A stretch of 64,000 bases of DNA, taken from assembly GCA_951406725.2 (NCBI GenBank), contig OX597839.1, positions 16,058,001 through 16,122,000 of the forward strand, read 5' to 3'. Source of the DNA: Octopus vulgaris (lineage: Eukaryota). This document shows, one piece after another, positions 1 to 64,000 of this stretch. Made by a program: the position numbers and the translations under genes. Within the stretch, counting starts at the first letter, position 1, and the number at the start of each line of letters is the position of its first letter. The notes beneath the pieces are model-generated. The model was given only the letters and a program-made list of their open reading frames with translations, searched no databases and was not told the DNA's origin.

Positions 1-430
1 TTTGCCACAAGGGCAGTAATTTGGGGGGAAGGGGATGAGTTGAATACATCGATCCCATTACTCTACTGGTACTTATTTTATTGACCCCAAAAGGATGAAA
101 GGCAAAGTTAACCATGGCAGAATTTGAACTCAGAACATACAGACAGATGAAATACCACAAAGCATTTTGCCCAGCATGCTAATAATTCTGCCAGCTCACC
201 ACCTTAATAATAATGATAATAATAATTTCAAATTTTTCCACAACGCCAGCGATTTCAGGGGAGGTGGGTAAATCAATTACATCGACCCCAGTGCTCCTTA
301 TTTTATTGACCCTGAAAGGATGAAAGGCAAAGTCGACCTAGGCAGAAGTTGAATTCAGAACATAAAGATGAACAAAATGCTGCGAAGCATTTTGCCCAGA
401 ATGCTAATGATTCTGCCAGCTCACCACCTC

Positions 431-476
<46 letters not shown>

Positions 477-935
477 GTAATAGTAATAATAATAATGGTT
501 TCCACAAGGGCAGCCATTTTGTGATAGGGGACTAGTTGATTACAGCAACTCCAGTGTTTCACTTGTACTTAATTTATCAACCCCAAAAGGATGAAAGGCA
601 AAGTCGACCTTGTCGGAGTTTGAATTCAGAATGTGAAGACAGACGAAATACTGCTAAGTATTTCATGTGGCGTGCTAACAATTCTGTCAACTTACCACCT
701 TAATAATAATAATAATTATTATTTCAAATTTTTACCACAAAGGCAGCTTGGGGGAGGTGGGGATGAGTCAATTACATTGACGCACCCCTGTGTTCAACTG
801 GTACTCATTTTATCAACCCTGAAAGGTTGAAAGGCAAAGTTGACCTCGGCAGAATTTGAACTCAGAAGGTGAAGACGGACAGAATACTGCTAAGCTTTTC
901 ATCCAGCATGCTAAGGATTCAGCCAACTTGTCGCC

Positions 936-937
<2 letters not shown>

Positions 938-969
<32 letters not shown>

Positions 970-986
970 TAATAATAATGATGATG

Positions 987-1023
<37 letters not shown>

Positions 1024-1064
1024 TAATAATAACAATAATAATAATAATAATGATAATAATAATG

Positions 1065-1095
<31 letters not shown>

Positions 1096-1124
1096 TAATA
1101 ATAATAATGATGATAATAATAATA

Positions 1125-1155
<31 letters not shown>

Positions 1156-1172
1156 TGATAATAATAATGATG

Positions 1173-1203
<31 letters not shown>

Positions 1204-1241
1204 TAATAATAATAATGATAATAATAATAATAATAATAATG

Positions 1242-1275
<34 letters not shown>

Positions 1276-1280
1276 TGATG

Positions 1281-1311
<31 letters not shown>

Positions 1312-1337
1312 TAATAATAATAATAATAATAATAATG

Positions 1338-1383
<46 letters not shown>

Positions 1384-1391
1384 TAATAATA
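938..1391. repeat. (AAT)n microsatellite, ~450 bp
   Basis: Direct reading; GAT/AAC interruptions. Confidence 0.98.
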
Positions 1392-2012
1392 TAGTTGAAG
1401 TGAAGGCCTAGTGCATGTGTTTAATTGGCAAAATATGACCACCCCCAAGTATAACAATAGATGTATATATATATTTTTGCTTATACATAAACTTGTATAT
1501 GCACACACACACGCTCACATATATACACACAGACATATATATATACATGTACATGTATATATGTGTATGCGAATATATAAAGTGCAAACGTACAAAACTC
1601 TCAGCCCATGAGTCAATCTGTTGCTTCAGCTAAATATTAATAAAAATGTACACACAGACACACATACACACACATAAGTGCTTTGTGTTGATATAAACAA
1701 ATTTTTCATCCTTCAGTCAAATATAATGCATTTGGTTTTGCACATTTTGTAACAATGGGGCTGAGAAAATATATTTTACAATGTTATTAATTGTTTTTTT
1801 TCCTTTTTTTCTTTTCAATTTTGATGATTTGTTGATTTCCTCAAACATTTTTTCAGTTGTCAGTCTTCATATAAAAGATAAATGTTTTTATAAATATGCC
1901 CAACTTGTTTTGGCATTTACAGATTTAAATCTATTTGTGCGTGTGTGTGTGTGCACACAAGTGTGTGTGTGTGTTTAAGTGTGTGTGTGAGTGTGTACAT
2001 GTGGTAAGTATA

Positions 2013-2432
2013 GGTGCAGGAGTGGCTGTGTGGTAAGTAGCTTGCTTACCAACCACATGGTTCTGGGTTCAGTCCCACTGCGTGGCACCTTGGGCAAGTG
2101 TCTTGTACTATAGCCTCAGGTCGACCAGAGCCTTGTGAGTAGATTTGGTTTTCGGAAACTGAAAGAAGCCTGTCGTATATATGTATATATATATATATGT
2201 ATGTATATGATTGTATGTATATGTATGTATATGATTGTGTGTCTGTGTTTGTCTCCCCAACATCGCTTGACAAATGATGGTGTGTTTATGTCCCTGTCAC
2301 TTAGTGGTTCAGCAAGAGAGACCGACAGAATAAGTACTAGGCTGACAAAGAATAAGTCCTGGGGTCGATTTGCTCGACTAAAGGCAGTGCTCCAGCATGG
2401 CCGCAGTGATATGACTGAAACAAATAAAAGAA
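2013..2432 (+). mobile_element. tRNA-derived SINE family A (copies also ~7705-7910, 17095-17260, 29500-29925, 34930-35295, 39360-39735, 45112-45500, 45788-46210)
   Basis: A/B boxes tggctgtgtgg / ggttcagtccc; conserved body; internal (TA/TG)n; gtaaaagag tail. Confidence 0.85.
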
Positions 2433-2887
2433 TGTGTGTGTGTGTATGTGTATGTGTGTGTTTGTATGTGTATGTATAAATGTTTGTGCGTGTATATATG
2501 TAATAATAAATAAATGCGCCGTTTTAAAGCCTAGCCAGGCTCATGGGCCCGGTTTCCCGGTTTGTATGGCATATGTGTTCCCTAGCTGGATGGGACGCCA
2601 GTCCATCGCAGCGTTTCTCATTTTTGCCATCTGAGTGGATTGGAGCAACATGAAATGAAGTGTTTGCTCAAGAACACAATGCGTCACCTGGTCCAGGAAT
2701 CGAAACCACAATCTTAAGATCATGGTGCTGACACCCTAACCACTTAGTCACTTGCCTCCACGTGTATATATATATACACGAGGGAGGGAAGAAGGGGGAG
2801 AAGCAACACAGGTGCAGGTGTGAGCATGGACGCCAACTCCGCCGCCAATTAAAAAAAACATGCGTTAAAATGGAAAAAAATGATGTT

Positions 2888-2965
<78 letters not shown>

Positions 2966-2974
<9 letters not shown>

Positions 2975-3192
2975 GAGAAATAACCTCTATTAAGTAATTC
3001 AATAGTGAAAGACATTATCTATATTAAATAGAAAAAATTTAAATGTACTATAATAAATATTATTTAAAAAATCACTAAATTAAATAGTTTTGAATAATAT
3101 TTATTATAGCATATTTAAATTTTTTTCTATATAATAAAGATAATGTCTTTACTATTGAATTACTTAATAGAGGTTATTTCTCTTAATTATAT
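2966..3192. repeat. Long imperfect palindrome (~100-bp arms, ~18-nt loop) next to (TA)n
   Basis: aattaagagaaataacctctattaagtaattcaatagt... pairs with ...actattgaattacttaatagaggttatttctcttaatt. Confidence 0.9.
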
Positions 3193-3327
3193 ACATATAT
3201 TATATATTGTGAAATCTGATTTAGAATTGCTAAATTGAATTTTTCCCTGTAAGTTTGGAATTATATTCCCTACTACTATTATTATTATTATTATATATAT
3301 ATATGTGTATATATATATATAAATATA

Positions 3328-4226
3328 CTAGCAGTATCGCCCGGCGTTGCTCGGGTTTGTAAGGGAAATAATTATATAAGCATTTTTAGTGAGTTATAGC
3401 AAAAAAATAGCAAAAAAATGCATTAAAAATGGATAAAAAATGATGGTAATTTTTTTTTAAATTGTTGACTCATCGTAGACATTTTTAGAGAGTTACTACA
3501 CTTATATAATAGCGAAAAAATGCATTAAAATGGAAAAAATGATGGTAAATTTTTTTTTAAATCGTAGACTCATCGTAGACGCGCTAATACCCAGAAGGGC
3601 TCAATATGAATCACGACTATAAGATACCCGGTTTTGGTTAAACTGCACCGCAAAATGTGGGAGTAGTTAGGAATCTAAATCGTAGGAGACAGACACACAA
3701 CTTCACTTTTATATATAAAGATTTGTGCAACAACTAAAACATTCGGTTGTGCAAATTGTTTGCAGAGGAAACCTGCCCTGTGTGGTGGTTTTTGCCGTTT
3801 TTGTGGATCTGTTTCAGCTTTTTTAGCGATTTCTGTTTTGGCGACTTCAAGCCATGAAGTCGTTGTTCTAAAAGAACGCTGGTCTCCTTGACAACGCTTT
3901 ACGACGTTGATTTCCTTACACTCCCTTCCCCACAGCTTCACGAGGGAGGGAAGAAGGGGGAGAAGCAACACAGGTGCAGGTGTGAGCTTGGACGCCAACT
4001 CCGCCGCCAATTAAAAAAACATGCGTTAAAATGGAAAAAAATGATGTTAAATTATTTTTAAAATCGTAGACTCATCGTAGACGCACGCTAAGACCCAGAC
4101 AGGCTCGATATGAATCACGACTATAAGATACTCGAATTTGGTTAAACTGCATCGCAAAATGTGGGAGTAGTTAGGAATCTAAACGAAGGGGACAGACACT
4201 CACACAACTACAGTTTTATATATATA

Positions 4227-4229
<3 letters not shown>
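3328..4229 (-). mobile_element. Non-autonomous Helitron, tandem units
   Basis: 5' TC-TATATATAAAA, 3' hairpin cccgagcaacgccggg + CTAG; two units. Confidence 0.75.
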
Positions 4230-4281
<52 letters not shown>

Positions 4282-4303
4282 CTCGTTCGGAGATTTATTA
4301 ATG

Positions 4304-4355
<52 letters not shown>

Positions 4356-4571
4356 TTAAAATCTAATTTTAAAGTCTCTTTAAGAGGTGATTGCAGTAGT
4401 TGTATTCGCAAGTGATGTTTGTAGCCACTTCAACATGGCTGTTCCATTTAAACGGTATTTACTGTAATTTTTTAACCCCAAGGACATCTCCTTTAGCTGG
4501 TTAACGATGCACAGCTGCATCAGATATATTGTGATCAAGGGAATGAATCCCTACCACTTTCTAGCAACAGG

Positions 4572-4624
4572 ACCAGCATACCAGTCTTGTTTTGGGTTAT
4601 TTCTACCTCTCTTCAGTACTGGAC
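4572..4624 (-). ncRNA. Type I hammerhead motif (degenerate, GAAA>AAAA)
   Basis: ccagta-CTGAAGA-gaggtagaaataaccc-aaaa-caagactgg-TA-tgctgg. Confidence 0.5.
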
Positions 4625-4874
4625 ACCTTGTCTGCTAGAGATGGCAGTAGCTCACCTCTGCTCACAATATATATAAATTCAAGTAGCACACAGCCACTGA
4701 GCCATGCTGAAGTGGCTATGAACATTGCTTGCTTATACAACTACTGTGATCATCTCTTAGAGAGATTTTAGGACCAGCTTTTTAGCTTGTTGCAAAATCA
4801 GGGACTGTGTGTTGCCTGAATTTATAGGTATTGTGAGTGGAGGCGAGCTGCTGCTATCTCTAGCAGATGAGGTG

Positions 4875-4927
4875 TCTAGTACTGAAGAGAGGCAGAAATA
4901 GCCTGAAACCAGACTGGTATCCTGGTC
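4875..4927 (+). ncRNA. Type I hammerhead motif (degenerate)
   Basis: ctagta-CTGAAGA-gaggc agaaata gcct-GAAA-ccagactgg-TA-tcctgg; palindromic stem III. Confidence 0.62.
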
Positions 4928-7900
4928 CCATCACATTTGTTTCCTTGATCGCAATATATCAGATGCAGTTGTACATCCTTAACCAGCTAGAGATGTTCTC
5001 TTGGGGTTTAAGTGCTAAAAGGTCAAAGTACTTTGAAAAATTTATAATTTTTGGTCTCTTTTGTCCAGTATCCATATTATTATCTGGTATCTCTGAATTT
5101 AATCTAAAAGGTAATTGTTTATTTTTTGCTCATCATTTTTCCCTAATGATTTTGTTCCAAACAAGGCTTGAGGCTACTGTAGTGCATGGAACTACAAAGA
5201 AGTAAAAGAAAGGGCCTACAAATTCAGAAGACGTCAATTGACAGAAACCCTAAAAAGACTGAATATTATATCTGACAGGAAAACAACACAATGGCATTGG
5301 ATTCTAGAGAGCTGCAGCTCAAAGTAAAAAGCTATTAGAAAAAAAAACAAAAACTTATGATTAACAGGAAGCTTGAAAGAGAAATGATGTGCCCAGGAAG
5401 AGAAGCAGGTGAGATGTTTAGAAGGGTTTGATTGAGGGTACTAGACAAGAAAATTTGTGAAAGCAATGACTAAGGAAACATGTATAAGAAAGATACAACA
5501 AAGAAAAATGTCAATGATGAGCAAAAGACTCCAATCTAGTAGAAAGAAAAGGACCCACCATATTGAAAATTTGATTCTGATTTCAATCAAGCAAGTTAAG
5601 ACACTCAAAGGAGGAACCAGTCTGAAGATGACAGCAATATTCAATGCAAGGTTGAATGGGGGCCTTATAGAGATACAAGATACTTTCAGGCATAAGGAGT
5701 CTGTGAGCAAGGAAGAGGAATCCTTCGCTGTGTGGCACCTTGAGCAAGCGTCCTCTGCTATAAACCCTAGGCCAACAAATGCCTTGTGAGTGGATTTAGT
5801 AGACATAAATTGTGTAGAAGCCTGTTGTATGTGTGTGTGTGCGGTGTTTTTCTACCTCCACTTCTTGCTTGACAACTGGTGTTGGTTTGTTTACATCACT
5901 GTAGCTTAACAGTTCAACAAAAGAAACAAAGAGAATGAGAGGCAGACTTTAAAAAAAATACCAGGGTCAAACTGTTCAACTGAAATTTTTCAAGGTGGTG
6001 CCCCAGCATGGCCACAGTTCAATGACTGAAACAAGTAAAATATAAAAAAATACATGCAGTATTCCATCTCCATTAGTGACATAAACGAACTGAAATTCAG
6101 TGAGTTGTTGATTAAAATTTCCCCAATTAATTTTACATGTCCTTGCATATTAAAACAATTATAAAAATTTAATTTAAATTAAGGATGATTGGGGATAATT
6201 AGTTAATCTTTAGTATAATCTTAAACAAGATTATTTAACTGGAAATAAACAGGATTGAAGAAGAAAGAGGAGGAGGAAGAGGAAAAGAAGAGAAGAAATA
6301 TTATTTTTGGCACCCGTGCAAGTGGAGCGCTAAGAGCACCATCTGAGCATGATCGTTGCCAGAGCAGCTAACTGGCTTCTATGACGGTGGCACATAAAAG
6401 CACCCACTACACTCTTGCAGTGGTTGGCGTTAGGAAGGGCATCCAGCTGTAGAAACTCTGCCGGATCAAGATTGGGAGCCTGGTGCAGCCATCTGGTTCG
6501 CCAGTCCTCAGTCAAATCGTTCAACCCATGCTAGTATGGAAAGCGAACGTTAAACGACGATGATGATGATGATGATGAAATAGCTAAAAATTTTTCAGAC
6601 ATGACAATTTCTTTCAAATAGATTTCAAAAATTTAATATATAGTATGACCTAAATACCCCATCCTCACCACCACCAACATTTTCCACCACCATCATTACC
6701 ACTTAAAGAAACAAATGGACAAAAAAAAATTGTTTGATATTGTTCGTTTTCTTCGTCTCATACACACACGCACACATACACACTCATATATAGATTACTG
6801 ATATATAGATTTATGTATATATAGATTTTAGATGTTCTGATGAACAATTATGGAGACACAGGCCAAGTGTTAAGCTCTGGAAAGCAATGACAATAGAGTG
6901 GGGTCACCTTTTATAAAATGATTTTTGTGTCTGACAGGTTTTTATTATTAATGTAATGGATTCAAAATTTCGGATTTGACACTCCAATACACACACACAT
7001 ACATACTTACATATATACATACATACTTATATACATACACACATACACATACATATATATACACTCATATATACACATACATATATACATACATACACAC
7101 ACATACATGCATACATACACATACATACATACATACATACATACATACATGCATACACACATACAGATGTATGTATGTATAAAAATTTATAAAACAAAAT
7201 GGAAATTACATGTCGAAATGTGTTAGTGTATACCGAACTTATTTCTACATATATTCTGCATACACTAATAAATTTCCAGATGTTTATCCAGTAAAAGGAG
7301 TAAATCTGTTATAAGATGGCATATGGTAGCCAATGACTGTATAAGAGCTTTGAAATCACGTTGAGCTTATTAACACCTAGATGACATTAAATAAATGCAT
7401 GTGTGGGTGGACTAGTGGTTAGAGTGTTGCATTCAATACTGCAAAATTGTGGTTTCAATTTCCAGACTGGCATTGCATTGTATTCTTGAACCAAACACTT
7501 TATTTCATGTTGCGCTTAATCCCCTCAGCTATAAATTGATAACCCTGCAATGGACTGGTATTCTGGTTAGGATTAATGTTGGTCTACTTGCCATTCAAAG
7601 GCTACAATAATGTGAGGAAGTGCATTGTGATTAGTGGTGTATAACAACATCCAACAGTATGGTTGATACAGAGAAAAATATATATATCACACACATAGAA
7701 GAGTTTACTCTTTTACTTGTTTCAGTCATTTGACGGTGGCCATGCTGGAGCACCGCCTTTAGTCAAGCAAATCGACCCCCAGGACTTATTCTTTGTAAGC
7801 CTAGTACTTATTCTATCACTCTCTTATGCTGAACCACTAAGTTACTGGGACGTAAACACACCAGCATCGGTTGTCAAGCGATGTTAGGAGGACAAACACA

Positions 7901-7940
7901 GACACACAAACATATATATGTGCATATATATATATATATC

Positions 7941-9927
7941 TCTATATATAAAACTGAAATGCGTTTGGACCGCTTGGATCACTTTCAAGGCCACTACAAC
8001 CCGTCGGATTAACTCCAAAATTTACAGGGACATGTAAAATGAGGTGACGATGCCCGTGGGCTACGTTAGAAATCCCTATCTTAAAAGGTGTCATTGCAAG
8101 GGCCAAAAACCCACTTTGATAAGTCCACTCCCATTCTTTAATGTATCTGTCTTTCCCACTCACTCACGCTATTTCCTCCCTTCCCAGCACTTTTTCACTC
8201 ACTCTACTTCCTACCTTCCCATCACTTTCACTTCATCAAATGGCGTTCTTTTATGTATCTGTCTGCATTCATACAGAGAATTATCATCCGCACCAACACC
8301 ACACAATCATGACAACAAATATTATGAATCTCGCCATCGCATTCTATTGTCTGCCTGTCAACGCGCCAATGGAGCAAATACAAACAGAACACACCAACGA
8401 GCATTCGTGTTCTGGTGATAACGTAGGTTTTTCGTATCTATTACATTTTAACATTTATTTCGAACCCTGCAAATTTTTCGTGCTAAATTTTCATTTTTTA
8501 CTACTTTATTATTTTTTCTTAAATTGATGCTTTTATTAAAATTAATTCTAATTGTCTGGGTCAACAGTTCGTTTCCTCGGAGGATATGGTAATTCCTATT
8601 ACACGTCACAGAAATAACTCCAGCAGCTCACAACTATTTCAACAAAGACAAGGTTACCTGCTTACTAGTCGAATTCAGCGTCAACGCTCACGTATGAGAG
8701 AGACTCCAACACACACACATATATACATATATATATATATAATGTGTGCATTATGTGGTCGGTTGAGCTGAAAATATGCAGACCTATGTTAAAAGTGCTG
8801 GCAAGTTTGCATGACAACTATTTTTTTCCTCAAATGAAAGGCGTCACCTCTAGGACAAAATTCCTCATCTTATAAAATGTGGCCCCAGTAGACCTGAATG
8901 AAATCGGGTTATATTAACCAAAATGTGAAAAGGGGTCTAAATGGGGCTGGAAGGGGATTAAAATTTAAAGTAGCAGGTGTTTAGGAATTCTCTGTTACAT
9001 CAAGCTAAAAAATTTGTGCCAGCCTTTTAATCGTCAATGTGTTGCTGTCCATGATGAAGTTTTGAATGCTTGCCATGGTGAGTCTACTGTCGTGAGAAAG
9101 AATCACTTCAAAACTTGGTGCTTAGGGATTTTCTTTTACATCAAGTACAAAATTATACGCCAGCCGTTAAACTGTCAAAATGTTGCTGTCCGTCGTTAAG
9201 AAATGCCAGCCATGGTGACTCTACTATCCTCAGATTCTATCCCTTCAAACTTTGGTTTCCAATATTTTATTATTTTTATTCAGTTCACAAGTTCGTCTGT
9301 CCCTTTTAAATGTTAGCGTCTTGCTGTATGCCTTGAAGCAGACCTTTCCGTTGTTACTGCCTGATATTTATGATTGATCTTTCTAAATATTTTATTTCTC
9401 AACTTACTCAAGATCTTTTGTTGTTTATAAATGGGAGAGAGATAGATAAAGATAGAGAGTAAGAGAAAGTGAGGGAGAGTCCGAGAGAAAGGAAGAGTAA
9501 GAGAGTGGGGAAAGTGAGAGAGAAAGGAGAGAGAAACAAAGAGGGAGAATCATCATCATCATCATCGTTTTACGTCCGTTTTCCGTGCTAGCACGGGTTG
9601 GACAGTTTGACCGGGGTCTGGGAAGCCAAGAGGCTGCACCAGGCTCCAGTCTGATCTGGCAGTGTTTCTACAGGTGGATGCCCTTCCTAACGCCAACCAC
9701 TCTGTGAGCGTAGTGGGTGCTTTTTTCGTGCCGCCGGCACAGGTGCCAGGGGGGCTGGCAGCGGCCACGATCGGTTGGTGCTTTTTACATGCCACCAGCA
9801 CAGAAACCAGTCAAGGCGGCCCTGCAATTGGCCACGTTCGGATGGTGCTTTTTACGTGCTCAAAGGAAGCAACAGAAAGTAACAACCACACTCTTACCCG
9901 TGCGTAGAGCGGGTCACCTTCAGCTAG
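7941..9927 (+). mobile_element. Non-autonomous Helitron (second family) with nested SINE
   Basis: 5' TCTATATATAAAACT; 3' hairpin acccgtgcgtagagcgggt then CTAG|T. Confidence 0.55.
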
Positions 9928-9976
<49 letters not shown>

Positions 9977-10126
9977 GTATGTATATGTAAAAAATACAAA
10001 CTGGGACAAGAACGCAAAACATTTAGAAGACGATACAAAAAACACGGACGGGACATTCGAAGCCTTAAATCTTCAGTCAAGAACCGGATCATCCTCGCAA
10101 TTTTGGCTGATTATATATATATATTA

Positions 10127-10161
<35 letters not shown>

Positions 10162-10350
10162 TTAAGTAGGTGAATGAATTATCCTAGCATGGAAAATTCG
10201 TTTAAGCGATACCTGGGTAGCAAATTCACGTCAGAAAACACGGTTGCAGCGACCTGTCAAGGGTAGAAACTCCGGGTTCTCGTGTGGAAATTTCTGTGTT
10301 TTTTATATGAATAAATGAAAGAATGGAGTCGAACAAAGATTTTAACAAAA

Positions 10351-10448
10351 TTCCTTTACACTCGAAACATGCTTCGAAGACGGCATACTTTTAATTCCGA
10401 AGGAATAAAGGGTGCATTATGCCATCTTCTCATCAGGAAAGATAAGGA
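10351..10448 (-). ncRNA. Type I hammerhead ribozyme motif in 3' pLTR (degenerate stem III)
   Basis: Reverse-complement copy: CTGATGA, the same long stem II, GAAG-catgtttc. Confidence 0.72.
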
Positions 10449-10999
10449 GCCTCTTTCAGCCACAAGACGAACAAAAGTTTTTGGTGATTGCCTACATGGT
10501 GACCACAGTGAAAATGAGTGTTTTTTTAAAATAATCCGTTATAAGCAATGACGTCAAAAATGGGTAGAAGGAGTATTAAAATAGGTAGGGGACACTATGT
10601 ATGCTGTATGTATGGGGATGTGCAGGTGTGTGCTTGTGATAATGAGTGCGAGTTTTTGTGTATGTGTATGAGTGCGGGTATATAACTGCATTTGTGTCTG
10701 TGTATGTGTGATTGTGCGTGTGAGGGAGACAAACGTCAAAAATACTTAACAGTAAGGTGTAAAATTTGTGTCTGTGTGTTTGATTGTGTGTGTTATAGAG
10801 AGAGAGAGGGAGATATATAAACTTACGTCAAAGATATTTAGTAGTAATGGAATAAATAACGGAGCAGAAAGAAAGTTCAAAGGCATAGGAAAGAATTTGT
10901 CTATGGCAGTGGTGTTGATGGAAAGCCAATTGTTAAAACTAAAGTGGTTATCTATATTATTTATATGAGTGGAAAGTGTGTTTCTGCCAATGCTTACAC

Positions 11000-12997
11000 T
11001 TATACAATTTTTTCTATGAGTGTGTTTACTAGGGCGAAAAGGATATAGAAGAGTTCAGAATTACAAATGTTACAAAATTTTTTGCCCTTGTCAAAAGGAA
11101 ATGATATAGACAATATAAACCAATCCAACTTGAAAGTTATATTATTGTCTTTAAGACGCCAAACTAATTTACTCAGTCCTGTACTATGTCGTTTTTTCTT
11201 ATCTCGGAAAGTCGAATAATGATTGGAAATTCTCTTGGATAACTGAGTTGTCACACCTATATAGAAGAAGACATCGGTACCGGAAGAAATTCTACACTGG
11301 TAAATGGAATTCTTAATTTTGGAATTACTGGACAAAAATTTTAATCTATTAGGGTTTTCCTCAGAGATCGAGACGGAGTTTTTATTGTTATGATTGTTGC
11401 TTTTATTACTACTAGCGGTAACAACTACACTATTTCTATTATTATTAATTGTACTACAACCAGCAATATCCCCTACAATAGTACCGTTGTTGTTGTTACC
11501 ATCAACACTACCGCTGTTATTAACCCGACTAATACTATTATTAATACTATCATTGCTAACACTAACGCTGCTACGAATGCTGTTACTATCAATACTATTT
11601 CTATTATTGTGATTGTATGATGGGTTGGAATTGGAAAGATTAGTGCTGGAACTCCCAGGTGAAGAATTTTTATTTAGCAGCTTGTTATTATGGGAAGAAA
11701 TAATTTGCGAAAGATTCCTAGTGTTAGAGAATGCTATTCTTACCTTGTGTGAATTGATAATGAAATGATATCTAGAATTACTGGGAAAGTTCCTAGCAAT
11801 GGCTTCACGGAACTGTAAGGGAAGGTTCGATTTGATTTGTTTTCCGAAAGGTATTACAAACCAGATACAGTTTTTTGTGGACTTTGAATTGTTCCTAGTG
11901 TTATTTGTGACAGTAAGGGGAAAATTTCTGTGTTGGAAATTTGGAGTTGGGTGGCGCTTACCTCCCCTAGTCTGTAAAGGATTTATTTTATGTACAGGGG
12001 TGTTGGCACTATTAGAATTGGAATCATTATTTTTATTACTACTATTATGAGTAATTTTCCTATCTTGAGAAGCATATGTTGGTTTAGAATGAGCTGGGTC
12101 GATGTATGATACTTTTTCCTTATAACCGGCTTTTGACAAGGCGGTGTTATAGAATTCCGCTTTTTGGTTAAAGATGTCGACATTAGCAGATAATTTTGAT
12201 AGTCTCAGAGATATGTTTTTAACTAAATTATCGGTAATTGGCTTGGCATGATTACTGAAAATGCTGATATATTTTAGATTAGTAGAAGGTTTATGATAAG
12301 GGAAGTATGAGTTATTCTGCAGATTGAGGGTAATGTCTAAGAAGTTGGCTTTAGTTAACTCATTGTCAAAAACTATGCTCAAGCCCATTCTACTAAAAAA
12401 CCTAACTAATCTGATCTTAACATTCTGTATTTTTTGGTTCGAAGCATTCTGGAAGTAAAGTAGACAATCGTCGCGATAAAGACCTCCACAGATGTCCGGG
12501 AATTGGTCGGCCATTTCACAGAGGATATAAATTCCGACCAAATCGGCTATCTGGGCGCTGTCTGTACTTCCCATTAGTACATCAAATGCGTTAGGGGTGT
12601 CTTTACGGACCCACAACTTGCTATCGAACTGTATGAAAGATTTTCTAGCTACCAATATCACATCAATTTCATCTCTGGAGAGGCCTGCCTTATTGTGTGC
12701 GTGCCATAGGGCCTTATTAAGTACACTAGTGTTGATTGAAGGGTAGAAACTAGATATATCGAATTGTATAAATTTTGTTTTGGCCTTATCGGTAATAGAA
12801 GTAAACCACTCTACGACTTGAGCAGAGTTGGACCATAAGCTGAGTTTTAACTTATTAATTAATATAGGTATATACTTATCTAATATGTATTTACTAAGGG
12901 TACCGATGTCTGAACTGGAAGGGCATATGAGCCGCAATGCTGGGTTGGTATGAAAGTTCTGTTTGTGGTCCTTTAAGATGAATCTTGGTTGTCTGGG
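11000..12997 (-). CDS. PLE reverse transcriptase + GIY-YIG endonuclease ORF (5'-truncated; frame open upstream of the annotated start)
   Basis: LKDHK...RLICP, FDISSFYPSI, LMGS..SAQIAD, GLYRDDCL RT motifs; SIYQC...YIGVT...KR..NH and C-terminal CNIC..E GIY-YIG motifs; no stop in 645+ codons. Confidence 0.92.
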   Translation of the reverse strand, partial: PRQPRFILKDHKQNFHTNPALRLICPSSSDIGTLSKYILDKYIPILINKLKLSLWSNSAQVVEWFTSITDKAKTKFIQFDISSFYPSINTSVLNKALWHAHNKAGLSRDEIDVILVARKSFIQFDSKLWVRKDTPNAFDVLMGSTDSAQIADLVGIYILCEMADQFPDICGGLYRDDCLLYFQNASNQKIQNVKIRLVRFFSRMGLSIVFDNELTKANFLDITLNLQNNSYFPYHKPSTNLKYISIFSNHAKPITDNLVKNISLRLSKLSANVDIFNQKAEFYNTALSKAGYKEKVSYIDPAHSKPTYASQDRKITHNSSNKNNDSNSNSANTPVHKINPLQTRGGKRHPTPNFQHRNFPLTVTNNTRNNSKSTKNCIWFVIPFGKQIKSNLPLQFREAIARNFPSNSRYHFIINSHKVRIAFSNTRNLSQIISSHNNKLLNKNSSPGSSSTNLSNSNPSYNHNNRNSIDSNSIRSSVSVSNDSINNSISRVNNSGSVDGNNNNGTIVGDIAGCSTINNNRNSVVVTASSNKSNNHNNKNSVSISEENPNRLKFLSSNSKIKNSIYQCRISSGTDVFFYIGVTTQLSKRISNHYSTFRDKKKRHSTGLSKLVWRLKDNNITFKLDWFILSISFPFDKGKKFCNICNSELFYILFALVNTLIEKIV

Positions 12998-13021
12998 GTT
13001 CGTCTTGTGGCAGAAAGAGGC

Positions 13022-13119
13022 TCCTTATCTTTCCTGATGAGAAGATGGCATAATGCACCCTTTATTCCTTCGGAATTAAAAGTATGCCGTCTTCGAAACA
13101 TGTGCCGAGAGTAAAGGAA
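13022..13119 (+). ncRNA. Type I hammerhead ribozyme motif in inverted pLTR (triplet mutated GUC>GCC)
   Basis: ctttc-CTGATGA-gaagatggcata...tatgccgtcttc-GAAA-catgtgcc-gagag; stems I, II and III visible. Confidence 0.78.
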
Positions 13120-13288
13120 TTTTGTTAAAATCTACATTCGACTCCATTCTTTCATTTATTCATATATATATATATATATATATAGGGAAGGAAAAATTGT
13201 AAAAAGGCAGAATGCTAAATTGAAGGAAAATTTTTATGAAAATGGGTGTATGGAAAATTTTGAAAAATTGATAAAATATATATATATT

Positions 13289-13330
13289 AATTCAAACCAG
13301 TTTTCGTCATAATGTGACTTTTCAAGAATT
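13289..13330 (-). ncRNA. Minimal type I hammerhead, U3-A8 core variant (inverted copy)
   Basis: aattc-TTGAAAA-gtca catta tgac-GAAA-actggtt-t-gaatt; stems I (5 bp), II (4 bp) and III intact. Confidence 0.68.
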
Positions 13331-13915
13331 GTAAAGAAAAAATTTTTTTTTAAATGTGAGGAGGGGAAAAAAAGAAAATTACATTGTTTTTTGCAAAAAA
13401 ATAATAATAATTATATACAAAAATTAAAAAATAGGTACTCCGATACATTGTAAAGACTTTGTGTATCTTGAGCTTAATGATAGTTCACCAAAAAATTACC
13501 TTGAAGTATTGAGATCCAATGGGATTAAATCCATGTGTTGTTTAATTTAATTAAGGGTGTCTCTTAAGTGAATGGCAAAACAGGAAGTAGTAGTCCAGTT
13601 CCTGTGTTGTGAATAAGGGGAGACAACTCTATGGGTTTTAAGCTCTTCAATTTGTGTTTATCAATTTTTTGTAATAAAGGGTGTTCATAAACCTTAAATT
13701 ATAAAATTATCCTTTTAGCTTCATTTGCATTATCTTTTTTTTATATAATTGTTTGCTAACTTAACATTCAGATTTTAACACTTTATTTATATTGTTTTCT
13801 AATTATATAAATTACACTGAAAACCACCCAACCCAACAACACACACAACCCCAAAAATATCGAAGCATACACCACAATCATACAAAACCTCACTCTACTG
13901 TCAACAGACCCAAAA

Positions 13916-14440
13916 ATGAAAAACATTATAAATACACACAAAATCCTCAAATGTAAAAGGCAACACAAATCTTTAAAAAAACTCTTGACAAATGCCAAAC
14001 TTCACATACCACATCCACCCCCAGCGGTTAAAAAATGTGCACGCCCAAACTGTGGCACCTGCCCCTTCCTACTTGAAGGCTCTGAATTTATCTTCAAACA
14101 AGGAATGAAGTTTAAAATCAAGACCAACTTCTCCTGTTCCTCCGAGAACCTTATCTACGTTCTCACGTGCGCCGGTTGCCAACATAATTATGTTGGACAA
14201 ACGAGTCTCCCGTTACGTAAAAGAGTAGCGGTGCATAAAGAACAAATAAATCTCCCGGAATACCGGCAAATCCCACTGAGTGACAACATAGACACATGCA
14301 CTAAAGACAAAAATCCCAAATTCTACATATTCCCTTTCTACCAATGTAAAGACGGAATCACCACACATGAGAGAATTAACAAGGAGAATCTCTTTATTGA
14401 AAAATTCAAAACGCATCTTAATATGCAAATTCCTCGTTGA
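13916..14440 (+). CDS. PLE C-terminal linker + GIY-YIG endonuclease fragment
   Basis: KRQ..LKKLL, Cx4CxxC linker (CARPNCGTC), NLIYVLTCAGC..YVGQT..LRKR..H, R..KE..FI; upstream in-frame THNPKN. Confidence 0.9.
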   Translation: MKNIINTHKILKCKRQHKSLKKLLTNAKLHIPHPPPAVKKCARPNCGTCPFLLEGSEFIFKQGMKFKIKTNFSCSSENLIYVLTCAGCQHNYVGQTSLPLRKRVAVHKEQINLPEYRQIPLSDNIDTCTKDKNPKFYIFPFYQCKDGITTHERINKENLFIEKFKTHLNMQIPR

Positions 14441-15103
14441 TCATACTTCTTTTTTCTACCTCATTCTTCATGGATGTACTAACACAAACATATAAGGATA
14501 CCATGCAGTCATCACTTCACGCTAAAACTTATATTCTTTAAATATCATTATTAATATTGTTGTTATTACTATTATTTTTATTATATATGACATAACAATC
14601 TGAAATGTAATTATAAATTGGTTTATACAAATTTATATAATTAGAAAACAATAAATATAAAGTGTTAAAATCTGAATGTTGTTAGCAAACAATTATATAA
14701 AAAAAGATAATGCAAATGAAGCTAAAAGGATAATTTTATAATTTAAGGTTTATTAACACCCTTTATTATAAAAAATTGATAAACACAAATTGAAGAGGTT
14801 AAAACCCATAGAGTTGTCTCCCCTTATTCACAACACAGGAACTGGACTTCTACTTCCTGTTTTGCCATTCACTTAAGAGACACCCTTAATTAAATTAAAC
14901 AACACGTGGATTTAATCCCATTGGATCTCAATACTTCAAGGTAATTTTTTGGTGAACTATCATTAAACTCAAGATACACAAAGACTTTACAATGTATCGG
15001 AGTACCTATTTAAAAATTTTTGTATATATTATTTTTTTGCAAAAAACAATATAATTTTCTTTTTTCCCCCTCCTCACATTTAAAAAAAAAATTTTTTCTT
15101 TAC

Positions 15104-15145
15104 AATTCTTGAAAAGTCACATTATGATGAAAACCAGTTTGAATT
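15104..15145 (+). ncRNA. Minimal type I hammerhead, U3-A8 core variant
   Basis: aattc-TTGAAAA-gtca catta tgat-GAAA-accagtt-t-gaatt. Confidence 0.62.
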
Positions 15146-15273
15146 AATATATATATATTTTATCAATTTTTTAAAATTTTCCATACACCCGTCTTCATTA
15201 AAATTTTCCTTCAATTTAGCATTCTGCCATTTTACAATTTTTCCTTCCCTATCATTTCACCACGTGCGGTCAA

Positions 15274-16857
15274 CATTGTTTTTGTCAGAAAAGTAGGTAT
15301 AAGTTTTTATTAAAGTTGTTTTATATTCTATAATTTTCACAGACAATAAATACAATATTAATTGGTATTGTCTGAGATTTTGGTGCAATTTGAGTGGGTA
15401 ATACAAAAGTTATGGATGATATAGCGATTTACTGCAAAGCCCATTGCGGCCAAAATGATCAGAACGATTGAAAAAATAACAAAATAATCAAAAATGACAG
15501 AGAATGCTGGAATTATTTCATATTTAGTGTGAACCCCTTTAGCTTCAATCAAACTTTGACATCTTCAACTGCATGAGGAAATTAAATTTCTTGCTGGGTG
15601 ATCTTATTCCATTCTTCCTGAAGGGCATTCCATAATTGCTTGGTTGTTTTAGGATTTCTGGCTTTCGAACGTTCTCCTAGAATATTCCACACATTTTCAA
15701 TAGGATTGAGATCTGGGCTTTGAGCAGGCCAATCCATAACAATAACCTTTTCAGCCTTGAGGAAGTTCATGACCACCTTAGCCTTGTGACATGGGGCATT
15801 GTCCTGCATGAATATGGGCGGTCGCTTAGTTGAATTTTTCAGCATAGGGAAGACATGATCTTTTACAAGTTATTTATAAACTCCTGCATTTACCTTTCCG
15901 TGTAATCACACCAAAGGGCCCACACCATCTCCAGATATCATCCCCCAAACCATGATACTTCTTCCACCGAATTTAACACTAGTCTTAAGGCATTTTAGGT
16001 GACAATTTTTCACCTACTTTTCGACGAATAGCAGACATATTTGAGCCAAATAACATAGACTTAGATTCATCACTGAAATGCCATTTTTCTTGAGACTGCA
16101 ACACATGTTCGGGTGCAAAAGTTAAAACGACACTTTTTATTCTTGAAGCTGATCAGTGGCTTCACTGCAGGTGCTCTTGCTTGTAGGTCATGTTCAACTA
16201 AACGACGAGACAGTTTTTCGAGATAAAGTTTTCTTCAGTACAATGCTCATTTCCCGAGAAACAGCAGCAGCAGTTTTAAATCTATCCTTTTTAACCAACT
16301 TTACCATAGCACAATCTTCTCTCTTGGTCGTTTTTCTTGGCCTACCTGTAGACTTTCTTGCTTCACACGAACCACAATCATCGTAGACCTTAAGAATACC
16401 ATGAATAACACTTTTTGACTTGTTAACAATCTTTGCAATAGACCCAATACTTAAATTATCCTTCTTTCGAAGCTTAATAATCTGCTGACGAATTGGTAAC
16501 GGAGTAAGTGGCATTATATTAACAAAGTACACTGCAGATATGCTTACGGCGTGTTTCGTAAATGAACCGTCACATAAACAAATTCAAAACATTAGAGTTC
16601 GCTGGTTAAATATACTAAAACATAGAGTAGAAGCAACCGTTCTGATCATTTTGGCTGCCATGGGTTTTGCAGTAAATCGATAAATCATCCATAGCTTTTG
16701 TATTATCCTCTCAAATTATACCAAAATCTCAGACAATAACAAATAATATCGTATTTATTGTCTGTGAAAATTATAGAATATAAAACAACTTTGATAAAAA
16801 CTTATACCTACTTTTCTGACGAAAACAATGCCATTCTGAACATTTTGGCCACAACTG
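15274..16857 (-). mobile_element. Tc1-family DNA transposon with ~220-bp IR/DR terminal repeats
   Basis: TIRs at 15274-15466 and 16638-16857; right end CAGTTGTGGCC followed by TA; outer part of left TIR missing. Confidence 0.9.
15582..16532 (-). pseudogene. Tc1 transposase pseudogene (DD34E), frameshifted
   Basis: HTH/GRPRK, FSDESK, MVWG, FMQDNAPCH, SPDLNPIENVW spread over broken frames; 34 aa between D and E. Confidence 0.92.
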
Positions 16858-16903
16858 TATATATATATATGTGTATATGTATATATATATATATATGTGT
16901 GTG

Positions 16904-16936
<33 letters not shown>

Positions 16937-17664
16937 ATATATATATGTGTGTGTATATATATATATATATGTATGTATATATATATATATATGTGTGTGT
17001 ATGCATATATATATATATGTGTGTGTGTGTATGCATATATATATATATATCATATATATATACATATATATATACACACATATATATATATATACGACAG
17101 GCTTCTTTCAGTTTCCATCTATCAAATCCACTCACAAGGCTTTGGTCGGCCTGAGGCTATAGTAGAAGACACTTGCCCAAGGTGCCACACAATGTGACCA
17201 ATCCCAGAACCATGTGGTTGGTAAGCAAGCTACTTACCACACAGCCGTTCCTGTGCCTATTTAATTATAAAAATATAATAGGATTTTTTAAACATTGAAT
17301 GGCTATTAGGGTCCACCTGAATAAAATAGGAATCAATGGTTTAGAACCACTAATCTATCTATTCACTGGAGCAACTTTATGTCTTTGGTTATTCATCTAT
17401 TTCTTCCGTTTCTTCATCCTTTTTCTTTCTCTCTTTCACACACAAGCAGGATTTCTCCCCTGTTTTCAGGAATTATCTTACCAAAATTGAATTCTCAACA
17501 ATTGGTTTTGCGACACTAAATCACATTTGTGTTGGCAATCAGTGAGACTTTCAAGTAGATCCTTCAAGACAACAGCTGTGGTGTGGTAATATTCTCAACG
17601 GAATTAAAAGATTTGGAGCCAAGAGTGTTGAAGTGGATAGAAAGAGGGGAGAGAGATAGGAAGA

Positions 17665-17704
<40 letters not shown>

Positions 17705-18029
17705 TGAGAAGGAGAGAGATACACAGACATGTATCAAGAGTAGAGAGAAAGAACAGAGAGAAAAGTGGCAATTCAAGACAAACATACACACGCACATTAT
17801 ATATATACAGACACACATACATATATAAGATGCATGCATGCATGTATGTATCTGTCTATCTATCTCCTTATCTCTCTATGTGTGTGTGTGGTGGTGGGAG
17901 GGAAGAGAAGGATAAATCACTAAAATAAAGTAAGAGATCAGTTGGCATCATCTCATGATATAGAATGATTTAAATACGTTACACACAAAAACACACACAA
18001 ATATATATGTGGAGAGAAAGAGAGACATA

Positions 18030-18174
18030 CACACACATATATATATATATATACACAAACACACACACTCATACATACATATATATATACTATGTACGCG
18101 CACACAGACATATATATACACACACACACTCATATATATATATATACTATGTATGCGCACACAGACATATATAT

Positions 18175-18205
<31 letters not shown>

Positions 18206-18411
18206 CTATGTATGCGCACACAGACATATAAATACACATACACACACACTTATATATATATACTATGTATGCGCACACAGACATATATATACACACACAC
18301 ACTCATATATATATATATACTATGTATGCGCACACAGACATATATATACACACACACACACATATATATATATATACTATGTACGCGCACACAGACATAT
18401 ATATATATATA
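18030..18411. repeat. ~55-60-bp minisatellite built from TA/CA microsatellites
   Basis: Repeated anchor tactatgtatgcgcacacagacat (6 copies). Confidence 0.9.
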
Positions 18412-19025
18412 TTGTTTGTGTGTAAAAGTAAAGTGACATGCAAAGACTCCCAGTAAGAGTGGAAATTATGGAAAGGGAGCAGTAAGAACAGCATGGCAAT
18501 AAGAGGCATAATATCTTGACTTGAAAGCAAGAAAATAAACACACATACAACACACACATGCATGCACTAACGCAAACAAATGCACAAATACTTACACACA
18601 CTCCATAAATCATTCTTCATCAAAAGCTGTAGTTCTGGTTCCTCTTGTTTTATAACTGGAGAGAGAAGACTTAGATCTTTGCAGTTGTTGCTTCTCTTGC
18701 AGATGTTGTAGTTGCTATTGCTGCTGTTGTTGTTGTTATTGCTGCCGTTGCTGTTGTTTTTGGCCATTCGTTATTCTCAAGTGGGTCAAAAATCAACTTT
18801 GTCTTGGCAGCAAAAATTTGATTTATTTATTTGAATACACAACAATTATTATTATTATTATTATTTTCTTCTTATGTGTTGTTGAAAAGTTTTACTTTGT
18901 AACGCTGTGGTTTCAGGTTCAATCTCACTGTGTGGCAATAGTAACTTGGGCCAAGTGCCTTCTGTCTTGTACTTGGGTTGATCAGAAAACTAACAATGGA
19001 ATTTAGTTGGCAGAAACTGGAGAGA

Positions 19026-19445
19026 AAGGCGGCGAGCTGGCAGAAACGTTAGCACACCGGACGAAATGCTTAGCGGTATTTCGTCTGCATTATGTTCTGA
19101 GTTCAAATTCCGCCGAGGTTGACTTTGCCTTTCATCCTTTCGGGGTCAATAAATTAAGTACCAGTTATGCACTGAGGTCGATATAATTGACTTAATCCAT
19201 TTGTCTGTCCTTGAGTGTCCTCTCTGTGTTTAGCCCCTTGTGGGCAATATAGAAATAGGTATTTCGTCTGCGTTACGTTCTGAGTTCAAATTCCGCCGAG
19301 GTCAACTTTGCCTTTCATCCTTTCAGTGTTGATAAATTAAGTACCAGTTATGCACTGGGGTTGATGTAATCGACTTAATCCCTTTGTCTGTCCTTGTTTG
19401 TCAACCCCTATGTTCAGCCCCTTGAGGGCAATAAAGAAATAAGAA
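19026..19445 (+). mobile_element. SINE family B (many copies, e.g. 1-937, 20570-21205, 31600-31820, 43865-44020, 46570-46785, 52180-52400)
   Basis: ggcggcgagctggcagaa head, gagttcaaattcc B box, gcctttcatcctttcggggtcgat core. Confidence 0.85.
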
Positions 19446-20204
19446 ACTGGAGAGATGCTTATCGTGTATGTGTGTGTGTTCTAGTTTTACTTGTTTCAGG
19501 CATTGGACTGCAGCCATGCTGGTGCATCACCTGGAAGGGCTTAGTTCAATGGATCTCAACCAGGTCCATATGGCCCTTTGATAGGGGTGGGGGTTCATAT
19601 GGCCTTTGGATGAGGGGATAAACAAGGACAGACAAAGGGATTAAGTTGATTACATCGACCCCAGTGCGTAACTGGTATTTAATTGACCCTGAAAGGATGA
19701 AAGACAAAGTTGACCTCAGTAGAATTTGAACTTAGAACATAACAGCAAATGAAATACCGTTACGCATTTCACTCGGCGTGCTAACAATTCTGCCAGAATT
19801 GGACATTTGTCCAAGGTGCTGTGCAGTGTGACTGAACCCAAAACCATATCATTGCAAAATGAGCTTCTTAACCACACAGCTACACCTGTGTATGATGCCA
19901 AAAGATACACATCTTGGGGTAACACTGTATGGAACAAATGTGGTATTTGCACCTGCTATTTCTAGCAAGTCAAGCAACTGCTAGAAATGGCCCCTCCTAT
20001 TATTATTGTTGTTATCAGCTTATCGGTGTCCATGTCATTGTTGCCATCACCATCAATGACATCATCACTGACACTGCCACCTTACCATCACCTCCATAGT
20101 ATATTTCTCTTCCTCTTTGTTATCATCACCACTACCGCCGTCCTACAACAAAACCCCCATCCCCCACAACCAAAACAATCACCATCACATTGTCATTATC
20201 ATCA

Positions 20205-20412
20205 TCATCACTTCCCACAACCAGCAGTCCTCTTCCTCCTCCTCCCTTCCCACTACCAGCACTCCTCTTCCTCTTCATCATCACTTCCCACTACCAGCAC
20301 TCGTCTTCCTCCTCCTCCTCCCCATCACTTCCCACCACCAGCACTCCTCTTCCTCTTCATCATCACTTCCCACTACCAGCACTCCTCTTCATCACCACCA
20401 CCACCACCACCA
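20205..20412. repeat. ~39-bp C-rich tandem repeat
   Basis: catcacttcccactaccagcactcctcttcctc x5. Confidence 0.85.
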
Positions 20413-20789
20413 CTCTAAGTATATATTTGACAAATATATTTTTCTTATCTTTCTCTGTTGCAGGATTGAAACCTTCACCTCTCAGACACTACATGTTGAT
20501 TACTGACACTTAATCCCGCCCATCTATGTCAAGTACCCACAACAACAACAACCATTCTTTCTATTATAGGCACAAGGCCTGAAATTTTGGGAGAGCGGGA
20601 CTGTTGATTATAATAACTCCAGTACTTGACTGGTGCTTAATTTTATCAACCCAGAAAGAATGGAAGGCCAAGTCAATCTCGGCAGAATTTAAACTCTGAA
20701 TGTAATATCTGAAGAAATGCTGTGAAGCAGTTTGCCACCTTAACAACAGTAATAACAACAACAATAATTACAATAATAATAATAATAAT

Positions 20790-21220
20790 AAATCTTGAAC
20801 AAAAATCTTGAGAAGTACATGGAACAAATAGGGGCTGCAATAAGAGTGGAGGACAACGACTCAAATACTGTGGATGGTGCTTGAAAAATAAGGGGTGTGA
20901 CTTTTAGTTCACTGGTAGTGAACAGCTGGCACTGTAGTACATATCCAGCATTGGAAGCTGTGCAAAGACAATAAATAATAATAATAATCCTTTATGTTGT
21001 CAGTATAAGGCCTGAAATTTGAAGGGAGGAGGCAAGTCAATTACATCGATTCCAGTACGTAACTGGTACTTGTTTAATCGACCCCAAAAGGATGAAAAGC
21101 AAAGTTGACCTCAGTGGCATTTGAACTTAGAATATAAAGACAGATGAAATACTGTTAAGCATTTCACTCGGCATGCTAATGATTTTGCTAGTTCACTGCC
21201 TTAACAACAATAACAACAAC

Positions 21221-21256
<36 letters not shown>

Positions 21257-21670
21257 CCTACGCAAAATACTTCCTATGTAATCTCAAGTTTTAAAACAAA
21301 CATAATTTTCTTATGGTTTCTTAAACATTCACTAGTACAACACTAAGTACAAAACCAAATATATGGCACCCTAGGCATAACACCAACATGAACTTCCAAC
21401 TTGTTGTCTCTTGAGGTCTCTGGGTGAGACTTGGAGCCAACTTGTACAAATGTAAAGCAAAAGTCAAATAGAGAATAATAATAATAGTGGCTGAAAATGA
21501 TTGGTACAAATGTACAGACAGAACACCTACAAAAACCATCATTCCTTGGAACTGCAAGAGTTCTCTGCAGGTTTCTTGAAGCAGGATCAGTAAACAAATG
21601 TCACCTTAGTCTGTGGACACATTACATCATACCCAGCAAAATAAGCTGAGAGTTTTCATCAAATACTAAT
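20790..21670 (+). mobile_element. Cluster of RLE-type (R4/Dong-like) LINE 3' fragments at (TAA)n tracts
   Basis: Terminal peptides LRKIL..* and LQK..LGTARVL; fragments start or end in (AAT)n. Confidence 0.5.
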
Positions 21671-22597
21671 AAATACATACACACATATGTGTGTATGTAT
21701 ATCAGCAAATATGTGCATGTCTACTAAACTTATTAATTCACATGCACCCATACTACTCAGCTAATACCTTTTTTTCATTCCCAATGAGTCACGTAGCATT
21801 TGGTGCTCATCACCAGATTCTATAACATTTAAAAGATGCTAGATAAATCTCCTGGATAAGAAGCAGCTGATTCAACGGTAGCTTTTTCATATGAGGAACT
21901 GAAACTTAGTACTGCAACTTAACAAATCATTTATCAAACCTGTGAATTGTTCTTACCCTGAGCTACCTAATTAAAATCAAATTAACTGAGAATTAAATTT
22001 CAAGGTCACATACATTACCCTTAGCCAAGGACATGATATGAACCATGATATGAATCAGATGGTTACTTGTTATTCTATCCGCCTGGCTGTTTATTTTACT
22101 TCTTACATTATCTCTTACTCTCTATTTACAGACTTCTAAAATTCAATTCATATTTATACATCCATTTGTCTGTCCTCTTAATTACCACCTCACTTGTCTC
22201 TGATTACACATAGATACAAAAGGTACAAGATAGAAAAATAGTATTAAATTATTCAGTTATAATATCCTTACATTTGTTTCAGTGGCAGTTACACAATGAT
22301 TACATAAGATTAACCATCTGCAGATACCACCTCTTCAGTAGTTTTACAAAAAAACTTATCAAGCATCTGTTCCTGAGTATAATGGAACCTATGGAGTTCT
22401 GTCACAATAGTTAAAAGTCACACATTTTAAAACTTACTCTATAAACACACATATATATCCATAACATATATACGGAAAAAAAAAAATTAACAAAATAAGA
22501 AAACAAAAAAGAGGAAAATGAAAATCATTTTGTTCCTATTTTATGGAGATTTAACATGTTTCAGCTGCAATAATTATTGATTTTAATCATTTATAAA

Positions 22598-23604
22598 ATG
22601 CGTTTTGTGAATTCTTCAAATAACTTATCGGTTCCCCATCGAAATGATTATCCTGCAAGAACCACCCATTACCCCTCATCTCCAGAGAGCCACTGGAATA
22701 ATGATAACAGCAGTAGCAGTAACATCACCTCACTTGACTTCTACTGGGAACACAGATTTGCTGTTATTATCAATCTTTATATGCCACCTATTTTGATCGT
22801 TCTCGGGAGTATCTGTAACTGTCTGGTTGTCAAAGTAATGGTTGGGCGTTGGTTCTCATCTGTTTCAACATCGGTCTACCTGATAGCTGGGACAATAGCT
22901 GACACAGCAAGCCTGTTAATAGTATTGCCAGCTCATTGGTTTTATGTGAATTTTCCTGCTTCAATTCACAGGTCTGAAGATTCTCATTTCATGTGTAAGT
23001 TCTTCAATTTTTTTGGATGGGGTGGCAGTGACTATGCTATTATTCTCACTGTTGCTATGACAGTCGATAAGGCAATTGCTATTCTATTTCCGATGAAAGC
23101 CCAAACATTATGTACAACAAAACGTGCAAAAAGAGTTATATTCGTGCTTGTTTGGATTATCATTCTCAAAGAGAGCCACTTCTTGTTCACCTCGAACATT
23201 GTTCCGCTGGGTCGCACAGAACAGCTGTGTACTGTTGACATTCCAAACGAGACCTACCGTATCTTCTACGAGAAACTGTGGCCCACCATTCACAATTTTT
23301 TCCTTTTCCTATCCTTCACTATTATCATCATCAGCAACATCATTATCATCAGTAAGATCAAAAAGTCACGGGATTTCAAAAAGTTCTCCGACTCAATGCG
23401 AATATCTCAATCTGCGGATCGAACCAAGGGCCCACAAATCACTATCATGTTGCTTATAGAATCCTTCACCCTTGTCATACTCACACTACCATTTTCTTTA
23501 TATGTCACCGTTCTTAACACAGAACTAAAGCAGCACGACCTTCACATGAAATCCATCCACCAGCTTGTCTTTGCCATTGTTTTCTATCTCCTCTACGTTA
23601 ACAG
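22598..23604 (+). CDS. Rhodopsin-class (class A) GPCR, FMRFamide/sex-peptide-receptor-like, coding exon 1 (TM1 to start of TM7)
   Basis: N-terminus with N-glycosylation sequons, hydrophobic TM segments, GSICN (TM1), IAD (TM2), ECL1 CKFF, AMTVDKAIAI..P (TM3), CT.KRA; ends ag|gtaagt. Confidence 0.92.
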
Positions 23605-25545
23605 GTAAGTAACTTTTCCATATGTGTACACACACGCACACACATATCCATCAGGGCCATATATTCCAGGTGTGCTAGGTGTGCGCTGCACACCCATCAA
23701 AAATGGCAAATTCATTATAAATATTAATCTTACTCGTTAATTTAATCAGAAATCATAATAGAAAACTTTTGTAATATCCTTGCTTGAAATTGGGTGGCAT
23801 TGGGTGTGGCAGCACACCCTATATAACAACCACCATATACCACTGGTATTCATGCACATACATTGTCATCAATCCCTGGACATTGCTGTCTCAAGTCCTA
23901 GGACACTTAGGGTCAGTTATCTGGTTTCTATGGCAATGGGGAAATGACAAGGGACCGGTGGAGAGGTGGTGATTTGCTGTACTTGATAAGATGCCTCAGT
24001 CTAAGTAAAATCGCTGTCTTCCACACATACAAGTGCTTTTTCAGGTGCTGGGGCCACTTAAAAAGCACCCATACTAGTGCTGCATTAACACACCCATGCT
24101 GGTGGCACATAAAAAGTACCCAGCATACTCTGTTAAGTGGTTGGCATTAGGAAAGGCATCCAGCTGTAGAAACCATGCCACAACAAACAGTTGGAGTCTG
24201 GACAGCTCCACGTCAAACCATCAAACCCATGTCAGCATGGAAAGTGGACATCAAACAATGATAAGTAGTGATCAAAATCACAACATTCCCCTGGCTGGGA
24301 TGCTAGTCATTGCAGAACATACATATATATTTTAAGCTGATTAATCACACATCAATTCCACAGTGCTTCCACAGCTTATAAGAAAAAAATAATGACTTTG
24401 GCAGTTTTGAAGTGAATATTCAGTTGTTTAGTCAATTGAATTATGTATTCTTTAAATTAAGCATATAAGTGGTTGAGTATTCCAAAGACAGATGTACCTT
24501 AATATAATTCTCAAGTACAGCTTGTGATTAAGCTGGATCTCTGAATTACAAGAAGAATCCAGCTGATAGGTTTCTTCATAGTTTCTGCCTCCCATTTCAC
24601 TGTCTGAGGTTATAGTAAAAGGACACTTGCTCCAAATGCTATGCAGAGAGATTGAACTCATGGGCACATGATTGTGAAGCAAACTCCCTTAACCATTCTG
24701 CCATGCTACTTTTGCCACTTATAGCACGGAGTTATATCACCCAGCTGCACTTATCTACAAGTAGTTTGGATTCCAATATATTGTTTTGGATATGGACATG
24801 TGTTGCCAGTGGTAGGATATGAACCATCAACTTCTTGCTTTCTTCACCTGTACCGTAGCCACCCGACTACTTCACATTCATGCACATAAAAACTTATACC
24901 TGAAGAAAAAAAGCTCCACACACAATATACTGTTTGTTGTTGGTATATAAGACTCCCCACAACATCAAACCAGGTCCTACGTGCTAAGATGGGCCTTTAC
25001 CCCACACCTGAGCAAAAAAAAAAAAACTAGTTGCATATACAGCTCAACAGTTATGATTGCAGACAAACTAATGGACACAATTGGCAGCATCTTTTTCTAC
25101 ATGTGTTGTTCATTACCACTTCACTGAGAATCTGGCAGAGATGACTTTAACCCAGCCCCACCATAACAGGAATATGATGTGACAGGGTTAAAACGGGTTT
25201 AGTATGTCAAGAAAAGAGACAACTCAAGACTGTCCTTTCTCATCAGTTCTACATCAAGCAGTAGATTTATAAACTGTTTAGTGCCTCAGAGAGCAGATAA
25301 ACACACCTAACATTGTCTTTTTCATAGTAACAACTACATAAAATTCAGTGTCTAGAGGGGAGTGTATAGTTACCTTTCATTAACAACTCTTAAACCAAAC
25401 AGAACAGGTTATCTTAACACATTAACCATCACATGTACCACAAATGGTTCACTGCAAACTATACACAACTGCCATATGTACCACTGGTGGTACATTTTCA
25501 TAATTTGAGAAAAAAACCCTGATTTTGTATCTTTTTTCTAAACAG

Positions 25546-25723
25546 GTGCCTCAACTTCTGCATGTACTGTTTGACTGGTTCCCGTTTCAGAGGTGCGTTT
25601 CTTGAAGCAATCGGGTGTCGAAAGCTGGCCAAGAAACACTCAACAAGAATTAAATTAACTGCCACTCCAGCCTCCTCATGTGAACCAATAGTGAGCGTAG
25701 TCTCCAAGTCATCTCTCTACTAA
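25546..25723 (+). CDS. GPCR coding exon 2 (end of TM7, helix 8, C-tail)
   Basis: cttttttctaaacag acceptor; in phase gives RCLNFCMYCLTGSRFRGAF...SSLY*; NFxxY plus G..FR helix 8; total 394 aa. Confidence 0.9.
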
Positions 25724-26610
25724 CACAACAGAGAACACATTTGTTTTTTTTGTGTTTATTGTTTGTGTTGGTTTGGGTTAAGACTCTGGACTACTGATTT
25801 TATAGTCGCAAGTTCAAATCTTACCAGTTACTACTACTAACTGAATGTGTAATCCCAGACTGAAATGTTTAAAAGACGGACAGGATGGTCATGACTGGCA
25901 TGTTCTTGATCATAAATAAACAACAGCAAGAGCAACCATGACTTGTAAGTGGACATCCATTATGCTAGAAGATCCGCTATGGTCATACCACTAAGAAAGG
26001 AATGTTCTCAAGTAAATTTAGCAAACACCAGAACAGGCCTTCGGGCTAAAATATTTTTAAGGATTTATATATATATATATACACACACACATATCTCATA
26101 TATATACACACACACACATCTCATTTCGTCTGACTGCAACGGATTAATATAGAGCTCCATGAAGAGTATAATCATCCAGATACACACATTCCTGCCAGTA
26201 GTTCTTAACTTGGATGGTAGCAAATGTCAAGGGCTGCTATAAGGGACAGACATTAAAAAGAGGTATGATATGGTTTAGAAATAAAATATTTAACTCGTTA
26301 TCATATTTCTGTTGATATATGCCGTGTTTGTTTCAGTTAATTTTTGGAATAATTGTCTTTTATCATTTCCTTGTTTCAGTCATTAGACTGCGGTCATGCT
26401 GGAGTACCACCTTGAAGGATTTCTACTTGAATGATTCAACCCCAGTACATATATATATATATATTTTTTTAAAACCTGGTATTTATTCCATTGGTCTCTT
26501 TTGCACAAAACTCTAAGTTATGGAGACGTAAACACACCAACACTGGTTGCTAAGTGGTAATGGGAGACAAACACACACACCAACATTGGTTGCTAAGTGG
26601 TGGTGGGAGA

Positions 26611-26785
26611 CAAGCTGCCGGACGAGATAGTGAAGATGCTGAAGACCGCTCGGTTCAAAGTCTCTCTTGACCAGAAATGGCCTGAACTCTTTGCATGAAC
26701 ACCTTCCCTGTACATAACTCCATGCCCCCCTACATGGCCTTGCTTTTTTGCTTTTCGAGCCAAAAACTTAACTTAACTTAACTTA
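26611..26785 (+). mobile_element. CR1-like LINE 3' end
   Basis: KLPDEIV...FKVSLDQKW* ORF2 terminus; (TAACT)n tail. Confidence 0.7.
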
Positions 26786-27039
26786 AAACACACACACACA
26801 CACACACCAACATTGGTTGCTAAGTGGTGGTGGGAGAAACATACACACAAACATATAATGAAGTTAATCAACTTTCCTGTAATTAAACTGGTGTCTGGAA
26901 CAAATTAACACGAGATCTTGATGGAAGACTATAATTCAAATCACTAAAGAAAGTAGATTTGTGTCATAGAAACGGAGGGTGGGGCGGCCTCAGGTGAGCT
27001 GGTATCAAAAAGATCCATCCAGGTACAATATTTGTGTTT

Positions 27040-27428
27040 TAACCCTTTAGGATTCAAGATTCCTTTGTCAAATGCAATGCCTATTTATTCACATTGTTTT
27101 AAGTCAATCACGGATCACCTTGTAGCTTTGTCATTTCAATGATGACACTTCAGTTTTAGAATGAAATTGTAGGGTAGGCATTTAAGGCTGAACCTGGATG
27201 GTTTGAACATAAAACATGGACAATATTTGGGTCCCAGACATGGATAGTTTAACCCTTTAGCATCCAGATTATTCTCTCAAAGATAAAGCTTATTTATTCA
27301 CATTGTTTTGAGTTAATCATGCATTATCTCATAGCTTCAAAATTTTGATAATGTGATTATTTTTAGAACGATATTGTAAGGTAGGTGTGGAAGGCTGGAC
27401 CTGGTTGGTTTGAAAGCTGAAGGGTTAA
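27040..27428. mobile_element. TTAA-type MITE pair (family also at ~34050-34265, 41471-41695, 41777-42340, 54948-55170)
   Basis: ttaaccctt...aagggttaa ends; shared internal sequence among copies. Confidence 0.6.
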
Positions 27429-28280
27429 ACATGTTTTTCAATAAAATCTTTGTCACAATTAGAATATGAAGTAGAATAATGTGTTATCAGTGAAAAGAAA
27501 TTTGACTGGATATAAAAAATATTCACTTTTATTTCAATAGATTATAAATATTGCGTAATTGAAACAAAAAAAAAAAAGAGATTTATTTTTTTTGACATGA
27601 TATAATGATTGCAAAGTTAAGGTATATTAGAACTAATGAAAATATGGTTGAAAATCTGAATGTTGTCATGCAAACCATTGTGGTCTGCTTACATGGAACA
27701 ACAACAAAAACACATCTGGCAGTGAAAAAGTTTTGATGGTTGACTAGTTGAACAAAGTAAACAAAACAAAAAAACAAACAAAAACAAAAAACAAACATGT
27801 ATGCCAGCAAGAAAAATGATGAAAATGTTAAAGTAAACAAAAAAAAACAAAAAACATAATTCAAAGTAGAAGTGAACATTGAACAGTTATTTAGAATGAG
27901 TGAATATTGAACTCAAATTTTTCCACTTAAATCACACATGTACTCACTCAGAAGCAATGTCATTGGTTTTAGTCCCTTGAGCCACAAGGCTGATGTCTTC
28001 TACCATTTACCAGAGAAACACAATTCTGAGTCATTTCAGATTTGTCGTCCCAGAAATATTCAAAGTTAAGGGCATTTAGCATTGTTAAATAATAAAAGGC
28101 TTTTGCATGCAATCTGGTGGATGTAGATTCAGCTGGCCACAGAAAAAATAGAAATGTAGACATACACCTACACACACACACACACACACACACAAAGATG
28201 ATCATTTGTGCACAGACATATACACACATGCTCTCCTCACTCATATATACTCAATGGCTTCACCATACATAACACACATG

Positions 28281-28311
<31 letters not shown>

Positions 28312-28398
28312 AGACACACACACACACATATATACAGGCACACACACATATACAGGCACACACACACACATATATACAGGCACACACACATATACAGG

Positions 28399-28430
<32 letters not shown>

Positions 28431-28562
28431 CACACAGACACAAACACTCAAATGTGTTCCAACAACTCATACATAGAAATTTTATATGCACACACACAGA
28501 ACTATATATGCAGACACACACACACACACACATACATATGCATATACACACACACAGATATA

Positions 28563-28782
28563 TATGAGGTGGTATCAAAAAGTTCCTGAAATCGCACTTG
28601 CTTCAGTTTTTGGCTGATAAGGACCAGAAGTTCTATGAGTGTAGAATCGAAGTCGCTAGAAAGATGGCAAAAGGTCATCAAGCAAAATGGAAAATATATA
28701 ATTTATTAAGGTTCATTCTTTGTATGAAAAAAAAAATTACTTCTATTTCACACTAAAAAACCAAAATTACTAATTGCCAATA
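28563..28782 (+). mobile_element. mariner remnant
   Basis: ta-gaggtggtatcaaaaagttcc TIR-like start; RWQKVIKQNGKY C-terminal peptide. Confidence 0.55.
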
Positions 28783-28794
28783 CATACATAATAC

Positions 28795-29185
28795 ACACAC
28801 ACGTACGTACATCCATACATGCATATACACACACACACACATGTACATACATCCATACATGCATACACACACACAATGTACATACATCCATACATGCATA
28901 CACACACACAATGTATATACATCCATACACGCATACACACACACACAATGTACATACATCCATACATATATACACACACACACATGTACATACATCCATA
29001 TATATACACACACACACACACATGTACATACATCCATATATATACACACACACATGTACATACATCCATACATGCATATACACACACATACATGTACATA
29101 CATCCATACATGCATAAACACACACATGTACATACATCCATACATGCATATACACACACCCACCCACACATTTATACATGTACAT
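28795..29185. repeat. Minisatellite in NCAPD2 3' region
   Basis: atgtacatacatccatacatgcatatacacacac units. Confidence 0.9.
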
Positions 29186-29340
29186 ACAATTATATACATG
29201 AACTAATGCTGCCTCAGACATCTCTCTGCCTAACCCATACTAGTGTGGGGAAAACAGACATTAAATAAGCAGAGAGAGAGAGAGAGATAGAGAGAGAATG
29301 TGAGAACAGTGTGAACATCAACAACAGTGAGTTGTGTAAA

Positions 29341-29450
29341 TTAGTTGATCGGTGTGAGGGCTCGTTTCCTGGCTGATCTTGTTCTTTTGATGGGTGTTTT
29401 AGAAGATGGAATGAAATCATCGCTGTCGTCTGAGGGTGGATTCTCTTCAT
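29341..29450 (-). CDS. NCAPD2: NCAPD2 terminal coding exon
   Basis: DEENPPSDDSDDFIPSSKTPIKRTRSARKRALTPIN*; acidic then basic tail as in CAP-D2; ctttcag acceptor. Confidence 0.85.
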
Positions 29451-29671
29451 CTGAAAGACAAAGACAAACATGAATAACCAAACTAAATAAACAGGAGTGC
29501 GTAGGAGTGGCTGTGTGGCAAGTAGGTTGCTTACCAGCCACATGGATCCGGGTTCAGTCCCACTGCGTGGCACCTTGGGCAAGTGTCTTCTATTATAGCC
29601 TCGGGCCGACCAAAGCCTTTGAGTGGATTTGGTAGACGGAAACTGAAAGAAGCCCGTTGTTTATATGGATA

Positions 29672-29716
<45 letters not shown>

Positions 29717-30944
29717 TGTGTGTATATTTGTGTGTCTGTCCTCCCAACATTGCATAACAACAGATGCTGGTGTGTTTACGTCCCTGTAACTTAGTGGTTC
29801 GGCAAAAGACACCGATAGAATAAGTACTAGGCTTACAAAGAAAAAGTCCTAGGGTCGATTTGCTTGAGTAAAGGCGGTGCTCCAGCATGACCGCAGTCAA
29901 ATGAATGAAACAAGTAAAAGAGTTCAACTAAGTAGTAAGACAACCAATGGATTGGTGGGATCAGAGTGGTGTATGAAATGTCATGTGCTTATGTTCTGAG
30001 TTCAAATTTCAGAAGGATTGATAAAAAATGAATGCCAGTCATATCAGGGAGAGGCAGGAGGTGGTTTCTCCTCTCTCAGCTGAGAGGTCTTTGACTTGCA
30101 AGTGTTGGTGTCACGTAAAAAGCACCCAGCACACTCTCCAAAGTGTTTGGCATTAAGAAGGCCATCCAGCCATAGAAACCATGCTGAAACAGACAATTGG
30201 AGCCCGGACAGGCCTCCAGTGGGTCAGCTCCTGTCAAACCATCCAACCCATGCCAGCATGGAAAACAGACTTTGGAGGAGGATGATGATGATGATGATGA
30301 TGATAGTGAGTGGTCTTGTGCTAAGGTGGAAATTAATACTTTTAGAAGCAGCAGCAGCAACAATCAAAGCACGTATCAAATTGTTGACCATACCCTGACA
30401 TTATATTTGCCTTTTTTTATATGATTTTCTATCAAACAAAGCTTGAGGCTACTGTGATGTAAAAGTGTCAGACTGGTTGTGTGGCGAGAAGTTCGCTTCC
30501 CAACTACATGGTTCTGGGTTCAGTCCCACTGCGAGGCCCCTGGGGCAAGTGTCTTCTGCAATAGCCCTGGACTGATCAAAGCCTTGTAAGTGGATTTGGT
30601 AGATGGAAACTGAAAGAAGCCCATTGTGTGTGTGTGTGTGTGTGTGTGCATGCAGTCTTCTGCTTGGCCAGCTCCTGTCAAACTGTCCAACCCATGTCAG
30701 CATGGAAGGTAGACATTAAACGATAATGATGATGATTGAGTGATAAGTAAATGAATGTCTTTGTCATGCAAACGACATCCTCTTTTCCTAATCTTCCATG
30801 GAAATATGTCTGATCATGGGGAAATATTACCCTACTTGGAAACTTGTAGAGACTATGTGGAGGTTGGTGGCAGGAAGGGCATCTGACTGTAGAAAATCTT
30901 AAACAAGATTCCATCCAACCCATGAGAGCATGGAAAAGTGGATA

Positions 30945-31320
30945 CATACACACACACACGTGGAAACTATGTATGCACAGACACACACAGAGACTATGTA
31001 TTTATACACAAGCACATACACAAAGAGACTATGTATACACACAAAAACCAAAAGACTGTATGTATACACACACACACACACATATACACAAAGAGTATGT
31101 ACGTGTACACACACACACAAAGACTATGAATGCATAAACTTACACACAATATATCTAAACACACACACAAAGAGACTATATGTATACACATACATACACA
31201 CACACAAAGACTGTATCTGTACACATGCACACAGAGAGACTATGTATGCATACACACACACACAAAGAGACTATGTGCATGCACACACACATACAAAGAG
31301 ACCATGTGTGTGTGTATATA
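30945..31320. repeat. Minisatellite
   Basis: agagactatgtat...(ca)n units. Confidence 0.85.
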
Positions 31321-32151
31321 CCCACACTAGGCATTCAGGGTGTGATTTTCTCTGGAAAGGGTGAGCAAAGCAAATGAAATGGATATTGTTTTCCCAACCA
31401 AAGACAATCAGGAAAAAAACAGAAGCATCTCCTAATTGAGAGAATATATCCTTGAAACCAGCCAAATATAAAGACATGTAAATAGAAATAACTAGAATGC
31501 AGGGAGTGAAAGCAAACAATCTTTATAACAATAGGTGCCCTGGGAACCATGATCATTTTGCCAGCTCACCACCATAATAATAATAATAATAATAATAATC
31601 ATCCTTCTTACTATAGGCACAAGGTCTAGATTTTTGTGGAGAGTTGGGTACAGTCGATCACACTGACCCCAGTACTTAACTAGTACTTAATTTATCGACC
31701 TCGAAAAGATGAAAGGTAAAGATGACCTTGGTGGAATTTGAACTCAAAATGTTGTGGCAGATGAAATACCGCTAAGCATTTCGTCTAGTGAGCTAACAAT
31801 TCTGCCAGCTTCCCGCCTTATTGATGATAATACCAATAATAATAGAAGCATAAAGCTAGAAATTTGATTGGAGGGGAACAGTCAATTATATTGACCTCAG
31901 TACTTTACTGGTATTTTATTTTAGTAACTGAAGGACAAAAGGCAAAACTGACTTCAGTGGGATTTGAACTCCAAACCTAAAGAATCCAAACAACTAGCAA
32001 GGCATTTTCTCTGATGCTTCAACTATTCTGAAGGCCAGCAATTTTAAAAGAAATGAAAAGTTGACTATAGTGACCCCCCACCAGCACTTGGCTGTTACTT
32101 TATTTTATTGACCCTGAGAGGATGAAAGGACAGCAAAGTGGACAAACTCAC

Positions 32152-32238
32152 CACTGTCACTTGAAAAATATGAAGCTTTATTCTTCTTCCTTTGTGATTT
32201 TCTTGGAGTAACTCTATGTTCCGATGAGACACCTTTAG
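32152..32238 (-). CDS. NCAPD2: NCAPD2 penultimate exon
   Basis: KGVSSEHRVTPRKSQRKKNKASYFSSDS; cag|...|gtgag; phases 1/1 bridge the neighbouring exons. Confidence 0.82.
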
Positions 32239-33376
32239 CTGAAACAACATGAATAAAATTATTTCTCCACACATTTTATACTGTATTTATGTGTGTATGC
32301 ATGTGTGTGTGCGCGCATGTGTAGGGTGTTGGCTATAAAAATTGCAAGATGGGCTTTTTAATTGTGTCGGGAATCATGAACAACAGAAAAGATAAAACCC
32401 AGCATCCTTGACTCTTTTCTCACCACATTTATGTGGAAATACACTGCCTTTGTGTCAACTGATTGGTGTTAGGAAGGGCATCCAGCCGTAGAAACATTGC
32501 CAGATCAGACTGGGCCTGGTGCAGCCTTCTGGCTTCCCAGACTCCAGTTGAACCGTCCAACCCATGCCAGCATGGAAAGCGGACGCTAAACAATGATGAT
32601 GATGTTGAATATAATGAAGAATCTAGTAAAATAACTGATATTAACATTAACATCTGGAACCAAAATTAACATGAAATTTTGATAGGTTGTATATAAAACC
32701 TATCTAAATTAGAGACTTTAAAACATGGAATTTGTATCATAGATGCAGGAGCAGTCTCAAGTAGGTTGGTATTGTAGTGATGCCACTTTGGGATTTTCAT
32801 CTGCGCATGCGCAAGTATCAGTCTTCTGGAAGCCCCTCATGCGCAGCAGCTAGGCTTGACCACTATTCTCTCTCTTCGGCCCCAGACAGGACGTGACTGA
32901 AACCAGCTCCGTGGAGCTGGCATTCTGACGTCGAGCGACGTTACGAGTCTGTGAAAATGTCTTCGTATTTTGTGTCCAACTACAAATCTCGGCTGCTTCC
33001 ACCCAGGTGTCCACGCTACCAATGTCCAGAGATGAAATGCTTATTTTGGCGAAAATAAATTATTATTGCTATTTGTTTGGAGATTTGTGTTCCTGCTATT
33101 TCTACTTTCTACAACTATGTAAGGAGATGTGATGGCACCCAACAAGTGTGAATATCACATAAAACCCTACAGTATTAAAAAGGTTTATAAATATTTACCG
33201 TATTTGGTGGTATAAAGAGACATCCCAATTTCAGTAGTGTATACTCAAAAAACAAATAGTTTTTAATGCATTAAAGATCCAAAATCGCATATAGGGCCAG
33301 GGATAATTTTTAAAGACATATTTGGTGGGGCTTTGTCAAAAACGTGCATCTTTTATACCATCAAATATAATTACAG

Positions 33377-33588
33377 GTAAGTTCATCATCATCAATTCAT
33401 TGCAGGAGAGTTCACTGCCATCAATTCACCATGAGGAAATTTTTCACTGTGAAGTTTCCTACCTGTTGATTAAACATATTAGAGTTCAAAAATAAGGGTT
33501 TTTTTAAATTCTTTTACGGTGAACTTATCTCTCTTAACTTACTTTGTGGTGAACTTTGCCTGCAATGAATTGATGATGATGAACTTAC
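33377..33588. mobile_element. MITE with 3-bp CAG TSD (PIF/Harbinger-like)
   Basis: ~40-bp TIR GTAAGTTCATCATCATCAATTCATTGCAGG; CAG duplicated at 33374-33376 and 33589-33591. Confidence 0.7.
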
Positions 33589-33631
33589 CAGGCATCATCA
33601 AATATTGTAAGTGACCACACATAAAGCTTAC

Positions 33632-33791
33632 TTTGTTTTGGAGTCTTTAAGCTGACACTAGAGCTTCTCTTTTTGGACTTCGCTGGAGCTTTTGCAGGTG
33701 TCTTAAACACAAAACCCTTCTCTGCAATTGCTTCATCAAGTCCCTTGGTATGGCACTGAGTTATCTGGGCTTCAATCTCATCAATGGTAGT
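33632..33791 (-). CDS. NCAPD2: NCAPD2 exon
   Basis: TTIDEIEAQITQCHTKGLD...KTPKQ; cag|...|gtaag. Confidence 0.9.
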
Positions 33792-33941
33792 CTGAACAAA
33801 TATAAAATTTAAAAAAGAAACCAAAAACACTAGTAAAAAAATTATCAACATAGATGATTGACAAAACTGAGCTGAGTGGATTTCAGAGATAGAAACTAAG
33901 TCCATCAAGTATGTGAGTGCATGCATGCAGGAATGAATGTA

Positions 33942-33998
<57 letters not shown>

Positions 33999-34686
33999 CA
34001 TGTGTTCTAGCACTTATCAGTTATTATGACCATTCTGATGTCCATTGCTCTTAACACTTAAGCATTTAAACTGGCCATATCCGGCCCAAAAGTTCTACCC
34101 ATCTTATGTTCAAACTGACCTCTCACATTTACCCTACAATATTATTCTAAAATTAAACTATCACATAATTAGAATCTTGAAGCTATGAGATAATTCAGGA
34201 TTAATTTGAATCAATGTGAATAAATAAGCATTACATTTGACAGAATAATCTGAACACTAAAGGGTTTATAATAATAATAATAATAATAATAATTCTGCTA
34301 CAGGCACTACACATGAAATTTTGTCAGGGAGGGATTAATTGATTACTTCGACCCCAATGCTTCAAATGGTAATTAGTCTATTGAACCCCAAAGGATGAAG
34401 AGACAAAGTAGACCCTAGAAATATCTGTGTACCAGAAATCGCAATACACAGATACTGTTTTGAGCTGATTAGGGATGCCAGATTCCCTTGTTTGAAAATA
34501 TAAGGACACCAATCATGTCCTATAGCCAGTTGGTGATGATGTCTCCTGGGGCCAAATTACAGCAACATTCGTCCTAAACCAGGACTACCATGTTATGTTG
34601 GCAAACAATCATTACTCTAAAGTACTGTTGCTGAATATCTCTTGTTGTGAGAATTACAAATAGTAATTTTCTGATACCAAACTCAC

Positions 34687-34870
34687 CTTAAATTCTATCT
34701 TACAACGGGTCCTGGCCTTTTTCAGTATAGACAGCATATGTTCATAGAGTTCGTCATTTGCCAGTTTGTCTGAGTAACAGTTGAAGTTATCCTGCAGCTT
34801 ATGAACACATTTCTCATTGAAGGTAAGCAACGACAGACAAAATGCCAAATCATTCCACTGACGCTCCGTC
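34687..34870 (-). CDS. NCAPD2: NCAPD2 exon
   Basis: TERQWNDLAFCLSLLTFNEKCVHKLQDNFNCYSDKL...KIEFK; cag|...|gtgag. Confidence 0.95.
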
Positions 34871-35101
34871 CTGGAAGAAGAGAAAGTGAAAATTATGTGC
34901 GCATGCATACAAATATACTCTCTTTTCTCTACTCTTTTACTTGTATCAGTCATTTGACTGCGGCCATGCTGGAGTACCGCCTTTAATCGAGCAACTCGAC
35001 CCCGGGACTTATTCTTTTGCCGAACTGCTAAGTAACGGGGACATAAACACACCAGCATCGGTTGTCAAGCAATTCTAGGGGGACAAACACAGACACACAC
35101 A

Positions 35102-35185
<84 letters not shown>

Positions 35186-36585
35186 TATATATGATGGGCT
35201 TCTTTCAGTTTCCATCTACCAAATCCACTCACAAGGCTTTGGTCGGCCCAAGGCTATAGTAGAAGACACTTGCCCGGACTGAACCCGGAACCAACATTAC
35301 ACAAAATACACTCCTTTACGGTAGAATACTTGTTTCTGTCCTCATTCCCGATCTTTTTCTCTCTGGCTGGGTAACCTTGTACCTCCTCTACAAGACACCC
35401 ATTCCTGTCTCACTCCAACTATTCATCACCTGACACAAGATGACCTCCTCCAACGCCCCCACCCCTCTCAAAGGTTTCTTGTCTTGCAAAGTTACTTGGT
35501 GACCCTGTCAGTGCAGGTGCCACTTAAAAAGCCCCCAGTTCACACTGTAAAGTGGTTGGCATTTGTAAGGGCATCCAGCTGTAAAATCCTTGCCAAAACT
35601 GACCTTGCCTGTGCTTGTGTCATGTCAAAAGCGCTCAGTCCACTCTACTGGGTAATTTGTTTTTGCAGGGTTTTTACAGCTGGATACCCTTGCTAACACC
35701 GACACAGAAGTCTGGTGCAGGCTTATGCCTGGCCGGCTCCTGTCAAACTGTCCAACCCATGCCAGCATGGAAGGCAGATGTTAAACAATGACGATGATAA
35801 CACGCACGTTTGTATATTATACATAGATTCTTCAGTGGATTTCAACCAGGCACATTCCATCAGTAATTACTCAGGGTAGGCAGTTGGTGATGTAATAAAA
35901 AACACAAAAAAATAAGTGAAACACAGGTGCATTACCGAGTTGGAGGCAGATTTACTTCTGCCTTTATAGCACGTAAAGAAAACTTTGTTGTAGGAATGTA
36001 CGCAGCATATGTACTGCAGCAGTACTATGCGTAGCTTTAATACTGAGATTGAAAGAGCAGGGGGGAATTATGCCTACCTAATCTACAAAAAAAAAAAATA
36101 TTTTGCATTTTACACATAGTAATCAGAGTAACCTTCATAATTTTATTGAATTAGGTGCATATTATGCTATAAAAGGAAAATGTTACTATCAATCTATTTT
36201 ATTCAGAGTAGGCACTGCCTACCTTGACTACCCAGGCAGCACGTCCCTGGTTTCAATGTACGAGAGTCCAATAACCAGCTGTTAGACTACTCAACTCTCT
36301 CAAATGATTTGTTCTGAATAGTGAAGGCATAAGTAAGACCAGCCACATCTTTTGAAAATGCTGATAGTAGAAAATTGGTGTAAATATTTGCCACATACCT
36401 CAAGCTTTACTATCAACTTATATTTCACCGCCATAGAAAAAATAATGGATGGGATGGTCAAGGCTGAAGTGCCTTTGATCATGTCACAAGTCCTTTTTAT
36501 TGGTGTTGACATGAGGCACAAAAACTAGAAAGTGTTGACACCACCACCACCACAAGCTTGCAAGAAATATTAAGAAGCTACTTAC

Positions 36586-36666
36586 GATGTTACACGGAAT
36601 CTCTGACACAACTTCTCAGCCAAATTTTCTGTTTGCTTGCCTTTTTGGACAAAAGAGAACAAAAAT
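36586..36666 (-). CDS. NCAPD2: NCAPD2 exon
   Basis: FLFSFVQKGKQTENLAEKLCQRFRVTS; cag|...|gtaag. Confidence 0.95.
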
Positions 36667-36997
36667 CTGAAAAAGAAAAAAAAGATTCAATTAGCAGCAT
36701 TCCAAATATGGTTGAAGTTGACTTAGCTTTTCATTCTTCTGAAGCCAACATAACTATTTCCTCCTGCTACCATATTTGGGGTCCTGGCATTTATGTTAGA
36801 AAACATGTGGGTTGATGTTAGTGCCACCCGATTGGCTCCCCCATGTAAAAAGCACCATCCAAACATGGTTGATGCCAGTACCCATTGATTGGCTCCCGTG
36901 CCAGTGGCACATAAAGAGCAACAGTGATTCATCCATTTATGGTATGACTCACCCCTTTTGCAATTAAAGTGATTAATATATATCTTTTTCAACTTAC

Positions 36998-37092
36998 TTG
37001 AGAATGGTTTGGAAAGAGGCTTTCTCAACTCCTATTTCAGGATCTGAGAGACGGCTAATAATATCAGCGATGATATTATAAATAGCATTTGC
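36998..37092 (-). CDS. NCAPD2: NCAPD2 exon
   Basis: ANAIYNIIADIISRLSDPEIGVEKASFQTILK; cag|...|gtaag. Confidence 0.95.
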
Positions 37093-37758
37093 CTGGTGGG
37101 TAAAGAAAATAAAGTAAAATAAGCAAAAAACCTGGAAAGAACAAGTGGAAGTTATTTTTTGAAGATTAAAAAGAGAAATAAAATGGGAACATTTTATTTA
37201 AAACTAGGCCAATCTAGCCCATGAATCACAAGGCTTTTGTAGCAACAGATGTTTGGGGTTTTTTTTTTAGAATATCTTTCTAGTTCCAGAAGGGGCCATG
37301 CCCAAAGTCCATGCAATCTATATAACTGATGAGGTTTGTAAGGTAGATCACTTTTGTCAACTATAATTTATCATTATCATCATCATCATCGTTTAACATC
37401 TGCTTTGCATGCTGGCTTGGGTTGGCTGGTTTGACTGAGGACTGGTGAGTCAGAGGCTGCACCAGGCTCAATCTGATCTGGCAAAGTTTCTACAGTTGGA
37501 TGCCCTTCCTAATGCCAACCACTCCAAGAGTGTAGTGGGTGATTTTACATGCCACCGGCACGAGGGCCAGTCAGGCAGTTCTAGCATGCTATGACTACTG
37601 TGTGCCCTGGCATGCTACGACTACCATGTAAATTGTACAAAATATGCATATACACACACATATATACGTATATCTAATGATGGAGTCACCACTTATAAAA
37701 ATTTTACATCAAGAGGCATCTCATAAATGATTGAATGAAGAGCAGCTATACATACATA

Positions 37759-38655
37759 TCTTTAAATATAAAAGTGAAGTTGTGTGTCTGTCTCCTACGA
37801 TTTAGATTCCTAACTACTCCCACATTTTGCGGTGCAGTTTAACCAAATTCGGATATCTTATAGTCGTGATTCATATCGAGCCCGTCTGAGTATTAGCGCG
37901 CGTCTACGATTTTAAAAATAATTTAACATCATTTTTTATTCCATTTTAATGCATAATTTTTCCTGTGTCGATGGCGGCAGAGTTGCCGTCCATGGTCACA
38001 CCTGCACCTGTTTGCTTCTCCCCCTTCTTCCCTCCCTCGTGAAGCTGTGGGGAAAGGAGTGTAAGGAAATCAACGTCGTAAAGCGTTGTCAAGGAGACCA
38101 GCGTTCTTTTAGAACAACGACTTCATGGCTTGAAGACACCAAAACAGAAATGGCTAAGAAAGCCCGAATTGGCATCTATAAGGGAAGTAACTCTTTAAAA
38201 ATGCTTATATAGTTATTTCCCTTACAAACCCGAGCAACGCTGGGCAATACTGCTAGTCTTTATATATAAAAGTGAAGCTGTGTGTCTGTCTCCTCCTACG
38301 ATCTAGATTCCTAACTACTCCTACATTTTGCGGTGCAGTGTAACCAAAAGCGGGTATCTTATAGTCGTGATTCATATCAAGCCCTTCTGGGTATTAGCGC
38401 GCGTCTACGATGAGTCTACAATTTAAAAAAAAGTTTACCATCTTTTTTTCCCATTTTTAATGCATTTTTTTGCTATTATATAAGGGAAGTAACTCTCTAA
38501 AAATGAATTATTAAATTTCAGAACGTAAAAAGCTACAGTAACACCCCCCCTTTGTGGTTAGCCATGTTGAGATGACTATTATACTTTACATCTCTAAAAA
38601 TGCTTATATAGTTATTTCCCTTACAAACCCGAGCAACGCCGGGCGATACTGCTAG
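37759..38655 (+). mobile_element. Non-autonomous Helitron, two head-to-tail units
   Basis: Each unit ends cccgagcaacgc(c/t)gggc.atactgCTAG; junction CTAG|TC at ~38257. Confidence 0.8.
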
Positions 38656-39061
38656 TTGAATATAAATATAGAAGCAACAAAGAATATGTAAATAAGACAT
38701 TTAACAGTATATCTGAAAGTAAATACAGCTAGAATATATATACGTATCTACTATCTATATATCATCATCATCATCATTTAATATCCATTTTCCATGGTGT
38801 CATGGGTTAGACAGTTTGATTGAAGATAAGCTGGAGAGCTGCACCAGGCTCCAGTCATCCGTTTTGGCTTTGTTTCTGTTGCTGGATGCCCTTCCTAACA
38901 GCAACAACTCTATAGAGTGTACCAGGTGTCTTATGTGTCACCGGCACAGGTGCTTTTTACCTGTCATCAGCACTGGCTATGACCACAATTTCCCTTAGCT
39001 TGACATGTCTTCTCATGCACAGCAACACAGACACACATAAAAAGCAATTCTTCTTGCTAAC

Positions 39062-39239
39062 CTTTCCGGAAAGTTCTACAAAAAATACTTTTGCCAATCC
39101 TTTTATTTTTTCATCTTCATCAATGATGCAAACAGCCATTTCACTAATCTGTCCCTTGATTTTCACCATGTCATTCAAAATAAGATGAGAGAGAACAGAG
39201 ACTGTGTTTCTACGGACCAATGGGGAAGGATCACGTAAT
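39062..39239 (-). CDS. NCAPD2: NCAPD2 exon (Cnd1 HEAT domain)
   Basis: LRDPSPLVRRNTVSVLSHLILNDMVKIKGQISEMAVCIIDEDEKIKGLAKVFFVELSGK. Confidence 0.97.
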
Positions 39240-39739
39240 CTGTGAAAAGAGATAAAAAAAAACAAAGAAAAGAAACAAGTTTTACTGAGGGGGATATTTA
39301 TTTAGGGAATCACTGCTGTTGTTGATTACATCAGGTCAGACCTGATTTACAAGAACTATTCTTTTACTCTTTTACTCGCTTTAGTCATTTGGCTGCGGCC
39401 ATGCTGGAGCACAGCCTTAAGTCGAAGAAATCGACCCCAGGACTTATTCTTTGTAAGCCTAGTACTTATTCTATCGGACAATATTGCCGAAGTGCTAAGT
39501 TACGGGGACGTAAACACACCAGCATCGGTTGTCAAGCGATGTTGGGGGGACAAACACAAACACACACACAACGGGCTTCTTTCAGTTTCCGTCTACCAAA
39601 TCCACTCACAAGGCTTTGGTCGGCCCGAAGCTATAGTACAAGACACTTGCCCAAGGTGCTACACAGTGGGAATGAACCCAGAACCATGTGGTTCGTAAGC
39701 AAGCTACTTACCACACAGCCACTCCTGTGCCTATACATA

Positions 39740-40112
39740 TCTTTATATATATAAAAGTAAGGTTGTGTGTCTGTCTACTCTGATTTAGATTCCTAACTAC
39801 TCCCACATTTTGTGGTGCAGTTTAACCAAAACCGTATAGTCGTGATTCATATCGAGCCCTTCTGGGTATTAGCGCGCGTCTACGATGAGTCTACGATTTA
39901 AAAAATAATTTACCATCATTTTTTCCATTTTAATGCATATTTTTTTAAAGGGAAGTAACTCTCTAAAAATGTCTACGATGAGTCAACGATTTAAAAAAAA
40001 TTTACCATCATATTTTTTCCATTTTTAATGCATTTTTTTGCTATTTCTTGGCTATAACTCTCTAAAAATGCTTTATAGTTATTTCCCTTACAAACCCGAG
40101 CGATACTGCTAG
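39740..40112 (+). mobile_element. Non-autonomous Helitron (same family)
   Basis: A|TC...CTAG|T ends; shares sequence with 37759-38655. Confidence 0.75.
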
Positions 40113-41020
40113 TATATATATATACGTCAGGCTTCTTTCAGTTTCTGTCTACCAAATTCACTCACAAGGCTTTGGTCAGCCTGTGGCTATAGTAGAAGAT
40201 ACTTTCCCAAGGTGCCACACAGTGGGAATGAACCCAGAACCATGTGGTTGGTAAGCAAGCTACTTACCACACAGCCACTCCTGCGCCTATGATCGAAAGT
40301 GTTCCAAGATCATCCTGTTTTCTTACTTTTACTTCATCCTTTATTAATGTCTCAAGACTGTAAATGCCAGATGCTTATATTTCTTAAGACAGTAGGGTGT
40401 GATTTGATGTAGGTTTAGTAGCTACTTCTAGTGTTTGTCTTTTTATAAGCCCTATGTCAGTCTTGGGTGAGGAGACCGACAATCGAAGGCAATGCAGCTA
40501 ACACCATACCATCTTATTTTTTGTTAAATATAAGTTATCTTGGATTACCTTGTTACCAAAGTAACACAGGAAGACAAAATTCTTGGTGTCTCTGCTTGTA
40601 TCAGAATCTATTAGGATGATTATATATGTGTCTATTTAGGGATAAACCGCTAGGTGGATAACCATACACTAGAAGAAGATCACATACGATCTAACTACAA
40701 AGAAAAATGTTCTCCAGAGAAAATTCAGCAAACACCAGAACATAAGCGGGCAAGACAGATGAAAGTTATATAAAAATCAAGAATAGAAAACCGTCATGCT
40801 TTTTGAGAGGATATCTATGAGGACTTTGATGTGTCCTTTCCTTTCTTGAGATGATAGGGTGTGATGAGGAAGGTTTGGCTGTTTCTTCTAGCAGATTGAA
40901 TAACCACACAGGGGTTACATGTTGGCTCTTACAATATAGTGTCAGCACAGTAATGTCAGAAGTCACTCATTAACTAGTTTTTAATTAGCAACACTGAAGA
41001 GTATCAGAAGAGATGTTTAC

Positions 41021-41176
41021 CTGGCATACATATGGGCAGTCCAGGGCTCAATAAGATTAGGAAACAAAGAAGCAAGATCTCCCAAGGCAATGATGGTGTT
41101 GGCACGGATGCTTGGCAGTGAGGACTTCTCCAAGATTGTAAACAGCAACTGAAGATTGTTCTCACAGAATTCAGAG
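41021..41176 (-). CDS. NCAPD2: NCAPD2 exon (Cnd1 HEAT domain)
   Basis: SEFCENNLQLLFTILEKSSLPSIRANTIIALGDLASLFPNLIEPWTAHMYAR. Confidence 0.96.
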
Positions 41177-42358
41177 CTGTAAAATATAAAAAAAACAAAA
41201 ATTTAAATATTAAAATCAGTAATATTTTTTTTTTATCACATGAAAAAAAAAAAACCCCACAAAACAAACAAAATCATCATCATTTAATGTCCATTTTCCA
41301 TGTTGGCATGGGTTGGATGGTTTGACAGTAACTGGCAAGGCCAGGGGCCACAGCAGGTGCCATAGTCTGTTTTGGTTTGGCTTTTACAGCTGGATGCCTT
41401 TCCTGACGCCAACCACTTTACAGAGTCTACTGGGTACTTTTTATGTGGCACCAGCACTATAGATTTTAATTTAACCCTTTAGCATTTAAACCAGCCATAT
41501 CCAGTCCACATGTTCTACCTGTTTTATGTTCAAACTGGCCCCTCACACATACCCTACAATGTTATTCTAAAAATAATCATACCACTGAAATTTCATAGAA
41601 ATCTCAAAGCTATGAGATAATACATGATTAATTCAAAATAATGCAAAAATATAAGCTTTACATTACACAGAGTAATCTGGATACTAAAGAGTTAAACTAA
41701 TTTTTAAATACTTTTATATGAATTACACATGACTTAGTTGCTTGCATAGACTACCTTCAGGATTGTTTTTCCTAGTAACCCTTCAGTATTGAAAACCAGC
41801 CATATCTGGCCCAAATAGTCTACATGTTTTACATTCAAAGTGGCCAGATTAAGCCTCTCACACTTACCCTACAATGTCATTCTAAAAATAAACAATCAAA
41901 TCTGGCGGCATGTAAAAAGCACCATTCGAACGTGGCCAATGCCAGCGCTGCCTTGACTGGCTTCTGTGCCGGTGGCACATGACCTGCTGTGCTTGAGGAG
42001 ACCTATTGAGTCAAGTACATCAACATTGAAATAAATATTAAATGGAAATAGTAGTTGTGATACCTGTGCCGGTAGCACGTAAAAAGCACCAACTGATCGT
42101 CGCTGGTGGCACGTAAAAGGCACCCACTACACTCACGGAGTGGTTGGCGTTAGGAAGGGCATCCAGCTGTAGAAACACTGCCAGATCAGACTGGAGCCTG
42201 GTGCAGCCTCCTGTCAAACTGTCCAACCCGTGCTAGCACGGAAAATGGACGTTAAACGATGATGATGATAATGATGAAATCATTGAAATCTCAAAGCTAC
42301 AAGATAATGCATGATTAACTCAAAACAAGATGAATCAATGAAGCCCATTGTTACTCAC

Positions 42359-42482
42359 CTGATGAGCATCAGTTTGGAGAGAGTAAGACTTGCTGCAGTG
42401 CGGAGTTCAGGATTACTGAATTTTGATTGATTCCGGCAAAGATTCACAATTAAAGGTGCAACAATGGCTAACAGAGTTTCAC
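42359..42482 (-). CDS. NCAPD2: NCAPD2 exon
   Basis: LLAIVAPLIVNLCRNQSKFSNPELRTAASLTLSKLMLIS; cag|...|gtgag. Confidence 0.95.
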
Positions 42483-42639
42483 CTGAAACAGATGACATTC
42501 ATTTAACGCAGGATTACTGACAATGCTGGCAAACAATATCAAACTAAGTAGCACTGCTTGTACCAGCACACTGACCCAACAACCCACAGGGACCCTGAAA
42601 CTTTAAAACATTTCAACCATTTAAAAACCTGATGTTATT

Positions 42640-43125
42640 TAATCAGGTATTACACTTATTCGTCATTGAGAATTCATGGAAGAAGTTTCGTGGGAATATG
42701 GGGATTTCACAAGCGGTCCCCAACAATCCCGCATGTAGAGACATTCTGTTTGCCGCAGATTGTCCGCAGACGCAGGGACAGAACGACCAAGGAGCCGCTG
42801 ATTGCCGAAACAGACACGCCAAGGATTTTCACCAGCGCACCGTCTACCAGGTTGTGGCCTTAATACCACTCTGTGTTAGATCAATCCGCCTTGGGTGGCC
42901 CTACCAGGAACCGAAGTTCCCGACGGCATAGCTCTGACACTACCCATTGCCAGCATCCCCACCATGGTGAGGAGGAGATGGACTTTGGTGACTGGCTCGC
43001 TATCTCCAGTAAACTGGCGCAGGACCGTCGTGCGTGGGCTGCCATGGTTTGAGATGCCTCGAGGGTGGTAGAAGAAGCCGATTCAACCTGCCCAGGGTGA
43101 ATGTCGCCACAAGTACAAGTAAGTA
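42640..43125 (+). mobile_element. RTE-like LINE 3' fragment
   Basis: Degenerate ORF tail ..LAQDRRAW..; ends in (CAAGTA)n. Confidence 0.65.
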
Positions 43126-43612
43126 TTACACTTAATTCCACATGCCTTAACACACTGTGTTGCCATGAAAAGAAACTAGATCGACTGTGATAAAAGTGTC
43201 TAGTCCAAGAAAAGATTTATGTTGGTCAGCCATTTAAATCCATTAAACCAGAACATAGAATTAATGTTTAAAAGCCTTTCAGCATCTATTAAATTATTAC
43301 TTTGGCAAAACCCATTTTTCTAACCCTCTGAGTTTAGTCTCAAAAAATAAGGCTTGCTTTTCGGTGTCAAAATTAAGTACCCAAAATATATCAAAAGTTT
43401 ATATAAACAGATATGAAAATAAGCTGCAGGTTTTGAGGGGGAAAATAAAAAATGATTTGAAAATATTTCTGGTGAAATTTCATTGAATGGTTTATAAGGC
43501 GAGGGTGGGGGGAAGAGAAATAAAAGTCAACACTGAAAAGAAGAGAATAAGGAACAAATGCATGCTTTGTAATTAAGTTCAAGTTACAGTTTTGAGGAGA
43601 ATTGATACTTAC

Positions 43613-43736
43613 CTGAGAGAATTTCTGTTTCACAGACTTTTCTAATGCATTCATATTCATCATCTTCTGCTGAAGCTCCTGTCAGACCCAATTCTTCCTC
43701 AATTAAAGTGCTACTGGCAGTGGTTGATGTAACATC
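43613..43736 (-). CDS. NCAPD2: NCAPD2 exon
   Basis: IEEELGLTGASAEDDEYECIRKVCETEIL, a conserved CAP-D2 motif; cag|...|gtaag. Confidence 0.95.
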
Positions 43737-44029
43737 CTGGAGTAAAAGACAAAGTAACATCAGTGTCTTTAACCGGGAATTGTCGGAGTCAAAATGATGA
43801 TCAAGACTCAATCATCTATCATAAATCAGTGAACAATGTCCATAATAACTTGCATAAAATCCTTTCTACTCTAGGTACAAGGCCTGAAATTTGGGGGAAG
43901 GGAGCTAGTCAATCTCACTGACCCCAGCACTGACTGGTACTGATTTTGTCGACCCCGAAAGGATGAGAGGCAGAGTTGACCTCGGCAAAATTTGAACTCA
44001 GATTGGAAAGACAGGCAAAATTCCGTTAA

Positions 44030-44466
44030 CCCTTTCGTTACCAAACCGCCCAAAGCTGCCCGAAAAAATTTTTGGTTCATGTGACCAAGCCGCCAAAAAC
44101 TGCCCGTAATTACCTATTCATATTTAAATGAGAATATCAGAGCAAATCTCGTTAGTACATTCGTGAAAACATGTGATTATACTTCGTAAACAGTTCATCT
44201 ACAGTTTTGTACAACGATCGACGTGTAATTTTAATTCCCTGAATTTTGGGAGATTTTTTTTCGGCATCGATTTTTCTTCAACTTTGAAAATGGATAGGAG
44301 TTTCATGTTATCAAGCATTGATTCTCCGAATTTAAAGCTTTTTCAACGGAAAATAGGGAGATATCGAGAAAAAGAATGAAAGAGGTACAAAAGCACGTGG
44401 TGTACAAAATAATGAATAGGATATTCATGAGGGTGTATTTTGGTCAGAAATATAGTGACGAAAGGA
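44030..44466 (+). mobile_element. piggyBac MITE (same family as 47513)
   Basis: TTAA TSDs, same TIR and subterminal sequence. Confidence 0.85.
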
Positions 44467-44544
44467 TTAAGCATTTAATCTGACATGCTGACAATTCTGT
44501 CAACTCAATACCAAATAACTTGCATGTAATAGCAGCAGCAGCAG

Positions 44545-44582
<38 letters not shown>

Positions 44583-44855
44583 AGTAAGAGAGAGACAAGG
44601 GGAAGAGTGGTATACCACTCCCTCATATCAATCAATCTTTCACATTCTCTTTTCTTGAGCCCTCCTGATTTTACTCAATGGGGGGCTCAGACCTAGAATT
44701 CTTTTCTTTATTCTGGGATGAACCTGGGATCATGGGCAAATTTTGGAAAACATTTGTTGAGAAATAATGATATTGTTTTAAGACAGACAAACAAAACATC
44801 GCTGCAAATGTATTTATATACATGTACACATGTGTATAAGTATACTTATACATAC

Positions 44856-45037
44856 TGGATTCTTTCGGGATTTCTTTTTGAGTTTAGATTTCTCAAGCAA
44901 AGCATTTCTTCGCTTCATCTCAGTAAGAAGGTCTCTGTTCATGTGCTCCAGCTGCCTATGAGCAATACAACCAATGAGAAAGACGAACCGTACCAGCACA
45001 CCAGTCTGACAATTGGAACTGGAATCACTGTCTGACT
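44856..45037 (-). CDS. NCAPD2: NCAPD2 exon
   Basis: VLVRFVFLIGCIAHRQLEHMNRDLLTEMKRR; cag|...|gtatg. Confidence 0.9.
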
Positions 45038-45940
45038 CTGCAAGTAGAAAAGGATCATCATAAGAAAACTGGAAAAGCTGAGACAATTTTTAATATTGGC
45101 TAAAAATTTACTCTCTTACTCTTTTACTTGTTTCAGTCATTTGACTGTGGCCATGCTGGAGCACCGCCTTTAATCAAGCAACTCGACCTCGGGACTTATT
45201 CTTTTGTAAGCCCAGTACTTATTCTATCGGTGTTTTGCCGAACCGCTAAGTAACGGGGACATAAACACACCAGCATCGGTTGTCAAGCAATGCTAGGAGG
45301 ACAAACACACACACGCATATATATATATACACATATATACGACGGGCTTCTTTCAGTTTCCGTCTACCAAATCCACTCACAAGGCTTTGGTCGGCCCGAG
45401 GCTATAGTAGAAAACACTTGCTCAAGGTGCCACGCAGTGGGACTGAACCCGGAACCATGTGGTTGGTAAACAAGCTACTTACCACACAGCCACTCCTGCT
45501 TGCTTTATATCTTTTCTTGATAGACATGACTGTATGGTAAGACATTTGCTTCCCCAACCACATGGTTTCAAGTTCAGTTCCACAACTAGGCCACAACTAG
45601 GCACTTAGGGCAAGTCTCTTCTAGTACGGATAACCAAAGGAATTGGTAGATGGAAACTGAGAGAAGCTTGTTGTGAGTGTGTGTTTTAATGTCTCTTTAC
45701 CTTGACATTACATAATAGTTGCAAATGAGTGTCGCTGTAATACAGTGTCATACATTTCCAATCTTCAATGAAAACATGTCTGGTCAGGGGTGGCTGTGTG
45801 GTAAGTAGCTCGGTTACCAACCACATGGTTCAGGGTTCAGACCCACTGCGTGGCACCTTGGGAAAATGTCTACTATAGCCTCGGGCCGACCAAAGCCTTG
45901 TGAGTGGATTTGGTAGACGGAATCTGAAAGAAGCCCATCG

Positions 45941-46016
<76 letters not shown>

Positions 46017-47320
46017 TCCCCCCCAACATCGCTTGACAACCGATGGTGGTGTGTTTTCGTCCCTGTAACTTAGCAGTTCGTCAAAAGGGCCCCGATAGAA
46101 TAAGTACTAGGCTTCCAAAGAATAAGTCATGGGGTCGATTTGCTCGACTAAAGGCGGTGCTCCAGCATGGCCGTAGTCAAATGACTGAAACAAGTAAGAG
46201 TAAAAGAGTTACTTTGGAACAGGTGAGGGTTGGCAACAGGAAGGGAATCTGACTGCAGAAAACCTGCCTCAGTAAATCTGGTCTAACTTATACAAGCATG
46301 GAAAATTGGACATTGGAATGATGATGAGGAGTTTAATCAGAAGTTAGAAGGCAAATAGCATGACGATCTTCAGAACCTCAGACTGACAAAACAAAAGAGA
46401 GACCTTATCCTCGATGCCTGGTTTAAATGCTTGCAATAGAGTGGACTCTGAATGAAACTGGTAAGAACTGGAACAATTCTGCCGACAGGGTTCTATACAA
46501 TTTCTAACTAGCAAATTTGACTGACGAGGCTTTGGTCAACTCAAGAATATGGTAGAAGACCATATTCAAAAGGCGGCAAGCTGGCAGAAACGTTAGCAGT
46601 ATTTCGTCAGCCGTTATATTCTGAGTTCAAATTCTGCAGAGATCGACTTTGCCTTTCATCCTTTTGGGGTCGATTAAATAAGTACCAGTTATGCACTGGG
46701 GTTGATGTAATCGACTTAATTCCTTTGTCTGTCCTTGTTTGTCCCCTCTATGTTTAGCCCCTTGTGGGCAATGAAGAAATAAGAATATGGTAGAAGACCC
46801 TTGCCCAAGCTGTAGCATGTGGTATGAGATTAATTCTGAAATCACACAAACCAGTGAAGTCAGGGCTCCAACATGGCCAGATTCCAATGACTGAAGCAAA
46901 AAGATACAAGAGATATGTATATTTATATGTCTGTGTCTGTAACTGTGTGTTTTTGCATAGACACTGGATGCCCTTCCAAACATGTAGTGATGTTGGATAG
47001 TCCACCATACATTTTATTAGAATCAGAATATCTTTCGCATAGCACCATCCAATCATGGCCGTTTGCCAGCTTCGTCTGGCACCTGTGCCGGTGACATGTA
47101 AAAACCACCCACTACACTCATGGAGTGGTTGGCGTTAGGAAGGGCATCCAGCTGTAGAAACACTGCCAGATCAGACTAGGCCTGGTGCAGCCTTCTGGCT
47201 TCCCAGACCCCAGTTGAACCGTCCAACCCATGCTAACATGGAAAGCGGGCGTTAAACGATGATGATGATGATGATGACGACACACACACTCGCATATATT
47301 TATGTAGATATTATATTTAC

Positions 47321-47464
47321 CAATTTTCAAAGAGAGAACCTTCTCTGCCACAGCTTTCACTAGTTGCTCACACTTGTGGTCGGGACTCTCAGATAGAGTA
47401 TAAATTGTGCAGACAGCCTTGTCACAGAGAGGAACCCAAAATTCATTTTCCAAATCAAAGAGAC
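47321..47464 (-). CDS. NCAPD2: NCAPD2 exon
   Basis: LFDLENEFWVPLCDKAVCTIYTLSESPDHKCEQLV; cag|...|gtaaa. Confidence 0.92.
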
Positions 47465-47512
47465 CTGAGATGAAAGAAAATTCAATTTTAATACAGAATC
47501 TAGCATATTTAA

Positions 47513-48530
47513 CCCTTTCGTTACCAAACCGCCCGAAAAAAATTTTGGTTAATGTGACCAAACCGCCCAAATTTATCTATTCATATTTAAATGAGAATAT
47601 CAGAGCAAATCTCTTTAGTACATTCGTGAAAATACGTATTATACTTCGTAAAGAGTTCAACTACAGTTTTGTACAAAAATCGAAGTGTAATTTTAATTCC
47701 GTGAATTTTGGGAGATTTTTTTCCGAAATTTGTTCATATTGTGTTTTCAAAATTTGTAATTCTGACAAAAAATGGATACGAATTTCATTATATCAAGCAG
47801 CGAGTCAGAATTCGAAGGATTTTCTACTAAAAGCATGTGGTATTTGATAATGACTCTGATGTTTCATTTTCCGAAAGTGAAAACAGTGAATCCGAGAGCT
47901 CCGACAGCAATAAAGAAAATGAATTGGCACCTGAATGGAGTGAAAATTTAAAAACTGTTTCTTTCGGTGATTTTTCTGAAGAAACTGGACCAAGCCACAG
48001 ACTTTCCCAGGAGAGTAAAGCCTTAGACTATTTCTTTTTACTTTTTCGAATGAGCCTATTTGAAATCATTACGGCGGAAACAAACCGTTACGCTGAAAGA
48101 AAGAAAGGATAGTTTGTGGTTTCCCACAACCTTAAATGAAATTAAGACTATTTTGCCATAAATATTATTATGGGTATCAGAAAGTTACCCAGAATAACAA
48201 ATTCTATCGTAAAATTTTGTTGTATACCCAATTGAATATTAGCTAATAACCCATTTTCTATAGCGATGTTTGAACAAAATTTTAACAATTTTATATTTTG
48301 TTGAATTTACCTGTATCTACCTGCAATTAGGGTCACTTTGTGACAAAAATTATAGTATAGAATTGGTTGAGAACATTTCATTAAATTATCTTCCAAAATT
48401 CACATTAATATATTGATAAATAAAAAAGTTATAGTTGTTTAATGAAACCAGACTAAATTTATGATTATGTTAGAAATTAATTGAAACACATAAGGAGTGT
48501 ATTTTGGTCAGAAATATAGTAACGAAAGGG
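47513..48530 (+). mobile_element. Internally deleted piggyBac element with N-terminal transposase remnant
   Basis: TTAA|CCCTTTCGTTAC...GTAACGAAAGGG|TTAA; ...DYFFLLF..LFEIITAETNRYA...TTLNEIK..FAINIIMGIRKLP. Confidence 0.9.
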
Positions 48531-48891
48531 TTAAGAATGGGCTTTGGCAACAAAAGTGTGGGTGAATATAAAATATAAGTCAAATACTGGGTGTAGGAAG
48601 GCATCGACAAGCCCCTCCCTTTAAGATTACTGGTCTTGTACCTTAATCAGTAGCCATTATAATTATTATTAGGGGCAGAAGATTGGCAGAATCGTTAGGC
48701 TCTTTATGTGCCAAGTTCAAATCTTGTTGAGGTCAACTTTGCAGTCTGATATGCTAATGAATCTTCCAGCTTGCTTTAATAATAATAATAATAATAATAA
48801 TGATAATAATTCAACTGTAGTCATAAAGCCAGAAATTTTGTGGGAGATTACATTGACCCATGTGCTCATCTGGTAATTATTTTATTGGCCG

Positions 48892-48928
<37 letters not shown>

Positions 48929-49322
48929 TCTGGTTGGTCTGTTAATATGGGCGAATAATTGCAACCAAACAACAAGGCTCAGAGTGCCTAGTTCACATCA
49001 GTCCAGAAGTAAAGATCGTTACCAACAATAGACCAACATCCTATTCTGAGAGTAGAGAAAGGCAGATGAGGTTTTTGTCTCTCACTATCTTAACATAACA
49101 GACACTAAAGCAGGTATGAGTATCCTTTTCTGAGAAGTGGGCTGCATGAAACGTGGCATTTTCTGCAAGTTATGTTGCCTTAATAAACATGATAAATCTC
49201 ACCAAAAGACAGCTTCAAACATGACATTACACAACAAAAAATAGACTGGTATATAAACCTGCTTTCCATAGTAAAAGGTAACAAGATTTGGAGTGAATAC
49301 ATCTGATTGCTGCAGTAAAAGG

Positions 49323-49609
49323 CAGGGCTGTGGAGTTGGAGTCATGGAGTCGGAAACAATTAAGGGGTAGCTGGAGTCTGAGTCAGTAAAACTATACCGA
49401 CTCTGATTCCGACTGACAATGTCTTTATTCTTGAATATAAACCAGTTATAACATATAGGCCTATTCAAAGTACAAGCGTATGCATATGCTTTATGAGATA
49501 TGTAGACCACAATCACTTAATTATATAAAGAGGAGTCAGAGTCACATGTGCCAATAGTACAGGAGTCAGAATTAGAGTCGAAGTTTTTTGTTTTGACTCC
49601 ACAGCCCTG
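49323..49609. mobile_element. hAT-type MITE
   Basis: TIR CAGGGCTGTGGAGT/ACTCCACAGCCCTG; perfect 8-bp TSD GTAAAAGG; internal GGAGTC repeats. Confidence 0.88.
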
Positions 49610-49700
49610 GTAAAAGGGCAAAACAGTTGCATCACAGCTTTCTTCCAGAACAAGAATGAGAGACATAAAAGAAAACATGGAGTCAAATGAAGATACTTAC

Positions 49701-49785
49701 CTGTCAGAAGCAAGTCCTGAAGTCGTGTAAAGAGCTCATGGTCTCTGTCTAAGCGGTAGGGTGGTGGCGCGGCCATTCCAATTTG
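49701..49785 (-). CDS. NCAPD2: NCAPD2 exon
   Basis: QIGMAAPPPYRLDRDHELFTRLQDLL matches the CAP-D2 'PPFRLPQEHRLFERL' motif; tag|...|gtaag. Confidence 0.92.
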
Positions 49786-51554
49786 CTAGACAAAAGGAAG
49801 AAATAGCAAGAATGGTCACCTTTTATCTTTGACTTGTTTCAATCATTATTAGACTGTGGCCAGGGTGGAGCACCACTCTGAAGGATTTTAGTTGAACAAA
49901 CCAACCCAGTACTTGTTTCTAAGTCAGGTACTTATTTTATTGATATTTTTTACCAAACTGCTAAGTGACAGAGAGTAAACAAACCAACACGTGTTGCCAA
50001 GTAGTCGTGGAAGACAAACAAGAAGCTTGCTTCTCAAACGTATGGTTCCGGGTTCAGTTCCACTGCATGGCACTTTGGACAAGTGTCTTCTACTATAGCC
50101 TTGTGAGTGAATCTAGTAGATGGAAACTGAAAGAAGCCCATTGTGTATGTATTTGTGTTTGTCCCCCCCACCACCACCACTAGCGCTTGACTACTGATGT
50201 TAGTGTGCTTATGTCCCCGTAACTTAGCAGTTTGGCAAAAGAGACCGATAGAATAAGTACTAGGCTTAGAAAGAACAAGTCCAGGAGTTGATTTCTTTGA
50301 CTAAAAAACCCTTTAAGACAATGCTCCAGTATGGCCACAGTCAAGTAAAAGAATATACACACTCAACAGACTTTCACACAGTTTCTTTCTACCAAATTCA
50401 CTCATGAGGTATTGGTTGGCCCAGGGCTATAGAAGAGCAGCGTAGTGTGACTGAACCCCAAATCACATGGTCACAAAGCAAGCTTCTTGACCACACAGTC
50501 GGGCCCACATGTATGTTGGTGACATTTAAAAATTATTCTTATCATCACTGCTTAGTATGCTTATAATTGATTCCTTCCAGCTTAACCAAAGCTTTGCACA
50601 TGCCAGCAAATTTATCATTTGCTGTTTACATATAACAGCAGTTCTTAGGCTATGAATAACAAATTAGGTGTCTCTAACTAATGAAGCTTAACGATACAGA
50701 AACACTTGTCCTACAGGCTGATGGAATCATTTACAGCCTAAGATTTTGATGGGGTAGAGGTGGCTAGTCAATCACAGTGCTCAACTAGTACTTATTATTA
50801 TTGGTCCCCAAAAGATGAAAAGCAAAGTTGGCCTTGGTAGAATTTGAACTCAGAATGTAAAAAGTCATGAGAAATGCCACCAAGCATTTTGTCTGGTGTG
50901 CCAGTGATTCTGCAAAATTTGCTATCTTTCCATCTCCCAAAAATAATTATGTGAGACATTTATGGGGCTTTTATGTGGTTAATTGACCTGTTAGAAACAG
51001 CAGCCAATCTCCATCAAATTACACCCTACTGGCCACACTAGATAAAATAGTCCAAAATACACTTAAAAAAAAATTCATATTTGGAATACTTTTGACCAGA
51101 GCTGATCTGACAATAGTAAGTATAATGAAGAAACGGAGTCTCACTCTGGTTGCCTTACCTGCTAGAAATAGCAAGTGAAACTCCCTCAAATAAAAGGACA
51201 CTGAGTCCTATTGTTTGTTTTTGTTTTTCCAGTTTCAGCTCTTGAGCTGTGGCCATGCTGGGGCACCGCCATTGTGGTGAAAGAGTACAGCAGGGATCAC
51301 CACCCCCTGCCGGAGCCTCGTAGAGCTTTTAGGTGTTTTCGCTCAATAAACACACACAACGCCCGGTCTGAGAATCGAAACCGCGATCCTGCGACCGCGA
51401 GTTCGCTGCCCTAACCACTAGGCCATTGCGCCTCTACTTAAGAAAAGAACAACGTGGTCAACCCTGCAATGCCTTTGGTCATTAGCCATGGCTGACATAG
51501 GGCGAAACAATAATAACATGCAGTCATTTGACTTGTTGGAAACAGCAACCTTAA

Positions 51555-51749
51555 CCCTTTTGACACCAACCCGGCTGAAACCGGCCCTGGCTCTGTAGTA
51601 CAAATGTCTTGTTTTCATAACCTTAGTCACAATTTATGTTCCTGACACTAGTTTAATGATAACCAAGTTATTTTACTAAATTCTTTGTTGTATTCACAGT
51701 AATTGAAAGAAACACAGAGCATCTTAAAATAAATGCAGTAACAAAAGGG
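51555..51749. mobile_element. piggyBac-type MITE
   Basis: TTAA|CCCTTTTG...CAAAAGGG|TTAA. Confidence 0.7.
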
Positions 51750-52494
51750 TTAAATCAAACCCTACCGTCTTAAAAAAGGACCACTGGATTTAGCCATAGG
51801 TAAGTTGTTAAAAAAAATTAACACGGAATAGTCATGACTGGAATATCAGTTTGTTGAGCCTTCACAGGCACATGACTTAGCAGTTAAGGTATTCGACTTA
51901 CAATCAGAAGGTCATGAGTTTGATTCCTGGCGACGCGTTGTTATCCTTGAGCAAGACACTTTATTTCCTGTTGCTCCAGCTGGCAAAAGTGAGTTGTACC
52001 TGTAATTCAAAGGGCCAGCCTTGTCACATACTGTGTCATGCTGAATATCCCCGAGAAATACATTAAAATCTCACATATCTGTGAAGTGTTCAGCCACTTA
52101 CACATTAAATTTCACAAGCAGGATGTTCTGTTGACCAGATCAAGTGAAACCTTCATTCTTGTAACCAAAAGAGTGACAGATGGCAGAAATGTTAGCACGC
52201 CGGGCGAAATATGTAACCTTATTTTGCCTGCCGCTACATTCTGAGTTCAAATTCTGCCGAGGTCGACTTTGCCTTTCATCCTTTCGGGGTTGATTAAATA
52301 AGTACCAGTTATGCACTGGGGTCGATATAATCGACTTAATCCGTTTGTCTGTCCTTGTTTGTCCCCTCTGTGTTTAGCCCCTTGTGGGCAGTAAAGAACT
52401 AGATAGTCTATTCATCTAGAACTGCAATGGAGTCAAGCAGTAACAACAACAGCAACATGAAATGAAATTATATAAAAGTTAATTGAAGACAAAC

Positions 52495-52627
52495 CTTTTT
52501 GCCAGAACCAATCTTCATAAGAGCCAAACATGTATCCTTAGCAATTCTGAAATCTTTCTCAGCTCGTGGTCCCAGTCCCTCGCTAACAAGTACAGCGATA
52601 TTGCTTTTGATAATTTTAGAGTCACCC
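52495..52627 (-). CDS. NCAPD2: NCAPD2 exon
   Basis: GDSKIIKSNIAVLVSEGLGPRAEKDFRIAKDTCLALMKI; tag|...|gtttg. Confidence 0.9.
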
Positions 52628-53065
52628 CTAAAGTGTTGTTTAAAAAAGAGAAAAAGTTTTTAAGGTATTTTTAAGGGTTCATGAAAAAAATGTTATTTTG
52701 GTTGTGTTTATTGCAAGAAACAGCTGAGTCTCTTTCTCTAATGTTTTACATAGTTCAGCTTACATAAGTGAATGAGTGAAAACCAAAAGAGGAATTTTCA
52801 AAGAAGTATTTATAAAACATGCTTTTAAACATTGAATGACTGTTGGGCTCCACCAGAATAGAATATCAATCAAGGGTCCATAGGCAAAAAATGGTTGAGA
52901 ACCATGCACCAAATAGTAAACTGAAGATCCGCAATAATATTTTGAAGATCCATGAAAAAAAAAGTTATCCTTGGATGTATTTATTGTAACAAACAGCTAA
53001 GTTTCTTTCTTTAACGCTTTTTACATAGTTCAGCTTATACAAGCAAATGTGTGAAAAACAGAAGT

Positions 53066-53477
53066 GGATCTTTTCGGTTTGAACGGCAGTTTTTTTCTAG
53101 TGGTGTCATATGAAATTGTCACCCATAATTATGACCCTAGTATCGATCTATTGCATTTCAATCTGTTTTAGGGTTAGGGATGGGGGAAGGGTATCTTTTT
53201 TTCTTCAGAAATGTAAATAAACCCAATCTGTTTCTTAAACGAGGGACATATTCATACAGCACAGAATGCTTTTCACCTCAATAGACGTTAGTGATTAGTT
53301 GAAATTGCAGAAATTGAAGAAAAACAGCAACAAATATCTTACAAACTATAGAATTTTCTCAATAAGGCTAAGAGAAAAAGATGTTTTATAAACACATTCT
53401 ACCAGTATACGAAGTTTAAAAGTGTTTGGTTACGTGGAAATTATTTTAAAAAACTTCCGTTCAAACCAAAAAGATCC
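53066..53477. mobile_element. MITE with TIR GGATCTTTTCGGTTTGAACGG, nested in hAT/Charlie-like repeat
   Basis: Terminal inverted repeats; internal TTAGGGTTAGGG; host repeat ends ggtcgagaaccactg. Confidence 0.7.
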
Positions 53478-53655
53478 GAAGAAGTATCTATAAAACTAGT
53501 CTTTAGACATTGAATAGCTTTGTGGGTCCTCCAGAATACAATAGTAATTTAAGGGGTCCATAGGCAAAAAATGGTCGAGAACCACTGATTTATGCTGTTT
53601 AGTATACTAAAAGAATAAAATGATTACAAAGGACTTTGAAGCACTTCACACTTAC

Positions 53656-53792
53656 CCAGCAGCCATCATGAGTAAATTCAATGCAGTACGACTCTCATCA
53701 GGGGTGGTACGAGGGATCTTCATGGCAAACCTTTCCCATAACACCTGGATGACGGAAATGTGCAAATCTCCAGATTTCATGAAATTTGCTAT
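53656..53792 (-). CDS. NCAPD2: NCAPD2 exon
   Basis: IANFMKSGDLHISVIQVLWERF...ALNLLMMAAG; cag|...|gtaag. Confidence 0.92.
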
Positions 53793-54212
53793 CTGCAAAC
53801 AGAAACACCACATCTCATTGACAGCAGAGAGAAACATCTAACAACGGTTTAAAATTTTGGTACAAGGCCAACAAGTTCGTGGAGAGGGGGTAAGTCGATT
53901 GCAATGACCACAGTACACAACTGGTACTTATTTTATCAGGCCCCAAGAAAACGAAAGGCAAAGTGGACTTTGGCGGAATTTGAATGTAAAGATGGACAAA
54001 ATACCGCTAAGCATTTTGGCCAGCATATTAATGATTCTGCCAACTCTCTGCATCAATTAATTGTAATTTTGGTTTCAAATTTTTAGCACAAGGCCAGCAA
54101 GTTTGGTGGGAGGGTGTAAGTCAATTATGTCGACCCCCAGTACTAAACTAGTACTTATTTTATTAGACCTCGAACAGATGCAGTGCAAAGTTGCCCTCGG
54201 TGGAATTTGAAC

Positions 54213-54680
54213 TGTTACGCTAAATGTAAACAAAGCAAAAGAAAGGATAGTTTGTGATTTCCCACAACCTTAAATGAAATTAAGGCCTATTTTGCCATAA
54301 ATATTATTATGAGTATCAGAAAGTTACCCAGAATAACAAATTCTATAGTAAAATTTTGTTGTATACCCAATTGAATATTAGCTAATAACCCAGTTTCTAT
54401 AGCGATGTTTGAACAAAAATTTTAATAATTTTATATTTTGTTGAATTTACCTGTATTTACCTGTATCTACCTGCAATTAGAGTCACTTTGTGACATAAAT
54501 TATAGTTTAGAATTGGTTGAGAACATTTCATTAAATTATCTTCCAAAAATCACATTAATATATTGATAAATAAAAAAGTTATAGTTGTTTAATGAAACCA
54601 GACTAAATTTATGATTATGTTAGAAATTAATTGAAACACATAAGGGGTGTATTTTGGTCAGAAATATAGTAACGAAAGGG
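54213..54680 (+). mobile_element. piggyBac 3' fragment (same family as 47513)
   Basis: Near-identical to 48085-48530, ends GTAACGAAAGGG|TTAA. Confidence 0.85.
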
Positions 54681-56157
54681 TTAATGTCTGCTCTCCATGC
54701 TGGCAGGGTTTGGACGGTTTGATATGGAGCCGGCCAGACTCCAGCTGTCTGCAGAGGTATGGTTTCCATAGCTGGATACCTTCCTAAAGCCAGCCACTAA
54801 ACAGAATGTACTGGGTGCTTTTTACATGCCACTAGTACGGGTGCATTTATGTAGCACCAGTATAGGTGCTTTTCAGTGGTGCCAGCACCCGAAGGGACAA
54901 GCCTGTATGCATGGAAGGCTTGTATGAACATTTATAAATATTGCTTTAACCCTTCAGCATTTAAACTGGCCGTATTTGGCCAAAATATTCTACCTGTTTT
55001 ATCTTCAAACTGGTCAGATCTGGCCTTTCACACCTAACTCAGTGTCGTTTTACAAATTAACAATCACATCATCGAAATCTCAAAGCTATGAAATAATGCA
55101 TAATTAATTCAAAATTATACAATTACTTCAGCATTACATTTGACAGAATAATCTGAACACTAAAGAGTTCATCATCATCATCGTCTGCTTTCCATGCTAG
55201 CATGGGTTGGACGATTATGACTGAGGGCTGGCGAACCAGATGGCTGCACCAGGCTCCAATCTTGATTTGGCAGAGTTTCTACAGCTTGATGCCCTTCCCA
55301 ACGCCAACCACTCCGAGAGTGCAGTGGGTGCCTTTTACGTGCCACCGGCACGGGGGCCAGTCAGGTGGTACTGGCAACGACCTTGCTTGAATCCTTTTAC
55401 ACATGCCACCAGTACAGGTGCCAGTAAGGCGACGATGATAACGATCAAGCTTGAATGGTGCCCTTTTACGTGCCACTGGCACAGAAGCCAGTTGGCTGCT
55501 CTGGCAACGATCACGCTTGGATGGTGCTCTAAAGGGTTAAAAATGGAAATCATCATCATTTAATGTCTGTTTTCCATGCTGGCATGGGTTGGACAGTTTG
55601 ACAGGAGCTGACCAGCTGAAGGTCTGTTCAGGCTCCATAGTCTCTTTTGACATGGTTTCTATGACATCCACCTCACAGAATGTACTGGGTACTTTTACAC
55701 AGCACCAGCACAGGTGCTTTTTATGTGGCACCAGCACCAATGAGGTTGCGAGATTAGGGATGCTCAGCAGGAGAGGCTTGCAGGGGGTGAGCCTGTAAGC
55801 AAGGACAGCCATGCTTTTACTTACTTAGACATGTTTTTTCAAGCACAGCAAACCACCAGGAATCTCGGTCCCGTCGTTTCCTCTGTGAGTCTCAACATCT
55901 GTAGGTCTTTTCCCACATCTTCCTGGTTATACCCCTCCCACATGTTCACTCTACAATTACAGATTGGCACCTCTTGATGCAACTGTCTTCATTCATATGC
56001 ACTAAATGGCCATAACAGTGTAGTCTTCTCTCTTGTACACTACATCCTTATGAGCCTGGCATGGCTCGAGAAGGAACATTTTATTTATTATTATACCCAA
56101 TTTTTCTCTCAAATCACTTACACACTTATGCATACTGATATTACCCATCCGGTGAAA

Positions 56158-56600
56158 TCATCATCATCATCGTTTAACGTCCGTTCTCCATGCTAGCATG
56201 GGTTGGACGGTTCGACCGGGGATCTGGGAAGCCAGAAGGCTGCACCAGGCTCCAGTCTTATCCTACAGCTGGATGCCCTTCCTAACGCCAACCACTCCGT
56301 GAGTGTAGTGGGTGCTTTTTACGTGCCACCTGCACAGATGCCAGGCGAGGCTGGCAACGGCCACGGTCGGATTGGTGCATTTTACGTGCCACCGGCATGG
56401 AAGCCAGTCGAGGTGACACTGGCTTCAGCCACGATTCGGATGGAGCTTTTCACGTGCCACCGGCATGGAAGCCAGTCGAGGTGACACTGGCTTCGGCCAC
56501 GATTCGGATGGTGCTTTTTACGTGCCACCAGCACGGAAGCAAGTCGAGGCAGCGCTGGCATCAGCCACGATTCTGATAGTGCTTTTTACGTACCACCAGT
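56158..56600 (-). mobile_element. SINE family C with (ATG)n tail (copies ~6310-6577, 9550-9860, 41900-42275, 47040-47280, 55170-55535, 58985-59420, 63335-63530)
   Basis: ggttggcgttaggaagggcatccagc core; variable-number internal ggcacgtaaaaagcacc repeats; (GAT)n tail. Confidence 0.8.
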
Positions 56601-56677
56601 CAACGTATTCTAAACCACATAAATTAAGATGGGATGGAGGTGGGGTGGAGAAGACAGAGGGGTAGACAAACACTAAC

Positions 56678-56762
56678 CACAGCATCCAGTGAAATTAACT
56701 CTTCCAAAGAAATATTTTTCATCAGGGTCGTTAGATTATCAACCACTTTGAGAGCTTTGCTC
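56678..56762 (-). CDS. NCAPD2: NCAPD2 exon
   Basis: RSKALKVVDNLTTLMKNISLEELISLDAV; cag|...|gttag; phases 2/0 fit neighbours. Confidence 0.88.
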
Positions 56763-57336
56763 CTGAAATTAGACAGAGAAAAAAATATTTAGGGAGGCAA
56801 ATTTAAAAATTAAATGAAGAGAAGACAAAAAGAAAAACAAGGAATGAAATTAGTAATTTCTTTGCTGATCAAAAGGAACTCCTGTTAGCTAAACCAATAG
56901 GATAAAGTAAATATTAGAATATGAGATGACAGTTAATGACTGCGTATGTCAGTGATTAAGGCATATAAAAGAGTGTTTCTCATTAGAGTTGGATCCAAAA
57001 CCTGAATTGGGTGGGGAGGAAAACAAACGTTAAATGTGATGGTTTCCAAGTATGTTGTATAGTGTACTTCTCAAACAGGTTATATTCCCTTTTCCACAAG
57101 GCAATCAAATTTATCCCACTTTTGTAGTTTCTATGTCTTGTTGAGTTCAGACCCAATGCATGGCACTGGGTAAGTGTCTTCTACTATAGTTCTGGACTAA
57201 CTAAAACCTTGTGAGTGCCTTGATAGATGGAAAATAAAAGAAGCTTATCTTGGATGTATGCATGTGTGTGCTCTCTGCAGATCTTCTATAGAAATTAGAG
57301 ACAGCATTGAAAGTTACAATGTTTCATATACAAATA

Positions 57337-57651
57337 CTAGCACTATGACCCGGCGTACATATACACACATACACACGAGTACTGTCCAAATCTCCGACCA
57401 ATCACATACAGCTAGCTGGCATTCAATTGGCGTATCAAGTTTCGGGCATTTTGATTGGGTTTTGGATAGAAAATTCACTTCTATTGATTTTTTAATGGCT
57501 TTGCGGGGTGACTGGGGAAATGTAAAGATGTGCACAACCACCCTTGGGCGGTTTTGAATGACCATAGAAAGTGCGAGCCCTCTAACTGAAAAATTGTGGA
57601 TTTGTATAAAGGACACGCACACAGACATTTTGCCGTTTATATATATAGAGA
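57337..57651 (-). mobile_element. Non-autonomous Helitron
   Basis: Minus-strand TCTCTATATATATAAA start and gccgggtc...CTAG end. Confidence 0.6.
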
Positions 57652-57944
57652 TGTAAACAATGCAATCAAAGATTACCTATTTTTCTACCTTTAATCACAT
57701 TGTCTACTGAGACATATTTATGTTACAAAACACTGTAAAACTTATGTACAAAACACAAACCACAGAAAATTTGTAGAGAGAATTTTAAAAATTGATTGAA
57801 TTGCACTGCTAACACAAGTAGGATACAGTATTGACCTGTAAGCCTTTAATGTACTTGATAGTATATTTTGGTTGCAAAACCAAAATATGGTGTCCTTACA
57901 AGCAGTTAGTGTGTTTACATATGTGTGTAATAATAAATAAAATG

Positions 57945-58190
57945 TTCTTTCTTGAGCCATGCCAGGCTCATAAGGGCCGGTTTCCTGGTTTCAGTGGCGA
58001 ATAAATTCCCCACCTGGATGGGATGCCGGTCCGTCGCAGGATTACTCATTTTTGCCAGCTGAGTGGACTGGAGCAACTTGAAATGAAGTGTTTTGCTCAA
58101 GAACACAACGCATCGCCCAGTCCAGGAATCAAAACCACAACCTTACAATCATGAGTTCAACACCCTAACCACTAAGCCATGTGCCTCCAC
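57945..58190 (-). mobile_element. tRNA-derived SINE family D (copies ~2510-2760, 7400-7660, 51865-52160, 63850-64000)
   Basis: gtggaggc.catggcttagtggttagg head; cttgagcaaaacactt core. Confidence 0.75.
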
Positions 58191-58483
58191 ACATATGTGT
58201 ATATATGTATGCGTGTGTGTGTGTGTGTGTGCGCGTGTTGGTGGATACTTTGTTTTAATATGTGATGATTATAAATGAGCATGACAGTTATACAATGTTG
58301 TTCATTTTCTGTCATCCATGGGGAAATATATTACCTGGCTTAGAAATAAGTGAGGGTTAGCAACAGGAAGAACTGCAGAGAAAAAAAAAGCAATCTGTCT
58401 TAACAAATTATATCTGACTCATGCAAGCATGGAAAAGCGGATGTTAAATAATGAAAGAAGAGAAATTACACGCACACACTCAC

Positions 58484-58740
58484 CTTTCATTTTCTGCATC
58501 AAGATTCAAATAGATTTTTTTGTAAGCATTCACAGCTGCTTCTTTGATTGTACTGTCCTTTGAAGAGTTAAGCAACAACAAGACCTTACGGATACCAACT
58601 AAGCTATGGGGCATTCCAAAGGCAAAGCTTGTTACAAAGAATTCAATTGCTTCAAGGATGTCAGAGTTCACCTTGGAATGTAACATCCGACACAGAATTG
58701 GAATGGCTTCTTTCACCTGACCACTAAATGTCAAAGAATC
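58484..58740 (-). CDS. NCAPD2: NCAPD2 exon
   Basis: DSLTFSGQVKEAIPILCRMLHSK...EAIEFFVTSFAFG...KEAAVNAYKKIYLN, CAP-D2-like; cag|...|gtgag. Confidence 0.93.
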
Positions 58741-59503
58741 CTGAAATGAAATCATTCAGAGGGTTAGGTCAGTACTGGAATGTTTTAACATCAGTGTTTA
58801 TCCCCACAAAAGCTATTTATTTACTTATTATTAAATATGATAATATAAATTATTTGCATGTCTTTGAGTTACGAAACAATTTGTTGTGATATTAAGATTT
58901 TTCTTATTGTTAAATAAAAGTTCATCGAAATATTTCTCTGTAATTTATGACTTTGTATATATATACATCTTCAACCATCAGTACCCCATGCTAGTAGGGT
59001 GCTAAGAGCACCATCTGAGCGTGATCGTTGCCAGAGTGGCTAACTAGCTGCCGTGCCGGTGGCATGTAGGAGGCACCATTCGAGCTGGATCGTTACCAGC
59101 ATCGCCTTACTGGCACCTGTGCTGTTGGTATGTGTAAAAAGTTCGAGCGAGGTCATTGCCAGTACCGCCTGACTGGCCCATGCATAAAAATTCGAGCGTG
59201 GTCGTTGCCAGTACCACCCGACTGGCTCCTGTGCCGGTGGCACGTAAAAGCACCCACTACACTCTCGGAGTGGTTGGCGTTAGGAAGGGCATCCAGCTGT
59301 AGAAACTCTGCCAGATCAAGACTGGAGCTTGGGGCAGCCATCTGGTTCGCCAGCCCACAGTCGAACCGTCCAACCCATGCTAGCATGGAAAGCAGACGTT
59401 AAACGATGATGATGATGATCAGTACCTTCCCCACGTCCAAAGGTCAGCCGGTCAAGATTATTGTTCCCTCTGTTGTGCTGCATGCATACAACTAACCAGG
59501 CTT

Positions 59504-59562
<59 letters not shown>

Positions 59563-59784
59563 TAGTGCATGTGATATGGCCATGGCATGACACGATAATT
59601 ATAAATGATCATTAGTCATACAAGAGATGTCCTTCATTTCCAATATCTCTCAAAAACATGTCCAACCATACAAAAATCTACCCTTACATGGAAACAGATT
59701 AAAGCTGGTGACAGGAAGTCACCTGGCGGTGGAAAATCTGCCTCAATAAATTCTATCTAATCCATGCAAGTATGAAACAGTGGA

Positions 59785-59817
<33 letters not shown>

Positions 59818-59866
59818 GATGATGATGATGATAATAAAGTAGCTGAAAATTACTTGTAAAGTTTAC

Positions 59867-59964
59867 CTTTAAATATAGGACTAAAACTTGCTGCTTCGAC
59901 AGATCATTAACTTCCACTTCACTGCTTTGAATGGGATTGACAGCTGCTTTAGGCACACCCAACA
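59867..59964 (-). CDS. NCAPD2: NCAPD2 exon
   Basis: ag|...|gtaaa; VLGVPKAAVNPIQSSEVEVNDLSKQQVLVLYLK resembles CAP-D2 'ELSKQEMLVQYLQ'. Confidence 0.85.
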
Positions 59965-60177
59965 CTAGGTGTTTTCCTTGTAAAAAATTGTCAAGAAATA
60001 AAATAAATTAAAAGTAAAATATAATAAATCCCTCATTTCTTAAAAAATGCTGAACTTAGAAAAATTACACACACAATGACTTGTAAGGTCCTGAGTGTCA
60101 GTGGGCTTTCACATAACTTTTTACTCGTTGCTCATGTACAAATGTTTGCATATATACATCAATATATACATTCATAA

Positions 60178-60208
<31 letters not shown>

Positions 60209-62059
60209 CATACATACATACATATATATATATAGATTGACTATAATTTTAATTCGAATTTTTAATTGAATTGAAACTTAATTGTAATTCAAATTTAATT
60301 ATAGCCATGAAACGTACGTAGTGTTTTTACTTATTATATTATATTATATTTAACTGTTTGGTTTGTTTTTGTTTTTTTTAAATTAAAAGTTTAAAAATAT
60401 TAAAATTTATAAATATAAATTTTAAAATTTCAAATTTTAATAATTTAAATTTTATATATATATTGTATATTATATTAATTATATTTATTTATTGTTTTTA
60501 TGTTTTGGTTTATGACTATCACTGTTTGAGTTGCCTAACAGTGGTTATACCTCTAATTTAATTTATATATATATATTTTATGGTATTTATCTATTTATTT
60601 ATTCTTTTATTTATATGTAGATATATACATACATATCCATTATTTATTAAAAATATATATATATATGTATACATGTTTTTACTTATATTTTCGTTTTTAA
60701 TTATTTCATCTTATTTTATTTTATTACATTTTATTTTTAAGTAATAACAACTATTAACTTATAATTAATTTAATTTATAATTATTTACTTATATACTATT
60801 TATTGGTAAGTCCTGTTAATTACTATATATGTATTTATACGTCCACTGATATTATTTAATGCTAAATCCTGTTAATTATTATATATGTATTTATGTGTCC
60901 ACTGATACTTAAAAATATATATATATAAGTACTACGAATGTTTACATACACATCATATGTGAAAGTATATAGTATATATATGTTTGTTGTTACACACAAG
61001 TATACATATGGATATGTAGATGTGAGTATAATTCTCTTAGTTCGTTGGTGAGAGTTTAAATAGGAATATAATAGTAATGTAATAATACTAGACTTCTTAC
61101 GTAGTGGAGTTATCTGTATAAGTTATAAGGAGTTATTTTGATTATATATCTTAGAATATTAGCGTATTTTGACTTTTTACAATTAATTTCTTATAATTTA
61201 ATTAATATAAACCTCTGTTAACTTAGTATATATGTATTTTTATGTCTTTTGATAGACAAACATAAACCGGTATTCTATATTTTATAATTTAGTAAATGTT
61301 TGAAGGGAAACATAGTGGTGATGATGCGGACATTTTGGTTCTGAAATGTTTTGTTTACGAAAAATACGGTGTCACATGAACTATGTACCTTATGACAAAT
61401 TACACTCTCCATCTAGGTATAATTATATGTATGATTGCATTTACGGATTTATGGACATATGTGAGTGGATCTGTTTGTAAACACTTAATGTATAGATGGG
61501 ATAGTACCTCTTATGTTATTTATTTATGATTTGGTTGTGTATGTGGGTATGTGTGTGTGTATGTGTGTGTAAACATATGACTGTCTGTACGTGCGCACGT
61601 TTTGTGGATGTGCGTGCGCGTGTGTATGTTTCCTAGCTAACTAACCGTAAAATTTCTATTGTAATTCAAATTTAAAAGTATAGGCCAATCGAATGCATCT
61701 GTGAAAATTAAAACCATGCAAACAGAGGAATTCGACTGATTGCATATATATGCGGATGTCCGCTTGCATTGGATGGTACCGTGGTGGTGGTATTAACTTT
61801 ATTGGCTTTTTGTGAAGTGACACATTTTAATATATTGAACTGTTTAATATATATGCCTGCATTGAGTGTGAGTGTGTCTGTTGTGGTTTCTTGATGTTGG
61901 TTGAGGAGCTGTGGCATTCAATATGGAACATTATTGTGTTTGTTGATGTATATTGATCTATATTGTTTATATTGTATTATTGTGTATATGTATATATATA
62001 TGTAAGAATATGAGTATGTATGCACTCATATTTATATTTATATGTAAATTATTTTAGGG

Positions 62060-62193
62060 TTTGCATTAGAATCTCCGAAGAGGCTGTAAGATATTCTTGT
62101 TAATGTCTCATTTATACCTGCATTATATGGCTAATAGGTTAAATGAGACATACCTATCTTCACGGCCGAAACAGCTGTCAGTTATAATGTAAA
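62060..62193 (+). ncRNA. Type I hammerhead motif with extended stem II (U4C core change)
   Basis: tttgcattagaatct-CCGAAGA-ggctgt...acggcc-GAAA-cagctg-TC-agttataatgtaaa; inner helix atgtctcattta/taaatgagacat. Confidence 0.72.
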
Positions 62194-62611
62194 TGTATTT
62201 TTGTATCTTGTTATATTTATTTAGTTATATCTCACCATATTGTTTGTAATTATTGTACTGTATTAATGTCTAATCTCATTGCTATTGTGTAGTGTTTTAA
62301 TAAAGTATATGATTCGGTATTATCTGATAGTTGATGATTGATTTAGATATATTTCTCCATTTTCTCATTTTGTATATATATATATGTGCATATTAAATGT
62401 ATCTTATTGTCTCCTACTCTTGACAATTGTAAACGAGTGTTGCTTCCAGGTAAGTGATGTCCTTTTTTTCTAATCTGCTGTGTAATCATGTCTGGTCATG
62501 GGGAAATATTACCTTAATTAGAATCAGGTGAGGATTGTTGACAGGAAGGGCATCCGGTCAAAGAAAATCTTCCTCAACAAGTTCTGTTGTACCCATGCTC
62601 GTATGAAAAAG

Positions 62612-62826
62612 TGGATGCTGAAAAGTTCCTGGTTTCAAGGATATTGTGAAAGGCCTGGTTGGAGGCCTAACCTTCCAAGTTCTTTTACAGGGCTGAGAAA
62701 AACTGACGGACTGTTGCAGTAAGTGTGTAAATCTGAGAGGAGAGTGTGTTTTAAAAAAATCATAATTAACTGATCCTCCTGTATTTTCTTTTACCCAAAT
62801 CAGGAAATTATCAGCACCCCTTTATA
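62612..62826. mobile_element. mariner-type MITE
   Basis: gctgaaaagttcctgg / caggaaattatcagcacccc inverted ends. Confidence 0.5.
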
Positions 62827-63539
62827 TGTTTAAATATAAAGACCTGTCTATTATTCTGTATATATCAAGCACATATATATGTTAACATATCAATAAATGC
62901 TCTCTTAATCATTCTTTGCGGTTGTGTCTCTTTCTGGCATTTATTTGTTCCATTCAATTTTGCTTTATTGTAAGGGCAGTGTGATGTGGTACAAAAGAGC
63001 CATTCTCGTCACCTCACATCGCACGGCCCTTACATGTTCTTGAGCAAGACACTTTATTTCATGCTGCTGCAGTTCAGTCAGCTGTAGAAATGAGTAGTGA
63101 CATCACTGATGCCAAGCTGTATCAGCCTTTACCTTTCCGTTGGACAACATCAGTGGCATGTACAGGGGAGACTGGTATGCATGGGTGACTGCTGGTCTTC
63201 CATAAACAACCTTGCTTGGACCTGTACCTTGGAAGAGAACTTTCTAGGGGCAATCCTATGGTCCTTCATGACCAAAGGGAATCTTTAAGTCAACAATAGA
63301 ATTAATTCTATATAAATATAAATCCTTCACAGATTTGTGCCGGTGGCACGTAAAAAGCACCCACACAACACTCACGGAGTGGTTGGCGTTAGGAAGGGCA
63401 TCCAGCCGTAGAAACATTGCCAGATCAGACTGGGCCTGGTGCAGCCTTCTGGCTTCCCAGACCCCAGTTGAACCGTCCAACCCATGCTAGCATGGAAAGC
63501 AGACGTTAAACGATGATGATGATGATGATGATTCCTCAC

Positions 63540-63613
63540 CTAAATAGACATCTTTCAATCCTTTTACAACAACTTCCACAGGAACATCACTTTCATCTTT
63601 AGTTTCTTTTGAA
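63540..63613 (-). CDS. NCAPD2: NCAPD2 internal exon (first in window; gene continues beyond the window end)
   Basis: ttttgcag|...|gtgag boundaries; SKETKDESDVPVEVVVKGLKDVYL; phase matches next exon. Confidence 0.75.
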
Positions 63614-64000
63614 CTGCAAAATATTAAATGAAAAGACGATAATAAAAAAGGAAACCACTTAGTTGATATTCAATATAAAAACAACTTTCATGCATTTCAA
63701 AATAAAGGACTCAATCTCTGTTACTGGTTATTTATATATTTTATATTGCAATTGATGAACAATGATGTTGTTGGTTGCAAGTTTCTAACAAACCACTCAC
63801 TGGTTCGACATAATTCAGGTAAGGGAGTGTCTGAAGTCAATGGAGAACAAATATCACAAATGGAAGCACTCCGTCGGTTATGACGACGAGGGTTCTGGTT
63901 GATCCGATCAACCGAACAGCCTGCTCGTGAAATTAACGTGTAAGTGGCTGAGCACTCCACAGACACGTGTACCCTTAACGTAGTACTCGGGGATATTCAG

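Follow-up and report, generated by a model that had tools for sequence, protein, structure and literature searches.

An old inverted pair of permuted hammerhead units in Octopus vulgaris, likely a non-LTR retrozyme insertion

INTRODUCTION

In a 64 kb stretch of Octopus vulgaris DNA (64,000 nt; hereafter the window, whose numbering is used throughout), two copies of one short unit with a predicted hammerhead ribozyme stand back to back, and each copy begins at a different point of the unit. What kind of element leaves such a locus, and from what template could it have been copied? A first-pass annotation had described inverted, circularly permuted ~350-nt units and had taken them for a non-autonomous, retrozyme-like element, mobilised by a Penelope-like element (PLE) and copied from a circular or multimeric template.

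Two known systems bear on this question. Among the metazoan non-LTR retrozymes, the repeats of Mytilus galloprovincialis are ~350-390 nt long and produce circular RNA (Cervera and de la Pena 2020, PMC7229834, in its accessible text). The mobilisation of retrozymes by PLEs is proposed in the accessible parts of PMC7229834, PMC7761336 and bioRxiv 10.64898/2026.07.22.740005; in the last of these, Li, Clavereau and Pollet (2026) treat retrozymes as non-autonomous PLE derivatives, with co-occurrence and pLTR homology, mainly in vertebrates, as the evidence. For the PLEs themselves, the accessible portion of Craig et al. (2021, PMC8557442) describes an inverted 5'-truncated copy as typical and (TA)n as a preferred target.

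RESULTS

Two arms of one unit are joined 5'-to-5'

A repeat search of the window finds three inverted arm pairs (4570-4700/4798-4928, 4472-4548/4935-5011 and 4354-4440/4700-4786), and the pairing is also seen by nhmmer and by blastn (E 2.5e-74 and 3e-16); across the 64 kb, neither program finds a copy of the unit besides the two arms. Read in the hammerhead sense, the order of the blocks is X-Y-L-Z in arm 1 (4700→4354) and Z-w-X-Y in arm 2 (4700→5011), and the arms are 79–83% identical (176 of 211 aligned positions in XY and 69 of 87 in Z), which bears out the inverted and circularly permuted arrangement first annotated. The arms differ by 42 transitions and 11 transversions, plus indels, a divergence of ~18%. 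The closed unit measures ~358 nt; at 347 and 312 nt, each arm falls short of a whole unit. The features of the locus are collected in Table 1.

Table 1. Features of the hammerhead locus, in window positions.
Feature	Position	Strand	Remarks
(TA)n microsatellite	4217..4353		meets arm 1 exactly at 4354; likely the target that primed the 3' end of arm 1
Arm 1, X-Y-L-Z, 347 nt, 3' end outward	4354..4700	-	from the inverted-pair alignment
Block Z of arm 1, with a second copy in arm 2	4354..4440	-	69/87 identical to 4700-4786
Connector L (31 nt) between Y and Z, here in arm 1 only; family sequence	4441..4471	-	depth of bin 4447-4492, loose ends, joint 5005->4700
Decayed type I hammerhead of arm 1	4573..4622	-	predicted to be inactive, with G12A (4593) and a mismatch in stem III (4588)
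Arm 2, Z-w-X-Y, 312 nt, 3' end outward	4700..5011	+	without a 15-nt piece of Y
Connector w (11 nt) between Z and X, here in arm 2 only; at other loci too	4787..4797	+	joints 4681->4363, 4683->4381, 4700->4358
Type I hammerhead of arm 2, intact core	4876..4925	+	stem II has a bulged A and stem III is palindromic; the triplet is GUA, with cleavage predicted after 4919
Right flank, outside the element	5012..5136		single-locus depth: bins 5045-5136 at 18, 41 and 3.8 in X1, X3 and X7

The edges of the element lie at 4354 and ~5011. The arms are joined 5'-to-5' at 4700, where they have one base in common and no spacer, and both 3' ends face outward, at unit positions ~229 and 347 and hence ~118 nt apart. 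The junction is genuine and no assembly artefact, because one contig of the public run X3 crosses it, covering 4664-4898 with 3 differences. Across the junction (4693-4716), the start of X in arm 1 and the start of Z in arm 2 share a 7-nt inverted match, which could have aided the meeting of two cDNAs or could partly be a product of decay. Of the two outer ends, the left one alone adjoins (TA)n; the right one, at ~5011, stands without it and shows neither poly(A) nor a simple-repeat tail. A search for target-site duplications of 5-19 nt at the insertion, two-letter strings being excluded, found none.

The unit belongs to a many-copy family and closes on itself

Family data came from contigs of four public runs, aligned to the stretch at 80% likeness, with X1, X3 and X7 giving depths. 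The fourth run, X12, may be an RNA run, and the 94 contigs of it that were aligned speak neither for nor against expression or circular forms. Overall, the stretch is partly present in 14 of 24 public runs, which carry four organism codes, and half or more of its words are present in 8 of them. Compared with the flank (5045-5136), depth in X1, X3 and X7 is 193-719 times as high in the bins of Y, Z, L and the end of Z with w, and 208-271 times as high in the L bin (4447-4492). Summed contig depth is no copy number and such ratios are only a pointer; what they point to is hundreds of family copies.

Both connectors recur away from this locus. Among the 12 listed of 38 joints with letters between the joined blocks, three run from Z through w to X at other loci and one runs from Y through L to Z at another locus. 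Since both junctions are found elsewhere, the unit closes on itself, at 338-358 nt in other genomic copies; in particular, the listed joints imply unit periods of 339, 338, 358 and 341 nt. Further, a joint going back 163 nt is present in X1, X3 and X7. Among the 24 loose ends listed out of 1420, all six at the start of Z and all four at 4481, when read by eye, are short L-like connectors to the end of Y. In X3, two joints have the same depth (50.1), and for this reason they probably lie on a single 890-nt contig of ~1.5 units. Consecutive units with complete hammerheads are not found at this locus; elsewhere, the joints suggest that individual contigs, covered in part, hold more than a unit each.

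A type I hammerhead is predicted in both arms, with an intact core in arm 2

A descriptor of the intact type I core matches one locus in the window (arm 2, C3 at 4882) and none in 30 of 30 shuffled windows; when one mismatch in GAAA is allowed, it matches two loci, one in each arm, versus a mean of 0.17 per shuffled window. The arm 1 hammerhead carries G12A and a broken stem III palindrome, and that of arm 2 carries U at 11.1 and one mismatch in stem I. A type I hammerhead is present, as first annotated, but the motif as written there occurs in neither arm and is a composite, whose stem I (CCAGUA/UGCUGG) comes from arm 1 and whose GAAA and palindromic stem III come from arm 2. Rfam gives no hammerhead match in the arms at the gathering score, nor at E up to 10, and the hammerhead motifs have 0 matches in viral, metagenome and prokaryote collections.

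The majority letters of the family contigs, taken from the top 40 of 658 differences, give G12 at depths of 1333/1702 (X1), 3086/3994 (X3) and 287/392 (X7), and they also restore the stem III palindrome (4588), stem II (4597 and 4605) and stem I (4877 and 4921). The family majority keeps the hammerhead core and its stems. By comparison of the two arms, C11.1-G12 was probably an ancestral CpG; arm 1 now shows CA here and arm 2 shows TG, as two products of CpG decay would.

Across both arms, standard pairs occupy 26 of 28 pair cells, with one compensatory C-G/U-A pair between the arms; a covariation test on two sequences has no power (251 of 500 shuffles score as high). According to folding calculations, neither arm has the hammerhead as its minimum-energy fold, which is lower by 9-10 kcal/mol. 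Stem III of arm 2 could form a weak hairpin as a monomer (4 pairs and a 3-nt loop, -1.2 kcal/mol) or a self-duplex (-13.5 kcal/mol). Circular folding of the arms as they stand, compared with 100 shuffles, is not informative, with z at -2.6 (arm 1) and -0.4 (arm 2). The predicted cleavage site is unit position 122, and both arms run across it.

The arms share a subfamily and a long decay

To compare the arms with the family majority, 28 of the same top 40 differences were used, 3 in L and 9 beyond 5137 being left out; two of the 28 have no partner and two are the same site, leaving 25 distinct sites. Nineteen of these are private to one arm, five are shared by both arms against the majority (three of them transversions) and one is three-lettered. 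Because those five sites are shared, three by transversion, both arms appear to descend from one subfamily, followed by long decay.

These sites also bear on whether the arms arrived together. Two separate insertions of one family, or one insertion later rearranged, would make the inverted contact accidental. The private sites, the ~18% divergence and the indels count against a single insertion event and fit separate insertions too, the compensatory pair suggests different templates, and the outer ends do not coincide. Yet the arms abut at 4700 with their one common base and without a spacer, the 64 kb hold no other copies, and the five shared sites set both arms apart from the majority; as for rearrangement, a simple inversion within an array does not explain why the 87-nt Z block is present twice. 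An accidental contact is accordingly judged quite unlikely.

The unit is non-coding and its flank is not part of a longer element

All six frames are interrupted by stops across 4340-5830, and the GC content of the unit is 0.40 and 0.43 in the two arms. Block Z, read as the end of an ORF, shows nothing recognisable by eye, and no reverse transcriptase (RT) or GIY-YIG ORF was found attached to the unit at this locus. Translations of 5131-5783 match no family (best Pfam E 0.025 for three frames, and 0 hits for two single-frame searches), with frameshifts weakening these searches. The first-pass statement that there is no PLE-type ORF holds, as the six frames are interrupted and the downstream frames are without relatives.

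The idea that 5012-5727 holds an intron and the first part of the ORF of a PLE, downstream of a pLTR, was rejected, since the flank lies at single-locus depth and 5137-5720 is a separate repeat of lower depth, in whose frames no relative was found. This purine-rich repeat (5137-5727) reaches up to ~40-50 times the flank depth, and no protein relative of it was found.

More generally, an autonomous PLE could have the unit as its pseudo-LTR; the locus would then be a PLE insertion cut short at its 5' end, and the ORF would have been lost or left uncopied. In the accessible text of Cervera and de la Pena (2014, PMC4209133), the type I hammerheads of PLE pLTRs have a helix III that is small and palindromic and a helix II with bulged bases; PLE insertions typically include inverted truncated copies (PMC8557442, accessible part); and the 24 loose ends listed of 1420 leave room for rare ORF-bearing copies. 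Against this, the loose ends that are listed link Y to Z through a short connector, the flank behind Y has the depth of a single locus, and the translations of 5131-5783 match no family. We consider a pLTR origin very unlikely.

Comparison with PLEs, including two in the window

The locus resembles EN+ PLEs, as far as they are described in the accessible parts of PMC8557442 and PMC4209133, in its 5'-to-5' inverted geometry and its type I hammerhead with a palindromic helix III, and possibly in a (TA)n target, the tract being at the left end only. Unlike EN+ PLEs, the octopus unit has no RT or GIY-YIG ORF, and its outer ends are ~118 nt apart, whereas PLE ends coincide apart from a 30-40 nt tail (PMC8557442, same part). 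Its hammerhead has a full 6-pair stem I and a 4-pair stem III, where the PLE hammerheads covered in that portion of PMC4209133 are of minimal form. The octopus unit is not an autonomous PLE.

The window contains two PLE-like insertions. The first (10304-13166, minus strand) has a 674-aa stop-free frame (11000-13024) with an RT-like and a weak GIY-YIG match, its nearest named match being from Argonauta hians; on its 5' side, its 3' end is repeated in inverted form over 169 nt (95% identical), next to (TA)n. The second (13182-15252) consists of the end of a GIY-YIG frame (13811-14440, Pfam E 4.6e-5) and ~810 nt of 3' region; in front of these, its own 3' end is likewise repeated in inverted form, over 633 nt (95% identical), adjoining the same (TA)n tract as the first. 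No hammerhead core was found in the second insertion. Both insertions are younger than the hammerhead arms and share with them the polarity and the inverted geometry beside (TA)n; their outer ends coincide.

DISCUSSION

The best explanation is probably that the locus stems from an old insertion, by now in partial decay, of a non-coding ~358-nt Octopus hammerhead repeat with many copies, likely a non-LTR retrozyme and likely inserted by a PLE. The non-autonomous, retrozyme-like character first proposed stands, the unit being non-coding, hammerhead-bearing, retrozyme-sized and self-closing, while its mobilisation by a PLE is circumstantial, with the geometry and the TA target speaking for it and no partner identified. 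Two observations count against the PLE picture: the outer ends are ~118 nt apart on the unit, compared with coinciding ends in the two local PLE-like insertions, and the 64 kb window holds no autonomous partner that shares sequence with the unit.

The likely course of events can be outlined as follows. Head-to-tail copies would be transcribed, and the hammerhead would cut the multimers into monomers, possibly to be closed into circles by a host ligase. Both strands of AT-rich DNA would be nicked by a PLE protein, which brings a GIY-YIG nuclease along with its reverse transcriptase; two cDNAs would be primed at two places on a template spanning the cleavage site, either an uncleaved multimer or a ligated circle, and their truncated ends would be linked to each other at 4700. 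Neutral decay would have followed, including the loss of CpG at C11.1-G12 in both arms. In the accessible text of Frangieh et al. (2024, PMC11167929), both strands of AT-rich DNA are cut and extended in vitro by a PLE protein, which starts inside the RNA and has uncleaved RNA as its dominant substrate. By analogy with the PLE insertions in the accessible part of PMC8557442, the inversion itself would be an ordinary PLE footprint and no sign of circular RNA.

Because both arms cross unit position 122, the template was not a cleaved linear monomer, which leaves the uncleaved multimer or the ligated circle. To this extent the circular or multimeric template of the first-pass annotation is retained, without the circle itself, since an uncleaved multimer gives the same permutation. 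Arms of just under one unit with different end points fit a circle; the preference for uncleaved RNA in vitro, carried over by analogy, would fit a multimer; and the unequal outer ends might likewise result from sequence lost later at the right end. The narrower proposal that a PLE reverse transcriptase copied one 358-nt ligated circular retrozyme RNA, with both target strands primed at different points and each cDNA running just under one turn (347 and 312 nt) and over the cleavage site before they joined 5'-to-5', is in our estimate rather unlikely. If it were true, a family-wide map of arms in octopus would be genomic proof of a circular RNA template and of a PLE mobiliser. Arm end points across the hundreds of apparent copies could test the circle versus the uncleaved multimer, which a single decayed locus does not settle.

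Twin priming is a LINE mechanism that also yields inversions. A retrozyme-like unit mobilised by a LINE (RTE, CR1 or Dong-R4) could have been inverted in this way, and the 87-nt overlap between the 3' end of arm 1 and the 5' start of arm 2 is what twin priming could produce if the template measured 587 nt or more. Moreover, RTE, CR1 and Dong-R4 are abundant in octopus (PMC8967140), and LINEs are named among the possible mobilisers in the accessible text of PMC7229834. On the other side stand the lack of a poly(A) or simple-repeat tail at 5011 and of a target-site duplication, the likely (TA)n target, and the geometry shared with the local PLE-like insertions, and we give LINE mobilisation very little credence.

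Returning to the preferred reading, a PLE-inserted non-LTR retrozyme, the unit has sequence-level features by which retrozymes are recognised: a type I hammerhead, a size within ~150-450 nt, GC under 50%, closure and no coding capacity. It is like the retrozymes of Mytilus galloprovincialis, as they appear in the accessible text on the mussel, in its mollusc host, unit size, type I hammerhead, GC of 40-43%, lack of an ORF, head-to-tail closure and many copies. It differs from them in its cephalopod host and in its two sub-unit arms, inverted and without a direct tandem; further, cleavage and circular RNA are features of the mussel repeats, whereas the octopus unit is known from sequence alone. 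In common with the retrozymes in the accessible text of Li et al. (bioRxiv 10.64898/2026.07.22.740005), there are dispersed monomer-like copies beside what may be tandems, and PLE mobilisation is proposed; in contrast to the octopus case, their sample, as described in that text, includes no mollusc and their analysis no inverted insertions. The locus lies outside what the same text defines as active, namely two consecutive complete hammerheads.

The octopus family is probably a new family of a known kind, judging from its sequence, since repeats of this kind and of equal size have been reported from a mollusc before (PMC7229834, accessible text). No cephalopod retrozyme was found in the literature searched, which covered few subscription papers; the supplements of PMC7229834 and 10.64898/2026.07.22.740005 may list one. 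With it, the animal retrozymes, which are predicted to give rise to small circular RNAs, would gain a probable family from a cephalopod. Moreover, a retrozyme-type unit with a PLE-style inverted footprint is evidence for PLE mobilisation that is independent of co-occurrence and homology.

Other features of the window

The inverted repeats at 15274-16830 were considered as a third PLE and rejected, being the ends of a DNA transposon. This decayed element (15274-16858), with terminal inverted repeats of ~200 nt and a broken transposase on the minus strand, is probably Tc1/mariner-like, judging from its motifs. A repeat with internal duplications (3310-4240), which has copies at 37747-38670 and 39735-40124 and ends TA-rich just left of arm 1, presumably resembles Helentron-associated DINE-1-like elements. 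A rhodopsin-family GPCR frame at 22574-23608, which points to Octopus sinensis or a very near species as the source of the window, is 100% identical to a protein of the former named thyrotropin-releasing hormone receptor-like.

Follow-up and report, generated by a model that had tools for sequence, protein, structure and literature searches.

The two arms of an inverted repeat belonging to a Penelope-like element (PLE) were found to carry one copy each of a 42-nt motif with the architecture of a minimal type I hammerhead ribozyme, in which U3-A8 stands in place of the usual C3-G8 pair. The element lies in a 64-kb stretch of DNA that was analysed as a whole and is referred to here as the window. 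It is close to certain that the motif descends from a hammerhead. The motif is probably a U3-A8 minimal type I hammerhead of a Neptune-like pseudo-LTR (pLTR) that, as a tandem dimer in the parent element, would cut after U17. Judged by analogy with published hammerheads of this kind, the form prevailing in the family may well cleave, an expectation held almost as firmly. The two genomic copies described here, in contrast, are very unlikely to cleave and are likely inactive relics: one is on the + and the other on the - strand, CpGs have disappeared from their stems II and III, and in a read-through RNA they are predicted to be buried in a duplex between the arms. These data define no new ribozyme class or mechanism, and the U3-A8 variant itself is already known; the particular family that carries it here may be unreported, and it extends the swap to one more kind of host and element setting.

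Table 1. Positions of the Penelope-like element, its hammerhead motifs and neighbouring repeats in the window.
Feature	Position	Strand	Remark
Left arm, pLTR copy, inverted and 5'-truncated	13182..13813	-	adjoins (TA)n at about 13162-13184
ORF, 3' end	13811..14440	+	209 aa stop to stop, without RT part; CX4CxxC linker and GIY-YIG
Right arm, 3' region / pLTR of the PLE	14630..15252	+	blastn against left arm
PLE tail extension, likely	15253..15273	+	at one end only
Left hammerhead, inverted arm	13330..13289	-	U3 = 13325, A8 = 13320; G10.1-C11.1 intact
Left predicted cleavage position	13294/13293	-	
Right hammerhead, minimal type I, right pLTR copy	15104..15145	+	sense to endonuclease ORF
Right stem I	15104-08/15141-45	+	
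Right U3-A9 core	15109-15	+	U3 = 15109, A8 = 15114
Right stem II	15116-19/15125-28	+	
Right G12-A14	15129-31	+	
Right stem III segment	15132-39	+	palindrome broken
Right U17	15140	+	
Right predicted cleavage position	15140/15141	+	
Unrelated neighbour Penelope element	11000-13024	-	inverted repeat 10304-10472 / 12998-13166
Neighbour hammerhead core	13034	+	canonical C3-G8
Neighbour hammerhead core	10436	-	canonical C3-G8
Element with 197-bp inverted repeats	15274-16857		broken transposase
Direct repeat	48100-48534 / 54238-54684		447 columns, 94.9% identity, 6.1 kb apart

The presence of the motif in both arms, as claimed in the earlier note, was confirmed at the positions in Table 1. Both copies form five of five stem I pairs and four of four stem II pairs, the latter closed by a loop of 5 nt. 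The core reads U3 U4 G5 A6 A7 A8 A9 and then G12 A13 A14, and a stem III segment of 8 nt extends from A15.1 to U16.1 and is followed by U at H17. Outside the 3-8 pair the core of both copies is canonical (U4 G5 A6 A9, G12 A13 A14, A15.1-U16.1, H17). Neither copy matches the literal CUGANGA consensus; both match the core consensus with a Watson-Crick 3-8 pair, this pair being U-A, and the earlier view that the swap keeps 3-8 pairing therefore stands for both. The two motifs differ at three of 42 positions (15128, 15135 and 15136), every one of them at a CpG site, and CpG-type changes account for 5 of the 11 transitions between the whole arms. The 10.1-11.1 pair is G-C in the left copy and a G·U wobble in the right copy (U at 15128), so that the single motif string previously written for both arms holds for the left copy (UGAC) and fails for the right one, where the 3' strand of stem II is UGAU. 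The stem III segment is AACCAGUU in the right copy and AACUGGUU in the left copy. On the + strand both arms carry the identical decayed form of the palindrome (13295-13296 and 15135-15136), which probably reflects two ordinary CpG losses, and the stem III RNA segments of the two arms are mutually complementary throughout (-8.6 kcal/mol).

The arms are 94.8% identical over 633 columns (blastn), and the ORF between them scored 24.1 bits against PF01541 (cut-off 22.6). This ORF keeps the linker residues C76/C81/C84 together with C120/C123 and H142 of the CCHH motif, all of them at positions conserved across homologs (n=153). In this copy the conserved His159, the last His of CCHH, is replaced by Asn (His in 137 of 144 aligned homologs), and the conserved Pro201 by Thr (Pro in 111 of 127). 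Three longer relatives of the ORF, with identities of 63% (P0001), 56% and 44%, are RT plus endonuclease proteins, and the RT DD motif lies upstream of the linker in all 23 homologs of at least 600 aa. Relatives of the endonuclease were absent from viral contigs (7 candidates) and prokaryotic genomes (124 candidates), in which the hammerhead motif likewise had no match. The layout runs from the inverted truncated pLTR through the ORF 3' end and the pLTR to a one-sided tail, with a (TA)n site, and the loose end of two contigs of one sequencing run (X16) continues into the tail. Inverted 5'-truncated pLTRs and tails of this kind have been described for PLEs (Craig et al. 2021, PMC8557442). On the characters set out in that paper, and as far as sequence allows assignment, the element is a 5'-truncated Neptune/Nematis-type (Neptune-like) PLE: it shares with this type the CX2-5CxxC linker, a CCHH-type GIY-YIG domain C-terminal to RT, the inverted 5'-truncated copy, the one-sided tail, (TA)n and a pLTR hammerhead, and this copy departs from it in having no RT part and in the Asn at the last CCHH His. 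Identity with Naiad was ruled out, the endonuclease being C-terminal in the homologs. The right hammerhead is situated on the + strand, 669 nt past the ORF stop codon, and the left one in the inverted arm. The earlier description of the motif as a minimal PLE hammerhead is borne out.

Sequencing runs gave evidence on the family beyond this locus. Part of the stretch is present in 20 of 24 listed runs under four organism labels, and the contigs of four of them were compared with 14940-15260 under an 80% likeness filter: X1, X3 and X5, which are DNA-type runs of organisms A, B and C, and X16, presumed to be RNA. The repeat family was covered in all four. With depths weighted by contig, which are not copy numbers, C occupies position 15128 at 96, 99 and 91% of depth in X1, X3 and X5 (33, 23 and 13 contigs), and G occupies position 15136 at 98, 99 and 90% (37, 23 and 13 contigs). 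The family-majority form in these three runs thus has the G10.1-C11.1 pair and the palindrome AACCGGUU at 90-99% of depth, which supports CpG decay as the source of the differences between the arms; the family G at 15136 agrees with the earlier proposal of a palindrome containing CpG as the origin of both stem III copies. Five of the 40 variants listed (of 56 in total) fall within the motif, and none of the 40 affects U3 or A8. Stem I, U3-A9, G12-A15.1 and U16.1/U17 are untouched by these 40 variants and by the 12 indels listed of 18. The 16 further variants include at least one A>G and at least one T>C place in X1, and for this reason, and because of the 80% likeness filter, a minority C3-G8 subfamily may exist within the family. 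Among the minor variants, A15124G (12-21%) would lengthen stem II to five pairs through a C-G, and T15125C (11-17% of depth) would disrupt the fourth, with no compensating partner change among the variants listed. Moreover, X16 is represented over the motif by one contig, and its C at 15136 disrupts the palindrome; this contig and T15125C count against strict selection. No two-sided change within the family was seen among the variants listed.

Coding sequences related to the endonuclease region occur in five metagenome loci, and in two of these a minimal hammerhead lies on the sense strand 3' of the region matched (L002, at 1993; L005, at 2594). Both are C3-G8 and have other stem letters, and their palindromic stem III segments measure 6 nt in L002 and 4 nt in L005. 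No hammerhead was found in L001, where 218 nt follow the match, or in L004; in L003 the match lies at the contig end, and there was no hammerhead and one non-hammerhead-like match. The U3-A8 pattern was absent from all five loci, which provide no second U3-A8 family. The base pairs of the four motifs were read by hand-set coordinates, the MAFFT alignment being out of structural register. In the window itself, the unrelated Penelope neighbour likewise has C3-G8 in both of its inverted repeats. From these few sequences, with homology of the RNAs judged by position, the 3-8 pair appears to covary between families. In L005 (2068-2630) the match to the endonuclease linker stops at unrelated GC-rich sequence, which is followed by the canonical minimal hammerhead, and this segment may represent a non-autonomous or chimeric element.

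A strict type I hammerhead descriptor was run on the whole window, with 100 block-wise dinucleotide shuffles as control. It gave three U3-A8 matches, in the two arms and at 52607, and none with a C3-G8, C3-A8 or U3-G8 core; the shuffled sequences gave a mean of 0.01 U3-A8 matches per 64 kb. The match at 52607 was dismissed as a chance one, being AT-rich and without a palindrome, with a stem II of U and A only and a 28-nt loop, and it suggests that the shuffles underestimate chance in low-complexity DNA. Furthermore, since the arms are copies of each other, their two matches amount to a single event. The motif could be a chance match in AT-rich DNA that the inverted repeat has doubled, a reading to which the A/T run of the core, the chance-like match at 52607 and the silence of Rfam lend some weight. 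Against it stand the rarity of matches in shuffled sequence and better evidence than this number, namely the correct place and strand of the sense copy in the pLTR and the similarly placed hammerheads of the related L002 and L005. It is largely refuted by the family majority, in which both defects of the right copy, the wobble and the broken palindrome, are repaired, and we regard it as extremely improbable. As to Rfam, the U3-A8 copies gave 40 and 6 matches at E<=10, none of them to a hammerhead family, and the C3-G8 relative L002 scored a weak 19.8 bits with Hammerhead_3, against a gathering score of 48.5. That a canonical motif also falls far under this score shows the Rfam models to be insensitive to the minimal form. 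The earlier expectation that CUGANGA searches overlook the variant was thus correct and extends to Rfam, and searches restricted to either undercount Penelope hammerheads.

Folding predictions bear on how such an RNA could act. The active fold of the monomer, with stem III closed, lies at +2.5 to +4.7 kcal/mol and is not favoured in these models. The stem I duplex contributes -0.7 kcal/mol, and the probability of stem I in a 200-nt context is about 0. The palindromic 8-mer as a self-duplex reaches -10.1 kcal/mol; the left stem III segment pairs with itself at -5.0 kcal/mol through two G·U pairs, and the right segment at 0.0. In an intact pLTR-ORF-pLTR transcript, two tandem copies would pair through the 8-nt palindrome. 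Once paired, the copies would cleave this transcript 3' of U17, probably at a slow rate or aided by the element protein, and cleavage would serve to trim multimeric element RNA. Dimer formation and cleavage are proposed because hammerheads of the published class are inactive as monomers and weakly active as dimers, and protein help because of the protein dependence of the Anolis element. The locus itself has no two copies on the same strand, the only two in the window being on opposite strands, and a transcript spanning both arms is predicted to have 40 of 42 motif bases paired with the other arm in an arm duplex of about 620 bp; a dimer in cis was ruled out here on these two grounds.

The literature on PLE hammerheads can be read for and against such an activity. 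Minimal PLE hammerheads are described as inactive monomers and weakly active dimers (PMC4209133; review PMC6765202), and in an Anolis PLE cleavage needs the element protein and the 3-8 pair (PMC11167929). Hammerhead-dead mutants of the Anolis element show unchanged insertion in vitro (PMC11167929), which favours the alternatives to cleavage. One of these, which we consider unlikely, holds that the motif truly descends from a hammerhead but had no catalytic activity in the parent element either, AT-biased C3U and G8A changes having become fixed in a family able to spread with no RNA cleavage. Both changes are transitions toward A/U in an AT-rich context (33% GC), the stems are weak and the site is U17, and Naiad PLEs multiply without canonical hammerheads (PMC8557442). 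However, the two changes give back exactly a 3-8 Watson-Crick pair, and the remaining core, both stems and the 8-nt palindrome are intact in the family majority. Moreover, the same swap occurs in Schistosoma PLEs and U17 in 20 of 44 published PLE rows (PMC4209133). A further reading, less probable still, is that the motif was kept chiefly as a structural signal, the palindrome serving RNA dimerisation or the RT-endonuclease protein binding to the motif, and that cleavage is incidental. The palindrome is indeed the most stable part of the motif, far ahead of stem I, non-cleavage functions are allowed for by Cervera & de la Peña (PMC4209133), and no RNA-seq reads ending at the cut site are reported for the Anolis element (PMC11167929); a binding or dimer signal would, however, need neither the catalytic core nor the 3-8 covariation. 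A cleaving family form is the preferred reading, and in that case the repeated compensatory change at 3-8 would argue for selection for catalysis over passive carriage.

The novelty implied by the earlier note did not hold, as U3-A8 was published in 2014 for PLEs and in 2011 for natural cores, and its inference of a functional variant is unlikely to apply to these two copies. Perreault et al. 2011 (PMC3088659) reported natural U3-A8 hammerhead cores as a compensatory change preserving the active structure, and cited covarying 3-8 ribozymes as 'already proven to be active in vitro'; the change is the same as that found here, and no link to Penelope elements is apparent there. Cervera & de la Peña 2014 (PMC4209133) described for the Cercyon element a variant with 'U3-A8 instead of C3-G8', with about 1,300 matches to a U3-A8 descriptor in Schistosoma mansoni. 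Among 44 rows of their alignment, two are U3-A8 (both Schistosoma), one is U3·G8 and 20 have U17. The U3·G8 row, Saccoglossus(1), is a natural PLE hammerhead core, which makes the U3/G8 mismatch suggested earlier a weak negative control.

The Cercyon hammerheads described there are the nearest counterparts: both are minimal type I motifs of PLE pLTRs with U3-A8, a short stem I, AU-rich flanks and a palindromic helix III, both occur as opposite-strand pairs around truncated elements, and the Schistosoma_mansoni(4) family shares the UUGAAAA core and U17. The present motif differs in that 10.1 directly follows A9, stem II has 4 bp against 6 bp in Schistosoma_mansoni(4), the palindromic helix III segment has 8 nt against a minimal 4 nt, the stem letters are unrelated and the host is apparently another. 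The dimer-type PLE hammerheads of Drosophila, Aedes and Saccoglossus (PMC4209133; Lünse et al. via PMC6765202) resemble it in weak stems, pLTR position and a palindromic helix III of 6-10 nt, and their rows carry C3-G8 (one U3·G8) in contrast to U3-A8. The word 'Octopus' is absent from the searchable supplement of PMC4209133, and a literature search for cephalopod Penelope hammerheads brought up only Craig et al. (PMC8557442). In the literature searched, U3-A8 led mainly to the papers of 2011 and 2014, and no passage was found in which a PLE hammerhead of this type had itself been assayed; the available text of PMC7151607 and of bioRxiv 10.64898/2026.07.22.740005 contains nothing on U3-A8. A bolder version of the preferred reading is tentatively put forward and is rather doubtful: an abundant Neptune-like element common to several species would have switched 3-8 to U-A independently and family-wide, and its ribozyme would be paired too weakly to cut except as a protein-chaperoned dimer locked by the 8-bp palindrome. 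If so, selection for cleavage on Penelope hammerheads could be examined in a natural paired comparison with the neighbouring C3-G8 family in the same genome.

Several other repeats adjoin the element or share the window. The unrelated Penelope element on its left shares its terminal (TA)n tract with the U3-A8 element, and the hammerheads in both of its inverted repeats have an unusually long stem II of 12 pairs with a loop of about 30 nt. These two hammerheads show eight differences, four of which are concentrated in stem III and around the cleavage site, and both therefore look decayed. On the other side lies an element with a broken transposase, which we take to be Tc1/mariner-like in view of the inverted repeats and of the sequences of its frames; its left repeat is without the outer 27 nt or so, and the tail of the Penelope element sits at that place. 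Farther along the window, the two units of the direct repeat listed in Table 1 are possibly the LTRs of another retroelement.
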